Positions 1 to 64,000 of a stretch of DNA of 64,000 nucleotides are shown here, piece by piece. Below the pieces are notes generated by a model that saw only the letters and a list, made by a program, of their open reading frames with translations, was not told the DNA's origin and ran no database searches. The stretch comes from Lama glama (taxonomy: Eukaryota), in the NCBI GenBank assembly GCA_028534125.1, contig CM052816.1, positions 19,408,001 through 19,472,000 on the forward strand, given 5' to 3'. Both the position numbers and the translations under genes were made by a program. Position 1 is the stretch's first letter, and every line of letters starts with the position of its first letter.

Positions 1-989
1 CTTAGAGGCTGAAGAAGCCTTCTCCATTGCCTCGCCATCGCCACAGGTGGACCCCTGGCCAGGTGGGAGCCCCACAAGGTTGCTAAATGAAGGTGTGTGT
101 GTGACCTAGGTAAGTCCCTTACCCTGATAGGCCCTGAGACCCCCAGCCTCAGCCCCAAAGTGAGACAGGTGCACAGCCAGGGAATTTTGTACAGTAACTG
201 TGGGTGGGCCTGGGACAGGGCCCAGGAAACAGGTCAGCACCTACACTTTGTCCACAAGGCCTCCTGACCACCTTGAGGGCCTCTGGAGTGGACTCCTTGG
301 AGAACGTTGGGTACAGGGGCTACAGAATCAATGGCAAGCATGGAGAGACAGAGGGAGGCACTGAGAGCTCAGGCCAACTCCCTGGTTTGGGGCCTGGAGA
401 TCATGAGCTGCCTTCACTCAGAAAGAAAGGAGCTCACCCTGCTAAGTCAGCCAGATCATCCGAGTGAAGGCAGGGATCTGGCCACCCTCACCCCTCAGTC
501 CAGGACCTCCTCCCCAAGCCCAGAGAACAAAGCCAGGGCCCTCTGCAGGCCACCTCTCACCTCTCATCCAGACCTGCCTTAACTGTCTCCTGCTCCCTCC
601 CACCATCCGAGAGCAGAGCCCTGCTCAGGCCACTTCCCAGCTCAGATACCCTCAGTGGCTTCCCCTTCCCCTGGAGGAGTCCCTTATCCTGGCATTCAGA
701 GCCTGGCTGGCCTCTCCAACCCAGCTTCCATCACATCCCCGATAAGCATTCAGGCTCAGCCACATTCAACTAAAGGGAACTTACAGATTCCCCAACACCC
801 CCTCCACTTATTCACCTACACCGTCCACTCCCCACTTGGCCTCCTCGTCTGCTCAGAAGGAAATCTTGCCCATGTCTCCAGACCCAGTACAAAAGTTAGC
901 CCCTCTGGAGAGGCTTCTCTGACCCCTGCTCCTCTCTACTTCACCTGATGGCCTCAGGAACCCCAGGGTGGGGGGCTGGCCAAAGATAA

Positions 990-1046
990 GGATCCCATAT
1001 TAGGATGAGGAAACTGAGGCCCAAGTAGGGAAAGTGTCTTGCCCAG
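990..1046 (-). mobile_element. MIR SINE fragment
   Basis: MIR core in reverse orientation (cccatattaggatgaggaaactgaggccca...ttgccca); boundaries approximate. Confidence 0.55.
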
Positions 1047-4000
1047 CCACCCTCCACCACTTCTGTTCTGCTCTCCTCCCTTGAAGACAGTGAGCAGAGA
1101 GAGGGAGGTCACCTTGCACCCTCCTAGAGGGGGAAGGGAGTTGAAGCCCCTTCCGCCCGGGTATATCTAGGTGTCACAAGCTCCCAGGGTCTAGTGCCAG
1201 ACCAGCTCTGCCTCCTCAGAAGCCTTGCCACTGTTGACTGCAGCCCAACTCCTGGTTCTTAGAGGAAGAGGGACCTTGGGCTTTGCAGATCACACAGACC
1301 TCCCTGCCTGCCCAGGTGCCCTCAGATGACCCAGCATCCAGGGGTTCCCAGGGAGATGCAGCTCAGGGGGCAGGATGGCTGCCACAGCAAGGTTCAGGCC
1401 CTGGCCAACCAGGCTGAAGCTCGTGGGAGAGGGTGGCGGTATCCTTCGGCCGAGGACACAGCCTGGGATGAGGTCCCACGAAGCCTTCAGGCCAGACTGC
1501 TCCTCCTTCACTATTTATGGCCCTCTGGAGGCAGCTCTCCCCTTTGTTCTGCCAAACAAGCTTGCTCCTGACTTCCAAGTCAGCCAGGGACTTGGCAAAC
1601 ATTTGTCAAGGCTCGTTCCTCACTTTGTGTGTCTCCACGCAGCGATCTGGGCTCTATGCACAGATATGCATTGCCCCAGGGCTTGGTGGGGAGACCCCAT
1701 GTTCTGCAGCCCTCAGGCCCCAGCTGCAAGCACATCAGGGTGGGGTCTCTCCATCCACCAAAAGTCCAGCCTCGCTCCACCCTGCCTGAAATGCCACTCT
1801 GTCCTATCATGTACTCTCCCCTAGGGTCAGAATCCCATGCAGGCCATCAGTCAGAGGGTCCAACTGACATGGCAGTGAGCTTGGGGTGTCTGGGAGAGGG
1901 GGAGTGGGGAGGATGTGCAGACTCAAGGCTTGTGATGGGGGCAGGGGCTGAGTGTGAAGTGGAACCCAACACAAGGACAGAGAAGCAGCCGCCACTAGCT
2001 CACCCCCATCTCTGGCTGCCATGTGTCCTGAACTCAGGATGGTGCCACCCAGCCAGCCGAGGTCAGCATGCCCTGATCAAAGCCACCAAGTGGGCGGGCA
2101 GCCCCCAGAAAGCCCCTAGAAATCTAACAATGAAGGGAAGTTAGATTCAGATTTCACAGTCAATGTCAGCGAGCAGACAGATGGAGACCTGTGCCAGATG
2201 AAGACTCCAGAGGGCAGAGATATCTGAGGGGAGTGCATCTCTGGACCTCAGTTTCCCTTTATGCACAGTGGGAACCCAGAGGGGAGGGAGCTCATCCACC
2301 TAGAGCCACACAGGTAGCTGCCTCAGACCCCACAGCACAGAGCAAGACAGAGGGGGAGAACTGGCAGGCGGGCTGCCCGGAGCCCAGGGCCCAGGCCCAC
2401 CTCCTTCACCTCTCTAGGCCTGCCCTTCTTTGATCCCTGGAGATGGAACAAGCACCTGCTTTACAATTTGCTCTGAGAACAAAAGGAGCTAACGCACAGG
2501 AAGATGTTGGCAAAGCCCAGCACACACCTGGGCTTCATCCACGGGAGCCAATGTTGCTGTTACTGTCACTCGCCATCTTGGACAAGTCGCTGAGCCCCTC
2601 CCCGTCCCCTTCTCCTTCATCTGGCAGCTGGTTGTGATGCAGAAGTACCCTGATACAAAGAAGCCCACACACACCTAGCATCCGGCTGGTATTCAAAAAA
2701 CATTAGCCCCTCTGCATGTATCCAGTAGGGATTTAATAGATGCCTGCTGACTTGAGTCACAAAGGGCTAACAGGAAATTTGAAAGGAGCAAGGAACAGCA
2801 GGCCCATGGGGGTTCAGATTCCACCTGGAAGGGGGACACCTTGGCCACCAGGACCCACGGAGACAGACTGGACAGCCTTGTGGAGACACTCCTTACCGTA
2901 AAGCTTGCAGACTGTGGCCCAGGGAGCCCTGGGGCTCCTCGTGGTGCCTGTAGGGCCAGAAGGGGATGTGGTAGGAGGGCAGATGAGCCCATATCTACAC
3001 CCACCCTCAATTAGAGCAGCACTGCACTCCTCTATTGAGAGGTCCTGGTAAAGTTTCATTTGAAAAATGTGCCCTTCTGCTAGAAGTAATTCAACTTATT
3101 TTCCACATGAAAGAAATAAAGCCCAGAAAAGTCCAAGGGCCAGGAACCCAGGACCTTGGAATCATGAAGGCACTTCTTGGTAGCTTTTTAGCCTGCTCCT
3201 CGTGGTAGCAGGGCAAGGGGGATACCAGAGGCTGTGCCCCATCCTCAGGTAGATAAGAACATCCAGGCTGAAACTGCCCTTCACCAGCTTTGTCATGGCC
3301 CTTCCTCCACCTCGGCTCCTGCTACCTCCACAGCTCAGTCAGAGGTCAGTTTCTCCAGGAAGCCTGCCCCAACCCCCAGGTTAGATCTGCTGCCCCTGTT
3401 CTGTCTCCCACAGCTCCTAACCTGCCCCACTGCTAAAGATGCATTCGTCTTTAGATCCAGTCCCTCATGAAGGACTGCACCAAGATTGTCTATCACCCCT
3501 GAGTCTCCAGCACACAGTGTGGGTGCTGCTGAAACTGTCTGTTGAATTGCCTGTTGACAGAAGGAATGAAGTACAGCCTCCACTGTTCTCTCTGTAAAAT
3601 GGGTAAATACCACCTCCAACAGAGAGAATAATGACTGGCAAGTCAAGGGCTCAAACAGTGGAAGTCCTTCTCCTGCTGCCCTGGGCAGGCTCAGGCAGCC
3701 AAGCATTACTACCAGGTTCCTCTGCCCTGGCAGAGACTCACCTCAATGAGGAGAGGCCTGGGCTGGCCATGCAGGGTCCCTTACCAAGACCCCCAGAGTA
3801 CCTCAGGGGCACCCATCAGGGGCACCTGCCAGGTTAGCATGCACTTTCTTGGTACTAGCATTTACGTAGGATTTGCAGAGAAGGGGAAATAGCAAGGTGT
3901 TTCAAAGCATTCCAAAGAAGAGGAGGGACCACAAAGCCCTGGGGCTCCCAGCGGGGCTCCTATAGCCAGCCCAAAACTGGCCCCAGGACCTACAAAGGGC

Positions 4001-7000
4001 TGCTCCTGACAGGCCTGTGGGTGAGGCCAGGCCCTGCACATATGGCTATCCTTGTACATCACAGCCCTGCTAGAGAGGAACACTTAGCATCTCCCACCAA
4101 ATAGCTGAGAAAGTGAGGCCCACAATGATAAGCAGGCAGAGCTGGGATTCCCACCCAGTCTGACTCCAGATGAGCCTCGAGTGCCGAGGAGAATCTGGAC
4201 AAAACATGGTAGCAGGGCTGGAGTGCTGGGGGCGTGACTTAGAGAACAGCATTAGAGGGGCAGGTCCCCCAAAAACCAACACAGCTCTGCACAAAAACAC
4301 ATTCCACAGGGCAGTCAACCAGAGGAGCCCTAAGGAAAACGGCAGTCACTTCGCAGCCACCAGTCCCATGCATCCAGGGTTCCCCATCTGAGAGGGGCAG
4401 CCCCACAATACTGAGAAAACATCAATATTTCATGGGCAGCTCCCTCCTGCCCTCCGATCATGTTTTCAATTGTCATGAAACAATTCAGAATTTCCAACTC
4501 AGGGCTAATAGGCTGCTGTCAGCCAGTCAGCCAGAGCAGGCACAGGTAATTATTTTAAAAGCTTCCGGCAGGGTAGTTCACTGTACTGGTTCCCCAAACT
4601 GTCTGTTTGCTGTAGTTGCTGTGCCCCTTCAGGCCCTGAACACCCTGTCTCCCCACACAGCAGTAGACATCTGGAAAGCTGCTGAGGCACAAGCCACAGA
4701 GCCTGTGAGCATGAGAGAGACAGACCAGGCCTCCAGAAGGGCAAACTGAGGCCCTCTAAGGGGAAGCTGCAGAAAGCAACGGCCTCCACTTCTTACCTTT
4801 GTATTTCCCATGTCAAGCTGTAGCCTCCTGTGTTTCAGGCAGATGAATAAACTGACGGACAAAGAGAAAGATAGATGGTATGGCTGAGTGAATGATGTTG
4901 CAATAATCTGCTCTTATCTCACCTCCTCAGATTCATCCTCCACTACCCAGATTGAGTGATCTTTCTAAAATATCAATCTGACTAGATCTCTCACCGTTTA
5001 AACCCTTCACCTGCTCCTCTTTGCCTTCAGGAGACTATCCCACCCTCCTAACAAGGATTGTGAAGCTCTGTGGTATCTGGTTCCCAGCTAATTCTCCAAC
5101 TTCCTCTTCCCCCATTCTCTGCCTTACTACCTGTCTCAGTACTGTTCCCAGGGTGGGCAGGGGGTGGGGATGGAGGGTAAGGATGTTCCAGACAAACTCA
5201 AGGCCTGTATATCACTCATGGCCCTTCAACACCAGGCAGATTTCTTCTCTAGCATTGTGCTCCAGGTTTGGTTATGGGTTGCTGTGTCTGCCTCCTTGTC
5301 TCAACCTAAATGAGCAGGAGCCACCTGTCTTTGTATCACTGCAATCATAGGCACAGAATATGTACTCTCTAAACTTCTACTGACTTGACAGAGACCAGTT
5401 CAGAAAGTTCCAGACCAGGGTTTTTTCCATTATTCCATGTAAATGCTGATAGGCCTGTATTTGAGCATGCCCAAATGGTTTCTATTTTTGCTTTTGCTGC
5501 CAGGAAGCTCAAAGTACAATATAATAATACTCAAATAAATTAATAACTTACCTGATCTGAGGGATTCCTCTCTACTTTTAGAGCCTTTAATTCCCTCCTC
5601 ACAGATGAAAAAGGAAGTACAAATAGATGCCCTCCCTTAATCTATGGATCCATCTCTCTGGATCCATGGTAAGTCAGTAGACTCTGAGCCTCCCCTCAGA
5701 CATTCTGGTAGTTCTCCACCTCTTCCTATAGATGAATGCAACAACAATCCTGATGGACTTCAGACTCTTCCAACAGAGCCAGCGCCTCCCCATCACATTG
5801 GAGTGAACTTCTTACCAACACCAACAGCAGCCCTCTGAGAACTTCACAGGGCAGAGACTGCACTGGGAACAACCCATTTTGTGCCACCAGCAGCTCAGAG
5901 AACTTGTTCCAGGACAGCAGCCAGTATTCTTGGGGGAGTATGGTGACTATTCCCTAACAAGGTGGTGCTCCCCATCCCATCTTTCTGAGGTGAGGCCTGT
6001 GACCTTAGCCTGGCCAAACACAGACTTGAGCCACTTCCCCACAAAGTGACTGGTTCAGCAGTGGGCATGTGAGCTGCACCCAGCCAATCAGCAAAGCTAA
6101 ATCCCTTTGCCCACCCTAGGAAGGGTCCTGTGGTTGTCAAAAGAGGCTCAGCCCTGCTCTCAAGGAGCTTACAAGTGGTAGGGGCAATAGGTTTTAATCA
6201 ATCATTACACAAATACTGATTTCAATACTATTGCAATAAGAGTTATGAAGGGAAAGGATGTTCTCTCTGCTTTTACTGGATATTGACAGAAGAAATGCTG
6301 CTTGAAGAACTGTTATGCCTTTCTACATAACTGTGGCTGAAGACACTTGCCCATTATTTTTAATTTTAACCTATGTAACAAATTCATCTCAGAGTTTTGT
6401 ACCAGGGAGAAAAACTTCTGATTAGAAGGAGTGTGTCATTTTGAAAGGAAAGAAAAAGTAAATGTATCAGACAATTCTGATGACTTTTTTTGACTAAGTA
6501 CCTGTAAGCTCAAAGCTAAAGTGATATTCAGGCACAAGGATGGTGTCACTTCTATTCCTGGTGGATCCAGCTCCAACCTTCCTCGCTCTGATGCCTGATC
6601 CCTCTGCCTTCAAAGTAGAAATGTATGTGCCCAAGATGTCAAAACCTAAAGGGAAATTGTGAAAAATTCTTCTTGGAAGAAGCAAAAATAAGATTATAAA
6701 AAGTATATTTTGACCTACCCCGGTTCACCAAGAACTTCTAGGCTCTCAAGCCCTAGTCCCACTCCGTCTCACCCTACCTGCCTGCACAGCTTCCCTAATC
6801 TGAAACTTCCAAGCAGCTAAGCAGGTGATGAGGGGCAGGTCTACTAAATCAGAGAATGGGCCTGCTCTTGCCTGATTCAACCACTGTGACCACCCTGGGG
6901 AAAGAATGAAACAAAAAAGAAAGCAAACTATTTTAAAGAGCAAAGCAACCCAGCAGGTATCACCACTTTGAGGTGGGGAGGGGGTGCTGCCCACCCCTAT

Positions 7001-7039
7001 ACCAGGCCACACCCCTTACCTCCACCATCTCCTAGATTT

Positions 7040-7170
7040 CTCAGTGAGGTGAAAACTCTTCTCCCATTTTACAGTAGGAAAAAGCCAGGAGAGGTTAGGG
7101 GTTTGCCCAAGACCACATAGCTAGTAAAAGACACATATAAGATTCCGACTCTGACCATCGGGTCTCAGAG
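7040..7170 (-). mobile_element. MIR SINE fragment
   Basis: cccattttacag...gagaggtta...ttgcccaagaccacatagctagtaa resembles the reverse MIR core. Confidence 0.6.
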
Positions 7171-8689
7171 GCAGCTTTTTGGCACCGCAGGCTCTGCCTG
7201 GGAACAAGGACATACAGAGAATCACATACATATGCCCAGCCATCGCTGGGAACAAACCCCAGAAAATCGCTGGTGTGCAGAGGTAGAAAAGTTCAGTTTC
7301 CTGATGCAGGCATCAGAGTGAATGCCACCCCAATTAGACACGTGTCTCACTCACCACATATAGTAAGGGCTCAGCGGTTACATTTATGCCCAAAGATGCT
7401 GGGGCACCTGGAGTGTGGGGGAAGGCTGTCTGAGACAAGGTCGGAAGCATCTCACCTTAGCAGCCTGCAGGCCCAGACCCACCAGCATAAGTTTCACACT
7501 TAAAATAGCCCACATCGTGGCAGTGGGAGAAGCAGAGGCTGGAATCCTGAAGGGCAGAGTCCAAGCTGAGTTTGCACTTCTGCCAGGTTGCCTCAGGTGT
7601 AGGTCTAAAATCTCAGGCATCAGGAGCTCAACTCTTAACCCTTATGGCTCTGATTGCACCAAGCCCCACACACCCACCACAAAGGTGTTCCTACTGTTGA
7701 GGGTGGGGAAGAGGCTGTGAAGTCCCCAAACAGCAGGACAGGGTGCAGGGGCCACCTTACTGGCCTAGCGCCACGGCCTCTGTGAGCCTGGGTCAGCCTG
7801 CTTCCAGCTTTGAGTGTTGGGATGAGGTCTTGGAGGTGCAGGCGACAGGGCACCAAAAGCATGGAGCCCTGGCCTCTCCTGCAGCAGCTGTCAGGAAAGC
7901 CAGGCAGGGAGGCGCCGCCAGTGACGGCACCTCATGAAACATTGATGCCCGGCTGCCACACTGCCATCTCCCGGCACCTTGAGCCAAAGCGGCAACCCTG
8001 AGCCCCTTGGTCATGGGGGCAGCTGCCCCTGTCGCCGAGGGTGGTCCCTGACAGACTGCCCGCTCTACTCTCGGTCCCATTCCACGGCCCCAGCAGCAGG
8101 CTCAGACTGGGCACTTGGTGGAAGCAGGAGACTGTTTGCCCAACTGGTTTCCCCCACAAGGCTTCTCATGGAATATCAGGCCGAGAGTGGAGAACCTGGT
8201 TGCCTGCAGATGGAACCCAGTTCCCCTAAGTCTGTCCCATCTCCCAGTAGCCACTTGCCAGGGACAGGCCAACCAGGCCACATGTGGAAGGGCCAAGCAG
8301 GACGACCACAGGAGGGTGTGCAGGCAAGAGGCTGGACAAGGGGCCAGAGGCCTGTCCTCATGGGGTCGGTCTCCACTTTCCTCATCAGCCCTGCCCCTGA
8401 GGAAGATGCGGGGTGGGGGGGTCCTCCAAGCGGGGCAGGTCGGGTGGTTGCCCCTCCCCAGTAACCACCGTCCCCCCAATATGAAGAGAAGCCCTGGGGT
8501 CTGTCCTCAAACCTCCTTGGCTGCCAAGCTCTGGCAGCGCATTCCCTCTACCAACATGCAAGACCAGCTCCCTTCTGCAGGCTGAGCAGAAAGGGGAAAG
8601 GGCCGACTCTCAAAACCCAGGGTAGACCGTCACCTGGCAGGACCCTGGGAAACTCCGACCAGACCCTGACTAAACTGAAATCGGCCTCG

Positions 8690-10150
8690 GCCCCTCACGT
8701 GCCAAGTGGGAAACTGAGTCCAGGGAGAGAAAGTGCGCCGGAACACGGCGGGGACCCGCAGTGGCTTCGACCGCATGCGGCCGAGTCCCTCCTCCACGCG
8801 TGCAATCCCGGGGCGCGCTCATCGGCCTCCAGCCCGGGCCACGAGCCGCGCCGACCCCTGCCTGCGCCCCGAGGGAGGCCGGGACCCTCAGCCTGCGGGA
8901 TTGCGCGCCGCCCCCTCCCCGCTGGTCCCAGCGAACGCCTCGCTTCCCCTCCCCCCTTCCCGCCTCCCCGGCCCGTGTCCCCGCCTTCCCCGCGGGCGAC
9001 GGGCGGCGGCGGCGGCGGCGGCAACTGCGGGAGGAGCGGGGCCGAGCCGCGGCAGCCGGGACCTTGCACGCTGGGATGTAGCGAACCAGAAGGGGCCGAA
9101 GCTACGCGTAAAGCCGGAGACGCAGCTGGATCCCGGGCTCCAGTCGGAGTCGAAACCTAAGTCAGAGTCTGTGGCGAGCGAGCCCGGAGCCGAGGAGCCG
9201 CACACGCCGCGCAGCCCGAGACGGGTAAGAGTCGAAGGGCTAGGGGCACTGGGTCTCCGCGGTGTTGGAGCGCAAGGAAGTGGTGGCCGACTTGCGCGCT
9301 CTTTGCCCCGGGAGTGTGTCGGGGTCCAGCCGGTGGCGTGGGACTGAGCGCATCGCGAAGGCCAGGCGCCATCGAGGCAGAGCCAAGAGCTCGTTTCTGC
9401 GCTGAGCGCACGGTCACAGCTGCCATCGTCGAGCGCTACCTCACCTAACCCGTGGACCACGCCACACTTTGACCCTGGGCACCCCAAGAAGGCAACAGTT
9501 TCAGGGGCGCGGGCCCCAGCCCTGCAAAGGGCACATCCCTGGATGCCCTTCACAGCCCCTCGCTGTAGCGCGGGCAGCTGGGGACCTCTGGGAGAAAGGG
9601 CAGGCGAGAGAGCCGCCCGCCGCTGCCTGCTGCTCCCAGGAATGGGGGCCCCAGCACGAGCCGAAGCGCTGGCCCCTCTGAACGCCTGGGGACTTCGGGC
9701 TTAGCTTCGCGTCAAGAGGGTATTTTTCCTAAACGAAACCGCTTCATTCGTTCGCTTGTTCGTTCGTTCGGGCAACCTTGCCGCAGAAAAGCAATAGACG
9801 TCGGCCGGAGCTACAGCTCTCTTCGCTGCGCACCCCGACGTTCCGCCACAGTGCTTGGAGGTGCCCCTAGCTCAAGGCGGCCTGCCCTAGCCGGCGCAGG
9901 TCGGGCTTTTCCTTACCCTGAGAGAAACCCCAAATGCCCTTCGCATAATCCAATGAAGACATCCCCGCGACTTCTCCAGGGTTTGGTTGTTGACACACGG
10001 TTCCTGAGAACTCGGCCGCTTCTCTAGAACCGGGTCTCGGAATTCTGAAATTGACCAGCCTTCTAAATCTGAGCCGATTCCGTCGTGATAAAGCAAGGGC
10101 CCCAAGACCAGGATCGCAGAAATAGGAACCCCAGGCCGTGATCCTGGTTT
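8690..10150. promoter_or_regulatory. Upstream CpG island about 5-6 kb 5' of the PITX1 start codon (candidate alternative or lncRNA promoter)
   Basis: Very high GC and CpG density against CpG-depleted flanks; GC boxes; (GGC)7; strong splice donor CGG|GTAAGA at 9224/9225. Confidence 0.85.
9002..9022 (+). repeat. (GGC)7 trinucleotide repeat
   Basis: ggcggcggcggcggcggcggc read directly. Confidence 0.95.
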
Positions 10151-13100
10151 CAAGCTTTTCCGATTTTGGAATTCCCTTAATCAAAATATTTTAATCCACT
10201 TTTCTGAGAAACTAAGGGTCAGGTATTCTCTTGGCAGCCCAGTGGTCTCTGACAGCCACTAGGGCCAGAGGGACGCAACCCCAGGTTGCTGTCCACTTGG
10301 CACAGAATGCAGGTCTAGGGTGATAGCAAAAGCTACAGGCAGCAGGGCAGCCCGGAGGGGGGAACTGCTGGCCCTCTGCCCTTTCCTAAGACTGCTTTGG
10401 GACCCCTCATCTCTGCTCAGAAAAGGAAAAGAAGTGGACTCTAGGATGTAGAGGCAGCTTTTGTTGACCTTCAGGCCAGGCTCAGAGTGCCCTTCTGTCA
10501 GGAAAGCAGCTGCTGGGAAGAGGAGGCTGTGTAGAGCAAAAGCTGACCCTCTCCTTCCCAGTTGTGTGACCGGCTGTTGCCTCTTTCCTAGCCTTCTCTA
10601 CCCCTGGCTCAGTCATTCTCAGGAACCAGAGAGCCATCAGTGGGCTCCCTTGAGCCATAAGCGTGGAGAGTGATGGGCCCTACTGGCTGCTGATGGAGGG
10701 TTCTGAGTTTCATGCTCCCATCCGCTCCTCACTCAGCCATCCTGCCTGAATACATCCCAGCTCTCCCCACCAGGACAGGCTGGGGAACCCCAACTGAAAG
10801 GCTGAGGACCTAAAAGCCTAAGCGATCCAGCGAGATAATTCCCAGACTGTACCTGAACACCCCTTATCCCCATCACGCAGAAATTGCTTTCCCTCAAAGA
10901 AACAAGTTTTTTTGGGGGGGAAGGACTGTTAGATCTGGCTGAAGGAGGTAGGTGGTCCCGGCTGCACTCCCAAAACTGGGTTTTCTAGTTTGAACTTCTC
11001 CACGGCCTAAGAGGCTTAGGGCTGGAATGTCCCCGAGAGTCATGGATGGCCCCCGGGGCAAGCCATGGCACATTCCTTTCCTTTTCCTAAAATCCCTTGA
11101 TTCTGGTGCAAAGATTAGGGCAGAGCACCCTGTGAGTGGGTGGAAGGATGCACTTCATGAAGACCCTCCAACCGCCCTTCCCAAATAAAATTACCAAACC
11201 ATTCTTGGGCACAGAGTTGTTTTCTGAAAGCCCAGCCTCAGGAAGGGTCCCTATGGTGACTACTTCAACCTCCACAACAGCCCAGGCTCCTCTGCTGAGC
11301 CCAGCCGGAACTCTAAGCCCCAAATTTCCTGAAAGTCATAGAATCATTGCTAGCTCTGTGTGGCCTGGAGCAATGGGGAATAGGGCACATGGTTCCAGCT
11401 CCAGTAAACCCCCTTCCCTCCTCTCCTCATCAAGTGAGGTGGAGACTGAAGGGATCACTGTGTCCCATGTGCAGGACAAGCCTTGTCCAAGGTCACTCAG
11501 CAAAGCTGAGGTAACACTGAATACTTGCTCTTTCTCCTGAAAGAGAGCTGCCTCCTGTGGCGGGTGCGCGTGCATGTGTCTGTCTGTGTGTGTGTCTGTG
11601 ATGTATCTCTGGGTGTGCAAGAAGCCCCCACCCTGCTTGGGATAGCAGCCAGTGGAGGGAGTGTCTGGGGAAGAAGAGAGAACACCCAGGTACCTTTTCC
11701 ATCCAACACCCAGGATCAGACCAGGGCTTCTTCTAGATCAATTGCTTCCTCACCTTTGCTCATTCAGTGCTGCCCAGGTCCAGCAGAACAGAGTCCCCTG
11801 GGCAGTCCCCACTAGTCTCAGCCCTGCTCTAGGGCTAGGGCCCCTGGGATATGGAGCTTCACCTGCAATAGTCTGAGAGCACTTCCATCCACACAGCAGG
11901 CATCAAGAATTCCAAATACAGGGATTATTGCGACTTCCTGGAGCACTGCCAGAGGCTTGGGTCCAGAGGGGCACACAGCAGGTGCTCAATAACTGCATTA
12001 AATGCATCAACAGTGAGGGAAGCAAGCCCCTCTGATTGAATAGCTAGAGCTGCAGAGTCACAAAACAGTCCTTACCCATGGAAGGCCTGACTCTTTAGAT
12101 CCTCTGGGGAGTGGGGGGCTCAGAGGCAGACCATTCATTCCATGCCCCACCCACAGGGGACTGTGCTTCCCACCTTGACATGACACTTGATGGCCTTAGA
12201 GCATACCTCCTACTCCCTATCAGCCAGATTTTGTGCCAAAGAGCATCAGTCTTTTGGGATTCAGAGGCCTGGCTGTGTATACACATATGTGACTCTGGAC
12301 TCCCATGTGTGGGCACAGTGAGTATGTGTGTGTCTGTGTATGCATGGCACACCTGTGTGGGTATACAGTACATATGTGTGCGTGCATGCTCCTGTGACTT
12401 GTCTGTATCCAGGCAGGCTGGGTGGCACACTGTCCTGTCAGGTTAAGGCAGCTCCCGGAAGGTGGTGTGTGAAGGGGCACTCCCTGGCATGCTGCAGCAC
12501 CTGAATACCTCCTTGAAAGGAGGTATCTGCTGCTTCAGGAGATTCAGCCAAGAAATGTGGTAAAAGAAAGGGCTACTGTGGGCAAATGCTGGGTAACTAT
12601 ACTTCCCTGTGCCCTCCTCCCCCACCCCTCACACACCAAAATTGTTTCACCTTGGGGGTCTCAACTTAAAGAAACGTCCCTTTGGGAGGAAAAGGCAGGA
12701 GTCACTGAGCCCCTGCCCCCACCCCAAACTCCTGGGATGCATCCTCCTTCTGGCCTTAACCTCACACCCTGCCCCTTGTGGTCACAGGCACCCAGTCAGA
12801 GTGGGCTGGCCCTAAGAAACTGGGCCTTCTCCCCAGGGCCCAGAGCCGAGATCCTTGGGCTGAAGCCGAGGGAGGGATCAAGAGGCAGGTCTGGTTCCAC
12901 CATGCCCCTGCCTCCCCTGCCCCACAATCCTGGCCTAGGAGCTCAGCCTGGGGCAGGGATGCCTCCCCCTGCCAGGGAGCCGGGATGAGGGCAGTGTCTG
13001 CAGAGCATCCCAGGCACTGACAGTCTGTACGTCAGTCCCAAGTAGACACCCCCAAGAGGACATGACGGTGAACTGGGCCTAGAGAGTATCGCAGTGCTTC

Positions 13101-13858
13101 TTCCCCAGGCTGCTGTCCTGCCCAGGGCTCCTTCTGTCTGGTCAGCAGGTGAGGGGCAGAGGGCAGTCTGGGGTCCAGCTGTGGCTAGAGGAACAGGTCA
13201 GGGTCGCACCCTACCACCCCAGCTGTCACCTATTTGCTCAAGACTTTGATGTCTCGGAACCAGTTAACAATTGTTAAGCAAAATCCTTCAACAAACTTCA
13301 CTGAAGTTGGAGGACTCAAGGAGAGACTCATTCTAAGAGCTGGGAAGAAGAATGTCTTTGCCTGTGCTCACAACAGACCCACTGGTGCTGCAGCTTAACT
13401 ACCACTGCATGGAAGAGAAGCTCAAAGACTATCCTTGGCTTCCTGGGCTGCTGGCCTAGGTTTGGAAACTGCAGTCACCTGGCCTGCCAGGCCTGTGCGT
13501 GCAGCTCTGGGAAGCCAAAGCAAGGCCCCAGGCCGCTGCAAGCCTGCCTTGTCGGGGGCAAAGGCCCACCCCATGGCAGCCAAGGCCGGTGCCTGGCAGA
13601 TTTGGCCAGATCGTTGAAGGTGACAAACAAGGGAAGAGAGACCTACAGAAGAGGCTGTGGGGCCTGGCAGGGCTCTTGGGGTCTCCTGCTGCACTCGCCA
13701 GCGGCCTGGAGCCAACAGAAACGTTTCGTCTGATTAGAAGCCATCAGTTCTATCCCAATCCCGGAAAATTGACTGCGGTGCAGAGGGGGAGGCCTGAGAA
13801 GCAGCCTTGGGGGAAAGGGTCCAAGCTAATTAGGAGGCAGCATCCGGGGGCCCATTAG

Positions 13859-15900
<2,042 letters not shown>

Positions 15901-17149
15901 TGCCTCTTCTGCATTCATTTCTTAATCCACCATTGAGTGTTTCTCTACGCGTTTTTAATCTCTATTTGTTTCTGTTTTGCATCTCTAAGTGACTTTCTCT
16001 GAGAGGTTCTGTTTGGTTAAAAAAAACAGTCAACGCAGAACTGTACTTTTGTTTTCAGAAGTTTTAAGCGTGGCCTTTGATTGGTTTTTATTTTTAAAAC
16101 CCAGAGAAGTAAAGGTATAGATTCCTTTTTAAAACCAAATCTATAAATTTTAAATTTTAACTTTTTTTGATATAGAAAGAATTGCTATACTAGATATATT
16201 CCTCTGTAATTTAAAATATCTACTTCATGCAACGTTATTCTTCTGGAGATTTTTAAAAGTCAATCCAAAATGGCGCGTTTCTCCGGGATTTTCTCAAAAT
16301 CCATTTACAGTGGTGTTATTTTGGGAATTTAAGTTATCTAACTATAGTGTTGTATTTCCCTGGGATTTAAAAATTATTTCTAGAAGGGCATTATTGGTAA
16401 GGGGTTAAAAATCTAACTACAGCAGTGCATTGATTTTTTTAAAAAATTCCAGATAAATAAATGCCTGTGTCCGCCTGGAGTTTATACACGTACAGCACTG
16501 TATTTAGTTAGGGGTATGTTTGCACGGAGATTTCTGGCTTCTTAATTTGCATTTGCTGTGTTTCTACCTGCCTATTTTTAAGAGTTTGTGACCCTTTCTA
16601 TGTTTTTAGGCATAGAGCTATGAGTTTTTCTGGGCTTCTATTTTGTTTTCAAATTCTTTTTCTTTATGTTTCAATGTTTCTGTGACTGCATGTGTTTTGT
16701 GTAGCTTCAAAGAGAGAGAGGCTAGAGCCCCCAGGTCACCTAGACAGTCTGTGAGTCTGTGCTGCCCGGCTGCCGCCAGAGGGATTTTCTGGGCCTTGAG
16801 AATTGAGGCCTGGAGCTCAGGCCGGGAATCCGGCTGTGCTGCCTGCCCAGTGGGGATCACACACGGCTTTGGGGAGAAGAAAGTGGAGGTGGTGCAGGCC
16901 ACTGTCTGGTTCTTGCTCCACCAACCCACTAGCTTCAGGCTAGAAAGATTTGACTCTAGTTCATAAAAGCAGAGATCACCTCCGATTTAGAACCCCAGGA
17001 GTCCTTAAAACTTGTACATTTGCAAGTGACATCAGCCATAGGGCTCGAGACTGAGCGGAGCTGTGAGAATAGGCCCTGAGCAGCTAGGAACCTAGGCCCA
17101 CTGCTCCGGCTCCTGGGCTTTCCTCCCAGACTAGCCTTACCAGAGATGA

Positions 17150-17950
<801 letters not shown>

Positions 17951-19490
17951 CCCGCGAAAACGAAAGGGAAAGGCAGGTCCTTCCTGGCAGCCTGAGGGAG
18001 ACCTGATAGGAGCCTAGGCTTGGGGGTCTAAAAACTTCCTGGGGCAGTGGTCCTATCCGCAGCCAGCTTCTCCAAAATTTGAGGATATTCTCAACCTTTC
18101 TCAGCCATTCAGCCAGTCTGTAGTTGGACCCTGTCCCTAATGCCCTTTCCTGTAAGCCTGGGGTCAGGTTGGGAGAAGGAAGCTCTGGTGGACTGATGCA
18201 CGAGTGACCCTCAGCAGAATCCCTTTGGAGGTTGTAAGGTCTCCAACCCAAGTTGGGACTGCAGTCTCTGTCTTCTCACCCCTTAGTTTCCAATGAAAAC
18301 ATGGCTTTCCTTCCAGAGCAGCAAGAGAATCATTTCTTCTCCGGGTCCTGCAAATATTTAATCAGATACTAGGAGTATGTCCCAAGCTAAACCAAGGTCC
18401 CACCTAGCCCACTGATTCCCTACTATAACCCCAGCTCTCACCCCTCCCCAGTAAGGTTGGCCAGCCCAGTGGGACACGGAGTGAAGACAGCAGTCAGTAA
18501 TCCTGAACTCACTAATCCTGTCCGGGGTTTATGGTGGTAGGGGTTGGGTGGGAGTGGAATCAGGCAACATTAGTGCTGGGGATGGAGAAGGCTGAGATGC
18601 AGGAGTCTGGCAAGCTAGCTTGGGAAATAGCCCAGGGCTGGAGGAGAGTTGGGGAGGGCAAAGGACTGGTAGGATAGATGAGGATCGGGACTCGGGAAAG
18701 AAGAGGTTCTTACTAAATTTTGTGGGGAAAAGTGAAGGGCGAGAGCAGAGAGAAACTAGTAAGAAGTGAAAGGAAATTAAATATTTGCAGAAAAACATAT
18801 TTGGCATATATTTAGGCGGCAGGAAAGAAATTAAATATTTAAAGGAAAAGCAAAAGGATCAAGTATTTGAGAAAAATAAAGAATCAACTATTTGAGAGAA
18901 ACAGTGAAGGTCAGACTTTTGGAAAGAAGGAAAAACTAAATATTTGGAGAAGATTCAAAAGGATCAAAAATGGGGGATAACGAAGAAAATGGACTGTTTG
19001 AGGGAGAAGAAAGTGGTTCAGATAGCAGGGTGGACTAAATGAAAATAAACATTTGGGGCAGAAATGAGAATATCAAATATACCAATAAAAATGGAAACAG
19101 ACTATTTGAGGAATGAAAAATAGATTGAAGAATGAGAGGAGCCACCAGGTCCTGTGTTTCAGAGAAGAAAACTACCTTTCGTATTCGATGGAGAAGAAAA
19201 AGGATGGAATATTTAGGAGACAGATGAGGAATAATTTAGGGGGAGAAGGCAGAAGATGAACTGGTTGAGAGAGAAAGAAAACAAATATTTGTTAATAACA
19301 AAAGAATATATTAGGAGAAGAAACGGGGTTTAACTGGGGAAACAGGATAAAGGTCAGAAAAAGTAAAAGACTGATATTTTCTGGGGACACAAAAGGAACC
19401 GTTGTGGGGAGAAGGGAGGGGCGGAAATATCGAAGAAAAGAAACGATATTCGGAGAGAAGGAAGCAAAGACAAGCGAGGCAGAGGGCTAG

Positions 19491-20108
<618 letters not shown>

Positions 20109-21068
20109 CCGCCCAGCCGGGCCACGCGGGCCGGCGGCCGGCAAGATGCCGGGGCGGGGGTGGGCGCGGAGGATCTGGCGCCTGCGCGGCCCCCTGCTCC
20201 CCACCTCCGGCTTGGTTTTGTGTTTGCTTTTCTGGACCCCACTCTGCCCTCTAAAACGAGACAAAACAAAGCAAAAAGACGTCGGAGAAAAGTGCCGCGA
20301 AAAAAACGGATGAGTTGCAATTTCCCCCGGGCTGGCGCGGGTGGTGTGTGTTCGCTCGCTCGGGGCCCAGCGGGCCACTCCGCGGAGGGGACGCGGTGCG
20401 GGAGGTGAGCGCCGAGGCCGGCGGCCCGGAGGGGACGCCCCTGTAGCCCGCGTTCTCCCCGCGCTGGACCCGGAATGAGCGGCCGCGCCTGAAAACTGGA
20501 GCTCGGGGCCCAGGCAAGCCTGGCCCCGGCCTGGTACAAACCAAGACGCCCCCTCCGAGCTGGGCCCGGCCGAGCGTACCTTAGCTCGATCCAGATCCAA
20601 GTTGGAGCGGGCGTTGGGCCGGGGATGACGGTGCCTAGCCCAGGGTCGGGACTGGCCGTGGAGCCGCGCTAAGGGCCCCGGCGTGCCTCGAAGAGCCCTC
20701 GCCAGCCCCGCGCCCCAGAGCCCTATTTTAAGGCCACAGAGCCGCAGCAGGCAGTGCGGAAGAGGCAGGAGGAAGCGGAGGGCTCGTCTCCGAGCATCTT
20801 AGCTCCCGAGCTTCGCCGCAGGCCCAGGCCCTCCGCTCGGCTCCCGGGCTAGGAGGTGGCCCCCCTATCCCGGCGGAGAGCCTCCTCCTCACCGCCCGCC
20901 GTGCAAGAGTCCAGCCGAGAGAGCTCTGGGCGCGGCCAGGGCCCCACGCCGCGCCCACTTTGCACACCCGCTCTCGGGCCCGCGCCCCTGTTTACAGCGT
21001 CCCTGTGTATGTCGGACTGACTGTATAGAATTATAAATCTGTCTATATCGACTTGTCCATGTACGTCT

Positions 21069-21074
21069 ATTAAA
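21069..21074 (+). terminator. PITX1: Probable PITX1 polyadenylation signal (ATTAAA)
   Basis: ATTAAA at the end of an AT-rich block with upstream TGTA elements, about 960 nt after the stop. Confidence 0.75.
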
Positions 21075-22914
21075 ACCATAGTACAAGCGTGCTAACCACT
21101 GCCGAGCCCTGACTGCTTCATTCAGCGGAGGGGGGAGGCGGGTAGAAAGGGAACTGAGCCACCATGAGCCCTGCGGTAGGAGGGAAGAGCTGAGGCCGAC
21201 CCCGCTGGGGGGCCCCTAGCCCCACATCCCCACCTCCGTACCTGACTTGTTCTGCTTGGCTCCTTTGAGGGCGCCGCCGCCAGGCGCTCAGAGTACCCTC
21301 TCCCCGCGCGCCCAGTGCTCATCGACTGAGCCGCTCAACCTCTTGGCGCTGGCGCTAGCCGTCAAAGTAGGGACCACCCGCCCTCCCTGGCCGCCGGATT
21401 CTGTTGGCTCTACCCAGAGTGGGTCTGCAGTGACCCTCCAGCTCTTAGGATGCTGCACGGCCTTTGTCCGCCAGGAGCGTTGGGGTGGGAGCGGATGAGT
21501 ACCTCGGTAGGCTTGGGGCTTCCTTTTCTGCTATAGGCCGAGTACCCCCACCTTGAGCCCTGCTCTGGCTATTCCAGGAGGACTGAGGGTGCTGTATATG
21601 TCAGAGCCTAGCCAGGGCCTCCTTCCGCCTTTCTGCACCAAAATCCCACCTAAGGGCAAATGGCTGTAAGGGAAAAGAGTGTCCATCACACAGAACTGAC
21701 TTCTCACTTCTCTTCCAACCCAACTTATCGGTGGCTCCCACCGCTGCCACCATCCTCCCTCAACTTTTGGAAACTACTGAACAAGACCAGCCTGTAAACT
21801 GCCTGTAAAATTCTGCTTCCCTTAAGTAAGTCACTTCTAATGGCAAAACAAAATGTTTGCAGCTGTAGCGGGGGAGGAAGGAGGGGTTGGTATTCCGCTT
21901 CAGAATCACCTTGTGATTGGCACTGCCCTCGAGCTGGACCCAGGCAAGCCCTAGCTGGGAGTGGGCCACAGCCGTGGGTTTAGTCATGAGCTAATAGCTG
22001 GAGAGCCCTGTGCACACATTGCCAAACCAGGTCAACACTGCCTCTGAGGTCAGGAGTGTTGTCCCTGTTATACAGATGTTGGAACCAAGGCTCCACCACA
22101 CTGTGCACTGGGCCAAGGTCACACAGAGTCAATAATAGTCTTTAGATCCCACAGCCAGGCATGTTTCCACTGGCCTTCTCACCTTCAGATGAGAAGTGAG
22201 GAGGGGTCCTTCCTGGAGGATGGCCCAGCCTGAAGCTGTAGGACTTAAGAGTGTAGGGTTCTGAGAGGGACAGGTCCAGATACACAGGCTGGAGGAGGGA
22301 GGTGGGGGGAGGGAAGGTTGGGGCAGGGGGCCACAGCCAGACCACCCCTCCCCCAACGGCTCCAGTCCAGAGCTCCGACCCCTCACTCTCTGGAAACATA
22401 AACACAATCACATCTGGACTCACAGTGCCTCCCCCAGCCTCACACATCTGCCAAGGCCAGGGGGCCCTAGTCTCAACTGAGGGCAGGAGGCAGGGGAGAC
22501 CTGGAAGGAGGTGGGACTGGAGGGAAGTGGGAGGCAGAGAGGCCTCTCTGAAAGTCAGGCCCAGCCTCAGGTGAGAGGAAAGCCAAAGAAGGGTTCTGGT
22601 GGAGACTTAATGTGGCCATGGAGCCACAGGCCAAACAGCTGCAGCTGGGCTGAAGGGCAGAAGCAGTCCCATAATGACCCTACCATCCACCAAGGACCGT
22701 GGCCAACAAGGTGAGTGTAAGACCCAGCCGTGCGCCCCACCCAGCTATTCTGACTAACTGCGGCTGCAGATAGTATCCAGCCCTTCCCAGCTGCACCAGC
22801 TGTAGGTCATCTCTGGAGGCGGGCTGAGGAATATACGGGGCCCTGAAAGCCAAGTCCTCTGAGAAAAGGCAGAAAGTCCTAGTCCTGCTCTGCCTGAAGA
22901 CTGGGGAGGGGGTG

Positions 22915-23135
22915 TCATTCATTCTCTCAGCATTTACTGTGCTCCTGCCCTTGCTGCTAGGGATGGAGAAGTGGAAAACAGACACAGTCCCTGCTCTCGT
23001 GGACAAGTAAACAAACACATATAATTACAAACTGAGCTGAGTGCTTTTGAAGAAAAAGAACAGGGTGCTGTGAGTAAGAAAAAATGAAAGTCCTGCTTCA
23101 AACAGGATGGTCAGGCAAGGCTTTTCTGGGGAGGT
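22915..23135 (-). mobile_element. L2 LINE 3' fragment
   Basis: tcattcattc...catttactg...acagtccctgctctc...tggtcagg pattern of a reversed L2 3' end; approximate. Confidence 0.55.
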
Positions 23136-23989
23136 GGTGCCATCTCTGTCTTCAGCAACAAGCATCACCATTTATTGAGCCCTCCGGGGTCCAGTACCTT
23201 CTGCTAAGTATACGCTTCTCATAGGTGAGCCCTCTTACCTACACAACAGCCCTAGAGAAAGAGCCTCTTTATCCCTTCCCTGATGAAGCCCCTGAGACTT
23301 AAAGAAGTCACACAGGAGGAAGTGATGGAGTGGATTCAAACCCAGTCACTCCCCACTCTACTTTCTGCCCTGGGCTGCCCCATGCTAAGCACCAGCAGCC
23401 ACATGGGAAGGACAGTGTCTGATCTTGAAGAGATGGTAATTTCTGATGGCAGCACTGAACTGGCTCCCAGGAAACAGAAGAGCAGATTAATTCTTACCTG
23501 GTCCAGACAAAGGGAACCCCAGGGGGCTGCTGCAGGTTTAGAGAAGCCATGAATTAGGGATAGGAGGGCAAGAGGCTGGTGCTCAGCACTGGTTTGCAGG
23601 CACTGTGGGCACCAAAGGAGAGTGGGGTGAGTTACTGTGCACAGCCCCTGGAGTGCCTGGTCATTAGGGGAGAGGAACAGAGTCACCTCCCCTAGCTTTA
23701 TGGCCCTGACCAGGCTGCAGGCTTCCCTCTGGGCCACCAGAGTCATCTGAGTTTGGGAAGGAGGGAGAGATCCCAACTGGAAGAGCTGCCTTGGAGGGGG
23801 CAATGCCCGGGGAGTCTGGGCCCTGGAGGTAGCTCCATGTGAACCTTCAGTTCCCCAGTGAAATAGCAGTGGGGCCTCAGTCACCAAGACGGCCAGTATG
23901 GGAAAGTGGTTTTCTGCCCAGGGACCTCCCCATTTCCTGGGCCAGTTACTTGGCTCTAGCATCCACAGGAACCCTTGGGGTGGTCTCTG

Positions 23990-24195
23990 AGAGCAAGAAT
24001 TCGAGTCCTGGCCCCACCTCTGAGTTGCCTTGGGCAAGAGACTTAATTAAGGTCTCTGAGCCTATTTCCTGTTCAGTAAAAGGGAGTAACAACAACCACT
24101 TCACACAGCTGTTAAAAGGATTAAATGAGATAATGCACACAAAGTATTAGTTGTGGTGCTGGTGTATAGTAAGTGCTCAATAAATGGTTATTATT
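23990..24195 (+). mobile_element. MIR SINE
   Basis: ccttgggcaag...ctctgagcct...gtaaaaggg...ggattaaatgagataatgca...gtaagtgctcaataaatg matches the MIR core and tail. Confidence 0.8.
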
Positions 24196-25480
24196 CCTGG
24201 TGGTGGTGGTATTACTACTACTGCTGCTACTGCTGCTGCTGCTACTACTGTGAGATGTCCTGCCTCTCTGCCTGAGGACCCTGTTCCCCACTTTCCACAT
24301 TAATTCACTTCCTCTAAGTTTCTCAACAGGTCATTTCTGAAAAGATCATTCAGGGCCCAACCTGGTTTTCCCTCCCGCTTTGCTGGGTGCCATGAATGTA
24401 AATCATGATTGACACTCCTACTGATTTCCCCACCTGCCCTACCCCACCTGCCCTACCTTCCCCACTCCATCCCACCCGGGGAGCTATCCTAGACTTGGAA
24501 CCTCATTAACCCAGCCTGTTGTCCTGTGGCCGGGTCTTCCCACCACACTCCATGGGCCAGACCCTGGGAGACCCAGAGGAACCAGGCCCAATTCCTGCTG
24601 TCCACGGCACCTGGGGAGAGGCAGATGGGAAGGTCCAGTTGACACTCAGAGAGATGAGCCTCGGGAGTGGAGGGGCACTCACTCAAGAGTTCTCCTCTAA
24701 GGGCTCACTGCAACATGGGATGAAGATGCCTGAACACTTCTTTTTGTGTTATCTCATCAATAGCTAATGTCAGACCCTTACTGAGTGCCAGGCACCATGC
24801 AAGCACTTTATAAGAACTGCAGCATTTGCTCCTCCTGGCGGGGAGGGGCTTGTTATCTTTACACTGGAAGAAACCAGAGCTCAGAATCAATAGCTCACCA
24901 GAGAAGGCATAGCTACTGTGGAACAGAGTCAGGACTTGCACTCCGGCCCTCTGACCAGGGTCTGTGCTCCCACCACTCCTAATGTGAATCACATCTATAC
25001 TGAACTGGAGAGTTGGGGGCAGGGAGCTAAAAAATTATAACTCATGTCCAGAGACTGAACTCAGCTGTGCTCTGGGAGAAAGTAAAAAGGTCCCAGGCCC
25101 CCACTTCTGTGAGCACAGCCTCCTGGAGGCAGAGCACTAGCAGTTGGGCAGGGCCACTGGAGCCCCTGAGAGCCAGGATGGAGAGACAGACAGGTGTGGA
25201 CGGCAATATTTGGAAAAGTGTCTGCACACAGTCAGTGCTCAACAAAGATTTACTGAATAGAAGAATTGAAGGGCTGTGTTCCCTTAGCCCTCACTCCACT
25301 AGACATATCCTGGTCCTTTCTCCTCTCCCCACTCTTTTCTCTCCTCTCCTGCTTCTTTCCTTCCTCCTCTTGCCCCTTCACTCCTCCCTCTCAGCACAGG
25401 CAGCTCTCAGCACTGCTTTTAAAAGTGTATCTCAACAACAACAACAACAAAAACTCAATTCAGAAATGGACAAAGGACAC

Positions 25481-25690
25481 CATGGAAAACAGTATGGAGA
25501 TTCCTTAAAAAACTAAAAATAGTTAGCCATGCTATCCAGCAATCCCATTCCTGGGCATGTATCCAGAGAAAGCTCTTTTGAAAAGATATATGCACCCCAA
25601 TGTTCACAGCAGCACTATTTACAATAGTCATGACATGGAAGCAACCTAAATGTCCATCAACAGATGAACAGATAAAGAAGATACGGTACA

Positions 25691-25721
<31 letters not shown>

Positions 25722-26169
25722 GATGGAATACTAGGCAGCCATAAAAAATGAAGTAAAGCCATTTTTAGCAACATGGATGGATCTAAAGGTTATCATATTG
25801 AGTGAAGTAAGTCAAAGATAAATATCATATGATATCATTTATATGTAGAATCTAAGAAAAAATGATACAAATTCTATTTACAAACCAAAAACAAACTTGC
25901 AAACATAGAAAACAGACTATGGTTACAAAAGGGGAAAGGGTGGCAAGGGATAAACTAGGAGTTGAGGATTAACAGACACACACTGCTATATATGAAGTAG
26001 ATAAACAAAAAAGACCTACCGTAGAGCACAGGAAGCTATATTCAATTTCTTCTAATAACATATAATGGAAAAGAATCTGGAAAGAAAACATGCATGCATG
26101 TATAATTAAATCACTTTGCTGTACACCTGAAACTAACATTGTAAATCAACCACACTTCAATAAAAAAAA
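25481..26169 (+). mobile_element. L1 3' end (5'-truncated) with an internal (CA)n tract at 25694-25721
   Basis: L1 ORF2 C-terminal and 3' UTR motifs (caacctaaatgtccatcaacagatg; cacaggaagctatattcaa; cttcaataaaaaaaa). Confidence 0.85.
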
Positions 26170-26284
26170 TTTTTTTCAAGATTTTGACCATCCAAGTTTT
26201 AAGTTTCCATTTTAATACAAGAAATTTTTTTTACTTTGTTTTGTTTGTTTGTTTGTTTTTGATATTTTACAGGTTGACTTTATT

Positions 26285-26495
26285 TTTAAAAAATTTTTTT
26301 TATTGAAGTACAGTCAGTTACAATGTGTCAGTTTCTGGCATACAGCACAATGTCCCAGTCATGCATATACATACATACATTCGTTTTCATATTCTTTTCC
26401 ATTAAAAGTTATTACAAGATATTGAATATAGTTCCCTGTGCTATACAGAAGTAACCTTTTTAAAATCTATTTTTATATATAGTGGCTAACATTTT
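26285..26495 (-). mobile_element. Short L1 3' end
   Basis: T-tract followed by tattgaagtacagtcagttacaatgtgtca...atagttccctgtgctatacag (reverse L1 3' UTR). Confidence 0.85.
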
Positions 26496-26580
26496 GTTTT
26501 TTAATGGAAGTACTGGGATTGAACCCAGGACCTCATGCATGCTAAGTATGCACTACCCCACTGAGGTATTACCTCCTCCA
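26496..26580 (-). mobile_element. tRNA-derived SINE (vic-1-like)
   Basis: Reverse strand has a degenerate A box and B box (ggttcaatccc) and cttagcatgcatgaggtcctgg. Confidence 0.75.
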
Positions 26581-26769
26581 ACCCTTTTTTGACATTTTGA
26601 AGCTTTTTCCAGTCTTTCAGTTTCTGGTTCTGGATTTTACCAGGATATTTCCTTCACATCACATTTGAATTTTTGAATGATGAAATGTTCTGAAAAGATA
26701 TCCCAAGTTATTCTAAAAGTAATGCACTACAAATACTACTGAGATGCATTTAAAAAATTTCACCAAAAA

Positions 26770-27560
26770 AAAAAGACATAGAAGCAAACTAAATGTCCAT
26801 CAACAGATGAATGGATAAAAAAGATGTGGTATATAAGCACACAGAAAGATGCTCAACGTCACTAGTTTTTACGGAAATGCAAATCAAACCACAATGAGAA
26901 CAACTACCCATCCATTAGATGGCTCTTACCCAAAACAAACAAACAAAATAACAAGTGTTGGTGAGGATATGGAGAAATTAGAACCCTTGTGCATTGCTCG
27001 TAGGAATGTAAAATGCCGCTGCTGTGGAAAACAGTATGGTGATTCCTTAAAAAATTAAACAGATATTTGTATACCCATGTTCATTGCAGCATTATTCCCA
27101 AGAGCCTAAAGGTAGGAGCAACTCAAGTCCATCAATAGACGAATATACAAAATGCAGTATGTGCACACAATGGAATACTATTCAGCCTTGAAACAGAAGG
27201 AAATTCTGACACACGCTTACAGCATGGATGAACCTTGAAGACATTGTACTAAGTGAAATAAGCCAGACACAAAAGGGAGGACAACTATTATGATTCCACT
27301 GATATGAGGTTCCTGGAATAGGCAAATTCATACAAACAGAAAATAGAATGGTGGTTGCCAGAGGCGGGGAGGGGAGGGGAGTGGGGAGTGTTTGATGGGT
27401 ACAGAGCTTCATTCTGGGATATGAAAAAGTTCTGGAGATGGATAATGGTGATGATTGCATAATAATATGAATATACTTAATATCACTGAACTCTGTACTT
27501 TTAAAAGGTTAAAATGGTAAATTTCAAGTCACGTATATTTTACCACAACTTTTCTTTAAA
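26770..27560 (+). mobile_element. Older L1 (L1MB-like) 3' region
   Basis: gaaatgcaaatcaaaccacaatgag...catggatgaaccttgaagacatt...aaaatggtaaattt...tttaccacaa. Confidence 0.8.
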
Positions 27561-30329
27561 AATGTAATTGTGTTTATGCCTCTGCCTTATCCAGAGAGGC
27601 ATATGGAGACCAGTGCCTGGGGGCTAACGCACTACCAGAGCTGGTCTGCTGTTTGCTGGAAACCTTTTCCCTACAGCCCTCTTTACCTAGTACCCTTTGA
27701 GGCCCTAGTGACAGCCAAATCCCCACGTGGTTTTCATCCCATCCTCCACCCATCCATGCAGCCTAGCAGTGGGACCTCATCAAGGACACTTCTCCTACTG
27801 AGTGTCTACCATGTGGCCAAGAGAGAACCACTAAGGCGGATGGCTTTTCTCTATAAGTTTAGCATAAAATTAAATAATTCTTTCACCATTGCCTGTTTCT
27901 TTTAAACTAAGCTTCTCTGTCAAAACACTAAACAAGGCAAGCTACAAACATTCTATAAGCACAGTACCATTTTTGTTTCTATATGTGCACAAAGAAACTT
28001 CTGAATGTGCACCAAGTGTTAACACTAGCTACCTTTGGGTGGTGGGAAATGAGGGATTTTTTTTCACTTTTCCTTTCCAAGTTTTTTGCACTGAGCATGT
28101 ATAACTTTTGTCATGATGAAATGAAACACTAAATATTATTTTAACAATACAAAAACCTGTGATCGGCGCGGGAGAGAGTGCCCTTCTGCCCGCAAGTCCC
28201 TGTCCTCACCCCAGAGGGGGCAGTCATCACCTCCCCGGGATGATGTGTGAACCCCTGGATTCAGCCTCATTTGGGAGCAGGCCAGCGTGACAGGTGTCAG
28301 GTGAACCTTTACAGATTTTTACAGAAGTGCAACTTCTGTTTTCAAATACATTCTTCTTTAGACAGATGTCAAATTAGGAGGTTTCAAGAGGAACATTCAG
28401 AAAGAAGAAGAATGTGTAATGACTTTTATTGCAAAGCAGAGAGAACGCAGCTTAAAAATGGCTCTCAGAAGCCAGGTGCCCAGTTCTCTCTGTTTTGTCC
28501 CCTTGCTGCCCCCGCCCCTCGCCCTCCCATTCCTCCAACTCAGCAGCCCATTTGCACTCTTACCTTGCGTTCATGCGCGCGCGCGCACACTGTGTGTGCC
28601 TGCCAGCCAGCATGATCATGGAATCTTTATTAAAGAGGTCCAAATTACCCAGGTTTTACTACACTACTAAAAATAGTCATGCTTACTTAGCCTGTTTAAT
28701 AAGTACACTATTTCTAATTTTTCTGCCTGAGTAAACTGAAACATCATTCCAGAAATACATTTTTACTGAAACAAAAGAAGGCTTGCTTTTTCCTTCTTCG
28801 TTCATACACTCTTCTCCCTTTTCCCCCTTCTTCCTCTGTTCTCCATCCCCTGTGTCCCCCTTGGCTCCCCACCCTTTCTCTTTTTGAAATTCAAAACATA
28901 AAGGGGAAAGTAACAGTAATTTGGACTTGGCTTTTACGCAAAATGGACCAATTTTTTTTAAGTGTCGGTAATTTGTCCCGAAAATGGATATAGGGAGTTG
29001 GGCTGGAAAAGCTTTGAAGAATAGGGTTTTATGAGTGGAAAATGAGGCCTGAGTGTGTGGGAATGTGAGCGGCACCTCCCTCCGTGCCTGGGACAGTGCG
29101 GCACGTGTGATAATCGCAGCTAAGAGCACCATTACCACCATTATCACATTATATCATTAGTATTCATCAGAATCAGACAACACATATTAACCCATTTAAT
29201 TGAACCAAGAGCTTAATCTCCCAGTGACTTCACGGAAAGTGCTTGGCAAACCCTCCAAGACATTGCAGCCACAAAGCAGTCAGCCACTTTGCCGCTTGCC
29301 AGGCTGTGGCGGGGCCGGTAAGGGTTTCCCCAAAATGTTCCCGCCTGTGGCCTCTCTGGGAACTTTCCAGGACATGCTGGGATGGATGCTGATCCCCACC
29401 CTTACTCCAGCCTTTTCATGCACACACCTCTCTTCCTTTGGGTAAACCTAGTCTAATAAAGGGCATATTTAAACAACACACACACATACACATACACTGG
29501 TATGGCCATGGACGCCTCCTTCCTCCCCTAAACTGCCACTCCTATTGAGCCATGGAGGCTGGAACTGAATATAGACACACACAGTTCATGACGGACACCC
29601 AGTTTCTCCTGAGCTTGGTGCCCACGGCTCCAAAACTTCTCGCTTCTCCCACAGTCCCCACTGCGACCACTCCCAGGCAGCACCTCAGGCTCACAGAGAC
29701 TGGCCAGCCCATCAAGGCAAGAATGCCCACTGAGCCTATGCTGAGCGAGGTGCCTGGGGGAGGCCAGAGCCCCTCTGGATTCTACCCCTGGGTGGGGCTC
29801 CTCCCTGGGGCCTAGAGTCACGGAGCCGGAGTTTCTCTTCTGTTAGTGGGCACTGGACCCGCCTGCCTGCCTGTGTGCTGTCACAGTTTGAAGAGACCAT
29901 GGATGTGAACAGTATGTCAGGCTTTCAGATGGGCTGTTGCTTCAGAGGCACAACTGTCCTTTACCATCTCACTGACCTATCACTGGAGAATCTCTGAGTG
30001 GGAAAGCTCATTCTTGGTCAACATGCCCAGCCTCCTCCCCACCAGATACCCATCCAGTACCCCTGCCAGCTGGCCTCCCAGGGAAATCCCTTGCTTTATT
30101 TCACTGGGAATAATGGCACCCTCAAGGCCTCAGCAGAGATGCTGCACTGCCCCCAGATCCTCCAGTGCATCAGGACCTACCACTTGAGTGATATGGCATC
30201 ACCTTCCCACCCTAAAGTCTGTTTCTACTGGGCCCAGGGCAACAAGGCACAGGAAGGCCCCATCTCAGGCCCAGCACAGCCAGCCTCCCGGCGGGCAAGA
30301 GCCAGAGACCAGTAGATCAGAGTTAAGAG

Positions 30330-30490
30330 TCGGGGCTTTAGAGTTAGACAGAGCCTGGGTTCAACTCATAGTACTACCACTTACTGCCACATAACCTCTC
30401 TAAGCCTCAGTTCCCTCATCTGTACAATGGGGATAAATGTGAAAGCTACGTCATATAGCATTTGACATTGTGCTTGTAACATAATAGGCT
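30330..30490 (+). mobile_element. MIR SINE
   Basis: cctgggttcaa...ccacttact...aacctctctaagcctcagttccctcatctgtacaatggggataa. Confidence 0.7.
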
Positions 30491-31445
30491 CAAAATAACT
30501 CTGCAGCCTATCCTCTTTCCCCCATCAGGACTCAAAAGCTGGCAGATGTCAGCCAGTCCATCACTGGCACCCAGGTGTTAGGGCAGGACCTCTCAGTCCA
30601 CGGCCCTCCTCAACTGGTTCTGGAAGAATTAAGGTCTGATTTAAGGTCAGGTATGAAATGTCAAGGGTGAGAATATGAGAAAGGAAAAATCAGGGCTAAT
30701 CAGAACAATCTGGGAAGGCTTCCTGTTAGAGGGGGCCTGGTGCTGAGTCTTGAAGGACAGGCAGATTGGAATGGGTATGCAGGAGTGGAGGTGAGACTGA
30801 GCCAGGCTAAGGGGAACCCTGGAGGATATGGTGAGAAGAAGGGGGAGACAGAATAGAGGAGCCTTAAATGCCAGGTGAGGGGTTTCAGGCCACTCTGAGA
30901 GAAGCAGCAGGAATCAAATCTGGCCAGGTCACTTCCCTGCTTCCAAATTGCCAAGCCGAGGACTCAAGGTCCTCAGAATCAGCTCCAGTGTCCTTTCCCA
31001 ACCCCGCCCGCTCCACCTCCCAAACTGCCAGCTTTGGCCACACCAACTTCTCAGAGCTCCCTTTTCAGCTCCCGCCCTCTTTCCTTTGTGTACGTGGTTC
31101 CTTCTGCTGGGACACCCTTCCACCCACCATAGGTGTAGCTGCGCACACACACATGCTCACACACTGCTTAACATATTTTCCAAGATGAAAATTGTGTTTT
31201 TTTCCTGATTATAAAATACATATTGATTCTCAAAATTCAGAAAGTTCAGAAGAGTGTAAGGACAAAGTCAAGACCGCCAAACTACTATTAGCATGATTAT
31301 CTTTCCAGACATCCCTCAGCACATGCACACATGTGCAGACACATAACGTTCCATACACTCACTCACTCTTACATAAAGGATATCATGTCACATGTTGTTC
31401 TAGAAGCCAGTTTTTTCACTCACATAAGATCAAGAACATCTATTC

Positions 31446-31549
31446 TTATAGCTCAGTGGTAGAGTACGTGCTTCGGTTGCACAAGGTCCCGGGTTCAATC
31501 CCCAGTGCCACCAATCAGATAAATAAAACTAATTACCACCCCCCACCAA
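31446..31549 (+). mobile_element. tRNA(Ala)-derived camelid SINE (vic-1-like), 5' end clipped
   Basis: A box TAGCTCAGTGG, B box GGTTCAATCC, tail aaataaaactaattacc; 14-bp TSD aagaacatctattc at 31432-31445 and 31550-31563. Confidence 0.88.
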
Positions 31550-32829
31550 AAGAACATCTATTCCTATCAATAAATCACTACTTTTCATATTAATTCAACC
31601 AGTCTCCCCACCAATGGGCATTTAGATAATTCCCTGATTTCTTTTACTGTGTTTCTATCCCAACCAGCCTCAGTAAACATCCGTATCCCTGCTTCTCTGT
31701 GCATTTGCCACCTGGCTCCTCAGGATGAGTTCATAAGCAGAACTGTTGGGCCACAGGAACACGGACGTGAAAGCTAATCTGCGTTGCCTTCTGAGAAGGC
31801 CACGCGTATTTGCACTGCCAAAAGCGGACAAGGGCGCCCGTCTCCGTACCCTGGCCAGTGCTAGGTTTTATCTATCATTTACCACCTGAGAGAGAAAAGT
31901 ATCTCACTGCCACTTTGTGTGTGTGCTTTCTCTTTTTTTTTTTTCCCAAGTACAAATGGTGTCACATATGTACTGTTCTTTGGCTGGCTTTTTCCACCTG
32001 ACATTTCTTTCACACCTTTTCCACTTGTTCATTCAAGGTTCGGGTGAAATGTTACCATCTCGGGCCAAGAACTTCCCAGAGTGTCCCCTCTGAAAACCCA
32101 CAGCTTCTGATGAGGTATCATGGGGTGCAGGAGCAGGCAGAGGGCCAGAAAGGACAGACTACAATATCACCAGCTAGGAGGCCAGCCTCCTGGGCGTGGG
32201 GGCCGCTCTGCGCGGCACTGACAAGGCTGGCTCATCCTGCCCGCTGAGCTCACGCCCGCTCAACGTGTCCCATCCACCAGCCACGCCTCCCTGTGGGCCT
32301 GCTTTACTCAAATCCTGGGAAGGGTGACTTCAAGCCAAACCCCTCTTCTGCCCAGGCTATAATTTCCTGATTAGGCACCACAGTCACCACCCATCTGCAC
32401 ACACTGATTGCTTCCTGTCGCCCTCTCCCATCCCTGGAGGTCCCAGGGCTCCCAGGGCCAAGTCAGGAGCTGCTGGACCAGCAGACTTCAGAGCCTCCAC
32501 CAGGCAGCAAGAAGGTGTCCACAAACTGGCTAAATGAGATCCATCTCAGGGGCCACCCTCCCTCCTCCCAGAGGCAGACACTGCTCAGAAGGAAATCATG
32601 GCTTGATTTTTAAAGTTTAAAAAACAGCTTTGATAAGAAAGAACAAGGTTGCCGTGAGAAGTAGAGCAGAGGGGCACACATATGGCCTGCATTCACATTT
32701 TGACTCTGCCCTCTAATGATGATCCTGGCCAAGCAACAGTCTCTCTGAGCGCTGCTTGCCCACCTATAAGATGGGGATGACAGTGCCTTAGAAGACAGCT
32801 GCACAGCGTGACAGGGGAGCAGTTAGTTA

Positions 32830-33030
32830 GACACGCTTGGTTGTGAATCCTGGTTCTTCCCCCTGAGCTGGACAACCTTGGGTATGTTACATCACCTCTT
32901 TGGACCTCAGTTTTGCCATCTGTTTAATGGGAATAATGAAAGCACCTAAATGTTGTTATTATATTCAAATCATGTATGTGAAAGTATGAGAACTACTGAC
33001 AAAATAGAAAGCGGTATTTCCACAGTCAAC
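32830..33030 (+). mobile_element. MIR SINE
   Basis: gaatcctggttct...accttgggtatgttacatcacctctttggacctcagttttgccatctgtttaatgggaataat. Confidence 0.65.
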
Positions 33031-35289
33031 AAAGAGGAGAGGCCATACCCTTTAGAGCCTCGGCCTGACCTCTGCTTGGACTACTCCTTCTCTGGCCCAG
33101 TGGCACGTTTTGAAGGGTGTTTTCATCTCAAGCCCCAATCCCAGGCATCAAGGCCCCCAGGGGAAGGAGGGTGTTGGGGCAGCTGTGATCTCAGGATGCT
33201 GAACTGTGGGGCAGCAAGGTGCCTGTGCTGTGAGATGTCACTGTCCCATCACCAGTTTAAAAAAGCTAGGATCAATCGCCAGTTTCCCAAGAGTTTTAGA
33301 ACAGACTCTTCCTCCCCCTCTGGCCTCTTCCACCCTTTCTTTTAAGACTTCAGTTTCATTTTGCAAAAAGCCGGTCACACTTAGTGCCAACCACCCTCAG
33401 GGGCACTTCACCTAGAGGCTTCAGATCACAGCTGGGGACTCACTCAGTGGTTTGTAAAGCTCTCTAAACATTTCCCAATTCTAGCCTGAGAGATGCCTAT
33501 TACACAGGGCCATCTTTAGGTCGCACAAATATAATCCAGACCCCAGGTGACTGAATCTATTCATGGGGCTCCATTTTTCAAAGGTACAGTTCAGCAACCA
33601 AAAATCATCTTTAAATAATTCCCATCACTATTTGCCCCTCTCAAGGAATATCAGTGGGCTTCCAGTCCTCACCCTATGAGGACACTTGCTGCCCCCATTC
33701 GTCCCCTTTCCAGTCACACCCTCCAGGTGGGTCAGAGCCTCTGTCCAATGTTTCTGACTCCCAGCCCTTGGCCTTTACTTTTCTTCCTCCCTGTCGGGCT
33801 CCTGTGGTGTAGTCCATCGAGACTTGCTGGGCTCTCAGTTTTCTCTGTCTTGCCCATTACCCTGCTTCTCTACCTCAGAAGAGAAGCCAGGAACCAACCA
33901 AGAAAGCTCAATGCTCCCTTTCCTTCCAGCTCTGCAGCCCTGCCTCTCCCCTGTCCTCCAAGCGCTGCATCACACCAAGCCTAAAGCGAAATCAGAGCTA
34001 GGGAAGGTGTGGCATGTGGCTGACCAAGTCCAGACAAAATTCTGGTACAGAGTGTGGGGAAGAGTAGGGCTCATGCGCTGATGAATCTCACTCCATCCCA
34101 CTGAGCTCCTTTCTCCCTGCTTCCCAACCCCCGCAGCTAGAATCAGCAACAATCACCTCCTTCCTGAGTTGCCTAGTTGGGAATTCAGAGCTGCCAACTC
34201 TCTTGAGAGCCTCTCGGGCAATGAAGCAGGACAGGCAACTGGAGGCCAGGGGCAGAGACCCAAACAGGGAGAGATAGAGCTGAGAGCAAAGCCTGACCTG
34301 GTAAGGGCAGTTCATCTTAGTAGGTGTCCTATCTCACCACACTGGAAGAAAACATCAAGATGTGCAATTTCCAGCATCTCAGTACTGGAGTTCTAGGGGC
34401 TGGTTGGAATAAAGAGGAGAGCTTATAGTCTCAATCACTGACTGGATTTCCATTTTATAGGGACTGCTTCCTGCTGGTAGAATCAACAAGCAGTTAAAAA
34501 AAAAAATCCGGCCACCTTCCAAACACCTCTAGCCTTGGATTCCATATCCTTCCTACAAGAGCTGGGGGCGGCCCTGGGCGTGACCAGAAGACTCAGGGCC
34601 AGGTCTCCAGCATCCCACTGCCGCTTCAACCACCTGGCTGGCAGGATGGAGAAGAGCGAGCCATTTGGGGGCAGTCTAATAGACCCGGGGGCTGGGGGTA
34701 GGGAGGAGGGTCCTGCTTTCCACAGCCAGGCCTGGGCAAGCAGAGTCACTTCTGCCCCAAGCAAATCAATTGAAAGCCTTGGCCAAGCCTGTTTGAGTTG
34801 GTGACAGCCCAAGTGGGAATTCCAATCTGCCAGTATTTGCTCTGCAGGCAAAGAGAGCCAAACAGAAATGCTGCTTTGGGACTTGGCGCCAAATATCCAC
34901 TGGCTTGTTCTGACAGCAGCGCTGAGCCAGCCCTCTGCACGTCACCCTCTTCCGGCTCTCAGTTCTGTGAAAGCCTTCTCTGCTCATGCCCTTAAAGGCA
35001 GCCTGCCCTCGGCCATGCCTGGGGCTTCCCTGCTGGGACCTCCTAGCTGCTCATCCCACGCTGCTCTATCTGGACACCCATTCACCCCTCCACCCCCACA
35101 GCTTCCTGACCTCCACTTACTGCCTTCAGCTCCATAATTTCACCCCCACCACTTCACTGTTGGTCGGTCGAGTGTCTCTTCAGCGCATGACCAGCACAGC
35201 CCACCACCATAGCTGGTCGCACAGCACAGGTCGAGTTGAGAGCCAGGAAGCACGAACAATAGTTGACTATGTCTTTTTTTTTACACTCT

Positions 35290-35440
35290 CACATGTATTT
35301 CATTTGACCTTACAGTTGGACACTTTTATCAACCTATTTCTCAGAGGAAATAACTGAGGTTTCCAAAGACCGAACACTTTGCCCAAGGTCACCTGATTAA
35401 GGAATCCAGGTCTCTGGACTCTAAAACCACAGTACTTATT
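35290..35440 (-). mobile_element. MIR SINE fragment
   Basis: tttctcagaggaaataactgaggt...ttgcccaaggtcac...atccaggtctctggactctaaa. Confidence 0.6.
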
Positions 35441-37142
35441 AACTTAACTCCCTGAGGAAATTTTTTTAATCTTTTGTTCACTCCCAGAGGCCTAGGGCAA
35501 CTCCCAGGATTCTGGGGTGAGAACAGGTAGAGGTGTTTTCAGATCCCCCAAGCAACACTGGCACATCCAGTGTGGGGCAGCTGGCAGTGTCTGCTTTGTC
35601 CCAGTCCTGAATCGGAGCCACTACCTGAGGCCTGGGTGCCTGTGGACTGGGCTGCACCTGCCAGAGCATCCCTGCAAGCCCCCAGCAGGGAGTCAACCCT
35701 TCATATTTAGGCCTTGGATGCATACCCCATTACTTCAGGCCTACCTCCCAGGGCACTGGCACAAAGTTCTCTCCACCCCAGGAAGCAGCGAGGCCACATG
35801 CGCTGCCCTCGGAAGCTTCCCCACAGCATGGTGATCAGTCTCACACCCCAGAGCCATCCTCCTTGGCACCCTTGCACACAATTCTCAATTTGGTCCTGAG
35901 TGTGCACATTTGCAAATGGAAATAATTTGAGCATCTTAGAAGACATGTGCCCTCTGCATTCAAACAATTACTATCACGTCCTGAGGGAAATTTTCTCTCA
36001 TCAAATCTGGTTGGATGACTCTCTCCACCCTACACAACTGTGGGCACCAAGAGGGCCAGGGTGAGACCATGGATTTCTCATCACAGAACCCGCAGCACCC
36101 AGCACAGCTCAGGAAATAGGAATCAGATGGATGGATGAAACAGCAAGTAAAGGTTTCCTCTGGCCCTTGTCCCCTGGCCTCAGGGGTGCTGCCATCCAGG
36201 CCCAGAGCCCATGGACCACCCCCAGGGGACCCTGGTCCAGTCATTCTCAATTCTACAAGTTTTCTACTGACCTGATTCCCCAGAGTGGGTCTGCACCTTT
36301 CTGCACACACCAGCTTTACCCAGAACTCATCTGTCCTCTGTCTAGGACAGCACTGCTAAGGTAACAGGCCTCAGGAACACTTCTCAGCCATGGGAGCAGA
36401 GGGGGGCACTGCTGGGAGCCTGGCCAGTTGGGAGCAAGGGCCGCCATACCCCACCTGGGCCTTCAGATGGCTCCATCATAGCTGGACCAGGGTGGGGCCA
36501 GGACCTTAGTAACTCTGGCAGTCATTTGGCCAAGAATGACATGAAAATGCCACTTTTTAAGTGAAGACTTCTAACTAAAGGGAGGGTGCGGACCAAAGTA
36601 CCCGATGCTGCCACTCCCCTGGCCCCTGCATGAGGTACCCCCTGAGCTGCCTGCCCACACAACAGAATCCTGCCAGTCAAGGCGGCACCCCATGGGAACC
36701 ACCATCACTGTGAGTCTAGGAAAAAGCAGAGGAGAATTCCAAAGTGGTGGGGGGTCTCTACAGCAGCGAGTGCACAGAGAGGTGGCTCTGCTAGGTGTAG
36801 GGACACCCACACAGACATGCCCAGCAGAGCTTCCAGATCGGTAGGGCCACCCAAGTTCAAAGGAGCCATGCACTCTCATGGGACAGCTGGAGGTCCTTCT
36901 TGGTCTGGGGTCCTTAGGTGGCTATCCCAGAAGCCCAGTGGGTCTTTGCTGCTGGGATCAAGGGAGGAGGGAGCCTGTATAGATTCTAGATGTGGCCTCT
37001 GGCCAGGATGAGTCTCGAGCCCTCCTCTCCCTACTCCCAAAGTCTGGCTGACTCCAGGGGCACCTACTCACACCTGACTCCCAGAGGTGGAAAAACACCA
37101 TGATCATAGCAACTGTGGAGAGGCCAACTCAGAAAGTCTGTG

Positions 37143-37148
37143 TTTAAT
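37143..37148 (-). terminator. CATSPER3: Probable CATSPER3 polyadenylation signal (ATTAAA)
   Basis: tttaat on + is ATTAAA on -, about 52 nt after the stop codon. Confidence 0.65.
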
Positions 37149-37200
37149 GGGTACCCGGCACAGCCTGTGAGACCATTGGTGCCTAGGTGCCCACACCTAG

Positions 37201-37306
37201 CTACTTATCATCCACCTTCTCCGAGGACTGCGACTGCTCCTTCTGGGGCAAGTCTTCAAGCATCAGCCTCAGCACATGCACCATCTCGTAGTACAGCTCC
37301 TGAAGC
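37201..37306 (-). CDS. CATSPER3: Cation channel sperm-associated 3, last coding exon (exon 8, 106 nt)
   Basis: Acceptor tctccag|G; (K)LQELYYEMVHVLRLMLEDLPQKEQSQSSEKVDDK*. Confidence 0.95.
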
Positions 37307-38168
37307 CTGGAGACAAAGGGAAGGGGGCCTGAGCTCACTGGTGGGCTGCACCCGGCCCTGCACCCTGCATGTTCGCCACTTCTAGCAGGTGTGGAGTCAA
37401 AGAAGAGCAAGGACTTCAGGCTCAGATCAGGCTGGGTGGGAAACCTGGGTCTGCCACTTTACCTGTGACCCCAGGAGCAAGTGACTTCACTACAGGGTCA
37501 AGTTGGAGACAACAGACTCCTGGGCTCTGAGTGAGGGGATCAGATGTGCCCAGACACTGCCTGGCCCACTCTTGATCCTAGGTCCCCTCCTTTCAGTTCC
37601 TCCAGTCCACGAAGCTCTCTGGGGGGCTTTTATTGAGAAACCAGGCTAATCATGTCCCTCCCCTTCCTGCAGTAACGGCCAGTTACGATCCCAGCTGACT
37701 CACACTGAGCACTGGCCGGGGCCAGGCCGAGCTCGGAGCTTCATACACACTGCTTTCCAAGAATCAGCCCCTCCTGTGACAGGTGGGAAAGAGACAAAGA
37801 CCCGGCCAGAGTCGCACAGGAAGCAGTGGCAGAACCAGGCCAGGAGCCTCAGCTTCTGTCTTGTCAAGACAGGGCTCTTTCCTCTGCCCTCTGAAAAGGG
37901 CTTAGTGGGGAGGGGCCTGAAGATCCAAAGGAGCCAGTATTAAAATATGGGTCAGGGGTACTAGGCAGGGCCAGGGGAGTAGAGTCCCACCAGCCTGGGC
38001 CTGTCTACACAGCAGCCCAGTCCCATGCACCCCCAAGAAAGACCTCGTTCTACCCACCCTGCACATCGGCCACCACCCCCCTTGCTCTCACAGGGTACCC
38101 TCAAAGAAGCCTGGGGACCAGGAAAGGCCTGGCACCCGTGGGCCAGGGTCAGCAGGGCTGGGACTGAC

Positions 38169-38323
38169 TTGCTGATGGTAGCATCCTGGTTGTCCAGAGT
38201 GGACAAGTAGACATCAATGAAGGGTAGGCTGGTGCCAAAATCGTCCAAGACCATGGGGTCAGTGTGCTGCAGGGTCTTCTTGAAGTTCTCCACCAGCTCA
38301 GCAAAACTATAGTCAACATTTTT
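38169..38323 (-). CDS. CATSPER3: CATSPER3 exon 7 (155 nt)
   Basis: ctgtag|AAA...AA|gtcagt; KNVDYSFAELVENFKKTLQHTDPMVLDDFGTSLPFIDVYLSTLDNQDATIS(K); phase 2 matches exon 8. Confidence 0.95.
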
Positions 38324-39189
38324 CTACAGAGAGGAGCATAAATATGAGAACGAGAATGAGAATGAGGAGGAGGTGATCAGGCTACACAGACACCTGGGGA
38401 CCCTCCATGAGGCACCCAGGCAGAGGCCTGACCCTGGTCCCAGGATGAGCCTTGAGCCTAATCACAGGTTCACCCCAACCCCTTCTGGGCCTGGACCCCA
38501 CTGACTGAGGTCACATGGTGAGCCAGCATCACTGACATGAGGACAGGTGACTCAGGCAGAAATCAGTGAGAGTCTGAGCATGGCTTAGCCTTTCACCCTG
38601 CTCTGGACAACCTTGGGCGCATCGAGATAGGCGGCTGTCTCCATCTCAGACAGGAGGCTGAAAAGGAGGCACTGGCCACATGGGGGGAAACGGGGTAGCG
38701 CCCAGGGCTCAACACAGGGGGCTCAGAGCACTCAGCTGAAAAGGGAAGGCTTCCGCCCCACTTCACAGTTGTAGCTTGCAGAAAAGCCCCAGCCTGTTGT
38801 GCTCACTCTCCTTCTGGTTTAGAAAAACCAAGGTTAGTAACACCTGTCAGGGCTTCTATGGCCTCACCCACTCAGCAGACAGGTACCCAGCCTGCCTGGC
38901 ACCCAGGGAGCCCTCAGGAACAAGGGTGCTCCAGGCAAAGGGCCCAGCAGTAGAGTTCTTCCCACGAAGGAGAAAAAATATCATAATCACAGCACTCAAC
39001 ACTGGAAGAGGCTCGGAGAAATACAAAAATGCCAAGAATAAAGTCTGATTCTGAAAAGCACAGGGGGTGAGTACCTGACTTAACAAATGCCACAGATGTC
39101 CAAGGCCACCTGCCCTCCACATGGGCCACACCAGTCCTTCAGCCCTGACTATCCTTCTGCTTGTCCGCCTGCCTGTGGAGGTCCCTTAC

Positions 39190-39309
39190 CTGCGTCTGCA
39201 TCAGCTGGCTGACCTCCTCCTGCTGCCGCTTCAGAATTGCCTGCTTCTCCTCCATCAGAATCGTGTGTCTCTCCAGCGTCAGCTCCCGCTCAAACTTTTT
39301 CATGGAATT
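39190..39309 (-). CDS. CATSPER3: CATSPER3 exon 6 (120 nt; coiled-coil region)
   Basis: cctcag|AAT...CAG|gtaagg; NSMKKFERELTLERHTILMEEKQAILKRQQEEVSQLMQTQ. Confidence 0.95.
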
Positions 39310-39687
39310 CTGAGGGTGGGAGGATGGAGGGAAGGTGTGGGCCCTCACTGTGTACCCCACCCCTCATCTTCCTTCTCCTCCAGCCTTGCACTGCTGCTCA
39401 GGCCCCTCAGCAGGAGGACCTCCCCCCATAGGGGGCCAGCCCCCAATTCAAGCAGCCAGTTGCAGATGCAGTGATTTCTCAAGCACCTGTCCTGCTGGCC
39501 ACCATCATGAGGTGGGGAGAATGCACAGACTCATGGAAAGTTGGGCTGGGGTAGGGAAGGACCCACCTGGCCACCTCCCCTCCACTCTAGGAGGGAGACA
39601 GCTCAGGGTCCTCCCTGGAGACTGGGCCCACAGCTCCACCTGCCATACCTAACCCCCACCTCCCCATCCTTACAAGTGCCACCTCAC

Positions 39688-39828
39688 CTCAGTGTGAATG
39701 ATCATCACTCCCACAAACATACTGAGGAAGACGAAGGAGGCAAGCAAAATGAAGATGATGGTGAACACCCGGCTCAGAAGAAAATTCCGGGCATCCAGCT
39801 GCTCCTGCAGGTCTGTCCAGCCATCAAC
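39688..39828 (-). CDS. CATSPER3: CATSPER3 exon 5 (141 nt; pore filter and S6)
   Basis: gaacag|GTT...GAG|gtgagg; VDGWTDLQEQLDARNFLLSRVFTIIFILLASFVFLSMFVGVMIIHTE; completes the CatSper TxDxW filter (T|VDGW). Confidence 0.96.
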
Positions 39829-40524
39829 CTGTTCCGGCAGAGCAGGGTATGCTGGTGCCAAGACCCAGAGGAGCAGGCCTCATGCTCAGCTCCCCTAGGG
39901 GCGCCCCAGCCCCACTGAGGAGTAGCCTGGCTCTATTTGCATTTCAGCCCCTCAACAGTTTCCTAATCCACTGACTCCAGTGCAACACATGCTGGCCTGG
40001 TGATGCAGGGCCCCACAGGGTAGGGGCACTTCTGACCAAGGTGGCCTGAGGGCTCTTCTCCAAAAGGTCTCCCATCCTTCCCAAAAAGACACTGCCTCTC
40101 TTCCAGGTCCTCCTGTGGAAAGACTCAAGTCTTTCCAGAGTCCAACAGAATCTAGACTTCTAGGCTTGGGCTAATGCAGGCTTATTCTGGGTGGATTTGT
40201 GACAGCCTGTTCCCAAAAAGGCTATGTGACATGGGTTTCATGTCTAAATGAAACTTAATCCAAATGAATTATCTTTTGAGAACTTTTTGAAAGTTTTACA
40301 ACCCTGTGAGACAAATAAGAATGCTCTAGGGAATCATAAGATTAGAGACAGAGATGGACTCCTGGCCAGGGCACTGGCCTGTGCTTAGCCCTGGGAGGAC
40401 AGCCCAGCTAAGTGCCTGAACATGGGGGAGGCCCCATGTGAGGCCCAGCATGTCCACACACTCACACCAGCGGGCCATCACTTCTTGACGCCCCTGCCCC
40501 CAACACCGTTCCCAAACACAGTAC

Positions 40525-40707
40525 CGTGGCCAAGCTGAAGAGGGTAAAGAAGGCCAAAGCCAGGTTCCCCCAGTTATCCAGGTCAGCCCTCTCTGAAACT
40601 CCAAATAGGCAGAAGCCCAGGATAGCGAAGATGTACATCAGGACGAAGAACAGGATGAGCACGGAAGCCACGATACTGGCTATCTGCCCCACAGAGGTGA
40701 TGAGGGT
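40525..40707 (-). CDS. CATSPER3: CATSPER3 exon 4 (183 nt; S5 and pore helix)
   Basis: ttgcag|ACC...ACG|gtactg; TLITSVGQIASIVASVLILFFVLMYIFAILGFCLFG...NWGNLALAFFTLFSLAT. Confidence 0.96.
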
Positions 40708-40789
40708 CTGCAAGGCAGAGGTGCTGGGTCTAAGCCAGGCTGCCAGGCCAGGCTGGGCTCAGAGGACAGAGGTCCAGTGTGCCCCAACG

Positions 40790-40876
40790 CCAGTTGTCCC
40801 CAGCATCCAGTGCCTGGCACATGGTAGATGCTCAATAAATGGTTGTATGATGAATGAACAAATGAATGAGTGAATG
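40790..40876 (+). mobile_element. L2 LINE 3' end
   Basis: cagtgcctggcacatggtagatgctcaataaatggttg...tgaatgaacaaatgaatga is a typical L2 terminus. Confidence 0.7.
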
Positions 40877-43800
40877 GGAACTGCGCCCAGATGAGGGCTA
40901 CCCCAATTTAACAGTGGTTTACCAATACCTGGTCTCCACACTCAGTCACCCATGGGCAGATCGCCTGTGCTGCCCCAGGGCGGGGGTAGTCACCCGTCAG
41001 CACCACTAACCACTCCACCTGAACCCCAGGCTGCATCTGTGGTCATCCCAGGATGTCCTGCTCCTGCTTCTCAGCTGAGGGCCAGCCCTGAATGATCTTC
41101 CAGACCCAAGAAGAGTAGCAGAGCCACCCTAGGAGTGGGAATGAAGAGGGCTGAGGGACCTGGCTTCCCATTCTTCCTGGACCCCATTTCACAGGAAGGT
41201 CTCCACCTTGTGACCTCAGGCTTCCCCTGTGAAATGGGTGTTTGCTTGTCTCATCTCCCACTCTTCATCGTTCATGCTTTATGCCCGTGTCTTGCCAATA
41301 CACGGTCACCTGCCTGGACACTGACACTGACACAGACATCAGGTCAAGGCAGACAGATGTTATTATTCTTCACATTTCAAGATGAGGGATCAGAGACTCA
41401 GAAAAGCAAAGTGCCTTGGCCAGGGTCTCACTGCAATATAATGGCAGAGCTGGAACTGCCCTTTGCCTTGTGCCACCACCGCCAACCACAAAAGCATATT
41501 TTACTAAGCCAAGAAACTGTTTATTGACTTAACACTAGGGAAGGAGGTACTGATAGAGCTGGGACATGGGACAGTGAATTTTCGACAGTTTGAGAGTAAT
41601 TTGGGAAGCAGAGAGATAACCCAGAAGCACTAGGGCTGCCCTGCACATGAACTGGTTTGGCAGCTGCCTGCAGGGGCAACCGCACACACAACGCCTCCTT
41701 CCTCTCCTTGGGGGAAGAAAATCAGTGTTTGAGAATTAATTCCAAAAGAATTAAGAGGTAAAAAATTGCCTCCAACCCTGCAAGAGAGATAGAACTTCTT
41801 TCCCAAGAACTTCTAAGACTGAAGAGGTAAGAACTCACGAGAAACGCAGCAATGGGACGCAGTTTACAGGTGAGGTCTGTGCGGGCAGGGAGGGGCAGCG
41901 CCTCGTGCAGGAACCCGAGGCACCACAGAAGGATGGGGGAGAGGACTGGCTGGGTCCCCTGCTTCCAGGCTAGTCTGCAGGCCCAGCGGTGCCTGTGGTC
42001 AAAGCCAAGCAACCTTGAGAACAGCCATGGAGCAGATGTCACGCTCCCTGGAAGCCTATGTGGGACTGGCTCCTGCCAGCTGGCCTTGGCCTCGTTCTTC
42101 CAGCACCATCCAGGCAGGACCCACTGGTCTGCAGTCCAGGGTGTGCAGGAATCCAGTCCCAGAGACAGTTGCCCAGATCCCCATAGGCTGGTAGCTCCTA
42201 ACCTGAGGAAGTCGGGGCCTTCTAGGCCTACAGCCTGGCCCCAAGTAAGTACCTGATTCTGAATTTCCCAGTTCTTTGGGGAAGCAATTCCTAGTCCCCA
42301 GTTCAGCTCCCCTGGGCTGAGTCAAGCTGCAGCTGCCCTCTGGGTCCTGGGGCATTCCAGATATGGAGAGGCATGTGGCAGGTGATGGGCCCCAAGGAGG
42401 AGGAGGGAGGCGGGGGATGGGGCCTGGGCTCCCACCACAGCCAGGTGTCTGAAGGTTGTTCTTCAGGCTGAAATGGAGATGAACAGGGACAGCGTGGCCA
42501 TTGGCTGTCCAGCTAACAGAACCTCTCTGTGTATAAAACAACACGGAACAATTTCCTCACAGTGCAAGTTTATTGCCATGGGTCAGAAGGCAAAATGTCA
42601 CTTTAATTAATCAGAAAAAAAGGAGCAAAAGTTTGCCAGAGGGCCCTCTCTGGGCACTGAGCTGAGGCTCCATGAGAGCCTCATTTAGACTTCAATGAAT
42701 ATAAATTAACACAGAGGTACAAGGTCTCACCTTTGGCACCTCCAGCTCCCCCTGGCCAGCTAGCCAGGCCAGGGTACAGAGAGCATCCCCAAAGCCACAG
42801 AAGAGCCACCGCCAGGGCGTCTGGTGGTCCCCAGGGAATAACTTTTGGATACAAGGCTCTGCTTAATGACAGAAAGACCCTGAGGTCAAATACGGACCAT
42901 ATGTCTATGCACATGCTGTGTCTGCGTGCCCATGGGTCACTGTGCATATCTTCGAGGACAAAAGGCTGAGCAGAGGCCTGTGGTCACCAAGCAAGCCAGG
43001 CTGAGCTGTGGGACAGGCCTTGGCCAGTGAGGAGGGCTGTGTGCCCTGCACTGCGTCCCTGGGCTGTCCTCGCCAGGCCCCAAGACTCAGGCTTTCCCCC
43101 TGACCAGGCTGCCATGACACGACACCACGATGCACCCAGCAGGTAGTCAGTGCCCTCAGCCTCACAAGGGGACACTCTGGGTCCCTGCCCTCCCCTCAAA
43201 CCCCAAGACAGAAGCCCCTCCTGCCACTGGTATTTTCTGTGTCCTCCTCCCTGAGCAGTCCTGGACTTCCCATCCCTCAGCCCATCGCCATCACCTCCTT
43301 CCTCTCATGACTCCTGCAGGTCTCTGGCACCCTCATTCTACGGTGATCTGGCCTTCCCTGAAAATCTCCTCTTGCCTGAGGACGTCACTTCTTAGAAGCT
43401 CTCTTGAAGGAGGCTGCCTGTCCCCCAACTGACCTGATTCAGGAGGCCACCCTCTACCTCATCCTCGAAGCCCTGGCCTCCAAGGGCAAAGCCCCTGCCT
43501 CTGGGCAGGGCCAACTTTCCACCTTCCCATTCCTCTGCTTCAGGCTTCACCCCATCCTCCTGTCATCCTAGGGGCTTTCAGCATCTCACTGGACACCCAC
43601 CATCCCCCAGGCCTCTTGTTCCCTTGACTTCCTCATCTCCAGTGACCCTTGCCCCTGCTCCCTTGGGGCCCAACACCCAGAAAACCAGGCTATACTCCCC
43701 ACTGTCTAATCACTCCCTCACTCTGAGGTGTCCACCTCCCAGCACTTACCCCTCAGGGAGCTCCTGTCTTTCCTGTCCACCTGACTTACTCTCATCCCTC

Positions 43801-43979
43801 CCTGACACAGATTCTAATGCCCAGCCCCCCAGACACTCCCCTTCCCACTAGGACACATTATCAGGTCTATCTCTAGCCCATGAGCAAGGGGAGCCACTCT
43901 CAGGTGTGAAAGGAAGGATGCCATGATTTGAGGTACACTTCAGTGCTTCTCTCAGCTGCTGGGGCATTTCTGCTCCAGG

Positions 43980-44500
43980 GCTCTCCTTAGTGTGGGAAGC
44001 CACTGCAGGAACCCATGGAAAGGCAGATGGTGATGGAGAAAAGATGATGGCTGTCAGGGTGAAAAGACATGGGCAAGCCAATAACGATCTAGGAGGCCAC
44101 ACTACAGGACTACAGAGAGAGGAGTCAAAGCCGACACTCAAATTTATGACTTGGCAGTTGAATGGGGGTGGGAGACACCCATTACCAAAAGACAGAATAC
44201 AGGAGGAGGAGTCAGGTTGGGGATTTGAGAGTGGAGGTGGGAGGAGAGAGATGACTTTCAGTTGAAATGTGTTGAGTCTAAGGAGCACGTGAAATATCCA
44301 GGAAGCAGTGAGGTCCAAAGTTCAAAGAGGGAGGTGTGGGCAGATGAAGAGCCCTGAAAAGTGGAAAAGGTCACCCAGAGAGAACGTAAGGAGGGAGAAG
44401 AGATGGGAACTGAGGACAGAGTCCTGAGAAAACCACACTCATGGGCCAGGCAAAGACAACATACACCCGAGAAGTCACGCCCAAGAGGCTGGAGGAAAAC
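43980..44500 (-). mobile_element. L2 LINE fragment (old)
   Basis: Purine-rich reversed L2 motifs (gactttcagttgaaatgtgttgagtctaagg...gaaatatccagg; gaactgaggacagagtcctgag); approximate. Confidence 0.55.
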
Positions 44501-45209
44501 CAAGAGGAACTGGTAACGGGAGGTTGCTGGCAACCTCAGAGAGGCTAGTGACTGTGGAGCTGAGGGAGGAAGACTGGGCATAAATGACAGATAAGGAAGT
44601 GGGGCCTGGGAGCACAGACATGGTGCCTCGCCACGAAGAGAAGGAGCAGGAGGACGGGACTCTGTTGTTTGGGAGAAGACGCACACCAGGTGTATGACAA
44701 CATAACAGCAAGACATGAATTAACGGGGTTTGCGGCTGGAGGCGCTCTTTACCACCCCCCTTTTCTTCTCTACCCAGGTCCCTGAGTGTCAGTCCTAGGC
44801 CCTAGATAGACAGACCCCCAGCTGTGCTAGGGGCAACCTCTTCAGCAGAACAGGCTGACACACCCTAACTGATCAAATAGGTCCAAACCAGCCCCTTCCT
44901 GGAGAAGCATGGATGCTGAGTGCAGAGCCAGGGCCAACACACTGTGGTCAGGATAAAGGCCCAAGGGCAGGCTTGAGTCACCTCTGAGGCTTGTTCTGAA
45001 ACCTGTGAGTCAAGTGAAGACTGGTCACCCCCGGACTTCTGGGGAGGAGCAGCACTTCCAGGGCTGCCTGAACAATAATGAGACCGTCCCATCAAGAGAA
45101 GCAGGAGACTCTTAGTTTTGGGGGAAAGCAGTGAGTAGCCAGGACCACCAAAGATCTGGAGACTCCTAGGCATGTAGTTCAAACCCTATAGTATGGGATA
45201 GAGGAAAAG

Positions 45210-45353
45210 ACCAGATGGCCTCTGGAGTCAGACGCATCTTTGAAAGCTCAGCTCTGGCATCTGACTACTGAGCGACCGTGTGCCTCAACTTCTTCATCTG
45301 TAAAATGGAGCTAATACCTTTCCTACCATTGTTTTAAGATTAAATGAGGTAAT
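45210..45353 (+). mobile_element. MIR SINE interrupted by an L1 (continues briefly after 45773)
   Basis: ctggagtcagac...gtgcctcaacttcttcatctgtaaaatggagctaata...aagattaaatgaggtaat. Confidence 0.7.
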
Positions 45354-45772
45354 TAGAGATTATCATACTAAGCGAAGTAAGCCAGAAAAAGACAAATACC
45401 ATATGCTATCACTTATATGTGGAATCTTAAAAAATGACATGAATGAATTTATTTGTGAAATCAAAACAGACTCACAGACGTAGAAAACAAACTTATAGTT
45501 ACCAGTGGGGAAGGACATAGGAAGAGATAAACTGGGAGGTTGAGATTTATAGATACTAATTACTATATATAAAACAGATAAACAACAAGTTTCTCCTGTA
45601 TAGAACAGGGAACTATATTCAATATCTTATACTAACCTATAATGAAAAACAATATGAAAACAAATATATGTACATACATGTATGACTGAAACATTATGCT
45701 GTACACCAGAAATTGACACATTGTAAACTGACTATACTTCGATTAAAAATTTTTAATTTAATTTTTAAAAAA
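45354..45772 (+). mobile_element. 5'-truncated L1 3' end inserted in a MIR
   Basis: L1 3' UTR motifs; 18-bp TSD aagattaaatgagRtaat at 45336-45353 and 45773-45790 (1 mismatch). Confidence 0.88.
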
Positions 45773-45926
45773 AAGATTAAATGAGATAATATAGGTAAGA
45801 ATCAATCTGCTACAAGGAGGATGCAATCGCTGGGTGAGAGTGTTGGCAATATTACATCATCGGGGCTGCTGAGCAGATCAGCCCTATGCCCTGCACTCCC
45901 AGAACACAGCGTCCCCGGATACTTAC

Positions 45927-46166
45927 CCTCATGCCGCGGCTGTAGGTGATAATCTTAAGAATGCGCAGGGACTGAATGCCTTGAGCAATGTTTATGTAGG
46001 GGTAGTATATGCCCATGATCTTGGGGATAATGTGGGGGATGAAGACAATGAAGAAAATGACCACGTCCAGCAGGTTGTAGCCATCCTCCCAGAAGCCGAT
46101 GGGGTCTGCGTAGAGCTTGATGATGAACTCGGAGATATATATTGCCAGAAAGAAGAACTCTGAGGC
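45927..46166 (-). CDS. CATSPER3: CATSPER3 exon 3 (240 nt; S2-S4)
   Basis: ccacag|GCC...AGG|gtaagt; ASEFFFLAIYISEFIIKLYADPIGFWEDGYNLLDVVIFFIVFIPHIIPKIMGIYYPYINIAQGIQSLRILKIITYSRGMR; exons 3-8 join without stops; exon numbering assumes the 8-exon human structure. Confidence 0.95.
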
Positions 46167-47139
46167 CTGTGGGGTGGCAAAGTTTGAAGAGTCAGACCAA
46201 GCTGCATATCTTCTCCCTGCCTGGGTCCCCCAGTCAGGTATGTATGTGTACCCCTAAATCACCCACATTAGACAGAAACCAAGCAGAGTCCATGGAATCA
46301 GACTGTGTCTGATTCGCTTCTACGTCTTCCCTATCCTGTGGCCCTAACCCTAGGGTTTGAACCAGGGCGCTTGGAAACCACTGACAGACAGGATGACTAC
46401 CTACGCATCTCAGGCAACCTGCATGTGTTTCCCAAGAGAAGACCCCAAGAATCTAATATCCAGACTTTGGGGAATATAGTTGAACTACTGAGATATCCAC
46501 TTGTCTTTCTCTTTCTGGGTTATATCACTTAGTCTGATAATCTCTAATTATCTCATTTAATCTTAAAACAGTGGTGATGTGAACTGATTTACATTTTTAA
46601 GAGATCTTGGTGGAACAGAGACTATGGGGGAGCTGGCAGGAATAGCAACTGGGAGGCAGGTTAGGGAGGAGGCCATAGATGGTAGAAGAATGACTTTTAG
46701 CAGTCATCCGTACAAGAGATGAGGCTGGAGTGCAATGCATCGGGTGAGAGTGCAGAGAGGAAAAGAAAAGGACAGATTCTGGATGGGCTGTGTAGGCAGC
46801 AATGAGAGGACTTGCTGATGGACTCGGGGATGCACAGCAAAGAGAGAAGGCAAGGAAGACTCTGGTGTTTCAGACAGAGCAATTGGGTAAACGTGGATGC
46901 TTTTAAGTGAGATGAGTTTGGGGTGGGTTGAAGTGGGGCTAGAGAGAGTTTCTGCAGGGAAATAAAAAGGCTTTTGAGATATACCACCTTTTAAATATAT
47001 GTCAGATGCTGTCACTGGAAATTGTAGCTCCAGCCACAACTATTCATTTGGATAGCATGAGGGTAGTGTTACTTGTCCGATATACTTGTATTTGAGATCT
47101 CCACATGGCAACCATTTACATATACTTTTATGTTTGTTA

Positions 47140-47586
47140 ACTACGATGTAACATTTAAGATACACAAAAAGGTATAAAGAATAATATAATGAACAACCCT
47201 ACACTACCACCCAGCTTAGGAAATCAAATGTTACTATTCTAGGCAGTGCCTCTCATTGATCAAATCCCCTTCCCTTCCCACAAAAATAATCCTGTTGTAA
47301 ATCTGGAGTATGTCTTGCTCATGTATTTTATACTTTTACCACATACGTATCCCTAAAAGTACATTGTTTTGAATTTTTTATACACTACATAAATTGCATA
47401 TATAATAAAGTATTCTTCAGGCAATTTTTTTCATTTAAAATTGTAAGATTCATCCACGTTGATATATGTAAACCTAGTTGAGTGTTTCACCACTTTTTTG
47501 CAATTCTGTTTATGAAAATACTATAATTTATTTATCCAGTTACCCGCTGAGTGATAGAGTGATACCTAGCATGTTTGTAATTTTCT
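47140..47586 (-). mobile_element. Old L1M (L1ME-like) 3' region hosting the young L1 and PLP2 insertions; resumes after 51422 and about 52135-53130
   Basis: Diverged reversed L1M motifs (ccacccagctta; agattcatccacgttg; aatttatttatcca). Confidence 0.6.
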
Positions 47587-47865
47587 TTTCTTTTCTTTTT
47601 TTTTTTATAAAGGGCAGCTCTTTGGAAAGGGACAGATGCAACCTGGGTGGAGTTGGGCCTTTAGGTCCACATGGGTACATGTACATGTGAAGCCCCTAAT
47701 GTTACAGAGCAGAGCCAGACATGCAGAGACTTCCACTGGTACTCTTGTGACAGACTTCACAAGGTTAGAGCCAAATATTGCCTTATTTTTTTTATATGCC
47801 TGGCATACTGTTGGTAGGTGACTCTTCAACTAATCTTAGAGATTCTTAAGGGCAAGAGCTTTAGC

Positions 47866-50800
47866 TTTTTTTAACATTTTTTTTACTGAGTTATAGTCAT
47901 TTTAAAATGTTGTGTCAAATTCCAGTTTAGAGCACAATTTTTCAGTTATACATGAGCATACATATATTCATTGTCACATTTTTTCTTGCTGTGAGCTACC
48001 ACAAGATCTTGTATATAATTCCGTGTGCTCTACAGTATAATCTTGTTTATCTATTCTACATTTTGAAATCTCAGTCTGTCCCTTCCCAGCCCCCGCCTCC
48101 TTGGCAACCACAAGTTTGTATTCTATGTCTGTGAGTCTGTTTCTGTTTTGTATTTATGTTCCTTTTTCTTTTGATTCCACATATGAGCGATCTCATATGG
48201 TATTTTTCTTTCTCTTTCTGGCTTACTTCACTTAGAATGACACTCTCCAGGAACATCCGTTTTGCTGCAAATGGCATTATGTTGTCGGTTTTTATGGCTG
48301 AATAGTATTCCATTGTATAAATACACCACTTCTTCTTTATCCAGTCATCTGTTGATGGACATTTAGGCTGCTTCCATGTCTTGGCTATTGTAAATAGTGC
48401 TGCTATGAACATTGGGGTGCAGGTGTCATTTTGAAGTAGGGTTCCTTCTGGATATATGCCCAGGAGCGGGANNNNNNNNNNNNNNNNNNNNNNNNNNNNN
48501 NNNNNNNNNNNNNNNNNNNNNNNNNNNNNNNNNNNNNNNNNNNNNNNNNNNNNNNNNNNNNNNNNNNNNNNNNNNNNNNNNNNNNNNNNNNNNNNNNNNN
48601 NNNNNNNNNNNNNNNNNNNNNNNNNNNNNNNNNNNNNNNNNNNNNNNNNNNNNNNNNNNNNNNNNNNNNNNNNNNNNNNNNNNNNNNNNNNNNNNNNNNN
48701 NNNNNNNNNNNNNNNNNNNNNNNNNNNNNNNNNNNNNNNNNNNNNNNNNNNNNNNNNNNNNNNNNNNNNNNNNNNNNNNNNNNNNNNNNNNNNNNNNNNN
48801 NNNNNNNNNNNNNNNNNNNNNNNNNNNNNNNNNNNNNNNNNNNNNNNNNNNNNNNNNNNNNNNNNNNNNNNNNNNNNNNNNNNNNNNNNNNNNNNNNNNN
48901 NNNNNNNNNNNNNNNNNNNNNNNNNNNNNNNNNNNNNNNNNNNNNNNNNNNNNNNNNNNNNNNNNNNNNNNAGGGAGTGTTCTAGCTTCGTTGATTTACA
49001 TGCTGCTGTCCAGTTTTCCCAACACCATTTGCTGAAGAGACTGTTTTTATTCCATTGTATATTCTTGCCTCCTTTGTTGAAGATCAGTTGACCAAAAGTT
49101 TGTGGGTTCATTTCTGGGCTCTCTATTCTGTTCCATTGGTCCATGTGTCTGTTTTTGTACCAATACCATGCCATCTTGGTTACTGTAGCTCTGTAGTATT
49201 GTCTGAAGTCTGGGAAAGTTATTCCTCCAGCCTCTTTTTCTTCAGTAATGCTTTGGCAATTCTAGGTCTTTTGTGGTTCCATACAAATTTTACTACAATT
49301 GTTCTAGTTCTGTGAAATATGTCCTGGGTAATTTGATAGGGATTGCATTAAACCCGTAGATTGCCTTGGGCAGTATGACCATTTTAACAATATTGATTCT
49401 TCCAATCCAGGAGCATAGGATAACTTTCCATTTTTTTAATTCTTCTTTTATTTCCTTAATCAATGTTTTATAATTTTCCATGTATAACTCTTTCACCTCC
49501 TTGGTTAGATTTATTCCTAGGTATTTGATTACTTTGGGTGCTATTGTAAAGGGGATTATTTCTTTACTTTCTTTTTCTGTTGAGTCATCATTAGTGTAAA
49601 GAAATGCAACTGATTTTTGAATGTTAATCTTGTAACCTGCTACCTTGCTGAATTCTTCGATTAGTTCTAGTAGTTTTTGTGTGGACCTTTTAGGGTTTTC
49701 TATATATAGTATCATGTCATCTGCATACAGTGACACTTTTATCTCTTCTTTTCCAATTTGGATCCCTTTTATTTCTCTCTCTTGCCTGATTGCTGTGGCT
49801 AGGACTTCCAAGACTATGTTGAATAGCAGTGGTGATAGTGGGCAGCCTTGTCTTGTCGCAGATTTTAGTGGGAAGCTTTTGAGTTTTTCACCGTTGAGTA
49901 CTATGCTGGCTGTAGGCTTATCATATATAGCTTTTATTATGCTGAGATATGTTCCCTCTACACCCACTTTGGTGAGAATTTTTATCATAAATGGGTGTTG
50001 AATTTTATCAAAAGCTTTTTCTGCATCTATTGAGATGATCATGTGGCTTTTGTCCTTTCTCTTGTTGATGTGATGTATTACATTGATTGATTAGCATATG
50101 TTGAACCATCCTTGTGTCCCTGGGATGAACCCCACTTGATCATGATGTATAATCTTTTTTATGTGCTGTTGGATTCTATTTGCTAGTATTTTGGTAAGAA
50201 TTTTTGCATTACGTCCATCAGTGATATTGGTCTGTAATTCTCTTTTTTGGTGGTGTCTTTGCCTGGTTTTGGTTTCAGGGTGATGGTGGCGTCATAGAAT
50301 GAGTTTGGGAGTATTCCCTCTTTTTCAGTCTTCTGGAAGAGTTTGAGAAGGACTGGTAGGAGTTCTTCTTTGTATGTTTGGTAGAATTCCCCGGTGAAGC
50401 TGTCTGGTCCTGGACTTTTATTTGTAGGGAGGTTTTTTTATTGCTATTTCGATTTCATTTTTAGTGATCAGTTTGTTCAAGTGGTCAGTTTCTTCTTGAC
50501 TCAGTCTTGGTGGACTGTATGTTTCCAGAAACTTGTCCATCTCCTCTAGGTTAGCCATTTTGGTTCCATATAGTTTTTCATAATATTCTCATATGATATT
50601 CTGTATTTCTATGTTATTTGTTGTAATTTCTCCATTTTCCTTTCTTATTTTGCTTATTTGTGCTCTTTTTTCTTCTTTGTGAGTTTAGCCAGAAGTTTGT
50701 CAATTTTATTTACTCTTTCAAAAAACCAGCTTTTGGTTTGATTGATTTTTTCTTTTTTTTTCAATCTCTATTTTATTCATTTCATCCCTGATCTTTATTA

Positions 50801-51408
50801 TTTCCTTCCTTCTGCTGACTTTTGGGTGTTTCTGCTCTTCTTTTTCTAATTCTTTTAGCTGGTGGATTATATCGTTTATTTGAGATTGTTCTTCCTTTTT
50901 GAAGAAGGCCTGTATCGCTATAAACTTCCCTCTTAGCACTGCCTTTGCTGCGTCCCATAAATTGTGTGGTTGTATTTTCATTTTCATTTATCTCAAGGTA
51001 TTTTTTCATTTCAACTTTGATTTCATCATTGACCCATTGGTTTTTTTTTAATAGTATGCTGTTTAATCTCCATGCTTTCCTTTTTTTTATCCTTTGTTTC
51101 TCTGTAGTTGATTTCTAGTTTCACGGCATTGTGGTCAGTAAAGATGCTTGAGATAACTTCTATCTTCTTAAAATTGTTGAGGCTTCTTTTGTGCCCAAGT
51201 ACATGATCAATCCTAGAAAATGTTCCATGTGACCTTGAAAAGAATGTATATCCTATTTTTGGGGGGTGTAATGCTCTGAAAATATCCACCAATCTAATTT
51301 TTCTATTGTATCATTTAGTTTCTCTGTTGCCTTATTTATTTTCTGTCTAGAAGATCTGTTTAGTGATGTTAATGCAGTGTTAAAATCTCCAACAATGACT
51401 GTATTCCC
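47866..51408 (-). mobile_element. Young 5'-truncated L1: ORF2 from the endonuclease domain to the 3' UTR, with frameshifts and stops
   Basis: ORF pieces IVGDFN (endonuclease), [36 protein letters not shown]...RQGCPLSP...YADD...KYLGINL, C-terminal TCTPMFIAALFTIAKTW; 14-bp TSD gtttgtaattttct at 47573-47586 and 51409-51422. Confidence 0.95.
48472..48971. other. Assembly gap (500 N) inside the young L1
   Basis: Run of N; the round length suggests a placeholder size. Confidence 1.
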
Positions 51409-51509
51409 GTTTGTAATTTTCTACTACTGCAAACACTATGAAAGTACAAAAAGTTTGAGCCAGACTGCAGGGCCATTTAAAAGGCAAATTTGAGTCTTAT
51501 TCCCAGATT

Positions 51510-52135
51510 AGGAGCAAGACAGTGAGTGTGCAGTGTCCTCGAACCTGTTAGCCAGTGACAAGACCCTCCATGCCCCCTAAGGATTGCAGTCAACACCACA
51601 GGGGATCCTGGCTGCTTTTCAGGTCCCCAGCTGCTGAGCCACCTGCACCAACATTTCAAGCACCCAAAAGGGAATTCTCCCATTTGCTAAGACTATATTG
51701 TGCCTGGTTATTTCAATCTGCCTGGACATCAGGATACTAGTTCCTGTCAGTAATTGAGATGGTCTTTGCCACTATCTTCTTTATCATCTACATGTGTTAC
51801 CTGCACACCAACACACAGATTATCAACTGGCCTTGGAGTGATCTCTTCCAAACCCTCACAGCGGCCATCCTCTACCTGACCATCTCCTTGCTGAGAGAGG
51901 AAACCACTCCAAAATCCTTGCAGAGGTCCTGGGCCTAATCACTGCGTGCCTCTTTGGCTATAATGGCTGCATTACCTTTTCCGTGTAGCAGCAAAGACAC
52001 TGCAGCCCCACTGATCCTGCAGATGGCTGGGTGTAGTAAACTGCCTTCATTTCTCTCCGAAACCTGCAAATAACACCTCTGTGGAAATAACTCCTCCCTG
52101 CCCCTACCACACTGCCAGCCAACTCCTAAACCCAC
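51510..52135 (+). pseudogene. PLP2: Processed pseudogene of proteolipid protein 2 (decayed CDS about 51598-52036 plus UTR remnants)
   Basis: Intronless reading CTNISSTQKGILPFAKTILCLVI...GY*FLSVIEMVFATIFFIIYMCYLHTNTQIINWPWSDLFQTLTAAILYL...ERGNHSKILAEVLGLITACLFGY...TDPADGWV*; start codon lost; stops at 51635, 51738, 51986; frameshifts. Confidence 0.9.
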
Positions 52136-53130
52136 GTTTTACTGTACACACGTGTACACTCTGTTCCATGCCTAGAAGCAGAATTACAGAACTGTAGAAC
52201 ATCAGCATCTTCAGCTTCACTGGATGTTGCCAAATTGTTTTCTGAAGCTATTGTGCCAATTTACTTTGGTATATTAGCTATGTTCCTAATGGGTTTTTTT
52301 ACATTCTCACAAACACTTCCTACTGTTGGACTTCTTAATTTTTGTCAGTCTGATGAATATGAAATGGTATCTTATTTTTCATTTTAATCGTTATTTTTCT
52401 AATTGTTAATGAAGTTGGGCATCTTTTTATACATTTAAAGTGTAAACTGCCTGTTTCTAATCTGTTGCCAAATTTCAGCTGGATTGTTTTGTCTTTTTCT
52501 TATTGATCTGGAAGACAGTATTTCACATACTTTGAATTCTAATCCTTTACCTGTTATATGTGTTTCAAATAGCTTCTCCTATACTGACTTATCTTTTCAC
52601 CTTTTTAATGATCTTCTGATGAATAGAATTTTTAAGGTCTAATGGAATTAAATTAACCAAACTTTTTCTTCATGGCTTGTGTATTTCATATCTTATGAAA
52701 ACTTTCCCTCCTGAGATCATATAAATCTTCTATATTTTCTTGTAAACATTTTAAAGTTTCACTTTTCAAGTTAGCCCTTTACTCTAGCTGTGTACACAAG
52801 AACGTAGAGGTCTAATCATGTTTTTATTCTATATGTACTGTTTATGAAGAATCTGTCCTTCCAGCACTCATCCTCAGTGCCACCTACAGGCACCAGGTTT
52901 CTGTACTAGCCAGGTCTGTTTCTGAGCGCTCTCTACTTTTCCACTGGTCTCTGTCTACCTATGCATCGTCACCCTGTCTTAATTATTAGAGCCTTATAGA
53001 ATGTCTTTTTATCTGGTAAGCCAAGCCTTCTCTTCCTTTAACTTTCAAAATCACCTTAATTTTTCTTTGTCTTTCACTCCTTTATCTAAATTTTAACATC
53101 AGCTTTTGGCGACCCATAAAAAGTCCTGCC

Positions 53131-53660
53131 AAACCCTCGTACACTGTTGCTGGAAATGTAATGTTACAGCTACTATGGAGGACAGTATGGAGGTTCCTTA
53201 AAAAACTAAAAATAGAGTTACTATATGATCCAGCAATCCCATCCCTGGGTATATATCTGGAGAAAAATATAATTCAAAAAAACAACATGCACCTCAATGC
53301 TCACAGCAGCACTATTTACAATAGCCAAGACATGGAAACAACCTAAATGTCCATCAACAGATGACTGCATAAAGAAGTTGTGGTATATATAAAAAATGGA
53401 ATACTGCTCAGCCATAAAAAATAAAATAAAATAATACCATTTGCAGCAACATGGATGGACCCAGAGATCATCATTCTAAGTGAAGTAATCCACAAAGAGA
53501 AAGAAAAATGCCATATGATACCACTTAAATGTGGAATCTGAAAAAAAAAGACACAAATAAACTTATTTACAAAACCGAAACACTCACAGACATAGAAAAC
53601 AAACTTACAGTTATTGGGGTAAAGGGGATGGGAAGGGATAAATTGGGAGTTCAAAATTTG
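53131..53660 (+). mobile_element. L1 3' region (5'-truncated), followed by an older L1M 3' end to about 53825
   Basis: ccctcgtacactgttg...tatgatccagcaatccc...caacctaaatgtccatcaacagatg...gggaagggataaattgggagtt. Confidence 0.85.
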
Positions 53661-53974
53661 TACCTTTGGGGGAGTGATGGAAATGTTAGGTATCTTGACT
53701 GTGGTAGTAGTTTCATAGGTGTTTACATCTATCAAAATTCATCAAATTGTACACCTGAAATATGTGTAGTTTACTGTATAGACATTATATCACAATAAAG
53801 TTGTTTAAAAAATTTTTTTAAACAAAAAACAAAAAAAATTGTGATTATTGTTCTTTCTCACTTACTCTCCCCCCGTTCTTTTTCCTTTTTTTGGAGTATA
53901 TTAAGGCAAATCGTACAAAATATAATTTCAACCCAAAATACTTCAGTACAAATCCTTATTTTAAAAGCATCTCC

Positions 53975-54564
53975 TGACACCTGCACCCCAATGTTCATAG
54001 CAGCACTATTTACAATAGCCAAAACATGGAAACAGCCTAAATGTCCATCAACAGGTGACTGGATAAAGAAGATGTGGTATATTTATACAATGGAATTCTA
54101 TTCAGCCATAAAAACCGACAACATAATGCCATTTGCAGCAAAACGGATGTTCCTGGAGAGTGTCATTCTAAGTGAAGTAAGCCAGAAAGAGAAAGAAAAA
54201 TACCATATGAGATCGCTCATATGTGGAATCTAAAAAACAAAAATAAAAACAAACAAACAAACAAAAACAAAGCATAAATACAGGACAGAAATAGACTCAC
54301 AGAGAATACAGACTTGTGGTTACCAGGGGGGTGGAGGGTGGGAAGGGATAGACTGGGATTTTAAAATTGTAGAATAGATAAACAAGATTACACTGTATAG
54401 CACACACGGAAATATACACAAAATGTTATGATAACTCACAGAGAAAAAAATGTGACAATGAGTGTGTATATGTCCATGAATGACTGAAAAATTGTGCTGA
54501 ACACTGGAATTTGACACAACATAGTAAAATGATTATAAATCAATAAAAAATGTTAAAAAAAAAA
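53975..54564 (+). mobile_element. Young 5'-truncated L1 3' end
   Basis: L1 C-terminus and 3' UTR, AATAAA plus A tail; 13-bp TSD taaaagcatctcc at 53962-53974 and 54565-54577 at a TTTT/AAAA endonuclease site. Confidence 0.93.
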
Positions 54565-54657
54565 TAAAAGCATCTCCATGATGCTGTTATAGCCATTAAT
54601 TAATTATTTAAAATACATAAAAATCCTGCTAGACTTCTTATTGAAATTACATTGGTT

Positions 54658-55490
54658 CTTTTGTTGTTGTTTTTTGCTGTTTTTTTTAATGAAGTACAGT
54701 CAATTACAATGTGTCAATTTCTTGTGTCCAGCACAATGTCCCAGCCATGCATATACATACATATATTCATTTTCCTTAAAGGTTACTATAAGATATTGAA
54801 TGTAGTTTCCTGTGTTATACAGCAGAAACTTTCTAAACCTATTTTTATATATAGTGGCTAACATTTGGAAATCTCAGACTCCCAAATTTATCCCTTCCCA
54901 CCCTCTTTCCCCAGTAACCATAAGATTGTTTACTATGTCTGCAAGTCTGTTTCTATTTTGTAGATGAGTTGAGTTAGAGTTCCCTCCGGATATATACCCA
55001 GGAGTGGGACTCTTGGATCATATGGTAAGTCTAATTTTAGTTTTTGAGGACTCTCCATTGTGTCTTCCATGATGGCTGCACCAAACTACATTCCCACCAA
55101 CACTGTAGGAGGGTTCCCTTTTCTCGGCATACCCTCCAGTGTTTACCGTTCATGGACTTTTGAATTATGGCCATTCTGACTGGTGTGAGGTGATACCTCA
55201 TTGTAGTTTTGATTTGCATTTCTCTGATAATTAGTGATATTGAGCTTTTTTTCCTGTGCCTATTGGCCACTTGTAAGTCTTCATTGGAGAATTGCTTGTT
55301 TAGGTCCTCTGCCCATTTTTGGATTGGGTTGTTTGTTTTTTTGTTATTAAGCTGTATGAGCTGTTTATATATTCTGGAAATTAAGCCTTTGTCTGTTGCA
55401 TCATTTGCAAATATTTTCTCCCATTCTGTAGGTTGTCATTTTGTTTTGCTTATAGTTTCCTTGGCTGTGCAAAACCCTGTAAGTTTGCTT
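54658..55490 (-). mobile_element. L1 3' region with an apparent internal deletion near 54975
   Basis: Reverse L1 3' UTR, then ORF2 C-terminal MANRH...[22 protein letters not shown]. Confidence 0.88.
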
Positions 55491-55520
55491 TTTTTTTTTT
55501 TAATAAAAAGCTTATGTTTC

Positions 55521-55639
55521 TTTGGGGGAGGCAGCAATTAGGTTTATTTTTGTTTTTTTTAAATGGAGGTACTGGGAATTGAACCCAGAACCTCATGAAT
55601 GCGAAGCATGTGCTCTACCACTGAGCTACACCCACCCCC
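55521..55639 (-). mobile_element. tRNA-derived camelid SINE (vic-1-like), full head
   Basis: Reverse reads GGGGTGGGTGTAGCTCAGTGGTAGAGCACATGC...GGTTCAATTCCCAGTACCTCCATTTAAAA...AATAAACCTAATTGC. Confidence 0.88.
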
Positions 55640-56123
55640 AGAATTGCATTGGTTTAATAAATTAATTTGGGGGGAAACTGTACCTTAAAGAACCTGAGCT
55701 TTTCTATCCATGATCGGATATATCATTCCATTTCTTTATGTTTTCTTTAATGACATTTACACATTGTTTTCTCCTTAAAGATCACGAATCTTTTGTTAGA
55801 TTTGTCTCTAAGTACTTTTTGTATTTTATTAGAAGTGCCACTTTTTTGTTGCTGACATATTAAATATATTTTAATTTATTAATCATATATCCACCAAATT
55901 TGCTTGATTTTATTAATTACTTGTTTACTAACTATATTAATTAGTAGTAACTTTTATTAATTATTTTTTTCAGATTCTTTTGGGATTTATATGCAGAAAT
56001 CACATCCCTTGTAAATAAAATGACAGTGTTTTTAAACCTTCTAATACTTAATGCTTTTTATTTCTTTTTCTTCTGTTATACGTTGGCTAAGACTCTAATA
56101 CAAATTTTGTCAATAATAACAGT

Positions 56124-56491
56124 GGGGGGGGGGCAGAGCCAAGATGGCAGAGTAAAGACTCACAGCTCACCCTCTCCCACAAATATACCAAGAACTGTAT
56201 CTACAAACCCACTGAATCACACAGAACACCTACTGAACTCTGGCAGAGTGACTCTCATTTTGAAATACAGGAGGATTCTCACAAAATCCAATAAACAACA
56301 AGTTCATGCTGCATAGCACAGGGAACCATATTCAATATCTTGCAGTAACCTATGGTGAAGAAGAATATGAGAACGAACGTATGTATGTTCCTATGTGACT
56401 GAAGCATTGTGTTGTACACCAGAAATTGACACACTGTAAACTGACTATACTTCAATAAAAATATAATGATAATGATGATGATAATAATAAT
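56124..56491 (+). mobile_element. Bipartite mini-L1: L1 5' UTR start joined directly to the L1 3' UTR end, with (TGA/TAA)n tail
   Basis: G-run plus CAAGATGGC YY1 box and cetartiodactyl-type L1 5' UTR to 56290, then ataaacaacaag...cttcaataaaa 3' end; TSD aataataaca at 56112-56121 and 56492-56501. Confidence 0.75.
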
Positions 56492-56910
56492 AATAATAAC
56501 AATAACTGGACTACACTTCTAAAGGGAATACTGTTAAAGTTTCACTACTGTATGTGAATTCTGATACAGGTTTTTCATAAGGTATCCTTTATTGGTTAAA
56601 AAAAATTCTATTACTAGTTTGCTAAACTTTTATCATGAAAGATACTCATAAACTTTTTTCTGTATCTCTTGAAATAATCTTATCAGGGTTTTTTCTCCTT
56701 TAATATTTTAAGATGTTTAATATGTAGATTTTTCTAACACTTGCTTTCCTAGAAAAACCCAACTTGGCAATGCTAAATTATCTTTTTCATTTATTTTTTA
56801 AAAAATTCAATTTCCTCATATTCTGTTTCTGATTTTTGTGTCCAAGTTCATGATTGGGTGTAATTTCCTTTTTCATACTGTCCTTGTCTAGTTTAGGCAT
56901 AAAGGTTATA

Positions 56911-57270
56911 CAGTTGTCCCTCAGTATCCCCAGGGAATTAGTTCTGGGACCCACAAAGGATACTAAAACCCAAGGATGCTCAAGTCCTTTATATAAAACA
57001 GCATAGTATTTGCATATAACCTATGCACAACCTTCTTGCAGACTTTAAATCATCTCTAGATTACTTATAGTAATCTAATACTAATATAATGTAAATGACG
57101 TGTAAATAGTACAAAATACAATGTAAACACTATGTAGACGTTGCCAGGCAAGCAGCAAATTCAAATTTTGCTGTTTGAGACTTTCTGGATTTTCTTTTTC
57201 TTTAAATATTTTCGACCCCTGATTAGTTGAATTTGCAGATTTGGAACCACTGATCACAGAGGGGTCACAG
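56911..57270 (+). mobile_element. MER2/MER2B non-autonomous TcMar-Tigger DNA transposon
   Basis: Starts cagttgtccctcagtatcc; internal gatgctcaagtcc...tttgcatataacct...tttaaatcatctctagattactta; flanked by TA dinucleotides. Confidence 0.85.
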
Positions 57271-57879
57271 TACTAGATTCACAAAGTGAACTGTCTGTGG
57301 GCAGGGCAGATATCCTCATTTATCTAATTGCTAGAAGTATTTATGTATTGGTATTATATCTTCCATGAATTTAAAACCATCTACTTCAGGTTAGTTTGTT
57401 TGCTTCGGGAGATGGAAAATTTTTACTACTAATTCAAAGCTTTATAGCCATTAAAGGATATATAAGAAGACTTAAGTATTTTTCCAGGTTTTTGCTTATT
57501 GAGAGTCACTTTTGTCTTTTTTTTCCTATAGAAATACCTTATTTCAGCTAAGTTTTCTAATTTATGGGCTAAAATAAAATTATTAGATTTCTGATATCTA
57601 CTATTTATGAAATTTCCCATTTTAATTCCTAACATGAATCAGGGTTTCTATTTATCTTAATTATCTTATCAAGAAAGTTATTTTATAATTATTTTCTAAG
57701 ATCTAATTTTTAGCTTTGTTGATCCTTTCTATTGAATCTTTGTTTTCTATTTCATTAATTTTTGCTCTTTACTATTTCTTTTTTCTCCTTTCCTTCCTTT
57801 TTCCTTCCACTTTTCCTTCCTTTTTCCCCCTTTTTGATTTTATTCTGTTACTTTTTTCCAACAGGTCAGCTCATTAATT

Positions 57880-60800
57880 TTTTAAACTGAGATATAATTC
57901 ATGCACCATAAAATTCATCACTTTAAAGTGTAGAATTCAGTGGGGAGGGGGTTCATTTTGAGTATTTATTATCTTTGTTTTTTGATTGAGGTAAGATATG
58001 CATACCATGAAGCTGATCATTTTAACCATTTTTAGGTATACAATTAATTCAGCAACATCAAGTACATTCATATTATTATGTAATCATCACCATTCTCCAC
58101 TTCAAGAAGTATTTCACCATTCCAAACAGAAACTCTGTACCTAATCATAATTCCCATTCTTCTCTCTAGTCAGCTCTTAGTAACTCTGTTTTACTTTCTG
58201 CCTGTATGAATTTGCCTATTCTAGGTACTTCATATAAGTGCAACCACACAATATTTGCCTTTTCGTGTGTCTGGTTTATTTCATTTAGCATGATATTTTT
58301 AAGGTTCACCGACATTGTAGCGTGTACCACAATTTCATTCCCTTTTAGGGCTGAATAACATTCCATTTTAAGAATATACCACACCTTCTCCATCCATTCA
58401 CTGGCTGATAAAGACATGTGTTGCTTCCATCTCTGGCTACTGAGAATGCTGCTGCTATGAACACTGGTGTACAAGTATCTGTTGGAGTCACTGTTTTCAG
58501 TTCTTTGGAGTACTCACTTAGTATTGGAACTGCTGGATCATATAGTAATAACTATGCTTAACTTTTTGAGGAACTGCCGAACTATTTTCTATAGTGGCTG
58601 CATGATTTCATATTCCCACCAGGAACACACAAGGATTCTAATTTCTTCACATCCTCATCCACACCTGTTATTTTCCATTTTATGGGTTTAAAAAAAAAAA
58701 ACAACAACTGTCCTAAGGGGTGTGAAGTTGTATCTCATTGTGGTTTTGATTTACATTTCCCATTGGAATGACTAGTGATATAGAACATCTTTTCATGTAC
58801 TGGTCATTTGTATATCTGCTTTGAAGAAATGTTTATTCAATTCCTTTGCCTGTTTTTGATTTGGATTCTTTTTGTTGGTAGTGGTGGTAGTGTCATTGTT
58901 GTTGTCGTTGTTGAGTTGTGGGAGTTCTTTATATATTTTAGATATTAATCCCTTATCAGATATATGATTTGCAAATATTTTCTCTTATTCTGTGAGTTAC
59001 CTTTTCACTTTTGATAGTATCCTTAGATTCACAAATGTTTTTAATTGAAGTCCAACTTATCTATTTTTTCTCTTGTTTCCTGCACTTTTGATGTCATATC
59101 TAAGAATCAATTGCCAAATCCAAGGTCAAAAAGATATACCCACTGTGTCATCTTCTAAGAGTTTCTTCTAGCTCATATCTTGGATGTTGATCCATTTTCA
59201 GTTAATGTTTGTATATGGTGTGAGACAGGGGTCCACATTTACTTTTTTGCATGTGGATATCAAGTTGTCCCAGCACTACTTGATGAAAAGACTATTTTTC
59301 TCCCACTGAAAGGTCTTAGTAGCCTTGTCAAAAATCAACTGACCATAGATATTTGGCTTTATTTCTAGAATCTTAATTCTATTCCATAGGTCTATGTTTG
59401 TCCTTATGCCAGTACCACAGTTTTCATTACTTTATCTTTGTAGTAAGTTTTTTTAAACATTTTTTTATTGAGTTATAGCCATTTTACAATGTTGTGTCAA
59501 ATTTCAGTGTAGAACTTAATTTTTCAGTTATATATGAACATACATATATTGTCACCTTTTTTTCGCTGTGAGCTTGTAGTAAGTTTAGAAGTCAGAAAGT
59601 GCAAGTCCTCCAATTTTGTTCTTCACTTTCAGCATTGTCTTGGTCATTCACATTAATATGAATTTGAAGATCTGCTCTTCAATTTCTTTTTTTTTTAAAA
59701 AAAGGCTCTTGAAATATTGATAGGGACTACATTGAATTTGTAGATCACTTTGGAAGATCCTCTTAACAAGCCTAAACAAGTTTTCTAATCTATGAGTATG
59801 TGATGTCTATCTATTTCAGTCTATATTTTTCTTTCAGCAACATTTTATAATTTTCAGTATATACATCTCTCATCTCCATGGCTACATTTATTCCTAGGTA
59901 TTTTATTATTTTGGATGTTACTGTAAATTTTGTAAATTTCATTTTCAGATTGCTCATTGTTAGCGTATAGAAATACAATTTTTGTTGTTAATCATGTATC
60001 TGTCATCATTTAATAGCTCTAATAGTTGTGTATGTGTGTTCTTTAGGATTATAAGTCATCTGCGAATAAAAATAATTTCAGTTCTACCTTTTTGATTTGG
60101 ATACTTTCTAGCTCTTTTTTCTTGCCTAATTGCTCTGAGCAGATTCTAGTACAACGTTGAATAATGAGGAAAGCAAGCATTTGTCTTGTTCTGATCTTAG
60201 GGGAAAGATTTTCAGTCTTTCACCATCAAGTATGACGTTAGCTGAGGATTTCTTCATAATTATCTATCATCAAATTAAGACATTCCTTCCATTTCTAGTT
60301 TAAGATTTTTTGTTTTTTAACCAGGAAAGGGTGTTGGATTTTGTCAAATGTTTCTTCAGTCTCTATTGAGATAACCATGTCAATTGTTCCCTTCATTCTC
60401 TTGGTGTATTACATTGATTGATTTTCATATGTTGAACCACCTTGCATTCCTAGGATAAATCCCACTTGGTCATGGTGTAAAGTTCTTTTAAGTGTGCTGC
60501 TGGATTCAGTTTGTTAGTATCGTGAGGATCACTGCATCTATATTCATAAGAGATGTTGGTCTGTAGTTTTCTTGTGATGTCTTTGTCTTGCTTTGGTGTC
60601 ATGTAATGCCAGCCTCACAGAATGAATTCAGAGGTATTCCTCCTCTTTCATTTTTTGGAAGAGTTTGAGAAGGACTGATGTTCATTCCTTTTAAAATGCA
60701 AGGGTAAAATTAACTAGTGAAACCATCTGGTCCTGGGTATTTCTTTGTTGGTAGGTTTTTTATTAGCAATTCAATCTGTTTATTATAGGTCTGTTTTCAA

Positions 60801-61540
60801 TATGTCTGTTTTCTATTTACTCTTGTGTCAGCTTGGTAGTTGGTATGTTTCTAGGAATTTGTCCATTTCTTCTAGGTTATCTAATTTGTTGGTGTACAAT
60901 TGTTCATAGTATTCTCCTGTACTACTTTTTATTTCTATAAGATCAATAGTAATGTCCCAACTTTCATTTCTTATTAGCAATATGAGTCTTCTTTTTCTTG
61001 GTCTGTCTAGCTAAAGGGCTTACCAATTTTGTTGATCTTTTCAAAGAACTAAATTTTTATCTTATTGATTTTTCCCTATTATTTCTCCATTCTCTATTTT
61101 GTTTCTCACTCTAATCTTTTTTATTTCCTTCCTTCTGTTAGTTTTGGGTTTAGTTTGCTCATCTATTTCCAGTTCCTTAAGATGTCAAGTTAGGTTATCA
61201 ATTGAGAGCTTTCTTATTTCCTAATGCAGGCATTTACAGGTATAAATTTCCCTCTGAGCACTGCTTCTGCTGCAATTTGTAACTTTTATTATATTGTGTT
61301 TTCATGTTCATTTGCTTCAAAGAATTTCTAATCTCCTTTGTGATTTCTTCTTTGACCTTTGGTTATTTAAGAATGTGTTGTTTAATTTCCATATATTTGA
61401 AAATTCTCCAGTTTTCCTCCTGTTACTGATGTTTAGTTTCATTCCACAGTTGTCAGTAAAGATATTTTGTATGACTTTAATTTTTTAAAATTTATTGAGA
61501 GTTCTTTTGTTGCCTGATATATTGTCTATGCTGGAGACAG
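57880..61540 (-). mobile_element. Old L1 (L1MB-like), 3' UTR through degraded ORF2
   Basis: Continuous reversed L1 motifs, including degraded RT (FADD near 60055-60066) and cccacttggtcatggtg, gagtttgagaagga. Confidence 0.85.
59451..59573 (-). mobile_element. Very short young L1 3' end nested in the old L1
   Basis: Same 3' terminus as the 47866 element; 13-bp TSD ttgtagtaagttt at 59438-59450 and 59574-59586. Confidence 0.88.
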
Positions 61541-62008
61541 ATCAAAACAAACACAGTGCTTTAAGAATAAAGTCTGCTCTGCTGTTTCTGAACCCAGGGA
61601 CCACAGTCCCACACTGGAAACACAGGCTGACGTCTTCTTGACCATCACCACACTGAGAAGGAGTGTGGGCCAAAGGTAAGTAAAAATGCCACAAAGTTTT
61701 CCCACATTTTTTAAGTTGCCTCTTTCTTGATTCAGTGTTCACTCAGTTGCTGTAAACCTTTGGCTATTTTCCAGAGTTCTGACAGTTTCTGTCCCCTATT
61801 TAGGTGTTTTTGTGGACAAACAGACCCTTGGAGCTACTTACTCTGCCAATTTCACTCACATCATTCCTGTCCTTCATTTTTGGAGAACAGTATTTTCTAG
61901 ATGTAGACTTTTTTTTATTGCTAGTCTTTTTCTTTCAGCACTTTGAATATGACATCCGCCCCCTGCCTTCTGATCACTGTGGTTTCTGATGAGAAATCAG
62001 CTCTTACT

Positions 62009-62327
62009 TTTTTTTAATTTAATTTTTAATAGACTTTATTTATTGTTTTCACAGCAGTTTCAGGTTTACAGCAGAATTGAGCAGAAAATACAGAGAGTTC
62101 ACACATAGCCCTCCCCACCCACACATATATACCCCCCTACCCTCAACATCCCTCATCAGTGTGGCATATTTGGTATAATCGATGAACGAACATGGACACA
62201 TTATTATCAACCAAAGTCCATAGTTTACATTAGGATTCACTCTTGACATTGCACATTCGATGGATTTTGACAAATGCATAATGACATGTAGCCACCACTA
62301 TGGTAGCATACAGAATTATTTCATTGC
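62009..62327 (-). mobile_element. L1MC-like 3' end nested in older L1 sequence
   Basis: cagtttcaggtttacagcagaattgagcagaaaatacagagagttc...; 19-bp TSD tgagaaatcagctMttact at 61990-62008 and 62328-62346. Confidence 0.75.
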
Positions 62328-62862
62328 TGAGAAATCAGCTATTACTCTTGTTGAAGATCCTCGTATGTGATAAATCACTTCTTTACTGATGTTCTCAAAC
62401 ACTGCCTTTGGCTTTGTCTTTCAACAATTCATTTATGATGTGTCTAGGTGGATCTCTGAGTTTATCCTACTGGGAGTTGATCTTGGAGATCTTGGATGTA
62501 TAGATTAACGTTTTTCATCAAATTTAGGAGAGTTTTGGCCATTATTTCTTCATGTTCTTCTTGGCTTTCTGTCCTGTCCTGCGACACCAATTACATGCAT
62601 GTTTGTATGTTTGATGGTGTTCCATGGGTCTCTGCTCATTTTTATTCATTCATTTTATTTTCTGTTCCTCACAAAATTGACCTACCTTCCTGTTCTTTAA
62701 TTCTTTCTTCCACCACTTCAAATCTGTTGCTGAATTTCTCTAGTGAACTTTTCTTTTCAATTATTGTACTTTTCAACTACAGAATTTCTATTTGGCTTTT
62801 TTTTAACATTTTTTCTTTATTCATATCCCCTATTTGGTGAGACACTGTTATATTTTCTTTTA

Positions 62863-63392
62863 TATATATTTTTTTATTATAGTTAATTTATAATGTGTCA
62901 ATTTCTGATGTACAGCACAATGCTTCAGTCATATAAGAATATATATATATTCATTTTCATATTCTCTTTCACCACAAGTTACTACAAGATATTAAATATA
63001 GTTCCCTGTGCTATATGGTATAAACTTTTCATTTATCTATTCTTTATATATTGGTTAGTATCTGCAAATCTCTAACTCCCAACTTATCCCTTCCCACTCC
63101 CATTCCCCCTAGTAAACCTAAGTTTGTTTTCTACGTCTGTGAGTCTGTTTCTGTTTTGTAAATAAGTTTGTCTTTTTTAGTTTTTTAGATTCCACATGAA
63201 TGATATCATATGGTATTCTTCTTTCTCTTTCTGGCTTACTTCATTTAGAATGACCATCTCCAGGTTCATCCATGTTGCTGCAAATGGCATTATTTTATTA
63301 TTTTTTATGGCTGAATAGTTTCTCATTGTATAAATATACCACAGCTTCTTTATCCAGTCATCTGTTGACGGACCTTTCAGTTGTTTACATAC
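62863..63392 (-). mobile_element. L1 3' end (5'-truncated)
   Basis: Reverse L1 3' UTR; 13-bp TSD atattttctttta at 62850-62862 and 63393-63405. Confidence 0.85.
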
Positions 63393-64000
63393 ATATTTTC
63401 TTTTAGTTCTTTAGATAAGTGGTTTTCTTTAGTTCTTTGAACATATTAATAACATCTCATTGAAAGTCTTTACCTAGTAAGTCCAATAGATGGTCTTCCT
63501 TGGGGAAAGTTGCTTTTTTGGGGAGGGGGGTAGAAAATTGGACATTTTAAGTCATATAATATTGGAAACTCTGGAATTCAGATACTTCCCTCTCCCTAGC
63601 ATTGCCATTTTTTTTTCCTGAACTAATTCTGTAAAGCATGTATTCTTTGTTGGATGTCAGACCAAAGTCTTTGCTCAGCTTAACAGCTAATGGTTTGACA
63701 GAGTATTCCTAATGCCTGGAAGCAGTAAGTCTCCCAGCCTCTGCCAACGGGATCTGTGTGTTGGGGCATGTATTTAATGCTCCAACAGTTTACAACTCTT
63801 CTTTAACCTTCTTTTACTGCTTGCACAGAGTCTCAAGATTAGCCAGAGGTGAGCGATCAGGACCCTTCAGGACTTTCCTGGTAACTTCACTGGGATTCCT
63901 CAAGAGTGTTGCTAATTTTTCAATTTCATGGTTGGACTTTTCATACATGTTATTTTCAATGACCTCATAGCCACCCTGTAAGGTGTGTATTAATGACATC

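Follow-up and report, generated by a model that had tools for sequence, protein, structure and literature searches.

A multi-copy mini-L1 joins the 5′ end of L1 to its 3′ end, most likely by splicing

In the stretch of Lama glama DNA analyzed here (64,000 nt, referred to as the window), the start of an L1 is followed directly by the end of an L1. This arrangement raises the question of how the two ends came to be joined, and whether the joint is peculiar to this locus. An initial annotation, made from the sequence alone, interpreted the element as a spliced integrant or a SINE-like L1 derivative. This interpretation is supported by junction copies at other loci, by an AG on the acceptor side and by a GT in outgroup heads. 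The mini-L1 is real and multi-copy, and it is most likely spliced.

Anatomy of the mini-L1 and its target site

The mini-L1 is a plus-strand insert of ∼340 nt (56124–56459, followed by a tail), in which an L1 5′ end is joined to an L1 3′ end and the coding middle is absent. The head (56124–56290) comprises the first 167 nt of the L1 5′UTR, as judged from its start motif, from outgroup heads and from repeat depth, and would represent exon 1 of a spliced RNA. It opens with a run of 10 Gs at the L1 5′ terminus (56124–56133), followed by the YY1 box of the L1 transcription start (56140–56148). According to the accessible text of PMC5381506, where this motif is described, a G-run and a YY1 box form the start of almost all mammalian L1s. 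At 56290/56291 the head meets the last 169 nt of the L1 3′UTR (56291–56459; the putative exon 2), which show 69–83% identity to seven L1 3′ ends of the window and close with a poly(A) signal (56454–56459). A decayed A-rich tail of 32 nt (56460–56491), now consisting of short ATG and AAT repeats, completes the element. Both parts are L1 in sense order, given the L1 start motif in the head and the match of the other part to seven L1 3′ ends. All features that the initial annotation had listed for this fusion were recovered at the places it gave.

Six-frame translation of 56124–56461 yielded no long frame and no remaining ORF, in agreement with the earlier statement that both ORFs are absent. The ATG of the YY1 box opens a three-codon frame (56143–56154), whose stop lies ∼135 nt before the joint. 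Given this short frame, the spliced mini-L1 RNA could be subject to nonsense-mediated decay.

A Pol III SINE with a tRNA, 7SL or 5S head was considered and rejected, because inside the element Rfam (E up to 1) gave no match and ARAGORN gave no tRNA call. Folding of the mini-L1 RNA was no better than chance (z 0.01; 52 of 100 shuffles as good).

The insert is bounded by a TSD on the plus strand, and the 12-nt 5′ copy (56112–56123) matches the 3′ copy (56492–56503) at 11 of 12 positions. This short TSD had been noted before with the caveat of low complexity. The low complexity is real, but it does not explain the TSD, because only 2 of 15,038 control 12-mers (from the AT-rich 48–64 kb part of the window, compared with the 60 nt downstream of the poly(A) signal) matched as well. 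The TSD and the A-rich tail are marks of target-primed reverse transcription, and the insertion site is only a loose variant of the endonuclease consensus (consensus as given in the accessible part of PMC5860796).

Both flanks appear to be relics of the ORF2 region of an older L1, which runs antisense to the insert. The left flank (55858–56123, minus strand) aligned to window positions 49561–49830 with a local alignment score of 111.5, which is weak evidence by comparison with the best of 200 shuffles (101.5). The right flank (56517–56798, minus strand) continues the same relic and aligned to 49863–50170 with a score of 126.5 (best shuffle 96.5). Aligned separately to the ORF2 region of the window, the flanks are in the same register and collinear within ∼19 nt. 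Therefore, the mini-L1 sits in this older relic as one insert.

The junction in other copies

We aligned the contigs of four public runs to positions 55950–56700 at 80% likeness. Among the 32 pieces listed (with 46,640 further pieces), 11 bridge the joint at 56290/56291 and extend for 31 letters or more to either side of it. These bridging contigs are 12–18% different from the window and, by place and differences, form at least eight distinct junction-bridging sets among the 32 pieces listed. Records 2, 10, and 26 represent one locus in three organisms, and records 16 and 32 represent another single locus. Four of the bridging contigs among the 32 pieces listed have different flanks of their own; other upstream DNA extends over 221, 303, and 1513 letters in records 11, 26, and 29, and other downstream DNA over 323 letters in record 8. 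The other copies begin aligning at 56129–56140. One junction is thus directly observed at many independent loci. The initial annotation had proposed to look for copies with this junction and distinct TSDs, and diverged, differently flanked copies with the junction are present across the four runs.

These copies bear on the simplest account of the locus, namely that one full-length L1 inserted here and later lost its middle, or that the fusion is an assembly artefact. Compatible with this account, the locus is not covered from end to end by any of the 32 pieces listed, and all four runs leave the right flank without cover; the filter can, however, cause such holes. Against it, the junction is common to many unrelated loci, and for this reason we rejected a single-copy deletion at this site. 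Furthermore, records 1, 9, and 25 (from organisms A, B, and D) pass directly from left flank to head with no other letters in between, and 14 of the 24 runs listed, from four coded organisms, contain 0.84–0.88 of the words of 55700–57000. The left flank-to-head contigs and the shared words indicate that the insertion at this site is common to the organisms. Taken with the shared junction, they make a local deletion or artefact extremely improbable.

The depth of the head is ∼500–1000 times that of the flank. At the junction, the summed contig depth, which is not equal to copy number, is ∼290–470 times that of the unique flank, or 230–380 times without the contigs having G at 56291. Junction depth amounts to ∼0.4–0.8 of the depth inside the head and, in run X2, to ∼1/15 to 1/300 of the 3′-end depth. 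We roughly estimate the family at a few hundred copies that account for a large share of the heads, and roughly every second copy of this 5′ end seems to belong to a mini-L1. The family is old, probably on the order of tens of millions of years, because the head of the window copy contains no CpG and the copies differ by 12–18%. In shape, it is a many-copy element without an ORF that retains nothing of a LINE but the two ends.

The acceptor side of the joint

By BLAST, 56291–56461 hits seven L1 3′ ends within the window, the best being 45578–45748 (83%). An AG at 45576–45577 lies directly 5′ of the base homologous to 56291, where the initial annotation had pointed it out, and an AG immediately precedes the join position in all seven window L1 3′ ends. 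The same AG directly precedes 56291 in the loose-end consensus of all four runs (161–321 loose ends/contigs per run).

The acceptor region has no polypyrimidine tract, a caveat that had been correctly raised before. Searched with the branch-point heptamer motif in general use, the two window L1 ends closest to the mini-L1 (at 45.5 and 63 kb) contain a branch-point-like heptamer with its A at position −19; a third window end has a weaker one at −29, and the other four have none.

Two of these four L1 3′ ends, near 48.0 kb (minus strand) and 54.4 kb (plus strand), are 84% alike and are both missing ∼23 nt immediately 5′ of the acceptor AG. The missing letters include the branch-point-like site of the copies closest to the mini-L1. 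Judged from these two copies only, such ends could mark an L1 lineage that has lost the splice.

The donor side of the joint

In the host copies, the consensus before the joint is CG. G at 56290 accounts for 48–65% of the depth in the four runs (54, 52, 44, and 31 contigs per run), and T at 56289 for about a quarter to a third. The A found at 56290 in the window is a decayed CpG. Host head-only contigs (records 4, 5, and 12) stop aligning at 56287–56288 and run on into 58–85 other letters. Thus, unspliced heads exist and diverge at the joint. G at 56291, present in 10–23% of the depth, may stem from unspliced heads or may simply be a variant first base; one of the seven window L1 ends also has G there.

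The head itself has no second copy in the window, and its motif at 56221–56238 occurs once in the window at up to three mismatches (0 in 100 shuffles). The unspliced state was read from outgroup heads. A 17-letter head motif was found at 40 loci of metagenome contigs, of which nine are homologous heads from another mammal (L003, L007, L008, L015, L018, L026, L035, L038, and L040; mammalian host DNA within the metagenome collection). The other 31 loci, which have no homology beyond the motif, were discarded as chance matches. Six of the nine outgroup heads show ∼70% identity over ∼110 nt, whereas the BLAST hits of the other three cover the motif only. All nine continue for 0.6–1.2 kb into GC-rich sequence that is absent from the mini-L1. 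No outgroup contig reaches ORF1, so it is the start motif and the anatomy that tie the head to an L1 body. In one outgroup head (L038), ∼40 nt around the shared motif are duplicated in tandem. The head motif gave 0 loci in viral contigs, 0 loci in prokaryote genomes and no match in plasmids; a host-specific gapped head pattern gave 0 loci in metagenomes.

In the column right after 56290, eight of the nine outgroup heads have GT and one has GC, in a register that comes from a MAFFT alignment through ∼35 poorly conserved nt (the BLAST hits end at 56247–56257). The initial annotation had pointed to a G|GTAGG near this offset in related L1 5′UTRs. Because the donor-like GTAGG/GTAAG is conserved in these heads, other mammals may make the same mini-L1.

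Origin of the joint

With GT read from the outgroup heads and AG from the window and the runs, the joint would take the form G|GT…AG|A. Two random breakpoints would carry a GT and an AG ∼0.3% of the time. Breakpoint microhomology, which had been named earlier as a mark against splicing, is limited to one G, as expected at G|GT…AG|. Overall, the joint was very probably made by splicing.

The alternative would be a joint without splicing, in which a single internal deletion or a jump of the reverse transcriptase made a master mini-L1 that carried GT and AG by chance and was then amplified, or in which a template jump guided by RNA structure recurred. The missing polypyrimidine tract fits this proposal, as does the fact that the donor GT was read from outgroup heads and not from host heads; moreover, other bipartite LINEs are stated to have arisen by internal deletion (PMC5786205, accessible text). 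The low chance expectation for GT and AG and the single letter of microhomology both speak against it, and a structure-guided jump is at odds with an RNA that folds no better than its shuffles. We regard an origin without splicing as unlikely.

Propagation of the family

How a spliced RNA would give rise to so many copies is a separate matter. We envisage that an older L1 subfamily supplied a full-length copy whose own promoter, at the 5′ end, drove its transcription, and that the spliceosome would sometimes have joined the GT donor ∼167 nt into the 5′UTR to the AG acceptor, which lies 169 nt upstream of the poly(A) site. A single intron of ∼6 kb, a size deduced from the ordinary length of L1, would thereby have been removed together with the rest of the promoter and both ORFs. 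The resulting 340-nt polyadenylated RNA, without coding capacity, would have been copied in trans by ORF2p of intact L1s and inserted by target-primed reverse transcription, giving a TSD, a tail, and a complete 5′ end. Repeated many times, this process would yield a few hundred copies with one junction, most of them first-generation dead ends.

Repeated production and copying of the spliced RNA, with copies that are mostly such dead ends, is the best explanation of the data, and we hold it with moderate confidence. It is favored by the 0.6–1.2 kb of GC-rich 5′UTR that the outgroup heads possess and the mini-L1 is missing; human SpIREs without such 5′UTR sequence lose promoter activity (PMC5860796, accessible text). 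The low share of the junction in the 3′-end depth of run X2 also counts for dead ends. The abundance of mini-L1s relative to unspliced 5′ ends would follow from their length, as copying reaches the end of a 340-nt RNA while most long L1 copies are 5′-truncated. Because mini-L1s are a small share of all 3′ ends, their high ratio to heads can stem from this truncation. The absent polypyrimidine tract and the four window ends without a branch-like heptamer argue against efficient splicing, and secondary amplification would account equally well for so many copies despite a weak acceptor.

Such amplification is possible, albeit with a lower probability. The family would then have been born by splicing and have propagated itself: the 167-nt head, with its G-run and YY1 box, would be transcribed, and ORF2p would amplify an ORF-less, SINE-like Pol II family. 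One dominant junction, a weak acceptor and an intact transcription start motif are in line with this proposal, as is a junction depth of ∼0.4–0.8 of the head depth versus ∼2% for human SpIREs. This is how ORF-less bipartite elements of RTE, Ingi, Vingi, and R2 spread (PMC5786205, accessible text), and under a host promoter a human SpIRE became mobile again (10.1101/2025.02.02.635956, accessible text). However, most of the 5′UTR is gone from the mini-L1, and 5′ truncation of long copies could explain the ratio alone. In addition, the variants at 56289–56290 look like independent CpG decay rather than shared diagnostic changes.

The two proposals differ in their consequences. Even as dead ends, the mini-L1s extend L1 splicing to the loss of the whole coding body. 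In number, they can compete with unspliced 5′ ends and would therefore inflate counts of “full-length” L1s that are based on 5′UTR hits. The set of copies also constitutes a natural test of cis preference, as it reflects copying in trans of an RNA with L1 ends and no ORF. If the family did propagate itself, it would represent a route by which splicing turns a LINE of the L1 clade into a SINE-like element, for which the accessible text of PMC5786205 lists no example. A self-amplifying Pol II mini-L1 would also counter the view of spliced L1 copies as dead ends, and other L1 subfamilies of this genome, by losing the branch-point region, could then have escaped from the mini-L1.

Comparison with known L1 derivatives and bipartite LINEs

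Human SpIREs account for 131 of 6,609 full-length L1s, or ∼2% (Larson et al. 2018, PMC5860796). Like them, the mini-L1 is most likely a retrocopy of L1 RNA, here joining a putative 5′UTR donor (GT in the outgroup heads) to an internal AG, and it shares with them the TSD, the tail, the intact 5′ end and many copies with one junction (PMC5860796). Mobilization in trans, as for ORF-defective SpIREs (PMC5860796), would apply to the mini-L1 as well. The SpIREs described in the accessible part of that article splice within the 5′UTR or into ORF1 and retain ORF2. In contrast, the mini-L1 has its acceptor in the 3′UTR, has lost both ORFs, is only 340 nt long, and would have a far larger intron. It also seems to make up roughly half of its 5′-end copies rather than ∼2%. 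The mini-L1 hence works like a SpIRE but is outside the SpIRE classes described there.

Spliced L1 RNAs such as SpORF2 use 5′UTR donors and distant internal acceptors, also in testis (PMC2896524). SpORF2, however, retains ORF2, and the acceptors given in the accessible text of that article (1837 and 1920) include none in the 3′UTR. Like SpORF2-type RNAs and the processed pseudogenes made by L1, the mini-L1 would derive from a spliced RNA copied in trans by L1. HAL1 (half-L1) is likewise a non-autonomous L1 derivative, but it retains ORF1 (PMC5786205, accessible text), whereas the mini-L1 has no ORF.

In having only LINE ends and no ORF, the mini-L1 resembles Bov-A, RTESINE1/2, MAR4, WALLSI3, RIME, NARTc, derivatives of Vingi-1_EE and derivatives of R2 (PMC5786205). 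Pol II transcription and mobilization in trans are presumed for these bipartite LINEs and for the mini-L1 alike. In the accessible part of the article, ORF-less bipartite elements are reported only from RTE, Ingi, Vingi, and R2, where they arose by internal deletion (Kojima 2018, PMC5786205). The mini-L1 differs from them in belonging to the L1 clade and in having its joint at splice signals.

A literature search, which covered articles rather than the Repbase and Dfam libraries, found no description of an L1 family spliced from 5′UTR to 3′UTR; the family may already have a library name. An alpaca Repbase name beginning with “LSINE” may exist, but the literature search gave no confirmation. 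In the supplement of PMC6726744, the first 30 of 138 “_Vpa” rows contain only L1-1/2/3_Vpa and LTR names.

Genomic context of the window

Window positions 45882–46184 (minus strand) are an exon of CATSPER3, which matches residues 80–167 of 7eeb_C with an E of 1e−27. The mini-L1 is located ∼10 kb upstream of this exon on the opposite strand and probably lies in an intron.

A run of N at ∼48460–48980, inside the ORF2 end of an antisense L1, marks an assembly gap. Two pieces of L1 ORF2 end and 3′UTR (53285–53580 and 53979–54274) have the same direction, are ∼693 nt apart and 79–89% alike, and represent nested or adjacent insertions. Finally, tRNA-Ala-like elements are found at 55564–55635 and 26505–26576, both on the minus strand, and the copy at 26.5 kb is inside an L1 3′ end. 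They are probably copies of a tRNA-derived SINE, which may be Vic-1.
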